Source of the DNA: Monocercomonoides exilis PA203
Taxonomy: Eukaryota > Protista > Preaxostyla
Reading direction: 5' to 3'
Assembly: GCA_001643675.2 (NCBI GenBank)
Contig: LSRY02000022.1
Span: 1,054,001 to 1,118,000, forward strand
DNA: 64,000 nt
In this document: piece by piece, positions 1-64,000 of the stretch
How positions within the stretch are numbered: the stretch's first letter is position 1
Layout: each line of letters begins with the position of its first letter
The notes under the pieces: model-generated
Database searches by the model: none
Told to the model about the DNA's origin: nothing
What the model saw: the letters and a program-made list of their open reading frames with translations, nothing else
Position numbers and translations under genes: made by a program

Positions 1-1921
1 TGATTAAAAAATAAAAAGGATAAGAATCGGCTGCATAAGGACAGTTTTGAAACCCTCAAATTGAAATAGCTTTTTCCTGAAACATCAGTTGAGGCTCATC
101 ATGCAAATTAACAGTTGCAACGAACAACGTCAAAAGACAACTGTGAATCGTTGTGTCTAATGCACCAATTCGTCTTTGACTCTTCTTATTTTCATGTTGC
201 AAGCTTCACACAAAATCTTTGCTGAAGCAAAGAAGACTTACATGGCTGGGACGAGCTGCCTGTTGATACAAATTCAAACTGGTTGTGGCAGTTCAGTTAT
301 TGTTCTCAATTAACTTTGCTTTCATATCGATGGAAAAAATAAAATTAAAGATTTGTCAAAACGATACGGAACATGCTGAAATATGATATAATCGCAATGC
401 CATCGTTACACAATTAGTGTTATCATTTTTAGATAACTTCGGATATTGCACGTAATTATGTTGGGCTGTTCTCATTTCGATTCAGGAAATGATGAAGTTT
501 GATGTCGAAGTGATCAAAATAGTGCTTTTCCTGAGAATACCAAAGGGCATTGTGAAGAAAGCAACGAATGAGATGTGGATGAGGATAGATGATGTAAATT
601 ATATCTCAGGCAATGATTGAACCGGCTGTGTTGGAGGTGAGAGTAGTTGATGAAGATTATGATGATTACGAAGATGAAGAAGAAGAAAGATAAGGAGAAA
701 AAGGGGAAGAAGAAGAATAAGGAGGAGGAGGAGAAGGAGGAGAAGGAGAAGGAGAAGGAGAAGAAAATGAATAGGAAGTTGGTGACGATGATGAAGCAAT
801 AGAAGAACATCGTTATCACTCCAGGATTTTTGACGCCTTGAAATATCAAAGCATCAAGCTTTCTATCCGATCCTCAAGTAAATGCGATGAAAGGAACAAG
901 ATAACAAAATTAAGCTTGTTGTATTTGTTTTGTGATTCTTCGCATTGCCGTGTGCAAAGACAGAAGCTGCTGGTCATCGTCCTCGCTTCAGAAGCTCAAT
1001 GACAAGCAAAACTGCACTTCGCTTGTGAAAAAATGCTAAAAATAACAATAAACTTTTTCCCCTTCCAAAAGTCGAAAAAGTTACATCACCCAAGTTGATG
1101 CTGCTGACCTCCTGTCTTGTTTCTTTGGAAATATTTTTTGGCCTTTATTTTTCCGAAATTAATGTCCAGCTTTCCATTTGGCCAGCCACCTTCCTTTCTC
1201 AAAAAGCTTCTCCATCGCCTTATATTCCAAACTCTATATCATTTTTTGAAGATTTTATTTTTCACAGAATTCCTTCTGGTTATCTTCATTCAATAAAATA
1301 ACAGTCGAATTTGTTTTCACCTCTTGTTCAAATAAAAATCATGCATCTGGTGTAACTTCATTTATTTCCCAATGACTATATAATAATCAGCTCTGTTTTC
1401 ATCGTATTGCTCCACAAAGCGGAGATTGGCCATTTCAACAATAACTCACATTCCTGCACTTTGGAGAAGATACAGATGGAAATATCTTTACAATATATAG
1501 AACAATACAAAATACATACATTACATCTTTTTGTGTAATTGATGAAATTGTTATATTCACCTTGGACATCCAATTAACAAAAATCATCAGACAGAATTTC
1601 AAAAATTTTGCATCACCATCATTGCCAGCTTTCATATCAGGAAATTATGTTTGTAATTGTGCAGGATAAATTCATTCAACGACACTCATTTTGCTGATTG
1701 ATATTCCAGTTCAAACATAACCATTTGATCATTGAATCCATAACAACAAACTTAATTAATTTGAACATTTTTTTTCTTAACAATCACTTTTCAAAAGTGC
1801 CAAGACGATAAAGAATGGTGTGAAAACGAAATTATTTGTTGTTTTGAAATCATTTTGCGATTTCACAGTCACCTTCAAAAAAGCAAATATTTCTTAGTTT
1901 GCAAAATGTTATAAGAAATAG

Positions 1922-3292
1922 TTGATTTTAAAAATAAATGCTTCTTTTTTCTCTTTTGATTTTTCACTTTTTTTAGAGAAACTTTCACAGTTGGAACAAT
2001 TCACTGAAGCAGAGCAGAAGCAGAAAATAGAAGAAATGAATGAAATAGTTGAGGGAATGGATTTTAGTGAACTCGAATCAATTTTCAGAGAAGAAACATT
2101 CGACAAAATAGAAAAAATGATTGAAGAAAAGAAAATGTCAATGGAGAATGCAATTTTGCTGCTGAAGCATGCTGGATATTGCAAGGTGATGAAAAATTTT
2201 TGGAATCAAAACTTTGAAAAATCTTCATTGAGCAGAAGATTTGAAAAGATGATTTTTGAGGAAGAGATGAAAAAAGAAGGGAATAGCGAAAAGCTTCTTG
2301 TTAATCTTTGTGAATGCTGTTTTTTTGCTTAACGGAGAATTTTTTTCAGGATTACTTTCAATTTGTGTCTCATGCCTTTTGAATGTAGCCTTGAACAAGA
2401 AGAAAAACGAGGAGACTCAAAAAGAAGTGGAAATGATTTTGCTAGCTTTGAGCAATATTGGATTTCAAGTGTGAGCAATTCTTATTCCATTTTGATATCT
2501 AGATTTTTCTTCACTTTTTGTGAAACAGAATAATAAAAAAGATTTATTTTTGAATGAGATCAAAGAAATTGTCAAATATCATCAGGAACATCATTTCTTG
2601 ACGCGACTTGCCTATCAATCAACTTAGTTATTTTTAATGTATAGATTGTACTGTGAGGAAAGCTTGGAAGAAGTGATTGCAGATGAACTGCATTTTGGAA
2701 GAGAAGCAGTTAGAGCATTGGAAGAGCTGACAAGAAATGTGGATTGGAAAAGTGGAAAGGGGGATGAAAAAGGAAAGGGAAAAAAAGAAGAGATAATTTT
2801 GATGATGTGGCTCGAAAGGTCGAGTAAATATTTACACTTTTGTCAAAAGTGGAATAGGGAATATGCTGAGCTTGTCAGAAGTGTTGTTCAAGTATTTCTA
2901 GCAGCAAAGGACAATTACAGAAAAATATATACAAATGCATTGATTCGCTTAATGCAGCTGTTGGAAAATGCGTTGTGAAAGTTGATTACTTGCTGAAAGA
3001 AGGAGTAGTTGAAGCTGTTTTGGAGGAGATTCAGCGGACAACATTGGACGACAGTGAAATATTTCAACTCTTGCGTCTCTTTTTGAATATTTCAAAAAGA
3101 TTGTAAGTGAAGAAGAGAAATAAAATAGAAGAAATGAAAAGCAAAGCAACCAAAAGGGATATGTATAAAAAGATGGAAAAAGAAGGGTTAGAAGACATCA
3201 TCACAAGCTTTTATGAAATTTTTGATTTTCAAAATAGACAATATTATCGTTGTTTATCGTTGGATATCCCTGATTATTTTGTGATGCTTAAT
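1922..3292 (+). pseudogene. Decayed member of an expanded lineage-specific helical protein family (paralog of the gene at 51448-57688)
   Basis: Fragments EQKQKIEEMNE..MSMENAILLLKHAGYCK, QKEVEMILLALSNI, EIVKYHQEHHFLTRLAYQS and KMEKEGLEDII..DYF are collinear with the 56339-57688 copy. The reading frame is broken by TAA at 2330-2332, TAG at 2625-2627 (Trp TGG in the paralog) and frameshifts. Confidence 0.8.
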
Positions 3293-3843
3293 AAAATGAA
3301 ACTCACATTATTTTGTAACTCTAAAACAATCTTTTTCATTTTCATTCGTTTCACCTCACCAGAAATACTTCTATTAGAAAAATAATTCGATTTTGGAATT
3401 TACACAGTCAAAACCGGAAAATATCTCATTGAATAAAATCAAATACTTTTTTGGTCATTTTTTTCTATGCGCAACCTTTTTTGGTGCTTTCTCATTATTT
3501 TCTTTATATATAATCACATTTTAAAAATTTTAAAAGGTGACTTTCTTTTTGAAAAATCAATTTTTTGATTAAAGATTTCGTAATTACATTCTTCAAATAA
3601 TGTGTTCAATAAAGACTCAATATTTCTATAAAAACAATATTTATTGTTTCTGATATTGAAAAATGTACATTTGAAAATAATATTTCTAATAAGGACAAAA
3701 AGACACTAAATTAATTAATTAATTTATTAATTTTTATTTTTTTCTGTGTTTATCGTTATTGCAAATAACGATAGTTGGATATCTTCAAAAAAAAAAAAAG
3801 TTGTTCAAAACTCGATAAAATTATATCCGGTTTAGACGAAATA

Positions 3844-4215
3844 GAATGTGCACAAAATTCCGAACATCGCACAAAAATACGGACAAGATCGATTTCTCAA
3901 TAGCTGCAAGAGGAATAATTCTGACAATTCTCCTTGAAAAATATCTTTTCAATACGAACTCATGTGATACACGAGACTTTCAAAACAGCTTCATTTGTGT
4001 TGAGAAAAATAATATTTGAAATCTTGGAGAAATAGGATTTTGTATTTCTTCGATTTTTAATATTGTTAATAAAACAACTTTCAGGCGACATGAAAAAAAC
4101 AGTCTGAAATGTCATAAGAGAATTTTTAACATCATATTTTTGGAAGAAAATTGTCAGAATTATTCCTCTTGCACTTATTGAAAAATCTATATTATCCGTT
4201 ATTTTGTGCACATTC
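3844..4215. mobile_element. MITE-like fold-back element with long imperfect terminal inverted repeats, flanked by TA
   Basis: Perfect inverted pairs 3841-3858/4201-4218 (18 bp, including the flanking TA) and 3905-3929/4149-4173 (25 bp), with imperfect matching between them. No coding capacity. Confidence 0.65.
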
Positions 4216-4803
4216 TATGTTTCAATTTCGATAAAGAAAATTTCAATTTCCAAACGATTTAAATATTGACTTGCTTTATGAATAATTGGTATATTGTGAT
4301 TCAAACATACATAATTATTTAATGTTTGTTAACTTTTTTCAGAAATTAAAATAAAATGATTATTCAAAAAAGAAAGAAGAGATTTTGAATATTTTATTTA
4401 TTTATTTATTTGACAAAATTTTTTAGAAAAGATCCTTATGTTTTAATTTCTCATTGTATAAAAAATTTTAAACTTTCATCAATTTTCTGTTTCCACTCAC
4501 GAAACTTCATTAAAATGGAAACAAAAGGCATTCTGCAACGAAAAGCACATCAGTTATTTTTCACAATTTTTTCTCTCCAAGAAAAAATTGAAGTTATTTA
4601 AGATAATTATAATCCCTTTGTTATGAAATCTTGAAAAATTTTCAAAAAAACTTGAAATTGAGTAAGAAAATATATAAAACAAAAAATGTTGATCCTATGA
4701 TCACTTTGACTTAAATTTTCAAATATTTAATTCTCGCGAAATAAGGCTTTCCTGAATAAAAAAGAGTATTTTTTCAAAGACATCTAATGTATGCATGAAT
4801 ATA

Positions 4804-5252
4804 CAGTCTGAACCGGATATAATCACATCGGTTTTTGCACAACTTTTTGTGACTATACACGATTGTGATAATATCCGGTTCAACTTTACACACAAAAAAA
4901 CAAAAATTAATAAACCAATAAATAAATATTGGGTCAAATTTTTAATTTTTGAAAATTCTTTTCAAAAACACATTTTTCAATAGAAAAAACAATTTTTTGG
5001 ATTTTATTATGTTATTCAGAAGTATAAAACATAATTTTGAAAAATCAAAAAACAAAGATTTATAATCGAATAGTCGATTTTTCATTGAAAAAATCACCCA
5101 TAACAATAAAAATTGTGATTATATATTTTCAGCCCAGTGATTATATGCGATGGAAAATGAATGAAAAACAATCAAAAAATGTCGGTGCATCGAAAAATGT
5201 GACTAAAGGCGAATGTGATTATATTCGACGCGATTATATCCGGTTTCGACTG
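4804..5252. mobile_element. pogo/Tc1-mariner-type MITE (449 bp)
   Basis: Structure TA|CAGTC...GACTG|TA. The 27-bp TIRs (4804-4830, 5226-5252) match at 23/27. Internal copies of the TIR core occur at 4864-4880 and, degenerate, at 5214-5227. Confidence 0.75.
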
Positions 5253-5981
5253 TATAACGAAAAAGAGACAAAATTTGAGAATAAAAAATAGAGTGTGTTT
5301 TCAACTCTCCAATTGTTTTCTATTTTTTTCACTTTTGAAAAACTTCATTGTCTATTTATCCATTTATTTCATACATATAAATAATCCTCAATTAAAATTA
5401 AAACTTAAAGAACAGAAAAATAAAAATAAATGAATATTATTTGATTTTATTGATGTTCTTCAAGTTTCATTATGCCAAACAAAATTTAAACATAGTTATT
5501 ATTACCATTTCAGTGAAATTTGGTGAGTGGTAACAGAAATTTGATCGAAACATGATTTTCTTATTCTATTTGAAATTTTTAAAAAAAGGAACTTTTTTAA
5601 AAAATTATGACATTTGTTCATTTATTAATTTTATTTAATTTTATTTTATTTTATTTCATTTTATTTTATTTTTCATTTTTTATTTTTTTGATAAACATTT
5701 AATGAAAAATATCGATAGCAAAATTGTTTGTTGAAATTTTTCTGATTTTCATCACAATAATATGGGTTATTATTTTTGAAATCATTTTCTTTCATTCAAA
5801 ATTTTCGGTTCAAAAATTTCACCAAAAATATGAATTAATGATCACTGAAAAGTGAAAAGGCACTATAAAGAAAATTTTTTCTTTATTTCAGATGAATCAT
5901 TTATTTTTTAACACTTGTGATAAATTGAGCATCTTATTTCAAAAGCTCTTCCCAATGATAAACATAGTTTTAAAAATCTGC

Positions 5982-6028
5982 AACCCGAAAAAAGTTATGA
6001 TTTGAAAAATAATCACACATATTTTGAA
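5982..6028 (+). repeat. Dispersed repeat fragment (other copy inverted at 59346-59392)
   Basis: AACCCGAAAAAAGTTATGAT (5982-6001) is the exact reverse complement of 59373-59392, and similarity continues imperfectly for about 25 bp. Confidence 0.55.
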
Positions 6029-6651
6029 ATTTATGAAACTGGAAACTTCAAATTAGTTTTATTCAAAATAAAAAATTTGTCATTATTCATTATCTGGCCG
6101 AATATTTTTCAATGTGTGAATGATATTTTTTATATTCAACACCAGAATAAAAACTGTTAAAAATTGTTTCAATTTTTAAAAAAACCGAATTGTTAATCAT
6201 TTCAGTATATGTTGTTGGATAATTGTTTGCAATAAAATGAATTTTGTGATATTATTTACAAGAATTCATCGTCTTGAAAATGAAAAAATTTTGTCAGTAT
6301 TTTTTTGTTTCAAAATTATTTCTTTTTGAAGTTGATTTATTAATGGTATTTTGAAAATTTTATATTTTTTGATAAAAATAGAAAAAAAATGAAAAAAATA
6401 AAAAAGAAAGTGTTTTGACGACCGAAAATATTTTATTTTTTTTTCCATCTTTCTGTTCATCAAAAAACAATTATTTTTTCTTTCTGATGTGCATTCCGAA
6501 ATTGAAAACCGCAAACCCAGGAAGAAAAAAGTATCTGGAGCATGGCGCAGTTTTTCCGAGACGAAACGTATCGAAAGATTGTTTGGTACAAGAACACTTT
6601 TGATAATTATTTTCTTTTTGTTGATCAACAACCAATTGTCTTTCTATTAAA

Positions 6652-9600
6652 ATGTTTTTGATTTTGATTCTCGCGAACTTTCTGTTTGCTGGTTGTCCCG
6701 CTCGGAAAATCGATAACAAAAATCGATCAAATGTGTCTGCAGATGATTGCGTGGAGGCAGCTGTTGATACCGTTTTTATTTCTGAAAAAGGAGACGACTC
6801 GAAGCCAAGCTGTGGAAGTGAAGCCGATCCGTGTAAAACGATTGCGAAAGGAATTGAACTGCTTGGGGAAGGTCCCGGAGATAAGTCTATTAAAATTGTT
6901 AACTCTGCTGAAATACCGTACAGTTTTCATTTTTTAAAAGATTTCAGCCTGACAGTAACTACAAATTCCCAACAATCCATTAGAAGAACAATGACATTTG
7001 ACTTGAATGAACTGGCTACAAAAGGAAAGTTTCATTTGACTAACGAAAAGATTTTGAAGCTGGAGCATATCACCTTCAATCTTCTTCCGTTGAAACCTTT
7101 AGAGGGGCCGAAGGAAACCGACGAATCCACAGCAATTATTCTCTCAAAAGGAGTAAGTGGAGACCTGACAATACGTGATTGTGGTACTTATATTGAGAAA
7201 TGGACGGAAGATTACGCTCCGTTTTCGGTACTTATGATTACTGAGGGTAAAGTCACAATCGATGAATTTAACTTCATATCTTCAAAATATTACTATTTAT
7301 CTAATGCGGTTATTTTACACATATTTGAAGGCGTTAACGCGCAAAAGCTGAAAGGATTTAACATCAACAATGTGAAATTGTACAAAGATTGCGCATTTGA
7401 ACTTCCATCTTCATTTACGTTAGAAGGAAGCAATCTATGGTCAGTTGAGCGAAAAAGCGGAGATGCTGCATTGGCAGACTCTAAAAGCGGAGCGGACCAA
7501 AAAGTTGCAATTACAATTTCCAAATGCTTTGCCTCTTCGGCAATATCTCAACAATCGTCAAAAGGAGGATGCTTTTATTTTGAAATGCTCCATCCTGAAA
7601 GTGTTCTAAACATTTTGAATACAAGATTCAACGGAAAAGCTTCACGAGGTGGAGGGGTGATGATTGGTGCAACAAAAGGAAAAGTGAAATTGGAGAATGT
7701 AGAATTTTACGAATGCGAGGCAATAGAAGATGGCGGAGGGCTTCTGATACTTGACTTGACTCAAATGGCAGGATTTGAATGCAAAAATGTATCATTTGAA
7801 CAATGCAAAGCGGAGAATGGAGGAGGAGTTGAAGTTATTTTAGGCGAAGAAGAGATCAAAGGAGATACTATTTTATTTAAAAACTGTTTCTTCAGCAAAA
7901 ACGAAGCAGAAAGCAGAGGAAACGATGCAACGATCAGATGCAATGGAGATTCAGAATTGATTGAAACGCCTTTTGATGCTTCTTCGTTCAGCATGACACA
8001 GGATAATCGAGTGTGCTTGATGAAAAAGGAAGGCTCTGCTGTCATTCATGATGATTGGCTACGAGTTGGTTATCTGAACACCAACACGGATGCAGAAAAC
8101 GGCGTAGATAGCGCTGATTGTGGAAAACCAGGAAAAACTGCATGTAAAACGATAAAGCAAGCAATAGAGAATTGTCTTCCAGGAAGGTCGTTCAAAGTCT
8201 ATACAACGGAAGAATGCAATAAATATGATACAGAGCCAATAACCGTTGAAGGGAGGAGTGTTGAAATTACTAACATAAACGATAATGATATTTCAATAAC
8301 AACTGCCCTTGATGAAATGAAAGTTCAGCAGGGCGAGGGGATGTTCAACGTGAAACAGGAAGGATATTTAGAACTTTATAAAGCAAAAGTCGAAGTGGAT
8401 ACGACACGAAAAAGCGGGCGAGACAATGGACTGTTTGTTGGGGATGGAGAAGATGCAGGATTCCGCATTTATCGAGTTAACATAACTGCAAAGGATTCTA
8501 AACAAGCTCTGAACTGTGTTTTGATTGAATGCAAGACTGGTGAGTTCGATATTCAAGAATTAGTCTTCGAGCACTTCACATCTGCTTTCGCGTTAATATT
8601 TGCAGATAACTCAAAAAAAGTAGATCTAACTGGATTTGTGTTCGACACAATAACTACCACGAGCAAGACTCAATCTGTTGTCACAGTTTTAAGCGGATGC
8701 CAAGAATTTTATTGTTCGGGAGGGAGTTTTTTGAATTGCAACTCAATTGAACACAGGATTGGAGGAGCGCTGCATTTGGAGCTTGGAAAACGTGGTTATA
8801 TTTGTTCATTTTACGGTCTGAAATTCATTAACTGCTCATGCAAAAGTCCACAGACAATAGTTGGCGAGATGAATTCAAAGTTTAATGAAGAATCAAAAGG
8901 AGGAGCTATATTCATTCGCGTTTCTGACGAAGCAGTTGAGGATCTAAAACTTCGATTGAATGCAATAACATTCACGAACTGCAGCGCTGACAAAGGTAAA
9001 TATATTTTCATTTCTTTGCCAGTGGGACGGGAGCAGATAGGCGAAGACGTATTTAAATTTGAGATGGAGGAGATTTATGGAAAGCAGAATTATGTACTTC
9101 TTGAGGAAAGAAAAGACGGAAAATACAACATTGTTGATCTTTTGGGCGACGAAGCTAAAATATTGCCATATCACTCAAAAAACATATATGTTGGAGGAGA
9201 AGCAGCCAGCAAAGCAGGAACATGCGGAAGAACAGTAGAGCCGTGCGATCTGATCAGCACTGGACTTCATCATGGAATGAGGAGTGGAGATTTGAAGATG
9301 CTCATCATTGATAGAGTTTGCGTTGACGAGCCATTTTTGATCAATCAATATGTTACATTTTCATCAGCATCGAAGGCTTTCTCTTCTTCTCTGTCAACAA
9401 CAGCACCAAATCGAGGAACACTTCGTGTTGGTTCCAACATCAAAGCGGATGATTCAATTGCTGTGTTTGAGATGAACAATTATCAAATCACTTTCGAACA
9501 TGTAGACATCGAATATCCTGATGCCATTGAAGGTGATGTTATTAATATTGTATATGGACATTTTACTTTGAGAATGACTGATGTTGTATTCAGGCCATGG

Positions 9601-10704
9601 TATACTGGTCTGAAAGGAGAAAATATACTTGGCGGAGAGGGAAAACCTTTACCATACACTCTAATTGTGAATGAAAGAGGAATCGGCTACATTTCCCAGT
9701 TGGTTGTTCAAGGAAGAAATGACAACATTACAAGAAAAAGCCATCACAGCAACTACCAGATTCAAAATAATAGATGTTTTGAGAAAATGAATGAAATGCA
9801 ACAGAATTATGGAGTAGAGGACAAAACTAATGAAGATGATAATCCTTTGTGCTCGTGGGATTCTGGGCTTGTATTTCTTCGAGGGTCTTTTCACACAAGC
9901 ATAAACGACAGTTCGTTTTCTGATATAAGCGAAGGTGCAATTGTATCAACATCAACTTCTCTAAGCATTTATAATTGTAGCTTTGTGAACAATCATCCAA
10001 TTGGGGGGAATATGGAAAAGTATCCTTCGATGATGCATAATATTAGAGTTAACACAAAATCGGAGTCTGATTGGACTTATATAAACTCCTTGGCTCCTGG
10101 AAGCGATGGATTGGATGGAAAGCCATTTGGAATGGTTTCCGAAATAAAGCCAAGTGGAAAGGCTGTTGATGATATGGATTCCTATTTCTTCACTCCTGTT
10201 TTGAAAAATGCATCAATGATTAAAAAGGCCAAGGAGACAGCAAAGAAAGGAAAAGACAGAATAATCGAATCGGATGAAGGAGCACAAGCTGTGATTCACG
10301 GGTCTTATCTGTTTCCATGCGGACTTACGGTTGAAGCATCAGAGAAAAGAGTAGGGAAAACGAAGGAGTGGATTGAATGCCCAATTTCTGAGTATGTGAA
10401 CGAGACAGAAATGAGAGTGGCGATTCCTCCATCGCTGCTGAATGGCGATGAATACACATCGTTGGTTTGCCGGCTGAGGTATCCGAGCGGAATATCCGAA
10501 GGAGAGAAAAGGAGCACGGAGTATATTACTCTTTCGAAGCAAAAGAAAGAAGATCCGAAGAAGTTAACAACAGCTCAATTGGTGGCAGTTGCTGTGTCTG
10601 TGAGTGTATTTTCAATAGCTGGTGTTGCTTCTGTTGTAATTGTTGTTTGTGTGATGAGAAACAAAAGGCGAAGACAATACAAAGCAATCAATGATGCAAA
10701 ATAG
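6652..10704 (+). CDS. 1350-aa type I membrane/surface protein with probable beta-helix (pectin-lyase-like / Pmp-like) ectodomain
   Basis: Intronless ORF. N-terminal hydrophobic signal MFLILILANFLFAGC; three CG-x4/5-[PA]C modules; repeated GG[AG][ILV] and FxxC motifs; C-terminal TM (LVAVAVSVSVFSIAGVASVVIVVCVM) followed by a short basic tail. Confidence 0.85.
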   Translation: MFLILILANFLFAGCPARKIDNKNRSNVSADDCVEAAVDTVFISEKGDDSKPSCGSEADPCKTIAKGIELLGEGPGDKSIKIVNSAEIPYSFHFLKDFSLTVTTNSQQSIRRTMTFDLNELATKGKFHLTNEKILKLEHITFNLLPLKPLEGPKETDESTAIILSKGVSGDLTIRDCGTYIEKWTEDYAPFSVLMITEGKVTIDEFNFISSKYYYLSNAVILHIFEGVNAQKLKGFNINNVKLYKDCAFELPSSFTLEGSNLWSVERKSGDAALADSKSGADQKVAITISKCFASSAISQQSSKGGCFYFEMLHPESVLNILNTRFNGKASRGGGVMIGATKGKVKLENVEFYECEAIEDGGGLLILDLTQMAGFECKNVSFEQCKAENGGGVEVILGEEEIKGDTILFKNCFFSKNEAESRGNDATIRCNGDSELIETPFDASSFSMTQDNRVCLMKKEGSAVIHDDWLRVGYLNTNTDAENGVDSADCGKPGKTACKTIKQAIENCLPGRSFKVYTTEECNKYDTEPITVEGRSVEITNINDNDISITTALDEMKVQQGEGMFNVKQEGYLELYKAKVEVDTTRKSGRDNGLFVGDGEDAGFRIYRVNITAKDSKQALNCVLIECKTGEFDIQELVFEHFTSAFALIFADNSKKVDLTGFVFDTITTTSKTQSVVTVLSGCQEFYCSGGSFLNCNSIEHRIGGALHLELGKRGYICSFYGLKFINCSCKSPQTIVGEMNSKFNEESKGGAIFIRVSDEAVEDLKLRLNAITFTNCSADKGKYIFISLPVGREQIGEDVFKFEMEEIYGKQNYVLLEERKDGKYNIVDLLGDEAKILPYHSKNIYVGGEAASKAGTCGRTVEPCDLISTGLHHGMRSGDLKMLIIDRVCVDEPFLINQYVTFSSASKAFSSSLSTTAPNRGTLRVGSNIKADDSIAVFEMNNYQITFEHVDIEYPDAIEGDVINIVYGHFTLRMTDVVFRPWYTGLKGENILGGEGKPLPYTLIVNERGIGYISQLVVQGRNDNITRKSHHSNYQIQNNRCFEKMNEMQQNYGVEDKTNEDDNPLCSWDSGLVFLRGSFHTSINDSSFSDISEGAIVSTSTSLSIYNCSFVNNHPIGGNMEKYPSMMHNIRVNTKSESDWTYINSLAPGSDGLDGKPFGMVSEIKPSGKAVDDMDSYFFTPVLKNASMIKKAKETAKKGKDRIIESDEGAQAVIHGSYLFPCGLTVEASEKRVGKTKEWIECPISEYVNETEMRVAIPPSLLNGDEYTSLVCRLRYPSGISEGEKRSTEYITLSKQKKEDPKKLTTAQLVAVAVSVSVFSIAGVASVVIVVCVMRNKRRRQYKAINDAK

Positions 10705-11698
10705 TTAAGCGGATTATGGTTATATTTTTCATGTGAATATTATTGAGAATCAAAAGTAATATTTGGAAAAATAGCCATAACATGATATATGGAGTCTTTG
10801 TTTGTTTATTGTTTTATTATTATTATTATTATTCTTTGATTCTATTGCTTTTGAGAGTAACTGTTATTTAAAAGATAAACATTAACTATGCACTTTTTAT
10901 TTAAAATTAAAATTGATTTTTTTTTATAATTTGCTGTTGAATTGCTTTATTATTTTCCTGTAGATTGAACAGTATTGGAGAAATTTATTTGATGGAATGT
11001 TTTCTTTTCTTTTCTTTCTTTTTTGTTAGAGTAATTAATTGTGGGAATTGTATTACTCTCCAAACATATATAAATATGTATATTTTATTTTAAATTTTTT
11101 GAAAATTTTCAAATGCAATTACACAGCTGGATGAGCATTTATTAAACTTTTAACTTATTTTCTGTTATATTTTTGGATTTGTTTTTTTTTTTTCTTTACA
11201 ATTTCGGTTTCTTCACATTGAAATTTTACAAAAAAAAAAACTAAACAAAACAGATGAATATTTTTATCAACGAATTCAGGAAATTCTAACATATCAGTAT
11301 TGCTCCCATTTGCTAAGAAAATACAACAAAAACAGCAGAAAATAACAAACGATTTTTTAAAAAAATGTTTAAATAATTATGAAATGAATAAAAAAATAAG
11401 GTGTTCACAATCAAATGAAACTTAATAGAAACATTTCGTTAAATCATTTTCGAACAGCAACACATGACATAAACAACTTTCATCCAATAAGTCTTTCACT
11501 GCATTCCTTTAAAATTCTCAAAACTCCTCAAAAAATCGAAGCATCTCAATAGCTTTTACAACAGCACAGTACTCATAACAGTCATTGCTTCAAAGCTTTT
11601 ATCATTTCAGTGCTTATTCACTTCAACAATCAAAAAAATTAAAAAAAAATGAGAAAGAGAGAAAGACATAAATCACTAATAATTTTCTCCATCTTCGT

Positions 11699-12251
11699 TC
11701 AACGAAGGGAAGATTTATTCATCTTCTTCGAAGGGCTTCTTCGTCTGCTCTTCTCTCTATCTGAACTCCCAACATACTCAACACTTCTGCCTTCTCCTCT
11801 TTCTCCTCCTCTTTCTCCTCCTCTTCCTCCTCTGCCCACAACACCAGCTGCCTCACTTCTCCTTCTATCCACAACTGGAGTCGCTAGTGTCTTTGCCCTC
11901 TCTTCTTCTTCTCCTCTTCCTCCTCTTCCACCTCTTCCTCCTCTTTCTCCTCCATCACCATCAAAATCTCCATACTCGTCTAAATCAACCTCCTTCACAG
12001 CTCCTCTTCCTTCTCTTCTTTCTCTTTCACTTTCCTTCCCTTCTCCAATCGCACGCCGTGCAGGCAGCTTTGCTGTCGTTGGTCTGTGTGCTTTCCTTTC
12101 TGATGGCTGAGCAGAAAACGGCGGAGAAGGAGAATGAGAAGAAGCAAAAGAAGAAGAAGAAGAAGAAGAAATAGCTGGATCGTAATGCAAAGGAGAAGAG
12201 CTCTTCAAAACAGGCTGCGAAGATGCTGGACGCATCGTGTGGAGGCGGCGT

Positions 12252-12283
<32 letters not shown>

Positions 12284-15010
12284 AGAGAAAGTGGAAGAGA
12301 GATTTCTTCTTTCCTTTGAAGGCGAAGAACGGCCAGACGGAACAGACTGCACAGACACAGGGGGAAGTGCAGATACTGTAGATATCATGGCAGAGCGGGA
12401 AGCAGCAGCAGAAGCAGAAGAAGAAGGATCTTCTGTGTGGTGTCTGTCCGTGTGCAGGTTCGAATCCCCTCCTCTCCGTCTTCTTTCATCGCTTTCATCA
12501 TGATAATAATAATTCGTGCTATCCATTTCTCTCTTTCTCTCTCTCTTTGGCGACACACGCAGGACATGGTCACAGGAGCTGCAGAGAGGAAGGGTGGAAG
12601 AGCGAATGAGTGAAGGAGAAGAGGAAGAAGGAGATGAGGAGGAGGAAGAAGAAATGAGATGTGTTTGCTGTGGAGTGGCCATGGATGAGTAGGCAGGAGT
12701 GAATGTGGCGATTGAAGAAGGGCTGAGAGAAGAAGAAGAAGAAGTCGCAAAAGAGGAAGAAGAGGAAGAAGCAGCGAGAGGATAAGGCGAGAGATAGATT
12801 GGAGAGACAGGAAAGCCCTGGGAGTGGTGAAATGCAGAGGGAGAGCGAGAAAAGCGGTGGCGGCTGTGGCTGTGATGTTTGTGGGTGTGGTGAGAATGAG
12901 GAGAATGATGATGATGATTGTGATGATGATGATGATGATTGGAAGAAGAGGAAGAGGAAGAGGAAGGAGAACGAGAAGAAGATGAGTTTGACAAGTCATC
13001 ATTAGAAGAAGAAGAAGGCGAATGAGAATGAGAATGCAAATGTGATGTGGAGTGTTTGAGCTGGCTGTTTCTTCTTCTCATTCTTCTTCTTCTTCTTTTC
13101 TCTTTCAAGTGTCTGCAGTGACTGCAAGTACATGAATTTGATGATGAAGAAGAAGAGAAGGAAGAAGAAGAAGAAGGAGAAGAAGAATAAGAGGAAGAGG
13201 AAGAAGGAGATGATGAATGAGAAGAAGAACAAGAAGTTGAATAATCAGTGCTGTAGCTTCTGCGATGATGATGATGACGATGAGAACGAGAGCGAGAACG
13301 AGAATGGCGATGCTTTTGATGATGATGATTATGTTTGTGATGATGTTTGTGTTTGGATGATTTTTCATCTTTCTCTTTCTCTTTCTCTTTTGATTTGCTT
13401 TTCTTCTCTTTTTTGTCTTTGTCTTTGTCTTTCTTGTCTTTCTTATCTTTTTCTTTCTCTTTTTTATCCTTTTTCTCTTTTCCATCCTTTTCTTCTTCCT
13501 TCTCGTCTTTCTTGTCTTTCTTGTCTTTCTTTTCCTTCTTTTCCTTCTTTTCCTTCTTTTCCTTCTCGTCTTCTTCCTCTTCTTCCTCTTTCTTTTCTTC
13601 TTTCATTTCAAACGATCGACTTTTCACTTCTCCTTCTCCTTTCTCTTTCTCTTTTCCTATTTTTTGTTTCTTTTGCTTCTCCTCTTTCTCTTTCTCTTTC
13701 TCCTTCTCCTTTTCTTCCTCCTCCTTCCTCTTCTTCTCCTTCTCTGCTTTCTCTCTCTTCAATCTCTGCAGCTCTTCTTTCGATTCTTTTCGCTTCTTGC
13801 TTTCAATCCATTGATCTTCAATGAACAGAACAGACATCTTCTTCTTCTTCTTCTCTTCTTCTTCCTCTTCTTCTCTTCTAATTCTTTCTTTTTCCATCTT
13901 CTCTTCCTTCAATTTCTTCAATTCTTCTTTCGCTGCATCTTTCTTCTTCTTCTCAATCCATTGTGTCTCAATCACACCAACTGCCTTCTTCTTCTCCTTC
14001 TTCTCTTCCCTCAGCCGCTCCAACTCTGCTTTCGCTGCATCTTTCTTCTTCTTCTCTATCCATTGCGACTCAATCACATTCACTGCTTCCTTCCTCTTCT
14101 TCTGTTCTTTCTCTTTCTCTTTCTCTTCCTTTTCTGCTTTCAGCATTGCTAATTCTTCCTTTGCGGCGTCTTTCTTCTTCTTTTCTATCCATTGCGTCTC
14201 AATTACATTCACTGCTCTTTTCTTCTTCGCTTTCTCCTCCTTCAATCGTGTTAATTCCGCTTTTGCCTCGTCTTTCTTCTTCTTCTCCAACCACTGATCT
14301 TCGATAACCTTCACAGCCTTCTTCTTTTTTCCTTTCTCCGCTTTCAACTGAGCCAATTCCGCTTTTGCTTCGTCCCTCTTCTTTTTCTCAATCCATTGCA
14401 TTTCAATAACATCAACAGCATTTTTCTTTTTCTTCAATTCTTTTTGATGTTTTTCTTCCTTCAGTTGCTGAAGTTCCTTTTTCGCTTCTTCAGTTTTCTT
14501 TTTCCCTAGCCACACATCAGCAATTATTTCAGCTGCTTGCCTTCTTTTCTCTTCTTCATTTTCCTCTTCCTCTTCCTCATCAAATTTGGACTTTTCATGA
14601 GATTCAAAATCATCAAATTGAGAATGGCTATCTTTTCTTATTCTACTTGAAGAAGCTTCATACTGAGAATCTTCCACTCTAATATCATTGTCAGATGCCA
14701 TTGTCCTGTCCGTTTGCCCCCAATGACGTTTACTCATTGACTCACGCAGATTGGAAGAGTAATAATTTGGAGGCAAGAATTGTGAATCAACAGGCAATTC
14801 TGCATCATTGAAAGATAATTCATCATCGTCGTATCCAATGATATTTGCATAACTATCAGTCTCATATGATTCATCTCCAGCATATTCATTATTATAATCA
14901 TTATTTGTATTTGCGTTAGAGACTTCATATTCAATTCCATCACTGGTTGTATGATTATCACCTATATACGCCTCATTGCTTTCATCAAGTAAATTGTTGT
15001 GCTCACTCAT
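11699..15010 (-). CDS. 1103-aa low-complexity protein with 7 IQ-like helical repeats
   Basis: Long ATG-initiated ORF with repeats AVxVIExQWIEKKKKDAAKxELxxLK, followed by K/E-, His- and Ser-rich tracts. Confidence 0.8.
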
Positions 15011-15120
15011 ATATTTCGAAGAAATAAATAAAAATCTTTAACGGTTTTGATTAATGTAAAAGTATGGTGTCAAGATCGATCTTGTGTTTCATTACTTTTA
15101 GTTTGGGAAAATAAACAAAG

Positions 15121-15657
15121 ATGGTTTGTTTCAAGATAATAACAGAGTTTCGTGAAATTTTATGCATAAATGGAATATATTTTTATTTTCGTGCATTTAG
15201 ACAAAGGGAACAAGTTCATTTGGACCTCGCCATGGAAAATCACATGGAATGTGCCCAAGATGCGGAAAGCGCGCATACCATCTTCAACATCATCGCTGCG
15301 CTTCATGTGCTTATCCAAACCCTAAGATGAGAAAATGTTTGTTGCTTTTTGTTTTGTATTTGAGATGATTATATTTTTTTCAAAAAATTATTTATTTTTT
15401 AATTTTATTCGTTTCTCGAAATAGACGGATGGTCAATGAAAGCTAACCGCCGTAGAACAACAGGAACAGGTAGAATGAGTTATCTTAAAGACGTTTCTCG
15501 TCGTTGGAAGAATCATTTCCGTGAAGGTTCATTCTTATTCCTATTTTGTGTTTTGAGTTTATCATCTCTTTTAATTTTTCTAGGAGTTACCGCTAAGCCG
15601 AAGGCTTTAAGAAAATCTCAGAAGGCTAATGCTCCCAAGAATGCCACATCAAAATAA
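15121..15657 (+). CDS. RPL37: 60S ribosomal protein L37 (eL37), 4 exons
   Basis: Exons 15121-15123, 15201-15336, 15425-15526 and 15584-15657 with GT-AG introns splice to [62 protein letters not shown], the eL37 Zn-finger signature. Confidence 0.97.
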
Positions 15658-15967
15658 GGGTACAAGAATGAATTGAGAAAGTTTTCACTTCTCAATAACA
15701 CTTCAATGCTTCGGCAAACCCAATTTTGAGTTGATGTCTTTTGACAAAACATATTGCATTACTGAAAAAATAATTTCATTTTTTTTTGCAAATGAATTCT
15801 TTTGATCTCATAAATGTTTATCAATCTGTTTATTGGTTGTGGAAAAATTACACTTTCTTTAAAAAAGACTTGGAAAAAAATAGTGAGATAAGATAACATT
15901 TGAGATGAAAGTTTATATTTGAACGAATTAGTTTTTGAAAAGTTTAGAAATCACAGAGAAATGATGT

Positions 15968-16246
15968 TTACTCAGATTCATCTTTGTTCAGACGACGAAG
16001 AGTTGATGAAATATCTGATGCAGCGCTTGTGCATAATTGCCATGCACCTCCTGCAATGACTTTCTTGCAGCTTTTGCATTCCCAGATTCCGACAGCCTTA
16101 CGCTTAACTGAATCTTTTCCACAGAATCTGCAATTGAAGCGGGCATGTTGTGAAACTTCAATCTTTTTTATAACTTTACGAAGTGAAGCGCCATATCTAG
16201 TTCCGTATTTTCCAACAATTCCAACCTTTTTGGTTCTTTTTGCCAT
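15968..16246 (-). CDS. RPL37A: 60S ribosomal protein L37a (eL43), intronless
   Basis: [49 protein letters not shown] is the canonical eL43 sequence. Confidence 0.98.
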
Positions 16247-16408
16247 TGATCAGCAATTATCCTGTGATCTAGTTATATTACAAATTAAAAAATGAAATGC
16301 AACCATATTTCCTAACAAATATATAATAATTAGGAAAGAATTAGTTTAAACGGATTTATTAAATTGAGATAAATTACATAAATTGGTAATTAATTTATAC
16401 CAATTAAT

Positions 16409-31584
<15,176 letters not shown>

Positions 31585-31909
31585 AAAATTAAGATGATGG
31601 TTCTTTAAAAATTCATGTTAATAGTTCGAATTGCATTTTATACTCAAATGCATAAAAGTTATTATATATCTTTATATTTATCTTTATATTCGTGAGATGT
31701 TTTCATGCATTCAAATTGAATTGCGCATTAATTGAGTATCTTTATTTGGAGTAGTTATCTTATTTTGCAATGAGGACAAATTTTACATTATTTTTGTGTC
31801 CATACACTGTTTTCGCTGTTTTATCTTTGTTAATCTTGGTAATTTGTTATTTATCAATGTTTTGTTGTTTTCAAAAACATGTTATGGAAACGAGTGATCA
31901 AATTTTTTT

Positions 31910-34900
31910 ATGAATTCCAGAAGACCAACAACTCCTCCGTCGCAAAACAAAAAAGAACCAACAAAAACAACGCCAGTGAAACTATATCCATCTCCTTTTG
32001 TTCCCATTCCCCCGAATCGTTTGTCTATGCAAATTAGAGAAGTTAAACTTCGTCACGTTGAGAAAGAAAGTTCATTAAAAGAGGCAAATGACATTCGAAG
32101 AAACAGAGCATCTTCTCATTTCAGTCCAATTATTTCTATTCCATTATCTGCTCCTTCCCTGATAAAGCGCCGTGAAAATACTCTAAAGTACCATTTAAGT
32201 CAATCCATGGCCAAGCCAGTGGAAAGCAAGGAAGCAACAGTTCAATTAGAAAAGAGTGGAACAGCGTATGAAAGATTTGCATATCTTAACTGGAATCAAA
32301 ATCAGAATTTCCATAAAACAGATGACAATGTTTTGGGATTAAAACGAATTCCAAAAGCTCCAAAGCCAGTGGCTACAATTTCTGAATCTATACAGATTAT
32401 CGAACAACGGTTACTTGATCTCGAAGAAATTGAAGCAAAGAAAATGGATTATGGAACTAGTTTGGCGAAAATGTTTGAAAATTTGAAAAAAATATTTATT
32501 GAAAAGGATAAAAAAGAAAAGAAAGAAGTTAGTACTACTTCTTCGAGCAGCAAAGATGATGTTCATCTTGCATTGAGTCGTGTTGTGGAGATGTGCGCTC
32601 TTAAAGCCGGGTCTATGGATGAAATTTGGGATTCAGTTTTGTTATGCTATCCTTTGGCTGCAAGTGCTGAATATATTCTGGGCAGCTTGATTTCTATTTT
32701 TAAAGGCGATAAAAAGATTGAAATGGATAATGACTTTATGAAGCACAACTCATCGTCATCATCATCTTCTTCTTCTTCAGATTCTGGTTTCTTCTCAAAT
32801 CTCTTATCATCTGCCTCATCACATCAGTCACTTTTCACTTTCTCTTCTTCTGCTTCTTCTTCCACACCCACTCCAACTTTCCCTAATTCTTCTTCTTCTT
32901 CTTCTTCTTCTTCTTCTTCTTCTCTCCAATCATCATCGTCTTCAGCTCCCTTTGACGCTTCTTCCCTTTCCTCTGACCCATCGCAGCCAATGCCCCCTCC
33001 TTCACGTGAATCCATCTCACTTCCTGCAACTCCATTCAAAAATCTACTCGAAATGGCTTATGCATCAACAGATGCACAGTTATCATCATTTTCTTCTTCT
33101 TCTTCTCTTTCTTCTTCACTTTCTTCTTCTCCTTCTTCTTCAAACAATTCTTCTCAAATGCAATCAACATCCTCTTCTGATTTATCTCTAAGAGGCATCA
33201 AGGGATCTGTGTGTGTTCTTGTTGAGCGATGGCTGCTGCTTCACATAGAAGACTTTGCTACGCCTTCTGTTCGGAAGCAAATGTTGCAGTTACTCAGAGA
33301 AGTGACTGGGATGAGAGAGAAAGAAGGAGAAGGAGAAAGAGAAAGGGAGGGAAAAGAAGGAAGAAGAAGAGGAAGAAATTGTGATGACTGCGAAGGAAGC
33401 GATGGATTAACAATAGAATCCAAAAAAGATGCAAAAGAAGAAGAAGAAGCGGAAGAAGAAGCAGATGTGGGAGGAAGGTTGTTTGTGGATGCAGTTGTGA
33501 GTATTCTGACAGAGACGCCTGTGATGAAGAGGAACATGAGTGTGGCAGGGTGGAGGGCAGAAGGCGCTGAAAAGCCGATTTTGCCGAAGGAGGTGAGGAA
33601 AGGGAAGTATTCGTGTGAAGAAGGAGAGAAGAAGGAGAAGGGGAAGGGGAAGAAGAAAGGGAAGGAGAGGAAAGAGAAGGAGATTAAGGAGAAGAAGAAG
33701 GAAAGTTTGAAAAATAGAAGAGAAGAGGAGGTGCAAGATGAAGAAGAAGATGATGGAGAAGATGATGAAGATGAGGAGGAATATGGGTCAAGTGATGAAT
33801 ATGAGAGCGAAGAGACAGAAGAAGAAAGCAGCGAACGGACGAGCAACAGCAATGGCAGCAAACGAAAGGGAGAGAAAGAGAAAGAGAAAGAGAATGGAAA
33901 GAAAAAGGAATCAAATAGAGAGAAGGACAATGATAAGGATGAAGAAGATGAAGAAGATGAAGTTGTGTATGTGTCTATGGAATCAGATTTTCCAGAACCA
34001 AATGTTAAAATGCCAAACAAACCTAGTTCTTCTTCAACTCCTCCTCCTCCCCCTCCTCTTTCTTCTTCTTCTTTCTCCTCCTCCTCCTCCTCCTCGTCTT
34101 CTTCTTCTTCTTCAAATGCTCCTAATTGTGCAAACATAGAAACTGATGCTTCTCTTCAGATGCCACTCAAACTTCCCCTGTTGAAGATTGATCCAAAGGA
34201 AATAGCGCGACAACTGACTGTTATTCATGCCAGTATGGTTGTGAGGATTAAGAGAAGAGAAATATTAGCATATGCCATCAGTCAAGCAATGGAGAATAAG
34301 GGGAAATGGGGGAAAGAAGAAAAAGAGGGAGAAGAAGAAGAAGAGGGAGAAGAAGAAGAAGAGAGAGAGAAACAAGAAAGAGAGGAAGAGAAGACGAGTA
34401 CTTCAAGTACTTCATCATCAACCACTCCATCTTCTTCCTCTTCAACAATAACAACAACTTCTTCTCTCTCTTCCTCCTCTTCCTCCTCTTCCTCCTCCTC
34501 CTCCTCCTTTTCTTCTTCTTCTTCTTCTTCCTACTCTTCCTCCTCCTCTTCCTTCCCTTCTCTCCTCCGATTGCTCCAACACGGTAAAGACATCACCAAC
34601 TGGGTTATTTCTTGCATTGTTTCTTCGACTTCTTCTGGTGCTAATGCTGGTGCTGCTACTCTTTCCTTCTTCATCAACTTGGCTGATGAGCTGTTTGCGC
34701 TGCACAACCTCTTCGGAATGGCTGCAGTGGTGGATGGGCTGCGTGACAAGGCAGTGAAGGGGGAGGGTGAGAAAGAGAAGGAGAAAGAGAAAGAGAAAGA
34801 GAACAAAGACGAGAATGAGAAGATGAGAGCAAACTGGGAAGCACAGGACGAGCTGATGAAGAGTGTGTTTAAGGAGCTGGTGCAGATGTGTTCGGAGAGA

Positions 34901-35290
34901 CAAGGCAATTCAGAAGAGGAAAGAAAGCAGGAAATTGAGGAGTTGAGTGGAAGTGTTGATCTGCCGTGTGTGCCGCTGGTAAGACAGCACTTGGGCAGTA
35001 TCATTAATGTTCTAAAGGAGCATATGGAGGATCTTGTGACTTCGGAGAAATTATGTTCAGAAAGAGATTCGGAGAAATTATGTTCAGAAGGAGGGGTGGT
35101 GAATATGGAAGCGCTTGTGCGTATTTCAGAAGGAGTGGAGCTGATTAAGCGGTCAGAGCAAGTACAGTTTCTAATTGCGCCTGTATTTGAGCTGTGGGAT
35201 GATTTACTACATTTGCCGTGTTTGACTGAAGAGGAGATGAAGGAGATGAAAGGAACGAATGAATCAGTTGCAAAGGAAATAGAGAAATGA
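31910..35290 (+). CDS. Divergent RasGEF (REM + CDC25 homology domain), 1126 aa
   Basis: REM-like VLLCYP..YILGSLI and VLVERWLLLHIEDF. CDC25-like LLKIDPKEIARQLTVI, ITNWVISCIV, FFINLADELFALHNLFGMAAVVDGL, PCVP and GVVN. Confidence 0.85.
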   Translation: MNSRRPTTPPSQNKKEPTKTTPVKLYPSPFVPIPPNRLSMQIREVKLRHVEKESSLKEANDIRRNRASSHFSPIISIPLSAPSLIKRRENTLKYHLSQSMAKPVESKEATVQLEKSGTAYERFAYLNWNQNQNFHKTDDNVLGLKRIPKAPKPVATISESIQIIEQRLLDLEEIEAKKMDYGTSLAKMFENLKKIFIEKDKKEKKEVSTTSSSSKDDVHLALSRVVEMCALKAGSMDEIWDSVLLCYPLAASAEYILGSLISIFKGDKKIEMDNDFMKHNSSSSSSSSSSDSGFFSNLLSSASSHQSLFTFSSSASSSTPTPTFPNSSSSSSSSSSSSLQSSSSSAPFDASSLSSDPSQPMPPPSRESISLPATPFKNLLEMAYASTDAQLSSFSSSSSLSSSLSSSPSSSNNSSQMQSTSSSDLSLRGIKGSVCVLVERWLLLHIEDFATPSVRKQMLQLLREVTGMREKEGEGEREREGKEGRRRGRNCDDCEGSDGLTIESKKDAKEEEEAEEEADVGGRLFVDAVVSILTETPVMKRNMSVAGWRAEGAEKPILPKEVRKGKYSCEEGEKKEKGKGKKKGKERKEKEIKEKKKESLKNRREEEVQDEEEDDGEDDEDEEEYGSSDEYESEETEEESSERTSNSNGSKRKGEKEKEKENGKKKESNREKDNDKDEEDEEDEVVYVSMESDFPEPNVKMPNKPSSSSTPPPPPPLSSSSFSSSSSSSSSSSSSNAPNCANIETDASLQMPLKLPLLKIDPKEIARQLTVIHASMVVRIKRREILAYAISQAMENKGKWGKEEKEGEEEEEGEEEEEREKQEREEEKTSTSSTSSSTTPSSSSSTITTTSSLSSSSSSSSSSSSSFSSSSSSSYSSSSSSFPSLLRLLQHGKDITNWVISCIVSSTSSGANAGAATLSFFINLADELFALHNLFGMAAVVDGLRDKAVKGEGEKEKEKEKEKENKDENEKMRANWEAQDELMKSVFKELVQMCSERQGNSEEERKQEIEELSGSVDLPCVPLVRQHLGSIINVLKEHMEDLVTSEKLCSERDSEKLCSEGGVVNMEALVRISEGVELIKRSEQVQFLIAPVFELWDDLLHLPCLTEEEMKEMKGTNESVAKEIEK

Positions 35291-38128
35291 AGAAATGAAG
35301 AATTGAAAGAGAGAAATGGAAGATGAAGGAGGGCTGAAGCCAAATGTTATCTTTGTCGCTTTGATTTCTTTCCAAAAAATTTGATTTTTTTTTCCTTTTT
35401 TCTTTTGACTTTTCACTTTTCATTTTTCTTCTTCTTCTTCCTTCACATTGTACAGATTAGAGCTCTGAACAATTTCCCCAATGGAAAAAGCATTAATTGG
35501 ATATCCTTAAAAATTCTTATTAGAATAAAATTATTCACTCACATCAAATAGAAATAGTTTGTTATTATTTCATTATCATGTTATTTGTTCTTTTTAAATT
35601 CTTTCATTTTTTTATTTTCATTGTCAAAAAAAATTTTGAGTGTGTTTTTCACTAACCTAGTTGCGTATGAGCTGTTATCATTGACACTTTGGTTATGATT
35701 TTTTTTACTTTGCCAAAATTTGAACTGATAACTTTGTCATTCACACACTTGCGTTGTCTGTTAATGTTGATGTTTCTGTTGTTGATATGATCCTTTTTTT
35801 CCAATAAAAAAGAGTGTTAATGCGTTCATCAAATGACTTTCTATCAATTTTTATTTGATTTGTCTTGTTTTCCACATTGCTTTTTTATTGTTTGTTTGTT
35901 TGTTTGTTTGTAGGTTGCATTATTTTTAACGGGATTCAGGTCATTTCAATGTTAAAAGTTTTGCGAAAAGTTTTAGTTTTCTAATAAATTTCCCCTCCCC
36001 CTCTTTCATTAGTTGTTTTTCCCGCTATTTTACTTGTCGTTTCAATTCGTTCAAATGTTGAAAGCTTGTTTATAAAATAATGCTATTATGAGACATAACA
36101 TAAACGTTTATTTATTTATTTTTTATGTTATTTGTAGAAGTGCGTTGTGTACTTTCATTCAAAACTGTGTTTATGATTTCTGTTGGTTTTGTTAGTTTCT
36201 CTTTTCTTTTTATTTCAAATTGAATTTTTAAATAAACAAATTAAAAAAAAAATATTTTTGTTGAAGAATAGAATGTGTTTCATGGATAACCTATTCAAAA
36301 AGAAAAAAATCATAAAAAAATATAAAAATAAAATGAAAATTTTAATTTTTAAATAAAAACGCTGTCAAAACATTTGAAGAAAATATAAAAACTGAATAAA
36401 TCTCTAAACAAGTGGAACAATAAGTCAGGTAACATAAAAACTATTTAAAACGATGCCAATATTTCAAAATGAAAAAAAAACTAATTATTGAGGGAAAAAA
36501 TAAAGCAATTTTCAATCAAAAATCTACAGGTTTGAAATGATGATACAAAAAGGGGAAAAAAGTGTTAAACATTTAAAAAAAAAATCAAAAAATCTCGAAG
36601 AGAATGAAGAAAAGTTAGAAATTTCAGATGAATAAAATAAAAGTGATAAAGAAAAGAAAAGAACAAAGACAAAAACTGAGAAAAATAAGCGAGAGTGTGT
36701 AGAAAGAGATAAAATTAATACATTTCATGAAAGAGATCTCTTATATTGCATAAACAAGCAATGAATATGCGAATATAATAAATAAAAAAAAAGGTATTTT
36801 TGATGCTTCATTCAAAAAATAAACAAAAACATTAGAAAAAAAAGAAAGAAAATGAAATGAATCTCCATAAAAAAGATTGCCGATATTCAAAAAGATCTGA
36901 ATTTGGCATTAAAAACACTATAATCAAAGAATAGATAATAATAAGGATAAAGCAAATAACTACAAAAGAAAGCAAGTTAGCAAAGCTCGTAAGACAGAAA
37001 AAAAACAATGGAAATGTAAGTCACATGCACAAATATATGCTCTTTCGATCATTTGCACCATCTTTTTTTTTGTTGTTGTTGCTGTTTTCTTTTTGGATAT
37101 CGCAGTGATAACAAAAGCAATAAGTGTAAAGAAAAAGATTGTAAAAAATACAAAGAGCGAAAGGAAATTAACTCAAACAATACAAATTGAAATAAGCAAA
37201 TAAAAAAACAAAGGCAAAAAATGGAAAACTAAGATTCTCTACAATCACATGATCACTCATGTGTGTTTTAAATTTATAGAAAACAAAAATGATAAGTAAC
37301 AAAAGAGAGAAAGAAAGAAAGATAGAAAGAAGAGAAGATGAAAAATAAAAAAAAGAAAGAAAAAATATTTGTTCTAAAATAAAAAAGAAGGAATAATACA
37401 ATAACAACTATCTATTCTCGCTTTCAAGAGCTGTCCAGAACGGCCAAAGTACTTTCAACTAAAAAGACTTCTTCGTTCTTTCAGCAACCGATACCGATAA
37501 AGAGTACACAAATAGGGGGGCTAATAAACATGAAATTAAATACTAATTCTCATGCAAAGAAAACCTTAGCTAAACGTGAAAAATGATTATATATGACTGA
37601 AAGTGATTGAAAGTGATTCAGAATGTATAGACATGTGTAAAATAAGAACATCAAAAACAATTTTTCTTTTGTCTACAAAGGCAAAATCACGCAATAAATA
37701 TGTTCTCTTCAATGAAACAACATACTTCTGAATTAAAATTTTTTTCACACAAACACATTGAAAGCCCAAAACAAGGTAATCCAGTGATCTCAAAACGGTA
37801 TCTTCTCAAAACAAAAAATTAATTTCTCAAAACAATAAAAGATTAAAAAATATAATAAAACTCACAAAAATAACACAAAATTTGCGATAACCAAAATGAA
37901 CTGCTTTTGGCTGCTAAATCTTACTGGTTCCAATGGGAACTCAATAAAACTATCAATTCAACGCAAAAATATTCGAGATGAAAATTGTAATCATTGCCAG
38001 TATAAAAATAATTAAATGAATGAGTAACATTGTAAATTTTTTGTAACTGCATGATATTTCACAATTTGATATTAAGCTGCGAATAAATATGTCCCATCTC
38101 TGAAAAATACAATATCTTCCCAATATGT

Positions 38129-39274
38129 TCATTTGCCCATCCAGACGGTTGGAGGAGCTGACTGGGGTGTTGCAGACGACAGTGGCATAGACTCCCGCCC
38201 AGGGTCTTGTCCTGACCGAACCCATCCGTAGCACCCGGGCGTCACAACACTCACCACCGGCACAGGCACGGCAACTGCCATCACTGGGATCCCGTGGTCA
38301 ATGTGCTCAAATCCGCTTGGCGTGCGGATCACAATTCCACTCTCACTTCCAGTCGATGCTGGAGTGCTTGACCCTGAAACTCCTCCCAATCCGCAAACAC
38401 TCCCAGGAACACTCCCAAGAACACTTCCAGGAACACTCCCAAGAACGCTCCCAGGGACGCTCCCTCCGCTTCCCATTCCTCCTGAACTCGCACCTGCACC
38501 CGCACTTGCACCCGTACCCGAACCTGCACCTGTTCCTGCTCCAATTCCAACACCAATGCTAAGCCCTCTCATTTCGCATCCAATCTGTATTAAGCTGTCC
38601 ATATGATTTATATCAGATACCGGCATGACTCCAACAACATCCATCATAACTTTTGTAAACTCTGCAAGGTGAATAGTAAGATTAAAGTTGACTCGATGAA
38701 GGAATGCTATTTCTGATTGATTCACCACGGAAACAGGGATTCCAATCAATTTTGCCCACCATCCATTTTGGGGATGCGTGTCGATTTCCAGCTTTAGAAC
38801 AAGAACCACAGTAATTAACAATATTGTACCAAGGCTCGCTTCGCTGATCAGCCTCGATGATGAATCAAAAAATGTTTTTTCAGCTTGTATTAAAAGATCA
38901 AGTAGGTATACAGCATGAACCATTTCTGAGCCTGTGAGCGAAACAACTGAGCGAATAACCTCAAAAAATTGGTAGATTCGCCGATGCAAATCTAAAATCG
39001 ATGACGTTTGTGCTTCGACTTTGCTGTTCAAACTTTCGCTCGATAAATACGCATATAATTGAGCTGCTATCCATCGTGTAATTTTTAATAAATGCTCATC
39101 AGAAATTTTGGAATGACAGAATGCGTCCATTGAAATAGTCGGCAAAGAGGATATTGGCGCTGGTATGCCTCCCAACACAGGCTGATACCCAACTCCAATC
39201 ATGCTGTTGTCCACTCCGTACCCCATAGAAACAACTTGACGTTGATCTCTAACAATTAATTGCGGAGTAGCCAT
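38129..39274 (-). CDS. PHO80/P-U-type cyclin-fold protein with Gly/Ser-rich C-terminus, 381 aa
   Basis: EMVHAVYLLDLL..LLITVVLVLKLEIDTHPQNGWWAKLIGIPVSVVNQSEIAFLHRVNFNL matches the PHO80-like cyclin box pattern (KxxxD..N..WA..G...N..E..FL..xxFxL). GSV[PL] tandem repeats lie near 38396-38467. Confidence 0.8.
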   Translation of the reverse strand: MATPQLIVRDQRQVVSMGYGVDNSMIGVGYQPVLGGIPAPISSLPTISMDAFCHSKISDEHLLKITRWIAAQLYAYLSSESLNSKVEAQTSSILDLHRRIYQFFEVIRSVVSLTGSEMVHAVYLLDLLIQAEKTFFDSSSRLISEASLGTILLITVVLVLKLEIDTHPQNGWWAKLIGIPVSVVNQSEIAFLHRVNFNLTIHLAEFTKVMMDVVGVMPVSDINHMDSLIQIGCEMRGLSIGVGIGAGTGAGSGTGASAGAGASSGGMGSGGSVPGSVLGSVPGSVLGSVPGSVCGLGGVSGSSTPASTGSESGIVIRTPSGFEHIDHGIPVMAVAVPVPVVSVVTPGCYGWVRSGQDPGRESMPLSSATPQSAPPTVWMGK

Positions 39275-39459
39275 GCAAATAAATGTGAAGGATTAAGTCG
39301 TCGAAATCAATTCTGTAACAATTGCACTTTTTAATGGGTCAGAAATGTCACATTTGGTTATTATTCAAATATTGATTATAATAATAAATGTAGCTTTTTA
39401 AAATATTACAAATTCGAATAACGAAATTTAACCCATAAATAGCACAAATTATAAGGGTT

Positions 39460-39916
39460 AATTGATTTCGACGACTTAATCCTTCACATTTATTTGCATG
39501 GCTACTCCGCAATTAATTGTTAGAGATCAACGTCAAGTTGTTTCTATGGGGTACGGAGTGGACAACAGCAATCCAGCGCCAATATCTCTGGGCTATTCTG
39601 TCATTAAATTTCTGATGAGCATTTTACAGAAAACGATGGAGGCTGTCAGTTTGCGGAGAGTTCAGCTTTCGGGTGTGTGCAGCTGCACATGTGGGCTATT
39701 CCGGGAATCCTCCTTCATCAGTCAAAATCTTACTATTCAAAGTGTTGATGGATTCCATATAATACAGGGAATGCAAAATGAAGTGCCGGTGTGAGCAAGG
39801 TGATGTTGGAAGGAGCTGATGTTGGGGTCATCCAGCATGACCCTGGGCGGGACACCACTGTCTCTGCAACAGGTCAGCTCCTCCAACCGTCTGGATGGGC
39901 AAATGAACATATTGGG
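39460..39916 (+). pseudogene. Inverted, internally deleted copy of the cyclin gene (head-to-head)
   Basis: 39460-39570 is the exact reverse complement of 39202-39312 (111 bp, including the ATG). 39873-39916 is the exact reverse complement of 38119-38162 (44 bp, including the stop). Only patchy matches lie between. Confidence 0.8.
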
Positions 39917-40968
39917 GAAATAAAAAAGAAAAATTACAATAATGTTGAGGAGGATAATATTTACCCATTCAACTGATATTTCGAAAGATTATGATCTGTA
40001 AATGATTTTATATGAGGTCATTTTTAACTTGAGCCCTTTTTATAAAAAGGTGATACGAAATGTGATCCAATACCTGAATTTTATTTTGGGGATTGGGTTG
40101 CAGATGTATTTGCAGAATCAAAGAAGCCATTCTTCTGAATTTCAGAAAAGATTGCATCTGCTATCGTCATGTGCTAATATAATGATCTGTAATTATTGAC
40201 TGTTACAATTTAAGAGATCTTACATTCTTTTGGAGAATGGACATTGATTGAATCATATTTATGCTTTAATCAATGATAATAAATTCCAAGTATTTTTTTA
40301 TCTTCATTGATAATATCACATAGTTATGCTAAATGTTTTGTCTGCATTATATTAAAGAGGTCATGATAAATTAATAGTTCAGCAACATAAAATTATTTTT
40401 TTTTTTTTTTTCTTTTTTAATTTTTGTTCTCAACCTTTTTTTTTTTTTGGGAGGAAATTAAAGGCAAATTATTTTGATAAATGTTTTCTGATAATTCTTG
40501 TATTTTTTTTATTATTAGTCTGTTCTTTGAATAGCTTTGTTTATGAATCTTTTTCTTATTCTGCTGGTCTTCTCATCTGACATTCTTTATTGAAATGCTC
40601 CCAAGATCATGTTGATAAATTCTTCCTTATACCAAACAGCAATGTCAAGTTCTTGAGCATCATTGGAATCCTTTTTTTATTTTCCTTTCTTATTCAAATT
40701 TCTCGTTTATTGTTGTTATTATTATTATTTTATGTTATTTTTTCAATGTTTTTTATACATCTGGTTAAAATATAATGAAATTTCATTTTTCTTTCTATTG
40801 TTCACTCTATTTATTCTACAAACGCCAATAAAATAATTCATTTCCTTTGTTTCTCAAATTTTCTTTCTTCATTTTTCATTCCTTTTTTCATTCTATTTTT
40901 CATTCTTTTTTAATCCTGTTTTAAAAGAAAATTATGTGTTATTATAATTCGTTGTGTAGTTATGTACA

Positions 40969-41100
<132 letters not shown>

Positions 41101-42386
41101 GGAGTTTAGTGCAAAATTATTCTGTTTCACGAAAATAGCATTTTTTTTTTTTATCTATAAAGAACAGAGAATATTCTATAACTTTATGGAACGATTGTCA
41201 TTGTATTGTAACAGATTTTTGCTATTGCTGTTGTTATTCATTGTTATTGTGTTGATTTCAGATGAACAAGTACATTATTATTTTTTTAAACTTTGTTATG
41301 AAAGGGAAACCGTATAGATAAAAGAGAAAAACATAAAGATGATCAATTTTTTGCTATTTGTTATTCAAAAAACAAAGGCGCAATTATTTTTTTAGCAAAT
41401 TTGGCATTTTAATTGTTTTTTGCTGATTTTTCTGTAAATTTCAAGTGTCAAGTGTTTCACTGTTTAATTGGAGTATGCGAATCTTTGATGTAAATTTAAC
41501 ATATAGATTTTCTTTATAATTTTCTAACTTACTAACTTTCTTTGTTTTTTTCTTTCTCTCTTTCTTTCTTCCTTCCTTTTTTGCTCTTTCTCTTTCTCTA
41601 AAAATACAATTGTTTATTACCTATGTAAAGTTCACAGTTTAGTAAATACGCCACTTTCAAACAAGAATTTTTTGAACTATTTTTTAATTTCTATTTTTTT
41701 AGATTTTTATTTAGATTATTTTTATTCATTTTGTACAAAGTTTTAATTTTCTTTTTTTATGTTTAAAAAAAAAATTAGGATGGAGTTTCACAACGTGTTT
41801 TTTTCAAATCTTTTTCTTTTCTATTCCTTTTTTTTTTTTTTAATGTAACTTTTTTTCGAAAGACGAAATGGTGAATTTTATTTTTATTATCATTATTATT
41901 TTAGACTTATTTCTCAAATCTTAGTATTTTTTAATTTTAAGTTTATTTTTTTTGAGTTTAAAGTACATTATGATTAGTTGTCTATGGGGTATTCGTTGTG
42001 GATAAGAGGAATGAATAATGATCAAGTCCATTGTACAAATAGATAGAAGTCGCTTTGTTTCTCTTCAATGGCCAGATTTTTGATTACCATTTCAAAGGAT
42101 GTTTCTTTCTTCAATTTGTATTTTCTAATTTGTCTAGTATTAATTATCTCTTTGTTTTCTGGCGAATGTTTTAAACAAGGCAAACAATTATGAACTGAAA
42201 AAATAGGAGTATTATTTTTTTTGAATGAAAAAAGTTAATTTGAAGCAAAATTCTCATCAAAGGCTCTTGAATGATCCATGATGTATATCCAAAAAAATGT
42301 TTATTTTAAATTTTGACTGTTGGTTGAAAATTCAAAAGCAAAAATTTTGTTGTTCAACACAAATTTAATGGTTATCAAGATCTAAG

Positions 42387-44192
42387 ATGCTTCGAAATAT
42401 CGCTCTTGAAGAAGGATTTGGAAAGGCTGTTGTTTGAAAATAATGCATTTTCTTTATTGCTCATATTTTTTTATATTTTATTTCGAAATCAGATTACAAA
42501 GTCATCAAAGCAACCGAGGGTTGCGATTGAAATGTCTAATGTTGATAATTCAACAGATATTTTACTTTATTACAACAAAATAATGGAAATCTCTGATAGA
42601 ATAAATCAATCTCGTGAAGATACTGCTAATCTTAAGTTGCAGCAGGTATTATGCAGCTTTTATCATAGTTTATTATGATAATATTCTCCATTATTTTTTA
42701 AAAAAGACAAAACTCATAAATGAAGTTAAAACAAACACCATTTGTGGTATGATATTATTTTTGAGATATCTTTCGTTTTTAAAATTTGCATATTTTGTAG
42801 ATATCGAGAAAACTGTTGATGAACAAACACTGAAATTGAAGAATTTTTATAATCAGTGTAAAGGTGAGCTGGGTACACTTAAAAAAGAACTTGAAGTTTG
42901 TTTTTCAGAAATATTGTTTTTACTGGTATTTATGAAAAAACATAAAATTTTTAGGAAGACAACAAAGGAAAGCAAACCCCTGAACTTCGAATCAGAAATA
43001 ATTTGTATCAGATGGTAAACCGAGAATTTATGGATGCGCTCGATGAATTCAATGAAAATCAGCACACTCACAAAATGACAGTTAAAACGAGAGTTGTCAG
43101 AAGGCTTACAACAAGTTTGTAATTAATAATAGATTTAATTTTAATAATAATATATTTTTTCACAATAATTTTCTAATTGTTTATTCGAATATTCAAATAG
43201 CAATGATGATGGAAGAGACAGAGGCAAATGATCTTGCTGAGAATTACGCTCCTCAGCTTTCTGATATTGCCATATCTTCCACTGCTCGTGATGTTGTCTC
43301 AAGATTGACTGTATGCATTTCTGTGGTGTCTTTTCTGTTTGTTTTAACAAAATGCTTCTTTGTATAACGATGAATGTAAATTTGTGCTGATCTCCATATT
43401 GTGAATAATACTAATATTATTTATTATTATTTTTAATTATTATTAATTATTTATTTTAATATTTTTTCCCCCATTCATATTTTACAAAAATATCTTTAAT
43501 AATCAAATTTCGTGACTAACAATACTCAAAAAATAAAAATTAGGATCGTCGTGATCAAGCGCTTGCACTTGAGAGAGCTTTCAGCCAGCTGTATGAAATG
43601 TTCAATGAATTTGCTGTTTTGGTGTCTGCACAGCAAGAGCTGCTTGACACAATTGAGTCTCAGGTGAATTCAGCGTATGTTGATTGTTCATTTTATATTT
43701 GAATGTTTTTTTTTTAATTTTTTTAATTGTTCAATTTTTTATTTTCAATATTTTCGTTTTCTTTTTTTTTTGAACTTTTTTTTTTGAAATTATTCATTTT
43801 GTATTATGTTTTGATTTGAAATTTTCTTTCTTTCTTTTTCTTTCTTTCTTTCTTTCTTATTCGTTATGTCATGCTCAAAAACTTTAATCAGTCAAAAATA
43901 TGTTGCTGAAGGAGTTGAACAGTTGCAGAAAGCAGAAAAACTCCAAAAGAAATCAAGAAAGGTTTGTTTTTGTCTTTTTGTTCAGGTTTTTTTAAATATT
44001 CATTTTTGTCTTTGGAATGTGTATGAAATTCTGTGGATGATGATGTATTTTGTAAAATGATCACAAATAAAATTATTTTCTTTTTGTATTAAACAACAAC
44101 TATAGTGCACATGTTGGTTGGTTATAATTGCAGCTGTTATTTTGGTCATTGTTTTATTTGTATGTATTGGAGTTCCTCTCATGACAGCCTAG
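42387..44192 (+). CDS. Syntaxin (Qa-SNARE, plasma-membrane type), about 9 exons
   Basis: The spliced product has Habc helices (..PELRIRNNLYQMVNREFMDALDEFN..), a SNARE motif LERAFSQLYEMFNEFAVLVSAQQELLDTIESQV (exon 43544-43674), KYVAEGVEQLQKAEKLQKKSRK and a C-terminal TM exon 44106-44192. The start and first donor are uncertain. Confidence 0.88.
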
Positions 44193-44595
44193 TTTTTTAT
44201 GAAAAAAAATATTAAATATTTTAATTTTGATGAAAGTTTTATTCTTTTAATTCCTTGAGTCATATCACTTTTATGTTTTGCTTGGAGGAGAATTTTATGT
44301 GTTTTTTGAAAGTTTTATCTGAACGTTTCTATTAGCATGGTCAAAATTTTATGTTTTAGAAAAATATTTTGTCTTATTTATTTCATTTTTAATAATCCCT
44401 TGCCTGTTTTATGAGGTGCATCATTTAAAACATTATATATTTTGTGAGCAATTAAAATGAAATGATATATTCACTCAACCAATATTTTCAACTCTGTTTT
44501 TTGGGAAAAAAAGACTTCATTTGAATAAATTGTGGGTATAGAGATAATTTTTATTTTCCCGATAATTCCTCCTCCTTGAGACTAAATACAGTCTC

Positions 44596-45627
44596 ATGTT
44601 GACCTGGGATGAGAAAACTATAGAGGAATATGGAAGTGTGTTTTATGAATTTATCAAATGACATGTTCTCGCATTCTGATTATTTAGATCAAATCCATTT
44701 TCAGAACAAAGAAGGTAATAACTGGCCATTAGACGACCTCTCAAATCAATTTTTAAGGTTCGGAAAGATTCGAGAATGTGGATATCAAATGCAATCGTGC
44801 TCAAAATCACAAACAAAATTCAAGAATACTGGATTCGTCACATATGAGAGCTTGGAAGATGCTCAAAAGCTTTTGCGTGAAAAAACCTTTTTACCTTTTC
44901 CAAAGGATGAAGGAAATGTGAGTAAATTTCTTTGGATAAATGAAGCAACTCCTTTACTTGATCTGAAGAGCAATATTGGATTCATTGAAAATATTGAAGC
45001 ATCGAGACGTATATTTTCTGAATATCAATTCACATTTTGGGAGTATCACGGAGGCACAGGAGATTTGTTTTTTAGTGTTTCATCGAAGTGTTTATTCGAA
45101 GATTTTCGCGCCAGAGATGGAAAAACACAAAAAGAATTTTTATCAAAAATATCAAGAGTAACAAAAAAATCTGAAGCGACAGGAAAAACAATAACTGTTG
45201 ATAAGCACGATAAAGGAGCAACGAATCCAACACTCTATTTTTTGCATGCGCCTTCTGTGAAAGAAGCGTTTCAGGATGCGTCCTATGTGAATTCCACGCT
45301 CACGCGCCATCTGAAACAGAAGATACAGAGTGAGATGGCAGCGCTGCAGTATGAGTGGCTGGCGAAGATATGGCCTCATTATCAGATGGACCATCGAGTG
45401 ATCATGTGTGATGCTCTGCCAAGGCCTAAAGTGCGGCTGGCGCTGTCGGCGATGAAGAGGCAGAAGGACGAGTATTATGCGAGTGTGGAATTTGTGATGA
45501 GCCCAATTGGAAGAGAGGTGTGTTTGATTTTTTATGTTGTTATTATTATTATTATTGTTGTTGTTGTTGTTGACTTTTATTGAAAATGATTTGTTTGATA
45601 AATGTGATGACGTTTTAATGTCTTTTC

Positions 45628-45661
<34 letters not shown>

Positions 45662-48600
45662 CGAATATGTTACAAAAATGATTTGTTAATGTTGACATCT
45701 TTTTATGACCTAATTCTTTATTTCTCATAAATTCAAAATGAAATTATGAAATTATTTCTTTTCTTTCTTTCTTCTTCTTCTTCTTCTTCTTCTCTCCTTC
45801 TCTCCTTCTCTTCAGATAGCTGAATATGCTGCGTGGAAGCTGAAAGACACAACAACATTTGAAGGAATAGAAACAACTGTCAAATGCACAACCAGACAAC
45901 GCACTCAAATTCCTCCTTCGCAAATGCCTCAACATTCTCTTTCTTCTCTTTCTCCTCTTTCTCCTCTTTCTTCTTTATCTTCTATGTCTTCTTCTTTATC
46001 TTCTTCTCTTTCTTCTTCTCTTTCTTCTTCTCTTTCTTCTTCTCTTTCTTCTTCTATACCTCCATTTCCTTCAACTCTTCCTTCTTCTTCTTCGTCGTCT
46101 TCTTCTTCTTCTTCTTCTTCATTGAACAAAACTCATTCATTAAACGTTCCTTTTCTTCTTCCTGTTTCTCCTTCTCCTTCTTCTTCTTCTTCTTCTTCTT
46201 CTCTTTCTTCTTCTCTTCGCTTCCCTCTCCAATCTTCAATTCATTCTTCTCTTCCTCCTCCTTCTCTTCCTTTTTCTCATCCTTCTATGATTAATCCATT
46301 ATTTCCTCCTCAAGTATCTTCTTCTCTTCCTTCTTCTTCTTCTCTTCCTCCTCCATTTCTTTCTCCTATTCATCTCTCTCTTCCTCCTCAAATACCACAA
46401 GCAATATCTTCTTATTTGCCCCAATCTATTCCTCCTTCTCTTTCTCCTTCTTCTCTTTCTCCTTCTTCTCTTTCTCCTCCTTCTCTTTCTCCTTCTTCTC
46501 TTTCTCTTTCATCTCCTTCTCGTCCTCCTCCATCATCAACACAACCCATCCTTCATCACTTCCTCGCCCCTCCTTCTTCTCCTTCCTCTTCTCTTTCTCC
46601 TCCTTCTCATATTCCTCCTTCTTCAACACAGAATGTGATGAATGCAACTCCTGAACTTCCATTTCGCACTCTTCTTTCTCTTCAACCTCCTCCTCCACTG
46701 TTGAATAAAACTATATCTTTTACCTCTCCTTCTTCTTCCTCTTCCTCTTCCTCTTCCTTTTCTCCTTCTCCTTCCTCTTCTTCTTCTTCTTCTTCAAAAA
46801 CTTCTTCAATTATTCATTCATCATCATCTTCTTCTTCTTCTCTTCCTTCTTCTTTGTCATCTCCATCATTATTGCCTTCTTCTCCTTCTTCTCAATCATC
46901 ATCAACTTCTTCTTCTTCTTCTACTACTTTTATTTCTCCGATTTCTTCTTCTATTTCTCCGATAACCTCCTCCTCATCATCATCTAATTCTTCTTCTTCT
47001 TCCTCCTCTTCCTCTTCTTCCTCTTCCTCTTCTCATCCACAACTCCTTCCTCATCCATTCATAACCCATTTTACCTCTTCTTATTCAAATGATCAACATC
47101 TTTGCCAATCTTCTCGTATTGTGCCTCATTCACCGCATTCTCCTCATTCTCTTCGTTCTTCTTCTTCTTCTCATTCTCCTCATTCTAATCACAAAATTCA
47201 TTCTAATCATTCAGATCATCCAATAAATTCAATTAATTCAATTAATTCATCTCGTTCTCCTCATTCAAATCATTCACAACGTTCTCCTCATTCAAGCCAT
47301 TCGCCACATTCTTCTCATTCCTCTCATTCTTCTCATTCAATTGATTCAAAACATTCAAATAACTCCTCTAATGTTATTCATTCAAGCAATTCTAATCAAT
47401 CTATTCAATCTATTCAGTCATCGCAATTGACTCAATTGACTCAATTGACTCATTCACCACATTCCAATCATTCCAATCAATCAACACACTTGATTCAGCA
47501 AAATCAGTTGTTTAATTCTAACTCATTTAATCAATCAAATCAATCAAATCAATCAAATCAGTTGTTTAAACATAACCAGCCATCACATTCTAATCCGTTA
47601 AGCAATTCTTCTCAATTTAGTAATTCTTCTCATTCTTCTCGTTCTTCTCATCTGTTGCAATCTTCTAATGATTCTTCTCCTTCTTCTTCTTCTTCTTCTT
47701 CTTCTTCTTCTTCTCCTTCTTCTTCTTCTTCCTCTTCCTCTTCCTCCTCTCCTTCTTCTCTTTCTCTTCATCCTCCTTCTTTATTGTTTGCTCCTCCATC
47801 TAAATGTCTGAAGCAAAAACACGATAATTCTGTGACTTCATCATCATCTTCTTCTTCCTCTTCTTCTTCTCCTTCCTCTTCTTCTTCTTCTTCTTCAATT
47901 ATTCCTTCGTCATCATCTTCTTCCTCTTCTTCTTCTTCTCTTTCTTATTCTTCTCTTTCTTCTCTCTCCTCTGACTGTCTTTCTCCTCATGAGGTTATCA
48001 CAAATTCTTTCGTTCCTTCTTCTTCTACTGCTACAATTTCTTCTTTGTCTTCTTCTTCTTCCTCTTCTTCCTCCTCCTCTTCTTCTTCTTCTTCTTCTCT
48101 TTCTTCTTCTCTTTCTTCTTCACTTTCTTCTTCGTTTTCTTCCTCCTCCTCCTCTTCTTCTTCTTCTTCTTCTCTTTCCTCAATTTCTTCTCATTCATCT
48201 CATTCACCTCATTCACCTCACACACCGATATCTTCTTCTTCTTCTTCTTCTTCCATTCATTCTTCTCTTCCTCTTTCTTCTTCCTCTCCTCCTCCTTCCA
48301 CATCCAATTCTAATTCTAATTCTTCTTCTTCTTCTTCTCTTCCTCTTTCTCATCCTCTTTCTCCTCCTCTTTCTCTCCCTCTCTCCCTCCCTCTTTCTCT
48401 TCCTTCTTCTCTTCCTCTTTCGAATTCTCCTTCTCTCCGTTCTTCTCTTCGTTCTTCTCCTCCTCTTTCTTCTCCTTCTCTTTCTTCTCATTCCATCGAT
48501 CTCTCTTTCTCTGTGCCCGCCAGCCCTCCTCCTGACTCCCTTCTCCTTCCAACTGATATTCTTTGCTCTTCTTCTTCCTCTTCCTCTTCCTCTTCTTTTA

Positions 48601-48776
48601 ATTCTTCTTCCTCTTCTTCCTCTTCAATTTCCTCTTCCTCTTCTAATCCTAATCCTAATTCTTGTTTGAATCTGAATTTAGATCTAAATTTGAATTTGAA
48701 TTTGAATTTGAATGACATTTCTTCTCTTCCTCTTTTTTCTTCTCCAATGACTTCTTCTTCTTCCTCCTCTTCCTCC

Positions 48777-48811
<35 letters not shown>

Positions 48812-49018
48812 CTCTTTCTCCTCCTCCTCTTCTTCTTCTTCTTCTTCCACCATCTTCTCCTCTGCCTCCACCTCTCCTCTTCATCCTTCTCTTTATTCTC
48901 CTCTTTCTCTCAGCCCTCTTTTGGATGTTTCATATTCCATGCCTCTCACACTTGATTCTACCCCTCCTCCTCCTCCTTCTTCTTCTTTTTCTTCCTCTTC
49001 TTCTTCTTCTTCTTCCTT

Positions 49019-49051
<33 letters not shown>

Positions 49052-49385
49052 TTCCTCTTCCTCTTCCTCTTCCTCTTCCTCTTTTTCTCCTTCTCCTTCT
49101 CCCTTTTCTGAGTTTTCTGAGTTTTCAGAGTTGTCTTTGAATGACTGCTGCTTTTGGGAAGCGGAGAATGAAGAAGAAATTAATATTGCTGTTAATTCTT
49201 CTTCTTCCTCTTCCTCCTCCTCCTCCTCCTCTTCCTCCTCTTCCAATATTTCTGATTCTATTGTTGATTATGATAAAGTCAATATAAATACAAATAATAA
49301 TAATAATAATAATACTTCTAATGCAAATCATCCATGTTCTTCTAATTCTTCTGATCCTGAAAATGCTAAGTTCCATAGTATGATC

Positions 49386-49418
<33 letters not shown>

Positions 49419-50306
49419 CATACAAGCATTGCATCAACACTTAACACACTTTCTAATCATTCTTCTCCTTCTCCTTCTTCTTCTTCTTCTTCTTCTACTT
49501 TTCCTTCTCTTTCCTTTCACAAAGATATTCATATTTCTCAATTGAATGAAATAAGTCAACATGAGGAGGAAAAGGAAAAAGAGGCGGAGGAAGAGAAAAA
49601 TGAGAAGAAAGTAGAAGAAAAAGAGAAGGAAAATGAAAATGAAAAAGAGAAGAAAGAAGAAGAGATAGAAAAAGTTGAAAAAAAAACCGAAATTCAATCA
49701 GAAGTGAATGTTTCAAACAAAACATCGGGAGAAGAAGAAGAAGAAGAAGATAAAGACAAAGAATTAATAAACGTCAAAGATGAAAAAGAAGAAGAAGAAG
49801 AAGAAGAAGAAGAAGAAAGGAAAGAAAATAAAGAAAACAGAGAAGAAAATAAAGAGAATAAAGAAGAAAATAAAGAAAATAAAGAAGAAGAAGAAGAAGA
49901 TCCGTTTTGGGAGCTATTTCCTCGGAATGTGTGTGTTCACAGGGCAGGCAAGCGCAGACAGCAAGGAAGACGTTCTATTTCTCCGAACCGATTGGGATTT
50001 CGGAGAAATTCGGAGAGAGAAGGGAGAGAAGGAAAAGAAGGGAGAGAAAGAGAAGAGGAAGAGGGAAAAGAAAGAGAAAGAGAAAGAGAAAGAGAAAGAG
50101 AAAGAGGAGGAAAGGAAGAGAAAGGAAGAGAAGAAGAGGAAGAAAATGGAGAAGGAGTAAGAGAGGGAGAAGGAGAAGGAAGGGAAATAGAATTTGAAGG
50201 AGAAGGAAATTTCAGCAAGGGATGTGAGGGGTTGTTGAATGAGGTGGAGAAAATGATGGAAAGAGGAACATTTACGGAAGAGAAGAAGGTTGATTGCTTG
50301 TGTTGA
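44596..50306 (+). CDS. RRM-domain protein with very long Ser/Pro/His-rich and Glu/Lys-rich tail, 3 exons
   Basis: Exons 44596-44635, 44688-45517 and 45816-50306 join in phase. RNP1-like TGFVTYESLEDAQK follows LSNQFLRFGKIREC, and a second RRM-like segment reads YYASVEF..IAEYAAWKL..FEG..VKC. Confidence 0.7.
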
Positions 50307-51688
50307 AGAAGGATATTTGAATAAAAAAGAGAGAAAGAATGAAAGTGAAGAAGAAAGAAAGAGAAAGAGAAAGAGAAAGAGAAAGAGAAAGAGAAAGAGA
50401 AAGAGAAAGAGAAAGAGAAACAAAGGAAAAGATAATCTGAGTGAGCAGCTGTTCTTTGCTGTTTTTGGCGGATATGCAGAAATAATGAAATTGCAGTAGA
50501 ATGTTAAACAAATATTATTATATATTATGGCATTATATTTGTTTGTTGGTTTGTTTTCTTTAATTTATCAAAATGTGAATCATCGTAAGAGTCATATAGA
50601 TTTGTGCACTTGACAACACCAGGAAAAATGAATTATTTTATTTTATTTTTTATTTATTTTTTTCAACTCAGTATTAGACGAATAAATTCTTGTGCATGTT
50701 TTTCAATTTTTACTGAATGAATGATAGTCTTATTTGCATTGTTTCAATGATAGACTTGCTTGTTTATTCAGAATAGTTTTTTATATATTCGCGTTTTATT
50801 TTAAATAATACATCCTATTTTCCAAATCTTTTTTGATTAGTATTCAAGATTGATTTTTCTTTAATAATATTATACAATTAATTTCTCTGTATTTTTTCCT
50901 AATTTGCAACACTTTTTATTATTTTGAAATTGAATGCAATTTTATGAAGTTGTTTGTTCCTTCTTTTTTTCATTTTGTTTTTGTTTCTCTCATTTTCAAA
51001 TATTGCATGTTTATCACATTGATTCAAATAACAATTATTGCACAAATAGAGTGAGAATAGCTTGAATTTTCGGAATGTTTGGTGCGAGCAAGTTAAATTT
51101 TATTTGATTTTTCAGACATCTTTAAACATTCTGATGTGAAACAATGCAGGATTTGAAAATGTGCTGATTTAGACAATTCTGTGAAATTAATACACATTTC
51201 TTCTTAATGTGACGCCTTGCTTTTCTAATGAGAAAAAAAGACAAGTTTTGCACTCATAATAAAGTCCACAAAGATGGTTGTTCCTTTTTGTGGATAATTC
51301 AAGTTTGAAAATGAAACCACCAGAGCACATGTTGGAAGTTTGGTGTTGTTATTGTGCTTTGCATCTGGCAATTTGATTTGCACAATGGATGTGATTTCAA
51401 CTTCCATTTTCCTCGTTTCAACAAATTTGTTTGTTGCAGCAAAACTGATGGATGCAGTTCGAGCCAATGCCAGACGAACTGGAAAGCATGTCAGATGTTT
51501 CAGTAAGACATTTCATCATTTTGTTGTTGTTTTGTTTTTTCAGAAAAGTTTGATGAGATTAAGCGATCTGAAGAAAATGTCCAAATTCAAAGCATTGAAG
51601 AGTTTTTTGCTCTTCTTGAGCATGGCGATGATAAAACGGTGAAATCCGCAATATCTTATATGGTTTTTATTAGGAAAGAAAATCGAAT

Positions 51689-51726
51689 ATCAATTCCTTC
51701 TCTTATAATTGAGAACCACGATCTAT
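51689..51726. repeat. DIRS inverted terminal repeat (element 3' end)
   Basis: ATCAATTCCTTCTCTTATAATTGAGAACCACGATCTAT, the perfect 38-bp reverse complement of 56259-56296. Confidence 0.95.
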
Positions 51727-51953
51727 GGGTAGTCGCCCGTGAGGATCAAGGTTGTGAAATGGTGGAAAATTCTGAAATGCAATCGACAATTTCACAACAA
51801 CTTAACCATAAACCAACAATTGGATAAAAAACGAGCTAACCAACTGAACAAGCGTTATCACATACTTTATTAACGCTTAGAAAAGGAATAAACAAGAACA
51901 CCATAACTCGAAACACTTGTTTACATTGGTGGGAGTGAAACGGTGGTGGGCCA

Positions 51954-52056
51954 AAGAGAAGGAATTGATATTCGATTTTCTTTCCTAATAAAAGTGCATA
52001 AGCACCTTTATTGTCAAGAAAATCTTCAATCAATTCCTTCTCTTATAATTGAGAAC
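51954..52056. repeat. DIRS internal complementary region (ICR)
   Basis: 103 bp that are the exact reverse complement of 56269-56338 joined to 51672-51704. It lies just past the YR stop codon. Confidence 0.96.
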
Positions 52057-52061
52057 ACAAG

Positions 52062-55000
52062 TTAATTGGGAGATGATGAGACCATCATCAGAACAGCTTT
52101 CGTGATCGTCCTTTGCTTTTCCTCTGATTCCTTCCTTATTTGGGCCCTTGTTCTGATTATGAACTCTTTTACCTGTTCTGGCGGATCTCCTTTTCCTTCA
52201 CTGGGCTCTTCAATCCTTGTAGGCCTCATTGGCTGTTCTTCCCCACTTCTTTGTTCTGCATTCTCTCGTTGACAAATAAAGCTATTGGCTTGTGGTTTAG
52301 TTGTTTTCTCATTTCCGCCTCTCTTCTTTGCTTCGGATCTTCTGTACATGGCTGTGCTGTCTGCATCCTCTCTGTTCGCTCTATCTTCTTGATCGTTTGT
52401 TGCAGAGGCAATAACGCGGGCCATTGATGATGCTAGGTTTGATCGAAAATAATGTTTGACCAACGTGTTTGTTCGTGGTGACAATCTTGCAAACCTTGCC
52501 ACTTGTTCTGGGGGAATTCCTGCCATCGTCAGTGTTGAAAGGCTTGCTGCTTTGATCGAGTATGGTGTGAATCTCTTGGGCACTCCTGCATCATAAATCG
52601 CTTCCTTTGCGAGCTTCCGAATTCCTTCTACAGCTAACGGATGAAAGTTCTCTGTGTTAAGAAGCAATTTGTCTGTGTGACTGTTTTTCTCTTGGACTTT
52701 TTTCCACAATTCCTGGATCGCTGATGCGGGACAAATCAAACTCAGTTCTGGTAAGAACGGAACAGCAATCTCCGTGCGTGTGTTTGAGGTCTTCAACTTT
52801 GTGTCCAAATACACGCCTTCCTCCTCAAACCTGCTTTCCAACATATTGATCCTCTCGAGCTCCGTGAATCTACAAGCTGAAAACAACATCGTTAGAACAA
52901 TCACTTTCATAGTGAGCTGTTTAAAGCTTAACCCTTCATTTGGTCCCAGGCCAGAAAAGAAATTAAGCACTATTCGAGGATTCCAAATGTCTCCTGTCTT
53001 CTTCTTTCTTGACTTGTCCGTCCTTCGGAACGATCTAAAAAGGGTACGAATAATAGGGATGTCTCCAAGGAAGGAAGAGAATACAATATTGGAGTAAAGC
53101 GATACTGCTGCCCTTGTCAATTGAAGGCAAGTTAACTTCATGCCACCGTTCCTAAGCGATAGAAACACATTTGCACAACATGCGGCCCACTCTTGAATAG
53201 ACTCCGGTATTCTTCCATGTCCACACTCTCTCCATTGTTTTCCAAAATGAGCAAATCCATACAGATACACTCGCCATGTGCTCTTGGATATGCCTGCTCT
53301 GCACTCTTCTGCTAACGAGAAAGGGATTGATTTTTGTTCCAATGCATTCTTCCACCATTGTTCCCCATCGCGTAAGGTGCATTCAGCCAGATTATCCTCA
53401 ATCGACCTGGTGGAAGACTCGCACCTGTCCATTGCATCGATGGACCCTTCCGCAGAACCTCCTTCTGATTCTTCCAAGTCCATTCCAAATGGGGAATGGA
53501 CCTTAACAAGCTCTCCCAATTCTGTCCCTTCCAATTCGGCAGGAGTAATATCACTTGTGCTCTCTCCTGTCGTGCTTTCTGGATCGTCGGAATCACAAGC
53601 GGGATCGGTGGATGAGCTAACACGACTTCGTTCTTCCAGGGAAACATCAGTCCGTCTTCTGCAAGCTGACTTCCTATTCCGCACCATCTTCCCACTTTGC
53701 GATTGTGTTGCGCTGCAAACGCGTCCAGCGTTGGAGCAATGTTTAGTTTCGTCATTATCTTTTCCCATTCTTCGTCCTGCACCTCGTAGTCTCCTGCTCT
53801 CTCCAGTCGTGATAACGCATCTGCTCTTGTGTTCAGTACACCTGGAACATGTGACGCTCTCAACTCTATGCCTAGATCTTGTTTTAGTCTCCATAATTTC
53901 CTCAGCACTGGTCGAAGCTTCTTCCCTGCATTCCATCTGTTTATGTTGAACACCACGGATGTATTGTCCGATCTTAGGTGAAGAAAGGACACGTGATGTT
54001 CCTGAAGGATTGGTGAGAAGTGGCTCAGAGCAAGAAATACTGCCATTAGTTCCCTGAAATTGGATGATTGCTTTCTCACTCTGTGGGGGAACGGATTGTG
54101 CGCATCGAGGAGCTGGTTGTTCAAGAGGAGCGAAGCTCCCCAAGCCGTCTCCGATGCATCTGTTGTAAGAGTTGCATCCGGGGAAAATACTGGGATAAGT
54201 CTGCGACTTGGGTGTGCTCTCAACTTCGATATCCATTGCCGAATCTGTTGCAGGATTGACGCATTCAACCTCAATTTGCCTTTCCATCCTCTTTCCTTTA
54301 TTCCTTTCTGGAGCATACGATGCATGGAGTGAAGCCATAGAGAAGCGTCTGGCTGAACAAACCGAACAGCATTGAGTTTTCCAATAAAGGAAGCCAGATC
54401 TTTCACTTTCACAATTCTTGCTTTTACACAATCCTTTTCCCATCTGCGACACAAGCGAGTCAGTGCTTCTTTTCTGTCTCTTGCAAGCCGAACCTTCATC
54501 TTCGACGAGTCCCACTCGAAGCCAAGGAAAGAAAACCTTCTTCTTGGTGTCAACTGGCTTTTCTCCTGGTTCACCAAAAGACCTAATTCCTCCAGAAACC
54601 TGATAATCTCTTTGGCGGCCTGTGCTAAGAATTCCTTGTTCTCGTGTAATATAAGGAAATCGTCCAAATATGCGATTACCCGAACATCCCATCGTTTCCT
54701 GATTTCTGAAGTCACCTTCCTCATCGCGTGCGTGAAAACTCTTGGGGCGTCTACGAAACCAAACGGCATTCCTCTGAATGTGTAGTCTTTTCCAGAAAAT
54801 CTGAAAGCCAAATATGGTCTTAGGTCTTTGGAAACCGGAAGCAGATAGTAGGCCTGTTGCAAATCCACTGAGACTGCGTAATCTTTTCTTCTCAGCACAC
54901 GCTCTACTGTCTTTTCGTTGTCGCATTTGAAGTGCGTCTTTATCAAGGCAGCGTTCAATCTCCGGCAATCCAGTATCTGCCTCCATGCTCCCGATTTCTT

Positions 55001-55367
55001 TCTGATCAAAAACACGTTGTTCCTGTGCCTCACCTCCTCTGACCTTATCTCCTCCACAATTCCTGTCTCTATCTGTTCCTGCAGAAGATCTGCGAACACC
55101 TTTCTTTGATCTTCGTTTGAGTGAACGGCTCCATCTCTGAACGGCATATCCCTTAGCTTCATTCTCATATGTTTGCTTTTCCACATCGCCTGCACGCCCT
55201 GTTTTATCAACTTGGCACCACCAATTCTTTCCCAAGCCTCTATGAAAAACTCCGTTCTTCCTCCAATCCTTGTCCTGCCCATGACTCCTTTCCTCGCTCC
55301 ATCTCCCCTCTCTATTGTTGACCCCGACTTCGGCTGTAGTATCTCCAGTTCGTTGTGGTCCATCCAT
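52062..55367 (-). CDS. DIRS ORF3: tyrosine recombinase (C-terminal domain ~52440-53370) on a long leader overlapping the RT ORF
   Basis: STWRVY, IWNPRIVL, LTMKVIVLTMLFSACRFTEL (catalytic R), TKLKT (K), ICPASAI, FTPYSIKAAS and TLVKHY (Y). Confidence 0.92.
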   Translation of the reverse strand: MDGPQRTGDTTAEVGVNNREGRWSEERSHGQDKDWRKNGVFHRGLGKNWWCQVDKTGRAGDVEKQTYENEAKGYAVQRWSRSLKRRSKKGVRRSSAGTDRDRNCGGDKVRGGEAQEQRVFDQKEIGSMEADTGLPEIERCLDKDALQMRQRKDSRACAEKKRLRSLSGFATGLLSASGFQRPKTIFGFQIFWKRLHIQRNAVWFRRRPKSFHARDEEGDFRNQETMGCSGNRIFGRFPYITREQGILSTGRQRDYQVSGGIRSFGEPGEKPVDTKKKVFFPWLRVGLVEDEGSACKRQKRSTDSLVSQMGKGLCKSKNCESERSGFLYWKTQCCSVCSARRFSMASLHASYAPERNKGKRMERQIEVECVNPATDSAMDIEVESTPKSQTYPSIFPGCNSYNRCIGDGLGSFAPLEQPAPRCAQSVPPQSEKAIIQFQGTNGSISCSEPLLTNPSGTSRVLSSPKIGQYIRGVQHKQMECREEASTSAEEIMETKTRSRHRVESVTCSRCTEHKSRCVITTGESRRLRGAGRRMGKDNDETKHCSNAGRVCSATQSQSGKMVRNRKSACRRRTDVSLEERSRVSSSTDPACDSDDPESTTGESTSDITPAELEGTELGELVKVHSPFGMDLEESEGGSAEGSIDAMDRCESSTRSIEDNLAECTLRDGEQWWKNALEQKSIPFSLAEECRAGISKSTWRVYLYGFAHFGKQWRECGHGRIPESIQEWAACCANVFLSLRNGGMKLTCLQLTRAAVSLYSNIVFSSFLGDIPIIRTLFRSFRRTDKSRKKKTGDIWNPRIVLNFFSGLGPNEGLSFKQLTMKVIVLTMLFSACRFTELERINMLESRFEEEGVYLDTKLKTSNTRTEIAVPFLPELSLICPASAIQELWKKVQEKNSHTDKLLLNTENFHPLAVEGIRKLAKEAIYDAGVPKRFTPYSIKAASLSTLTMAGIPPEQVARFARLSPRTNTLVKHYFRSNLASSMARVIASATNDQEDRANREDADSTAMYRRSEAKKRGGNEKTTKPQANSFICQRENAEQRSGEEQPMRPTRIEEPSEGKGDPPEQVKEFIIRTRAQIRKESEEKQRTITKAVLMMVSSSPN
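53312..55363 (-). CDS. DIRS ORF2: reverse transcriptase - RNase H - adenine methyltransferase-like domain, 683 aa
   Basis: RT: WRQILDCRRLN, VDLQQAY, MPFG, AYLDD, FLG. RNase H: LTTDASETAWGA, SNFREL, RSDNTSV, HVPGVLNTRADALSR. MT-like: LDAFA, DGLMFPW, AHPPIP, LLLPNW. Confidence 0.96.
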   Translation of the reverse strand: MDHNELEILQPKSGSTIERGDGARKGVMGRTRIGGRTEFFIEAWERIGGAKLIKQGVQAMWKSKHMRMKLRDMPFRDGAVHSNEDQRKVFADLLQEQIETGIVEEIRSEEVRHRNNVFLIRKKSGAWRQILDCRRLNAALIKTHFKCDNEKTVERVLRRKDYAVSVDLQQAYYLLPVSKDLRPYLAFRFSGKDYTFRGMPFGFVDAPRVFTHAMRKVTSEIRKRWDVRVIAYLDDFLILHENKEFLAQAAKEIIRFLEELGLLVNQEKSQLTPRRRFSFLGFEWDSSKMKVRLARDRKEALTRLCRRWEKDCVKARIVKVKDLASFIGKLNAVRFVQPDASLWLHSMHRMLQKGIKERGWKGKLRLNASILQQIRQWISKLRAHPSRRLIPVFSPDATLTTDASETAWGASLLLNNQLLDAHNPFPHRVRKQSSNFRELMAVFLALSHFSPILQEHHVSFLHLRSDNTSVVFNINRWNAGKKLRPVLRKLWRLKQDLGIELRASHVPGVLNTRADALSRLERAGDYEVQDEEWEKIMTKLNIAPTLDAFAAQHNRKVGRWCGIGSQLAEDGLMFPWKNEVVLAHPPIPLVIPTIQKARQERAQVILLLPNWKGQNWESLLRSIPHLEWTWKNQKEVLRKGPSMQWTGASLPPGRLRIIWLNAPYAMGNNGGRMHWNKNQSLSR

Positions 55368-56247
55368 CTCTCTGCCGCTTTCCTTCTCGTGTTGCCTGTG
55401 AGCGGGGTCCTCTCCGAAAAAACTGTGAGCCCCAGATCTTTCTTGGGCCAGTGTAATTTCTTCTTGGAAGCCCCTGTGTTGCAGAGCTCCTCTCTCCTTT
55501 AGACCATAAGGAACTTGTTGACTTTCTGCTCGTTACTTTAACGGGGGTTGAGGAGCTTGTCGCTAATCTTGTCTCCTTTAAAATCTGCTCCTGGCGTTCG
55601 GTTAATAATCCCGTCACATTTTCTGATTTCATTTGCTCCGCCATCCGAAAACCAAATCTTCCTTGCAGCCTGGTTGTTCTCGCCTCCTGCAATGCCTTCG
55701 CTATAAGCAGTAACGCGTCAGCTCCCCTTTGTGCACTTTCCCGATGAGGGTCTGAGTCAGCCAAGCTCAGAAGCTGAGCCTTGAAAGCCTGATACAAACA
55801 CAGCTCTATTCTATAACCCGCGGAATCCAACGCATCATTAAACCAATTGGCCGATTTTTGGAAGGGGGGAGGCGCTGGCTGCAATACTGGGCTTAGATCC
55901 TGAAGCGCGTATTCTTGTTCAATACTTTCTATTGAAAAGGCAGGAAGTTGAAGATCAAAAATGGATCTATTTGGTTCCTGACCGAAAATGCTATTAAAAA
56001 CGTCAGCAGCCCTTTCGTGCAAGTCTGAGTCTGTTTCTTCTTCTGTGCTCTTTTCTTCGGTTGCTCTTGCCTCTGTTTCCGGAGGACTTGATTGAGAAGA
56101 TACCGACGCAGAAGAAGGAATTGGTGGAAGGAGCGTTTGGACCCCAAGCTGGCTTTGCACCCCACCTGGCAGTGAGGCTGCTTCGGTTGCCGGTGTAAGT
56201 CCAGTTGTCTGCGGGAAAAATGGTGATTGCATCATGAATTCGATCAT
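55312..56247 (-). CDS. DIRS ORF1, gag-like (about 311 aa from the first ATG inside the element)
   Basis: First ORF after the 5' ITR, overlapping the starts of ORF2 and ORF3. The call is positional, with no diagnostic motif. The ORF-track extension to 56583 runs into host DNA. Confidence 0.75.
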   Translation of the reverse strand: MIEFMMQSPFFPQTTGLTPATEAASLPGGVQSQLGVQTLLPPIPSSASVSSQSSPPETEARATEEKSTEEETDSDLHERAADVFNSIFGQEPNRSIFDLQLPAFSIESIEQEYALQDLSPVLQPAPPPFQKSANWFNDALDSAGYRIELCLYQAFKAQLLSLADSDPHRESAQRGADALLLIAKALQEARTTRLQGRFGFRMAEQMKSENVTGLLTERQEQILKETRLATSSSTPVKVTSRKSTSSLWSKGERSSATQGLPRRNYTGPRKIWGSQFFRRGPRSQATREGKRQRDGWTTTNWRYYSRSRGQQ

Positions 56248-56258
56248 GGTGACTTCGA

Positions 56259-56296
56259 ATAGATCGTGGTTCTCAATTATAAGAGAAGGAATTGAT
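56259..56296. repeat. DIRS inverted terminal repeat (element 5' end)
   Basis: Perfect 38-bp reverse complement of 51689-51726. Confidence 0.95.
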
Positions 56297-58617
56297 TGAA
56301 GATTTTCTTGACAATAAAGGTGCTTATGCACTTTTATTGAAATCAACGATGCAATTGAAAACGGGCACTTGTGTTTGGAGAATTCGATTTTATTGCTCAA
56401 GCGGATTGGCTTTTGCAAATTACTCAACTGCATGTGGATTTTTGAATACGACGAATGCACTTTGCACAAAAGATTCGAAAAGTTGGTGCTGGAAGAAGAA
56501 AACAAGAAAGGGGAAAAGAACGAAAAGCTGATGATCGACCTTTGTGAATGCTTTCTTGCTTTGTTTGAAGGAATTCCAGACACATCAAAGGATGCAGTTG
56601 CTATTAGTGTCCGTTGTGTGATGAAGGCTGCAATGAGTAAAGAGGAGGATGAGAAAACTCAAAAAGAAGTGGAAATGGCCTTGCTTGCTTTGAGCAATGC
56701 AAAATATTTTGATGTGTGAAAGTTTGTTCATTGATTCAATAATTCGTTTGTTGGTTTGTTGTCTTTTGAATAGTGTGACAACAGGGTTCAATTCCTTGAT
56801 GAAAGTGCTGAAATCATCAAATATCACCAGGAGCATCACAACCTCACCAGACTTGCGTATCAATCTGCTTGGTGTTCCATTGTTAGTCAGGCAAGCAATG
56901 ACGAGAAAATGGGGAAAACGGTTGAAAATGAACTGAATTTTTGCAAAGAGGCAGAAAGAGAATTGGATGAGCTGTTGAGGTGTGTGAATTGGAGGAAAAA
57001 TGAAAAGGAGATAGATGAAAATTTTGAGGTTCGCCTGATGAAAAGATGGCTTCGAATAATCAACGCATATTTCTTCAAAAACACTTTGAGAGGAGATGAG
57101 GTTTTGAGGCTGATTGCATGTGTTGTGAGACTTTGTCAAACTGTTAAGAATTCAAGCAAAACAGCCTTTGGGAGTGGAATGTTCATTTTCCAAAAGATAA
57201 TCAGAAGTTGCTTGGGGAACTTTGATTATTTGCTGAGAGGCGGAGCAATGGATTATCTTTTTCAGGAGCTGAGCCAACCGACATTCAGATGTGACACTTT
57301 TGGAGAGTGCATGCAGTTCTTTTCGGATCTGTCAATTGCGTTGCACGGAGAAAAAGTCAACACGAATGTTGAAGATGATGAAAGTGAACATTTGGATGAG
57401 TTTGAATGGGAAGGCGAAGGTGGTCAAGATGATGAATGTGATGAATACGATGATTGCGATGAAAATGGCAAAGAAATTGACAATGACGAAGTGATAAAGG
57501 CCGATGAAACTGAAAAACCCAATGGCACTGATGAGGCAAAGCAAATGTTGATAGAAAGAGTTATTCTGAATAAGTTTGAGGAAAAAGGGTTTGAAGATAT
57601 TATCTTTATCTTCGAAACTTATCTTCCATGGTTAAAGTGTTATTCATTTGCATCAGGCGATGCAAGTGATTATTTCATTAGAAACTGAATCAGGAGATTC
57701 TGTTTGTGGATAGTGATTTTTTGTTTGTGTCTCATGAGAAGAGCATTCACGTTATCTGTACAGATGAGTTTGAATCTGAGTTTATTGTTTCATTCATTTA
57801 CATTGTTGATGCATTTTCTTCTTTTGTTTTCCTCTTTTATAATCTGATAATTGTTGATTTCAAGTTGTGTATGTTAAATTATGAAACTCTCTTGAAAGGA
57901 TTGAATTTCATGTTTTCAAACAAGCAGTTCACAAAATGAGAGAATAGGAAATTCATTTTTTTTTTTAATTTCAACATTGAACAATTATTTTTGTATTACA
58001 GCTTTCTTTTGGCTTTTATTCACAAAGTTTGTAGAAAATCTGAAAAATAAATGACTGCTCTATTCTTAAAAAAGAAATCAAAAAATTGAACGAAAAAAGA
58101 TTTGATTGTTTGGCAACACAATGAGTTCATTTGAAAAATGAAGATAATTCTGTGTGGACGATATTTGCACACAACGAATATCTTTCCTTACACAAAAAAT
58201 AATGATTGGGAAGAATTAATCAAAAAGGAAAATGTTATTATTTCAAAAAGATATTCTAATAGTGTAAGAAGAGTTTTATTTTGTCTGATATTTGTGATCT
58301 TTTTGTTGCATCAACGATAATTTCGGAATGAAAACTATCGTGCAGTTTTTTGAGTTATCTTTGTTTATTTTTCATTTTTTTTATATTTCACTCATCGAAA
58401 TTATTGTATCATAAATCGTTTTCATTGATTGAAAGCTGACCGGCAATTTTTTATTGATTTTTTGATAAACAGCTTCAGCATTTCTTTCATGATTGAAAAT
58501 CGTTTTTTATTATTATTCTAATTATTGTAAAGAATTTCTTTAATCAAAAGTTTTTTTCTCATTTTTCAAATAAGCTTGATAAGAAAAATGATATAATTCT
58601 GTTTTTATAATGGAATA

Positions 58618-58832
58618 CATGTGGCTGAACCTTTTTGAAATTAAACTTTCGTTCAAGTCTTGATCAAAATTTTGTTTTCAGTAGGATTTTGAAAAAAAAA
58701 AGAGTTTGAACTGAAAATACTTTTTGTTTATGATATAGCTATTGCAAAAACAAATTTTGAATAAAATCCCATTGAGATTAAATTTTTGATCAAAACTCGA
58801 ACGAAAGTATGATTTGAAAAGGATCAGCCATG
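58618..58832. mobile_element. Short fold-back/MITE-like element flanked by TA
   Basis: 58616-58690 and 58763-58834 are imperfect ~75-bp inverted repeats (TACAT..GGCTGA.CC..ACTTTCGTTC..TTGATCAAAA..GGATTTT). Confidence 0.6.
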
Positions 58833-61436
58833 TAATCTACAAGATCAACAAAATAAAATATTTTTTTTCACGAATTCTTGCAGTTAATATAAAAATGTCA
58901 CACTCAACGACATAGAGAAAATTTAAATTTGTAAATATTCGAAGATTTGAATTCAAGTTTAATGTGACAGATCGATTATTAGTATTCATTTAAAAATATG
59001 ATGTTTCATATCATCTGAAGATAAAGTATTATCAACGTTTCAAAAAGAAAAACACATTTTTTCAAAAAATGAAAATGCAGAATAATAGCAATAATCTCAT
59101 TTTTATCGTTATCGTTTTGATTGAATTTTTCAATATTTAAAAAAATTGTTATTATCTGAAAAAATACAGCATTTGGATTGCTCCAAGTGCAAGCAATTCA
59201 TGAGTTCAGTTTATGAAGTCATAGTTATGAAATAAACTGAAAAAAGTGTTGAGTGTCACTCTTCATTTTTTATTCTTTCTGTTTATAAAACCTCTTTTTG
59301 ACATGTTTTTTTGATATTATCTTTAAAGAGAAAAAAGATTTTTATTCGAGCAAGTGGGTGATTGTTTTTGAGATCATAACTTTTTTCGGGTTTTTTTTAT
59401 TATTATTCATTGTCATTTGATCAACAATTCTCATTGTTACATAAATTGCTAATCTCTCGTTTCAAGAGACATTGTTTAACTAGAAAAAAATTGAGGAGTA
59501 GTCAATAAATTTATCTTTCACTTTTCAGTGTTTTTTTGGCATAGGTGTATTTAAGGTCCTTTTCCAATTCTTGATTATTCTTTAAAACATTATGATAAAT
59601 AAAAAGTAGAATTAATAATAAAACATTTGTATGGACTGGAATTTTGAAATTCTTTTTGATCCTTGAGAAAAAACAATTTTTAAAAATCACCCATATATCT
59701 GAGTGTTTTTTCAAAATTTTAATTAAAATTGATAATTTTGAAACAAAAAGTAGATGAAATGTTATTAATTGTAATATTGTCCTTTTCAATAATTAAAATT
59801 TGGAATTAAAACATTTAAAAAAAATAAATTAAAAAATTTAAATATTTTGATCAATCCCACAATTAAATTTTTTATATCCAAAAAATAAGAATTGCTTTTT
59901 TTATTTCACACAATGTTGAAGTTTTCTGATGTCACGTTATCTTCGCCTTATATATTCAAACTTTTATAAGCAGGTGATGCCATGTTGAAATTCACTCGAA
60001 CTGCTTTTTCATAGCTTTATTGAATTTCAAAGGATGTTTTTGTTAATATTCATTGATTTTCTTCTCAAATATGCATTGGTGAACGATCACTATTGATAAT
60101 GAATATTTTTTTTATAAGATTAGAACTTTTATTAAGTTCATTTGATATGTTATGATTTATTCATTTTCAATTTATTGCTTTTTTCGGAAAAATGCCGAAG
60201 ATAATTGTTTTCTTTTTGTTCATTAAAAGTAACTTTTCATATATTTGTAGTTTTTTTATTTATAAAATGAATCGATTTGAAATATCAATACATTTTAACA
60301 TAATTTAAAAATGTTAATAAAAATTGTGAAAACAGTTTCTTTCACTCCAAAATGTAAATTGTTATTTCATTGAACGCATACCATGTGCTCTTTTTCAAGG
60401 CATATTCTATCAAACAGATGTTTCAATTGTTGGATCATTTAATAATAATTACAAAAATTTTGTAAATTCAATGATAACAATGAACTCAGTCAACTTTATT
60501 TCCTTATTCAAAAATTGCATCACTCCTCCTCCTCCTCATCATCATCTTCTTCTTCTTCTTCTTTGACTTGTTCATGCGAACAACGCACTCTGAAAGCAAC
60601 ACAACAGCTACATGAAACAGAAACTGGAACAGGTCCATCACCACAGAAAGAGAAATTGATATCGACGACGAAAATGAATAAAGGCAACGGACAAGCACGC
60701 ACTCATTAAGAATGTCATCATCATCATCACCACCATCACCACATCTATCGCAGCAATCAAGGCAGCAAACAGCGCAACAAGTTCCAGCAAATGCTGCGGC
60801 AACAATCTCAACAACAATCTCGGCAGCAGCCACAATTGCCGTCTAACCATCATCATCATCATCATTCAGAGGGAGTCAGCAGGCAGCATCGCAGGCACAA
60901 CTGCTCTGATGATCATTCACACGGAACTGAGACGGCTGCATCGTCTTGTTCCCCCAGGAACAAAGCGAAGCGGATGAGCATAATTGTACCTGCAGAGCAG
61001 CTGTTTGCGAGCGAGTATAGGTTTGAGAAGGAATCTCTTCCGCCCTCTCCTTTTCCGAAGGACAACCCACAGTTTGTGAGCACGCTAGCAGCAGAAACAG
61101 GGGCAGAGACAGATGCAGAAGCCAAAGCAGAGACAGACATCGGACGCGAAGGGGATGGGCCTGGTTTGGTCAAAAGTGAAACGCTATTGTTATCTAATTC
61201 TTCCTCCTCTTCCTCCTCTTCTTTGCCACTTCGGTTGCTTCAACAACAGAATGCGCATCTTTGTGCTTAGACAATCCTTTGCCAGGCTGCTCGGCAACTC
61301 CTGAGCTTGCTGACCAATCCCTTTCATTTTCTCCACCTCCCCTTCCGCCACATGCACCACCTCTCTCTTCTCTTCCTCTTCTTCTTCTTCTTCTTTTTCT
61401 CCTCCTCCTCTCTCTCTCTCTATTTCTTTCTTTCTT

Positions 61437-63930
61437 TCATCGCTCTTTTGGTGACATCTTCGTTGTCACAATCTCAATCAGCTTCAGATCTTTTTTTACT
61501 GTGTCATTCACAACCTCTCTCAGATCTTCTGCTTCATTCTTAACTTTCTTCCATGGAATAATGAATACAATCGAAACAAAAAGAACAATTAGAAACATCA
61601 CAACCAATATTACAACAACAATCTGCCATATGGACATTTCTTTATTTCCACCTTCCACGATTCTTTCGTCAACTTTTGCATCAATTTAACTTGCATTCTT
61701 CAAAATAAATGTATGTGTTGATGAAGGAGATTCTGCATTTCCAAATAAAATATATGCACTGATTTCTATTTCATTTCCACAACTACTGATCAGATCCTTT
61801 GCCACGCTCCCTTCAACTTCTCTTTCTGACAAGAATCCATTTGAATCAAACTCATGTTTTTCAATCTCTTTTTCTTCTCCCTTCCTCTTCACAACTGAGA
61901 ATGACAGATTGCATGGAACAAGAAGCATTCCTTTGAATATCAGCTTCATTCTATCTGTCTCTTCTTTTGTTTCCACAGACTCCAGCACAGGAATAAAAAA
62001 TGATGATGCCCTCTCCGACGCAATCCCTTCCAGCTTGCAACCTTCGCTCAGCATCCATAACGATGAATTATCCTTCACCCCGTCTCCTCCTTTCAAGCTC
62101 ACCACATTCAATGTTCCTGAATCTGAGCAGATGATATTTCTTCTCAGTGATGGATATCCTTCAATTGATGGATTATTGTTCATAAATTCTCCTTTCTCAA
62201 TATTCATATTTCCTCCGCTCATTGTTATTCCGCCTTCTGGTGAATTTGTGATTGTTGAAACTTTCATTACCATAGAACTCTTCACAACATCCACAAGAGA
62301 TCCAGACCATCTGCACGTCTCTTCTTCCACATTCAAATTCTTCTCATTTCTTTCCTTTGAATTCTTATCAAAAATGCAACTATCCATTTTCACATCTGTG
62401 CAATCCTCCATTTTCATCAATTTCCCTTTTGTGGTCTTTGAACTGACTCCACCTATTGTGCAATTTGTCAATTGCACTGTCTTTTTCATTGACAAGCAAG
62501 ATATCAATGATTCTTCATTTTCATTAACTGAAATATTTTTTGTATTGAAATCTTTAATTGTTAATTGTCCACATTCGTTTATATTTATCAGAAAAGTTTT
62601 AATTGTTGAATTGGATATTGTTAATAAATAAATAACTGATGGAAGTGGAGAAGAAAGATACAAAGCTGATTCACGAAGTATTAGATTTTTCACTTTGAAT
62701 TCCATAAGTTGTAATTCTCCTTTTGCCACATCAAAAATGTGAAATGGAATATTTGCAAAATTAACATTTCCTCCTTCATTCGATTGCTTTGAGTCAAATG
62801 AACAATTCATAATTTCAAGAATTCCTCCTTCTGGTGATATCAGTGATTCGTGAAAAGAGTTGAAAAACGGATCAAACACAAAGTTCACTCTCAGCATTGA
62901 GACTGTTCCTGCTGTTGTTATCAACGCCTCTTTTGATCTTGGAATCTCTGATTCCACTTCAACTTCACACATCTCTCTGTTCTTCGAATTCAAACTCATT
63001 TCCTTCAGATTTATCTCTCCTTCAATCATGCTCTTTGCCACAATGAAAATCAGACGAACACGTTATGATGACAGATGCAAAAGACTATGAACAATCGAAT
63101 AACAAGGAAATTCATCGCTTCCACACCCCATTGTGTCATGCCCACCAGTCGCACAGGCACCTCTATCCACTTCAGTTCAACAAGAAACACTCGAAGATCC
63201 ATTTCCCCATATTTTCCATCTTCCCAACAAATGCATTTCCATCCTCCTTGAATTCTGAGTAATCAAATGCAAAACGCTCTGTATTCATTCTGTTTACCAG
63301 ATTGTTGCTCGTCACAATCATGTTCCTCCCAACTGTTGCTGAGCAGCCAGAAAACAATGTCGATGAAAGCTGAAATGCTTCTCCATTAGAAGTGCAATCC
63401 AAATATATTCCTCCTCCTTTTCCTCCCTCACTCATATTCTCACAAACACATCCGGTAAATGAACTATTTTCAATTGTCACATATCCTCCCTCTTCCAACA
63501 GTATCTTCAGTGCTCCTCCTTCTTTGCTCTTTTCTGATAATGCCCCTTCAATTAAACTTCCCTTCATTACCAATCCAACTCCAACACTCTCTCCAAACAC
63601 GGCTGCTTCTCCACTTCCATCAATCTCCAATCTTTGCAGTGAACAATTTAAAAGTTTCACCTTGTATTCCTGTTCATTAATATTTGCTGATGAAAGAGAG
63701 AACGAAAATAACGAGACTGTTGATTTCACATCTGAAATCGTGACAAACTCCAGCTCAACCATCATTTCTGTCGATTTGATTAAGAAAAATGTAATTGTGT
63801 TTTGCTTTCCTCCTGCCACACTCATTGCGCAGTTCTTCATATACAATTCGCCATTTTGAGTGTTTGATTCGATCACTGATGCGATTGTTTTTCTAAAACA
63901 AGATGGAATAATAATCCCAACGAACATCAT
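61437..63930 (-). pseudogene. Decayed member of the large surface membrane protein superfamily (related to 6652-10704); may extend beyond the window end
   Basis: GGAL/GGGI, CGSDEFPC, CRWSGSLV, NNNP..YPS, FFIPVL, GMLLVPCNL and a TM segment align with motifs of the 6652 protein. The frame is broken by two frameshifts near 63150-63225, in-frame TAA at 63063-63065 and 61686-61688, and an early TGA at 61437. Confidence 0.8.
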
Positions 63931-64000
63931 TTCTTTTTAACCTTGCGCTATTTTTGTATAATTTTCACTCAAATCGGCTATACCATTTAACATCTATCCT

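Follow-up and report, generated by a model that had tools for sequence, protein, structure and literature searches.

A young DIRS1-type retrotransposon in Monocercomonoides exilis and its probable conservative integration at a TT dinucleotide

The accepted model for integration of DIRS elements takes as its basis a 3-bp junction deduced from consensus sequences, and to our knowledge the reaction has never been reconstituted. DIRS1-like retrotransposons, such as DIRS-1 of Dictyostelium, carry a gag-like ORF, a reverse transcriptase/RNase H/methyltransferase region and a tyrosine recombinase with extensive ORF overlap, and terminate in inverted terminal repeats (ITRs) with one terminal extension; an internal complementary region (ICR) copies both ends, which overlap at a short junction, and there is no target duplication (PMC3266345). 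A "circular junction" of 3 bp (NTT), with bases common to circle and target and again without duplication, is already in the literature (PMC3266345, PMC7192593). Whether DIRS1-like elements occur in Excavata had been called uncertain. Crypton DNA transposons are also tyrosine-recombinase elements, and their 4-6 bp terminal direct repeats are read as recombination substrates rather than duplications (PMC3212892). The element described here, found in a 64-kb stretch of Monocercomonoides exilis DNA (the window), follows the DIRS1-like plan, with below-cut-off matches for the methyltransferase and tyrosine recombinase, and has NTT-type junction bases common to the target (ATT within TTTTATT). It differs in its host, an oxymonad, in a terminal extension that forms a conserved, strand-biased hairpin, in an obligatory identity of 1-2 nt and not 3, and in an ICR end overlap that reaches 7 nt only by chance target match. 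Cryptons lack reverse transcriptase, ICR and inverted terminal repeats, whereas all three are present here, and in Cryptons the two terminal repeats are reported to be identical, unlike the usually different sides seen here. The locus is an example of a known mechanism, not a new one.

The window feature is a full-length and very recent DIRS1-type retrotransposon. The element proper spans 51672-56338, with its genes on the minus strand, and the original prediction was right in assigning it to the DIRS type, as borne out by the reverse transcriptase, weak RNase H, Dam-like methyltransferase match, putative tyrosine recombinase, ITRs and ICR. ORF1 (55312-56253, minus strand), an open frame of 313 aa, is gag-like by position and has no family match in Pfam. 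The pol ORF (53312-55363, minus strand; 683 aa) contains a reverse transcriptase at 54515-55006 (Pfam RVT_1, E = 1.4e-29, above cut-off) and weak RNase H-like domains (RT_RNaseH_2, E = 2.8e-5, and another at E = 0.005), the pairing found in DIRS1-like retrotransposons. A Dam-like methyltransferase match lies after the RNase H, as expected, at 53510-53731; searched by itself it scores E = 0.0018 and 18.4 bits, where the cut-off is 28.1. Overlapping pol is a long reading frame of 1101 codons (52062-55367, minus strand) for a putative tyrosine recombinase, with its catalytic domain at about 52491-52916; the Pfam Phage_integrase match (E = 6.2e-6, 26.5 bits) falls 0.6 bit below the curated cut-off of 27.1. 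The translation shows the R, K and Y positions, but has YSIK where HxxR is usual. Pfam found nothing in the first 700 codons, a stretch that is the alternative frame of the pol overlap, and comparison of the recombinase sequence with solved structures gave no useful match. This recombinase probably catalyzes integration.

The termini follow the DIRS1 plan. Inverted terminal repeats at 51676-51737 and 56248-56309 are 62 nt long and 87% complementary, rather than the split direct repeats of PAT and Ngaro elements; the left terminus as a whole (51672-51737) is the 3' end in the element sense, and the ICR carries a copy of its first 33 nt. The ICR (51954-52056) is complementary to both termini, placed adjacently with a short overlap, and is made up, in order, of the left end in reverse complement (51954-51986), AATAAAA (51987-51993) and the right end, likewise in reverse complement (51994-52056); together with the 7-mer, the left-end repeat is complementary to 51954-51993 without mismatch over 40 nt. 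The circle junction predicted from the ends, 56269-56338 followed by 51672-51704 with a single 7-mer, matches the ICR exactly in reverse complement over 103 nt, as had been foreseen from the window alone, and the same layout occurs in subfamilies B and C. The ICR is thus the junction in sequence and, following the Cappello / Goodwin-Poulter model, would template the joining of the two ends, presumably in a circular intermediate. Because the ICR and termini agree at 103/103 positions, the window copy must be young.

Folded as single-stranded DNA, the ICR forms an extended hairpin (-28.2 kcal/mol, z = -8.95). At the right end, the extension (56313-56338, plus strand) forms a terminal hairpin with stems at 56313-56323 and 56328-56338 and a loop at 56324-56327, and the TTTTATT at 56332-56338 is the outer part of its 3' stem. 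Where this hairpin has a G.T wobble on the plus strand, the opposite strand has an A.C mismatch, so that full pairing is limited to the strand with the polarity of minus-strand cDNA. The 7-mer covaries with its partner in the stem, which in subfamily C carries a compensating change (AATTAA/TTAATT). A locus on contig C27 was considered as a tandem or circle junction and rejected, its palindrome being explained by the right end and the ICR being identical in inverted orientation.

The element interrupts a coding exon in one member of a very large host gene family, for which at least 1573 candidates were counted genome-wide; Pfam searches of the host exon and of a neighboring 1460-aa ORF gave no match. 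Splice sites of the ttttcag type had suggested a nematode as host organism, a reading rejected on the absence of the SL1 leader. The same 7-mer, TTTTATT, was noted in the original prediction at both element ends and once in the ICR, and it is found at 51665-51671 and 56332-56338, with its complement at 51987-51993. The upstream part of the exon (51543-51671, plus strand) ends in TTTTATT, which in the host frame supplies the last base of a V codon and then F and I codons, and joins the downstream part (56339-56698, plus strand) if one 7-mer is kept. The empty site rebuilt in that way, also as predicted, gives an uninterrupted host frame (..SAISYMVFIEINDAIENGH..), whereas 0 or 2 copies of the 7-mer break it, and paralogues align without gaps across the rebuilt junction and retain the F encoded inside the 7-mer. 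Insertion at this exon was therefore conservative. TTTTATT occurs 78 times on the forward strand of the 64 kb, about 0.0012 per position, so its presence in the left flank is not background chance.

Which of the two 7-mers belongs to the host was decided by sister copies. About 40 further full-length copies were located in the genome by the hairpin pattern, of about 45 in three subfamilies, and the comparison covers 26 left flanks and 16 pairs in which both ends were read, with right ends from subfamilies other than C. The right 7-mer equals the core TTTTATT in 13 of the 16 paired copies, and the left 7-mer is variable (TTTTTTT, CTTTTTT, TTTCTTT, TAACATT, ACATATT, CAATATT and AAAGTTT are all seen), as read in a nanopore-based assembly in which T-run lengths may carry errors. 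Variable flanks had been named in advance as the observation that would count against a TTTTATT core; that is what the left side gives, and the right side stays TTTTATT. In 11 pairs the left 7-mer differs from the core and the right one matches it, in none is the reverse seen, in two both match and in three both differ; the 11:0 asymmetry has a binomial p of 0.001. Two of the three odd right 7-mers (TTTTATC, TTATATC, ATTTATT) are adjacent to 64-71 nt identical to the ICR, which makes simple mutation unlikely and speaks against an exactly placed crossover point.

A second exon insertion gives direct proof of the assignment. In copy C17_1206 (loci L019/L047; contig C17, about 1.206 Mb), an empty site that keeps the left 7-mer, TAACATT, regains ..LIDFCECYFFVSE.. 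and with it the host family motif CEC[FY], whereas keeping TTTTATT instead yields a stop and keeping 0 or 2 7-mers breaks the frame. As the motif returns only with TAACATT, the left 7-mer is the host's. The models of the empty site were separated by alignment to the host family; the length of the spanning ORF alone was tried as a test and gave no separation, with one paralogue having a nearby stop.

The sister copies also bear on whether the 7-mer could be a target-site duplication made by the staggered cuts of a DDE-type integrase, an explanation that the identical flanking 7-mers of the window copy alone would allow. The flanking 7-mers are unlike in 14 of 16 pairs, and in the two identical pairs both are the element's own core; the right 7-mer is constant and copied in the ICR, and no duplication beyond the 7-mer was seen in the sister copies. 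Nor was a DDE integrase found in the element by Pfam, a putative tyrosine recombinase being encoded instead. Refuted by the sister copies, this explanation has a negligible probability, and the original prediction, which had dismissed a DDE-type duplication, was sound on this point.

All 26 left 7-mers end in TT (chance about 4e-25), and no other base is constant. TTTTATT itself, claimed as the target of the element, is found exactly in 3 of 26 targets (p = 2e-4), namely those of the window copy, C17_42 and one subfamily-C copy, and position 5 matches the A of the core in 12 of 26 (p = 0.08). Subfamily A targets are TTTTNTT-like, with a mean core match of 5.8/7, and T occupies positions 1-4 at 88% in subfamily A versus 47% in subfamily B, which has the same core (Fisher p = 2e-4). 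Since targets resemble the core above chance, the wider 7-mer may conceivably have some role. The 7/7 identity of the window copy is the upper tail of the T-rich target preference in its subfamily, and the apparent 7-bp core is a coincidence of that preference: the right TTTTATT is the element's own, and the left is host sequence that is identical by happenstance.

Heterology inside the overlap region is tolerated by the CTnDOT and Tn916 recombinases, and in a relaxed form of the original reading TTTTATT would still be a 7-bp overlap between staggered recombinase cuts, common to circle and target. Seven is a canonical overlap length, within 6-8 bp (PMC3212892), and the three 7/7 copies and the TTTTNTT-like targets of subfamily A speak in its favor. 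Strict identity, of the lambda, Cre and Flp type, is refuted by the 23 of 26 targets that differ from the core. With heterology allowed, heteroduplex is expected at both junctions and both pair classes should be equal after replication, which the observed 11:0 contradicts; subfamily B, moreover, shares the core yet has targets near background, and position 5 is not enriched. Classical core sites have cleavage positions 6-8 bp apart between inverted binding sites; what the sequence around the present junction shows is the inverted terminal repeats and the hairpin. A 7-bp overlap is improbable. What stands of the recombination-overlap reading is a conservative junction with shared bases, and what falls is the identical 7-bp core, only one or two T's being common.

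The joint explanation that best fits these findings, and in which we have considerable confidence, is a young DIRS1-type element that integrates conservatively with crossover at TT, the right 7-mer being element-borne and the left host-borne. Integration would be a recombinase-type exchange in which host bases are neither gained nor lost; TT is common to all targets, and both exon insertions restore the host frame exactly. Crossover would fall at or within the last TT of the 7-mer, with k = 5 to 7 bases of the left 7-mer derived from the target, and, in agreement with the published NTT junction, the obligatory identity between junction and target would be 1-2 nt, often 3 (ATT or TTT), to which subfamily A would add a preference for T's at positions 1-4.

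Comparable economy of shared sequence is found in CTnDOT IntDOT and Tn916 Int, whose targets likewise have no more than a couple of bases in common with the element joint. These enzymes make 6-7-bp staggered cuts, and the heteroduplex coupling sequences segregate to either end, whereas the outcome here is one-sided (11:0). In attC x attI recombination of integrons, a folded single-stranded hairpin undergoes crossover at (G)TT at the stem base, and one strand is exchanged with a deterministic product; single-strand exchange resolved by replication is common to this reaction and to CTX phage integration. The junction fold and TT crossover of the present element may be analogous, and a variant of the conservative TT model in its strand mechanics can be framed accordingly, in which a folded single-stranded cDNA circle junction would exchange one strand with nearly any host site that contains T(T), the crossover lying at the TT at the foot of the apical stem and the Holliday junction being resolved by replication. 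Such a reaction would be deterministic and one-sided, as observed, and would fit the sharing of as little as 1 nt between junction and target in copy C31, the strong single-stranded fold with crossover at the apical hairpin base, and the full pairing of the hairpin only on the strand of minus-strand cDNA polarity (G.T versus A.C). Consistent with it, DIRS-1 cDNA intermediates in Dictyostelium are single-stranded, but that cDNA is mostly linear and circle junctions were not amplifiable there (PMC7192593). A double-stranded reaction with one strand exchange followed by replication would give the same products, and none of the papers searched ties DIRS to attC-type recombination. We regard this variant as a tentative possibility, itself rather unlikely; if true, it would explain together the 11:0 junctions, the 1-2-nt identity, the G.T hairpin with its strand bias and the fact that the Dictyostelium cDNA is single-stranded.

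In summary, young copies, two insertions in conserved exons and the sister copies have allowed the empty site to be fixed to the base and element bases to be separated from host bases, with correction of the 7-bp core claim as the main result relative to the original prediction. Under the conservative TT model, integration would need only 1-2 shared T's and leave element sequence always on the same side, and such a one-sided, conservative outcome constrains where and how strands may be exchanged and provides defined substrates for biochemistry. Intact DIRS1-type elements are also documented in a metamonad, a group in which their presence had been uncertain.

One complete retroelement, with its genes on the minus strand, lies within 51665-56338. 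The 7-mer TTTTATT, read from the sequence, lies on the plus strand at both ends (51665-51671 and 56332-56338), its complement AATAAAA lies at 51987-51993 inside the internal complementary region (ICR, 51954-52056), and imperfect inverted repeats (51676-51737 versus 56248-56309, 87%) are present at the ends. The ICR is the exact 103-nt reverse complement of 56269-56338 joined to 51672-51704 through a single 7-mer, so that all the features described in the original prediction, a 7-mer at both ends and once in the ICR, are present. TTTTATT occurs 78 times on the plus strand of the 64-kb window, and at only about 0.0012 per position the identity of the two flanking 7-mers in this copy is not background chance. 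Reading frames were taken unrepaired from the window copy itself, not from a consensus. A 683-aa ORF (55363..53312, minus) encodes a reverse transcriptase (RVT_1, E = 1.4e-29); its RNase H-like matches are weak, and a methyltransferase match of Dam type reaches E = 0.0018 in a single-profile search; an overlapping 1101-codon frame (55367..52062, minus) has a tyrosine-recombinase domain at its end, the Pfam match to Phage_integrase (E = 6.2e-6) falling slightly below the Pfam cut-off; and ORF1 (56253..55312, minus) is gag-like from position only. In the recombinase domain (52491-52916, minus) YSIK replaces the usual HxxR (..RFTPYSIKAAS..), a motif that a survey found to be variable among DIRS elements (PMC3266345). 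Judged from sequence, the layout of inverted terminal repeats, one terminal extension and an ICR is that described for the DIRS1 type (PMC3266345). The element belongs to this known class, and its mechanism is already known in kind; DIRS1-like elements in Excavata were unconfirmed according to the 2011 survey (PMC3266345), and the M. exilis nanopore assembly paper makes no mention of DIRS (PMC8767320).

Removal of the element together with one 7-mer joins 51543-51671 to 56339-56698 in a single open host frame (..SAISYMVFIEINDAIENGH..), which is broken with zero or two 7-mers. Seven paralogues, those present in the retrieved sister loci or in the window, align gap-free over the junction and keep the F encoded within the 7-mer. 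With the frame restored and the paralogues gap-free, the empty site as originally reconstructed is correct, and on this alignment no host base was gained or lost. The gene that the element interrupts is one of an orphan family without a Pfam match, for which the genome has 1573 or more candidate copies; exons of the family lie in the window at 51543-51671 plus 56339-56698 and at 1976-2456, and also at the sister-copy loci L002, L019, L020, L035, L038, L040, L042, L047, L049 and L050. A 1460-aa open frame directly upstream of the interrupted exon (45924-50306, plus), with no match in Pfam, may be part of the same gene. Of 26 DIRS insertion sites, 10 have a family exon no more than 1.5 kb away, where about 6.5% would be expected (p = 3e-6); the element may favour such sites as targets, or element and family may both cluster in permissive DNA.

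A search of the genome (82,301,135 bases, 101 contigs) with both element ends found six copies of 97-100% identity, older relatives and two related subfamilies. Subfamily A, that of the window copy, has a left end beginning AGGAAAG and the ICR core AATAAAA; subfamily B has AGAAAAG with the same core, and subfamily C has AAAAAAG with AATTAAA. About 45 full-length copies were located; 26 left flanks and 16 two-ended pairs were sampled, the paired set being without subfamily-C right ends. T-run lengths may be wrong, the assembly being nanopore-based; this does not touch targets other than homopolymers or the two insertions in exons. Two internally deleted copies, 95-99% identical (L043, contig C12, 290168-293738; L042, contig C17, 353404-356164), span 3.5 and 2.7 kb from ICR to right end versus 4.3 kb in full-length copies, and share one deletion edge, their matches to the right-end query beginning no earlier than base 222-225.

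This collection of flanks, set beforehand as a check, supported the predicted core on one side of the element and not on the other. The right 7-mer equals the core in 13 of 16 two-ended copies; the left 7-mers vary (TTTTTTT, CTTTTTT, TTTCTTT, TTTTCTT, ATTCATT, TAACATT, ACATATT, CAATATT, TTGAATT, AAAGTTT and others). Only the right 7-mer equals the core in 11 pairs and only the left in none (binomial p = 0.001), while both do in two (the window copy and one on C17 at about 42 kb) and neither in three. An older copy, L007 (C17, 42501-42881), has GATAAAA in its ICR yet TTTTATT on both flanks, and GATAAAA is probably an ICR mutation later than the insertion. The sole invariant bases of the left 7-mer are its final TT, found in 26/26 independent insertions (chance about 4e-25). 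The core's A at position 5 is matched in 12/26 (p = 0.08), and T at positions 1-4 amounts to 88% in subfamily A versus 47% in subfamily B, with an equal core (Fisher p = 2e-4). Identity with the core at 7/7 positions, seen in three of the 26, is above background (p = 2e-4) and compatible with a position-wise T preference. G directly follows the right 7-mer in 10/21 (p = 0.001).

A subfamily-B copy on C17 near 1.206 Mb (L019/L047) likewise interrupts a coding exon of the host family hit by the window copy. Keeping its left TAACATT alone gives ..KRFLIDFCECYFFVSE.., a single alignment block with the conserved family motif CEC[FY]; keeping the right TTTTATT alone gives CE-stop, and keeping neither or both breaks the frame. 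Because only the left 7-mer restores this exon, the left, variable 7-mer is host DNA and the right, constant one is element DNA; the target TAACATT has ATT alone in common with the core. As pairs usually differ and two exon sites are restored, the earlier contention that target duplication did not produce the repeat stands. The copies show insertion that is conservative, without duplication, site-selective at T(T), and with the element's own 7-mer always on the same side; integration is of the recombinase type.

The crossover may be placed by counting how many bases of the left 7-mer are of target origin (k), with positions 1 to 7 read in the orientation of the window. Target-type bases at position 5 put k at 5 or more. 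Odd right 7-mers occur at L046 (contig C31, TTTTATC), L052 (C34, TTATATC) and L053 (C20, TTTAATG). In the young subfamily-B copies on C31 and C34, which the ICR comparison covers, the adjoining 64-71 nt match their own ICR exactly and changes lie only within the 7-mer. These C-ending 7-mers beside an exact ICR match suggest that the outermost right base can be target-derived, with k = 5 or 6, in which case a single T would be common to junction and target in C31. Whatever the value of k, obligatory junction-target identity is 1-2 nt, often 3, and the original prediction, with its 7-bp core and TTTTATT target, read too much into a single fortunate copy. Such a short identity corresponds to the published DIRS "circular junction", NTT (PMC3266345, PMC7192593), and Table 3 of the survey already has elements with unequal start and end trinucleotides (PMC3266345).

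The plus strand at 56313-56338 is predicted to fold as a hairpin (stem AATAAAGGTGC, loop TTAT, stem GCACTTTTATT), with the right 7-mer as the outer portion of the 3' stem, which offers a reason for its constancy. The whole junction from the ICR, as single-stranded DNA, gives a long predicted hairpin (-28.2 kcal/mol, z = -8.95), one pair of which is a G.T wobble on the window plus strand (minus-strand cDNA polarity) but is mismatched, as A.C, on the sense strand. In subfamily C both stem strands have changed in a compensating way, AATTAA pairing with TTAATT, as found in its ICRs and one genuine right end. A subfamily-C palindrome (L024/L025, contig C27, 600150-605060) runs from right end through 7-mer to inverted ICR, left module and left host flank, and looks like a rearrangement via the right end and the ICR, which are identical in inverted orientation.

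The encoded recombinase would integrate the element by joining the junction templated by the ICR to a host site. If the two cuts lay 6-8 bp apart in non-identical sequence, heteroduplex would be left at both junctions, and replication would yield both pair classes, as expected of Tn916-type elements. The 11:0 count, rather than both classes, argues that the crossover is effectively made at a single point. An exchange of one strand, with replication resolving the joint, would fit this count, the strand bias of the hairpin and the single-stranded form of DIRS-1 cDNA in Dictyostelium (PMC7192593). The substrate may be a folded single-stranded junction, likened to that of integron attC sites, the fold here being predicted from sequence; the scheme is put forward as a speculative and rather improbable hypothesis. 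A literature search returned no paper connecting DIRS with attC-type recombination. The M. exilis DIRS family gives a useful constraint on the integration mechanism.

What the first reader, a model, noticed from the sequence alone, without database searches (positions are those of the whole stretch)
56259..56338. The reconstructed circle junction is a ~135-nt imperfect hairpin with the crossover core in its apical stem
Seen: joining 56259-56338 to 51672-51726 gives a 38-bp ITR stem, a 4x4 loop (TGAA/GAAT), a 9-bp stem (GATTTTCTT 56301-56309 with AAGAAAATC 51676-51684), a 3x4 loop (GAC/AGGA), an 11-bp stem with one G-T (AATAAAGGTGC 56313-56323 with GCACTTTTATT 56328-56338) and a TTAT tip. The core TTTTATT is off-centre, in the 3' arm next to an internal loop. 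Known: integron IntI (attC) and XerCD on CTX phage recombine folded single-stranded DNA sites with mismatches and bulges. Inference: this retroelement may integrate its single-stranded cDNA circle, or a cruciform, through a folded attC-like site rather than a plain duplex circle. I do not know this to be described for DIRS elements.
Basis: partly seen in the sequence, partly recalled or inferred. Interest (0 to 1): 0.85.

Follow-up and report, generated by a model that had tools for sequence, protein, structure and literature searches.

The report
DIRS retrotransposon circle-junction hairpin
The hairpin is real and is kept by natural selection, but it is the folded view of the known end architecture of a DIRS-type retrotransposon (here in the protist Monocercomonoides exilis), and sequence alone cannot show that the element integrates as folded single-stranded DNA.

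Summary
Observation confirmed. Joining 56259-56338 to 51672-51726 folds exactly as described (DNA dG -53.9 kcal/mol). The junction is validated by the element itself: its internal complementary region (ICR, 51954-52056) is the exact reverse complement over 103 nt. The element (51672-56338, minus strand) is a DIRS1-like retrotransposon of Monocercomonoides exilis, with RT/RNase H, a weak Dam-like match, a tyrosine recombinase, ITRs and an ICR.

The hairpin equals the known ITR, "divergent ITR" and terminal extension. It is under selection. Four stem pairs carry compensatory double changes across sister families (0/500 shuffles), and variation sits in the loops (p=0.0005). Five of six unrelated DIRS1-like junctions are also significantly structured.

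One correction: the "7-bp core" is not a core. In 20 insertions only TT is invariant, preceded by a T-rich preference. This is the family's known NTT junction.

The attC-like single-strand mechanism remains untested. For it: a single crossover point with 2-nt identity, and no duplex circle ever seen for DIRS-1. Against it: both strands fold equally, the module is inverted relative to the coding strand in other DIRS elements, and the classical cDNA end-joining model also needs these pairings. The scan had already noted this element (s1-468488).

The parts
51665..51671 (+). Target-derived T-rich 7-mer on the left flank. Only 51670-51671 (TT) is shared by all insertions.
   Evidence: TT in 20/20 left flanks, A or T at -3 in 18/20, T in 12-15/20 at -4 to -7. 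The full 7-mer is present in only 2/20.
51672..51737 (+). Left terminus in the window, which is the 3' terminus of the element: 4 unpaired nt, the 3' arm of the 9-bp stem (51676-51684), a loop (51685-51688) and the ITR arm (51689-51726, weaker to 51737).
   Evidence: (I2, I3).
51954..52056 (+). Internal complementary region (ICR): the exact reverse complement of the end-to-end junction (70 nt of the right end plus 33 nt of the left end). It is itself the same imperfect hairpin.
   Evidence: (I1, I3, I4). There are 34 copies in the genome across families.
52062..53399 (-). Tyrosine recombinase ORF, which overlaps the end of the RT ORF.
   Evidence: Phage_integrase E = 1.8e-5 (25.1 bits, below the 27.1-bit curated cut-off); 22 M. 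exilis homologues.
53312..55363 (-). RT / RNase H / methyltransferase-like ORF.
   Evidence: RVT_1 E = 1.4e-29, RT_RNaseH_2 2.8e-5, Dam 0.059 (weak).
55312..56247 (-). ORF1 in the gag position, with no family match.
56248..56309 (+). Right ITR arm in the window, which is the 5' terminus of the element. It includes the 5' arm of the 9-bp stem (56301-56309).
   Evidence: (I2).
56310..56338 (+). 29-nt terminal extension beyond the ITR. 56313-56338 is a complete 11-bp hairpin whose last base is the last base of the element, so the crossover lies at its 3' base.
   Evidence: One compensatory A:T to T:A change is fixed in family D (15 copies).

Best explanation
Shown: this is a full-length DIRS1-like tyrosine-recombinase retrotransposon of Monocercomonoides exilis. 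The 135-nt hairpin is the folded view of the family's known terminal design. The ITR forms the outer stem. The ICR-specified 'divergent ITR' forms the 4x4 loop and the 9-bp stem. A terminal extension forms the apical hairpin. The same sequence is kept internally as the ICR. Base pairing in the two inner stems is maintained by selection. Insertions join at one fixed point, after TT, at the 3' base of the apical hairpin.

Inferred (about 50%): the palindrome works while the element is single-stranded. The cDNA ends pair with each other and with the ICR. This sets the 3'-OH of the extension next to the 5' end of the other terminus so they can be joined into a circle. The apical hairpin stays folded and marks that nick. 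The recombinase then exchanges strands at TT beside a T-rich arm. Whether it does so on the folded or ICR-paired single strand (about 25%), or only after conversion to a duplex circle, is not decided by the sequence.
For: The ICR is the exact complement of the junction. Domains are and the host organism. Covariation: 36 pairs are 97.2% paired. Four pairs have changes on both sides (three in the 9-bp stem, one in the apical stem). 0/500 shuffles reach this, and slid controls give none in five of six offsets and one at +3. The variant is carried by a family with at least 15-19 copies. Variable columns are 13/72 paired against 12/20 unpaired, p = 0.0005. Termini and ICR are 84-88% identical between families whose coding DNA is 65-68% identical. 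In five other DIRS1-like elements from unrelated samples the junction also folds into tiered hairpins. The part inside the perfect ITR stem has z of -4 to -7 in four of them. In the sense-strand fold of the 3' UTR the apical hairpin persists, and the ICR's right part forms a 33-bp duplex with the element's 3' end. The 3'-OH abuts the hairpin base. In DIRS-1 the ICR is essential, the cDNA is single-stranded and competent for integration, and no junction PCR product or duplex circle was obtained (PMC7192593).
Against: No experiment exists on this element. A precise role for the apical hairpin in end-joining is my inference, because the classical model does not require it. Covariation of a palindrome is equally expected if both half-sites bind one protein in duplex DNA. 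The junction-ICR duplex (103 bp, perfect) is much more stable than the hairpin, so the hairpin may be transient. Only four independent compensatory events, in three lineages of one genome, support the stems.
Confidence: 0.5

Rival explanations
1. The single-stranded cDNA circle, or a cruciform, presents the crossover in a duplex-like stem. The recombinase bound to the T-rich arm makes one strand exchange at TT with the chromosomal duplex. Replication then resolves the product, as for integron attC or CTX phage.
For: There is one fixed crossover point. All 20 left junctions carry target-type 7-mers. Of 15 right junctions, 11 carry the A-C core TTTTATT and one the family D core, and none shows the 4 nt that a second staggered exchange would transfer. 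Only 2 nt of identity are needed, far less than the 6-8 bp overlap usual for tyrosine recombinases (established knowledge). In this element the strand ending in TT has the polarity of first-strand cDNA. The apical stem makes the T-rich arm double-stranded within a single strand. The stems covary. For DIRS-1 only single-stranded cDNA has been seen.
Against: Both strands fold almost equally, with G-T pairs 2 versus 1 among about 230 pairs in six elements. So there is no sign of strand selection like the extrahelical bases of attC. In L053, L054, L055 and L058 the extension is at the other end, so the NTT-ending strand is the sense strand, not the cDNA strand. The ICR can sequester the junction in a perfect duplex. 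A single exchange could equally occur on a duplex circle.
Confidence: 0.25
2. The standard model. A double-stranded circle is the substrate, and the palindrome reflects symmetric protein-binding sites on the two abutting ends (recombinase or accessory protein). No folded form plays a role.
For: This is the published model (Cappello 1985, as summarised in PMC7192593 and PMC3266345). Stems are almost purely Watson-Crick on both strands. The module works in either orientation relative to the coding strand. An imperfect inverted repeat of the T-rich arm flanks the 4 unpaired nt in the duplex as well.
Against: The dyad of the palindrome is 12-13 nt from the crossover, unlike known core sites where the exchange is centred. 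Both arms of the apical stem lie in one terminus. There is no homology in any 6-8 bp overlap. A duplex circle has never been observed for DIRS-1.
Confidence: 0.2
3. The selected structure is the ICR hairpin in the sense RNA (3' UTR). It could act as a primer or processing signal, for example a U-rich box plus polypurine tract for plus-strand priming, or as an RNA-stability element.
For: The G-T pair is a G-U on the ICR sense strand. An 11-12 nt all-purine run follows the crossover in all four families, and its variable positions change only between purines. RNA-library contigs cover this 3' region. An earlier scan note reads a preserved 3' UTR hairpin of these elements as ENE-like (s1-468352).
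Against: No Rfam family matches at E <= 1. In the RNA fold the ICR's right part prefers the 3' end over the 9-bp stem. DIRS-1 lacking the ICR still makes cDNA. The stems lack the G-U richness usual for RNA structures.
Confidence: 0.15
4. By-product: the pairing is only the consequence of inverted repeats being copied from one another and from the ICR, with no function of its own.
For: The 38-bp outer stem can be renewed each cycle by copying one terminus from the other (classical model).
Against: The 4x4 and 3x4 mismatches persist in all copies and are written in the ICR, so the inner region is not homogenised by end-to-end copying. Compensatory changes there need two separate mutations. The apical hairpin lies within one end only.
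Confidence: 0.05

Closest known systems
DIRS1-like terminal architecture: ITRs, two overlapping ICRs, 3-bp 'circular junction', terminal extensions (Cappello 1985; Goodwin and Poulter; Piednoel et al. 2011, PMC3266345)
   Same: ITRs are present. The ICR lies just after the recombinase gene and is complementary to both termini. There is a partly complementary 'divergent ITR' written in the ICR. An extension is complementary only to the ICR. There is an NTT (here ATT) junction and no target-site duplication.
   Different: The extension is at the 5' (left) end of the coding strand. Piednoel et al. found this only in fungi and Amoebozoa. The host is an oxymonad, and I found no paper naming DIRS in this organism. 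The extension is shown here to be a covarying hairpin.
Hairpin near the right end of Dictyostelium DIRS-1 (positions 4792-4805) noted by Poulter and Goodwin, and the remark that the circle junction is self-complementary (both in PMC7192593)
   Same: A short hairpin lies within the terminal extension, next to the junction.
   Different: [quoted passage not shown] Here the hairpin is at the opposite end, so that role cannot be general. No covariation analysis was reported there.
Integron attC sites recombined by IntI as folded bottom strands
   Same: It is an imperfect hairpin with internal unpaired spacers. The crossover is near the base of a stem beside a conserved triplet ending in TT. Very little homology with the partner site is needed.
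   Different: attC strand choice depends on extrahelical bases, and only one strand is active. Here both strands fold alike, and single-strand activity is untested. The recombinase is only distantly related (weak Pfam match).
CTX phage attP(+): a forked hairpin of single-stranded phage DNA recombined by XerCD with one strand exchange
   Same: Two inverted arms of a single-stranded circle pair to build a duplex-like site. Integration would be completed by replication.
   Different: In CTX the arms mimic the host dif site. Here the target shows only TT plus a T-rich preference, and the enzyme is element-encoded.

Membership tests
DIRS1-like retrotransposon | Reverse transcriptase and RNase H related to Ty3/gypsy | tested here: met
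   RVT_1 E = 1.4e-29. RNase H-like domains score 2.8e-5 and 0.005, below their curated cut-offs.
DIRS1-like retrotransposon | Dam-like methyltransferase domain after RNase H | tested here: inconclusive
   Pfam Dam E = 0.059, 13.5 bits, at residues 545-618 of the RT ORF.
DIRS1-like retrotransposon | Tyrosine recombinase instead of a DDE integrase | tested here: met
   Phage_integrase E = 1.8e-5, 25.1 bits, just under the 27.1-bit cut-off. There are 22 homologues in the same genome, several carrying PF00589.
DIRS1-like retrotransposon | Inverted terminal repeats plus an internal region complementary to both termini | tested here: met
   The ITR is 62 nt at 87%, including 38 bp perfect. The ICR of 103 nt is 100% complementary to the joined ends.
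DIRS1-like retrotransposon | Short shared junction (NTT) and no target-site duplication | tested here: met
   TT in 20/20 left flanks, the element ends in ATT, and flanks are otherwise unrelated.
attC-like folded single-strand recombination site | Imperfect hairpin with two paired boxes separated by an unpaired spacer, and the crossover beside a conserved triplet | tested here: met
   A 9-bp stem, a 3x4 unpaired spacer, an 11-bp stem, and the crossover after TT at the stem base. This is a resemblance of form only.
attC-like folded single-strand recombination site | Strand selectivity: one strand folds into the active form, marked by extrahelical bases | tested here: not met
   The two strands differ by 2 kcal/mol or less. 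G-T pairs are 2 versus 1 in six elements. The module orientation flips between DIRS lineages.
attC-like folded single-strand recombination site | The recombinase acts on single-stranded folded DNA with one strand exchange | not testable with these tools
   Only indirect evidence: one fixed crossover point and 2-nt identity.

The most novel reading that the evidence does not exclude
DIRS elements insert by a single strand exchange at NTT between their single-stranded cDNA and the chromosome, completed by replication. The attachment site is made double-stranded by self-folding or by pairing with the ICR. This would be the first eukaryotic counterpart of integron-cassette and CTX-phage integration, and would explain why a duplex circle has never been found.
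Probability: 0.22. Interest if true: 0.85.

Novelty: new variant of a known kind. Interest (0 to 1): 0.55.

Why it matters
How DIRS elements integrate is an open question. The model dates from 1985, the duplex circle has never been observed, and the recombinase has never been assayed. This locus supplies a compact system for testing it. It offers several young families in one genome, an exact junction given by the ICR, stems with natural compensatory variants, and target data that argue for one fixed crossover with 2-nt identity. That makes folded single strand versus duplex directly testable with oligonucleotides. It also extends DIRS1-like elements with a left extension to a metamonad.

Tried and rejected
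1. A 7-bp crossover core is rejected. Left-flank 7-mers vary, and the full 7-mer occurs in 2/20.

2. Tandem head-to-tail copies as a source of junction sequence are not supported. The pattern search found 0 in the assembly, while the ICR control found 7.

3. No known RNA family matches; Rfam gave no hit in the element.

4. A poly(A) signal in the 5' arm of the apical stem is not kept in family D.

5. Strand asymmetry as a test of which strand folds gave no signal.

6. Laying Logan contigs produced no listed joints in the DNA runs. One 154-nt contig in an RNA library looks like a junction, but it may be a k-mer chimera through the 40-nt inverted repeat.

I did not try to obtain that DNA another way.

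8. L052 and L056 have ambiguous termini and were not used for crossover positions.

The same counts were then computed from the stored loci.

Full report
**1. Observation**

Folded with DNA parameters, the 135-nt join gives 38 bp, a 4x4 loop, 9 bp, a small internal loop, an 11-bp stem with one G-T and a TTAT tip. The energy is -53.9 kcal/mol, and -52.1 for the complementary strand.

The join itself is validated by the element. The repeat finder shows that 51987-52056 is 100% complementary to 56269-56338, and that 51954-51993 is 100% complementary to 51665-51704 (I1 and I3). The reverse complement of 51954-52056 is found exactly in right end plus left end, with the 7-mer present once. This is an internal complementary region (ICR), the "internal circle junction" of DIRS elements.

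The part of the hairpin that is not a trivial result of the ITRs is significant. The inner 59 nt give z = -7.0 and the 29-nt extension alone gives z = -5.4, with 0 of 500 dinucleotide shuffles as stable.

**2. What the element is**

The coding strand is minus. 53312-55363 carries RVT_1 (E = 1.4e-29), RNase H-like matches and a weak Dam-like match. 52062-53399 carries a Phage_integrase match (E = 1.8e-5). ORF1 has no family. With ITRs and an ICR just after the recombinase gene, this is a DIRS1-like retrotransposon.

The nearest proteins are annotated Monocercomonoides exilis, on contigs whose lengths equal contigs of this assembly. The genome is 82.3 Mb in 101 contigs. I found no paper that names DIRS in this organism.

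**3. Relation to the known architecture**

Piednoel et al. 2011 (PMC3266345) describe four features of DIRS1-like elements:
- ITRs with a perfect part and a "divergent" part constrained by the ICR.
- Terminal extensions of 9-75 bp complementary only to the ICR.
- Two ICRs that overlap on a 3-bp circular junction.
- Termini that are NTT, mostly ATT, in 23 of 28 elements.

The 4x4 loop and 9-bp stem are the divergent ITR. The apical hairpin is the extension. Because an extension sits on one end only, an off-centre crossover next to the apex follows from geometry.

Here the extension is on the 5' end of the coding strand. That paper reports this arrangement only for fungi and Amoebozoa. Malicki et al. 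2020 (PMC7192593) mention a hairpin in the right end of DIRS-1, and note that the circle junction is self-complementary.

**4. Is the pairing selected?**

The genome holds many copies. By blastn they fall into these families:
- Family A: 97-99.5% identical to the window copy.
- A subfamily at 88-90%.
- Families B, C and D: only 65-68% identical in coding DNA, yet 84-88% in the ICR.

Four pairs have changes on both sides, three in the 9-bp stem and one in the apical stem. 0 of 500 shuffles reach this; five of the six slid controls show no such pair and the +3 slide shows one.

The family D variants are carried by 15 copies listed by a pattern search, and by at least 19 ICR matches at 95-100%. 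They therefore belong to a lineage that proliferated.

Variable columns are concentrated in unpaired positions: 12 of 20, against 13 of 72 paired (p = 0.0005). The tip loop varies (TTAT or TAAT), and the G-T pair is invariant.

The mismatched loops persist in all copies and are written in the ICR. The inner region is therefore not homogenised by copying one end from the other, and compensatory changes there required separate mutations.

**5. Generality**

I fetched DIRS1-like elements from unrelated public assemblies through RT homologues and located their ITRs and ICRs. In L053, L054, L055, L056 and L058 the reverse complement of the ICR again folds into a tiered hairpin with an apical hairpin inside the extension. 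The part inside the perfect ITR stem has z of -4.1 to -5.9 in four of them and -1.4 in L054.

In L053-L055 and L058 the extension is at the 3' end of the coding strand. The whole junction module is therefore inverted relative to the genes compared with M. exilis.

**6. The crossover**

Right ends stop after the 7-mer, followed by unrelated flanks. Left flanks were taken from 20 independent insertions:
- TT is present in all 20. The background TT frequency is 0.14.
- Position -3 is A or T in 18.
- Positions -4 to -7 are T in 12-15.
- The full 7-mer occurs in only two, one of which is the window copy.

The shared core is thus the known NTT, with a soft T-rich preference.

Left junctions always keep target-type 7-mers. 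Right junctions almost always keep the element's 7-mer. No right flank begins with the 4 nt that a second, staggered exchange would carry over. The crossover is therefore fixed at one point with 2 nt of identity.

Tyrosine recombinases normally cut 6-8 bp apart and test homology in between (established knowledge). This pattern fits either a very short overlap, as the literature assumes, or a single strand exchange completed by replication.

**7. Evidence bearing on single-stranded versus duplex substrate**

For a single-stranded substrate:
- The pattern in section 6.
- In this element the strand that ends in TT has first-strand cDNA polarity.
- DIRS-1 cDNA is single-stranded, is competent when transformed back, and no junction PCR product or duplex circle was obtained.

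Against a single-stranded substrate:
- The two strands fold almost equally. G-T pairs are 2 versus 1 among about 230 pairs in six elements, so nothing resembles attC strand selection.
- In right-extension elements the NTT-ending strand is the sense strand.
- The ICR can pair with the junction over 103 perfect bp, far more stable than the hairpin.

Folding the sense-strand 3' UTR keeps the apical hairpin. It pairs the ICR's right part with the element's 3' end over 33 bp. The 3'-OH then abuts the hairpin base. This is the geometry expected for ICR-guided completion and joining of ends.

**8. Reads**

Only Logan contigs were available. The DNA runs show no joints.

One RNA-library run has a 154-nt contig that joins 56309-56331 to 51665-51795 without mismatch. 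It runs 91 nt past the ICR-like part. It could be a circle junction or an ICR-templated extension product. It could also be a k-mer chimera through the 40-nt inverted repeat, so I give it little weight. The assembly holds no tandem junction (control).

**9. Verdict**

It is the folded form of a known architecture, in a new host, with the extension on the unusual end.

My best reading, at about 50%, is that it acts in single-stranded replication intermediates during end-joining and presentation of the crossover. The earlier scan note on the 7-bp core (s1-468488) is contradicted by the multi-copy comparison.

Noticed in passing
window 51672-51682, and its copy in the ICR (51976-51986, minus strand): An 11-12 nt all-purine run begins right after the crossover on the ICR sense strand, preceded by a U-rich stretch. 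Across families A-D its variable positions change only between purines. It resembles a polypurine tract for plus-strand priming.
   Followed up: partly
window 56309-56331 joined to 51665-51795 (run X6, record 23): A 154-nt contig in an RNA library joins the right-end extension to the left end and continues 91 nt past the ICR-like part. It could be a circle junction, an ICR-templated extension product, or a de Bruijn chimera.
   Followed up: partly
window 51672-56338 compared with L040-L050: Between DIRS families of this genome the termini and ICR are 84-88% identical, while coding DNA is 65-68% identical. The cis-acting ends evolve much more slowly than the genes.
   Followed up: yes
L034:5712-8808 and L035:2486-6391: These family A copies have internal deletions (about 1.6 kb and 0.8 kb, removing gag and part of RT) but intact ends and ICR. 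They are probably non-autonomous derivatives.
   Followed up: no
window 51672-56338: This is a DIRS1-like element with a left (5') extension in an oxymonad. The 2011 survey reports left extensions only in fungi and Amoebozoa, and I found no paper naming DIRS in Monocercomonoides.
   Followed up: partly
L036:5724 (left end) compared with L036:6001-6103 (ICR): In this 90%-identity copy the left terminus differs from its own ICR at 2 of 33 positions. Either the copy is old, or the 3' terminus is inherited through the RNA rather than rewritten from the ICR.
   Followed up: no
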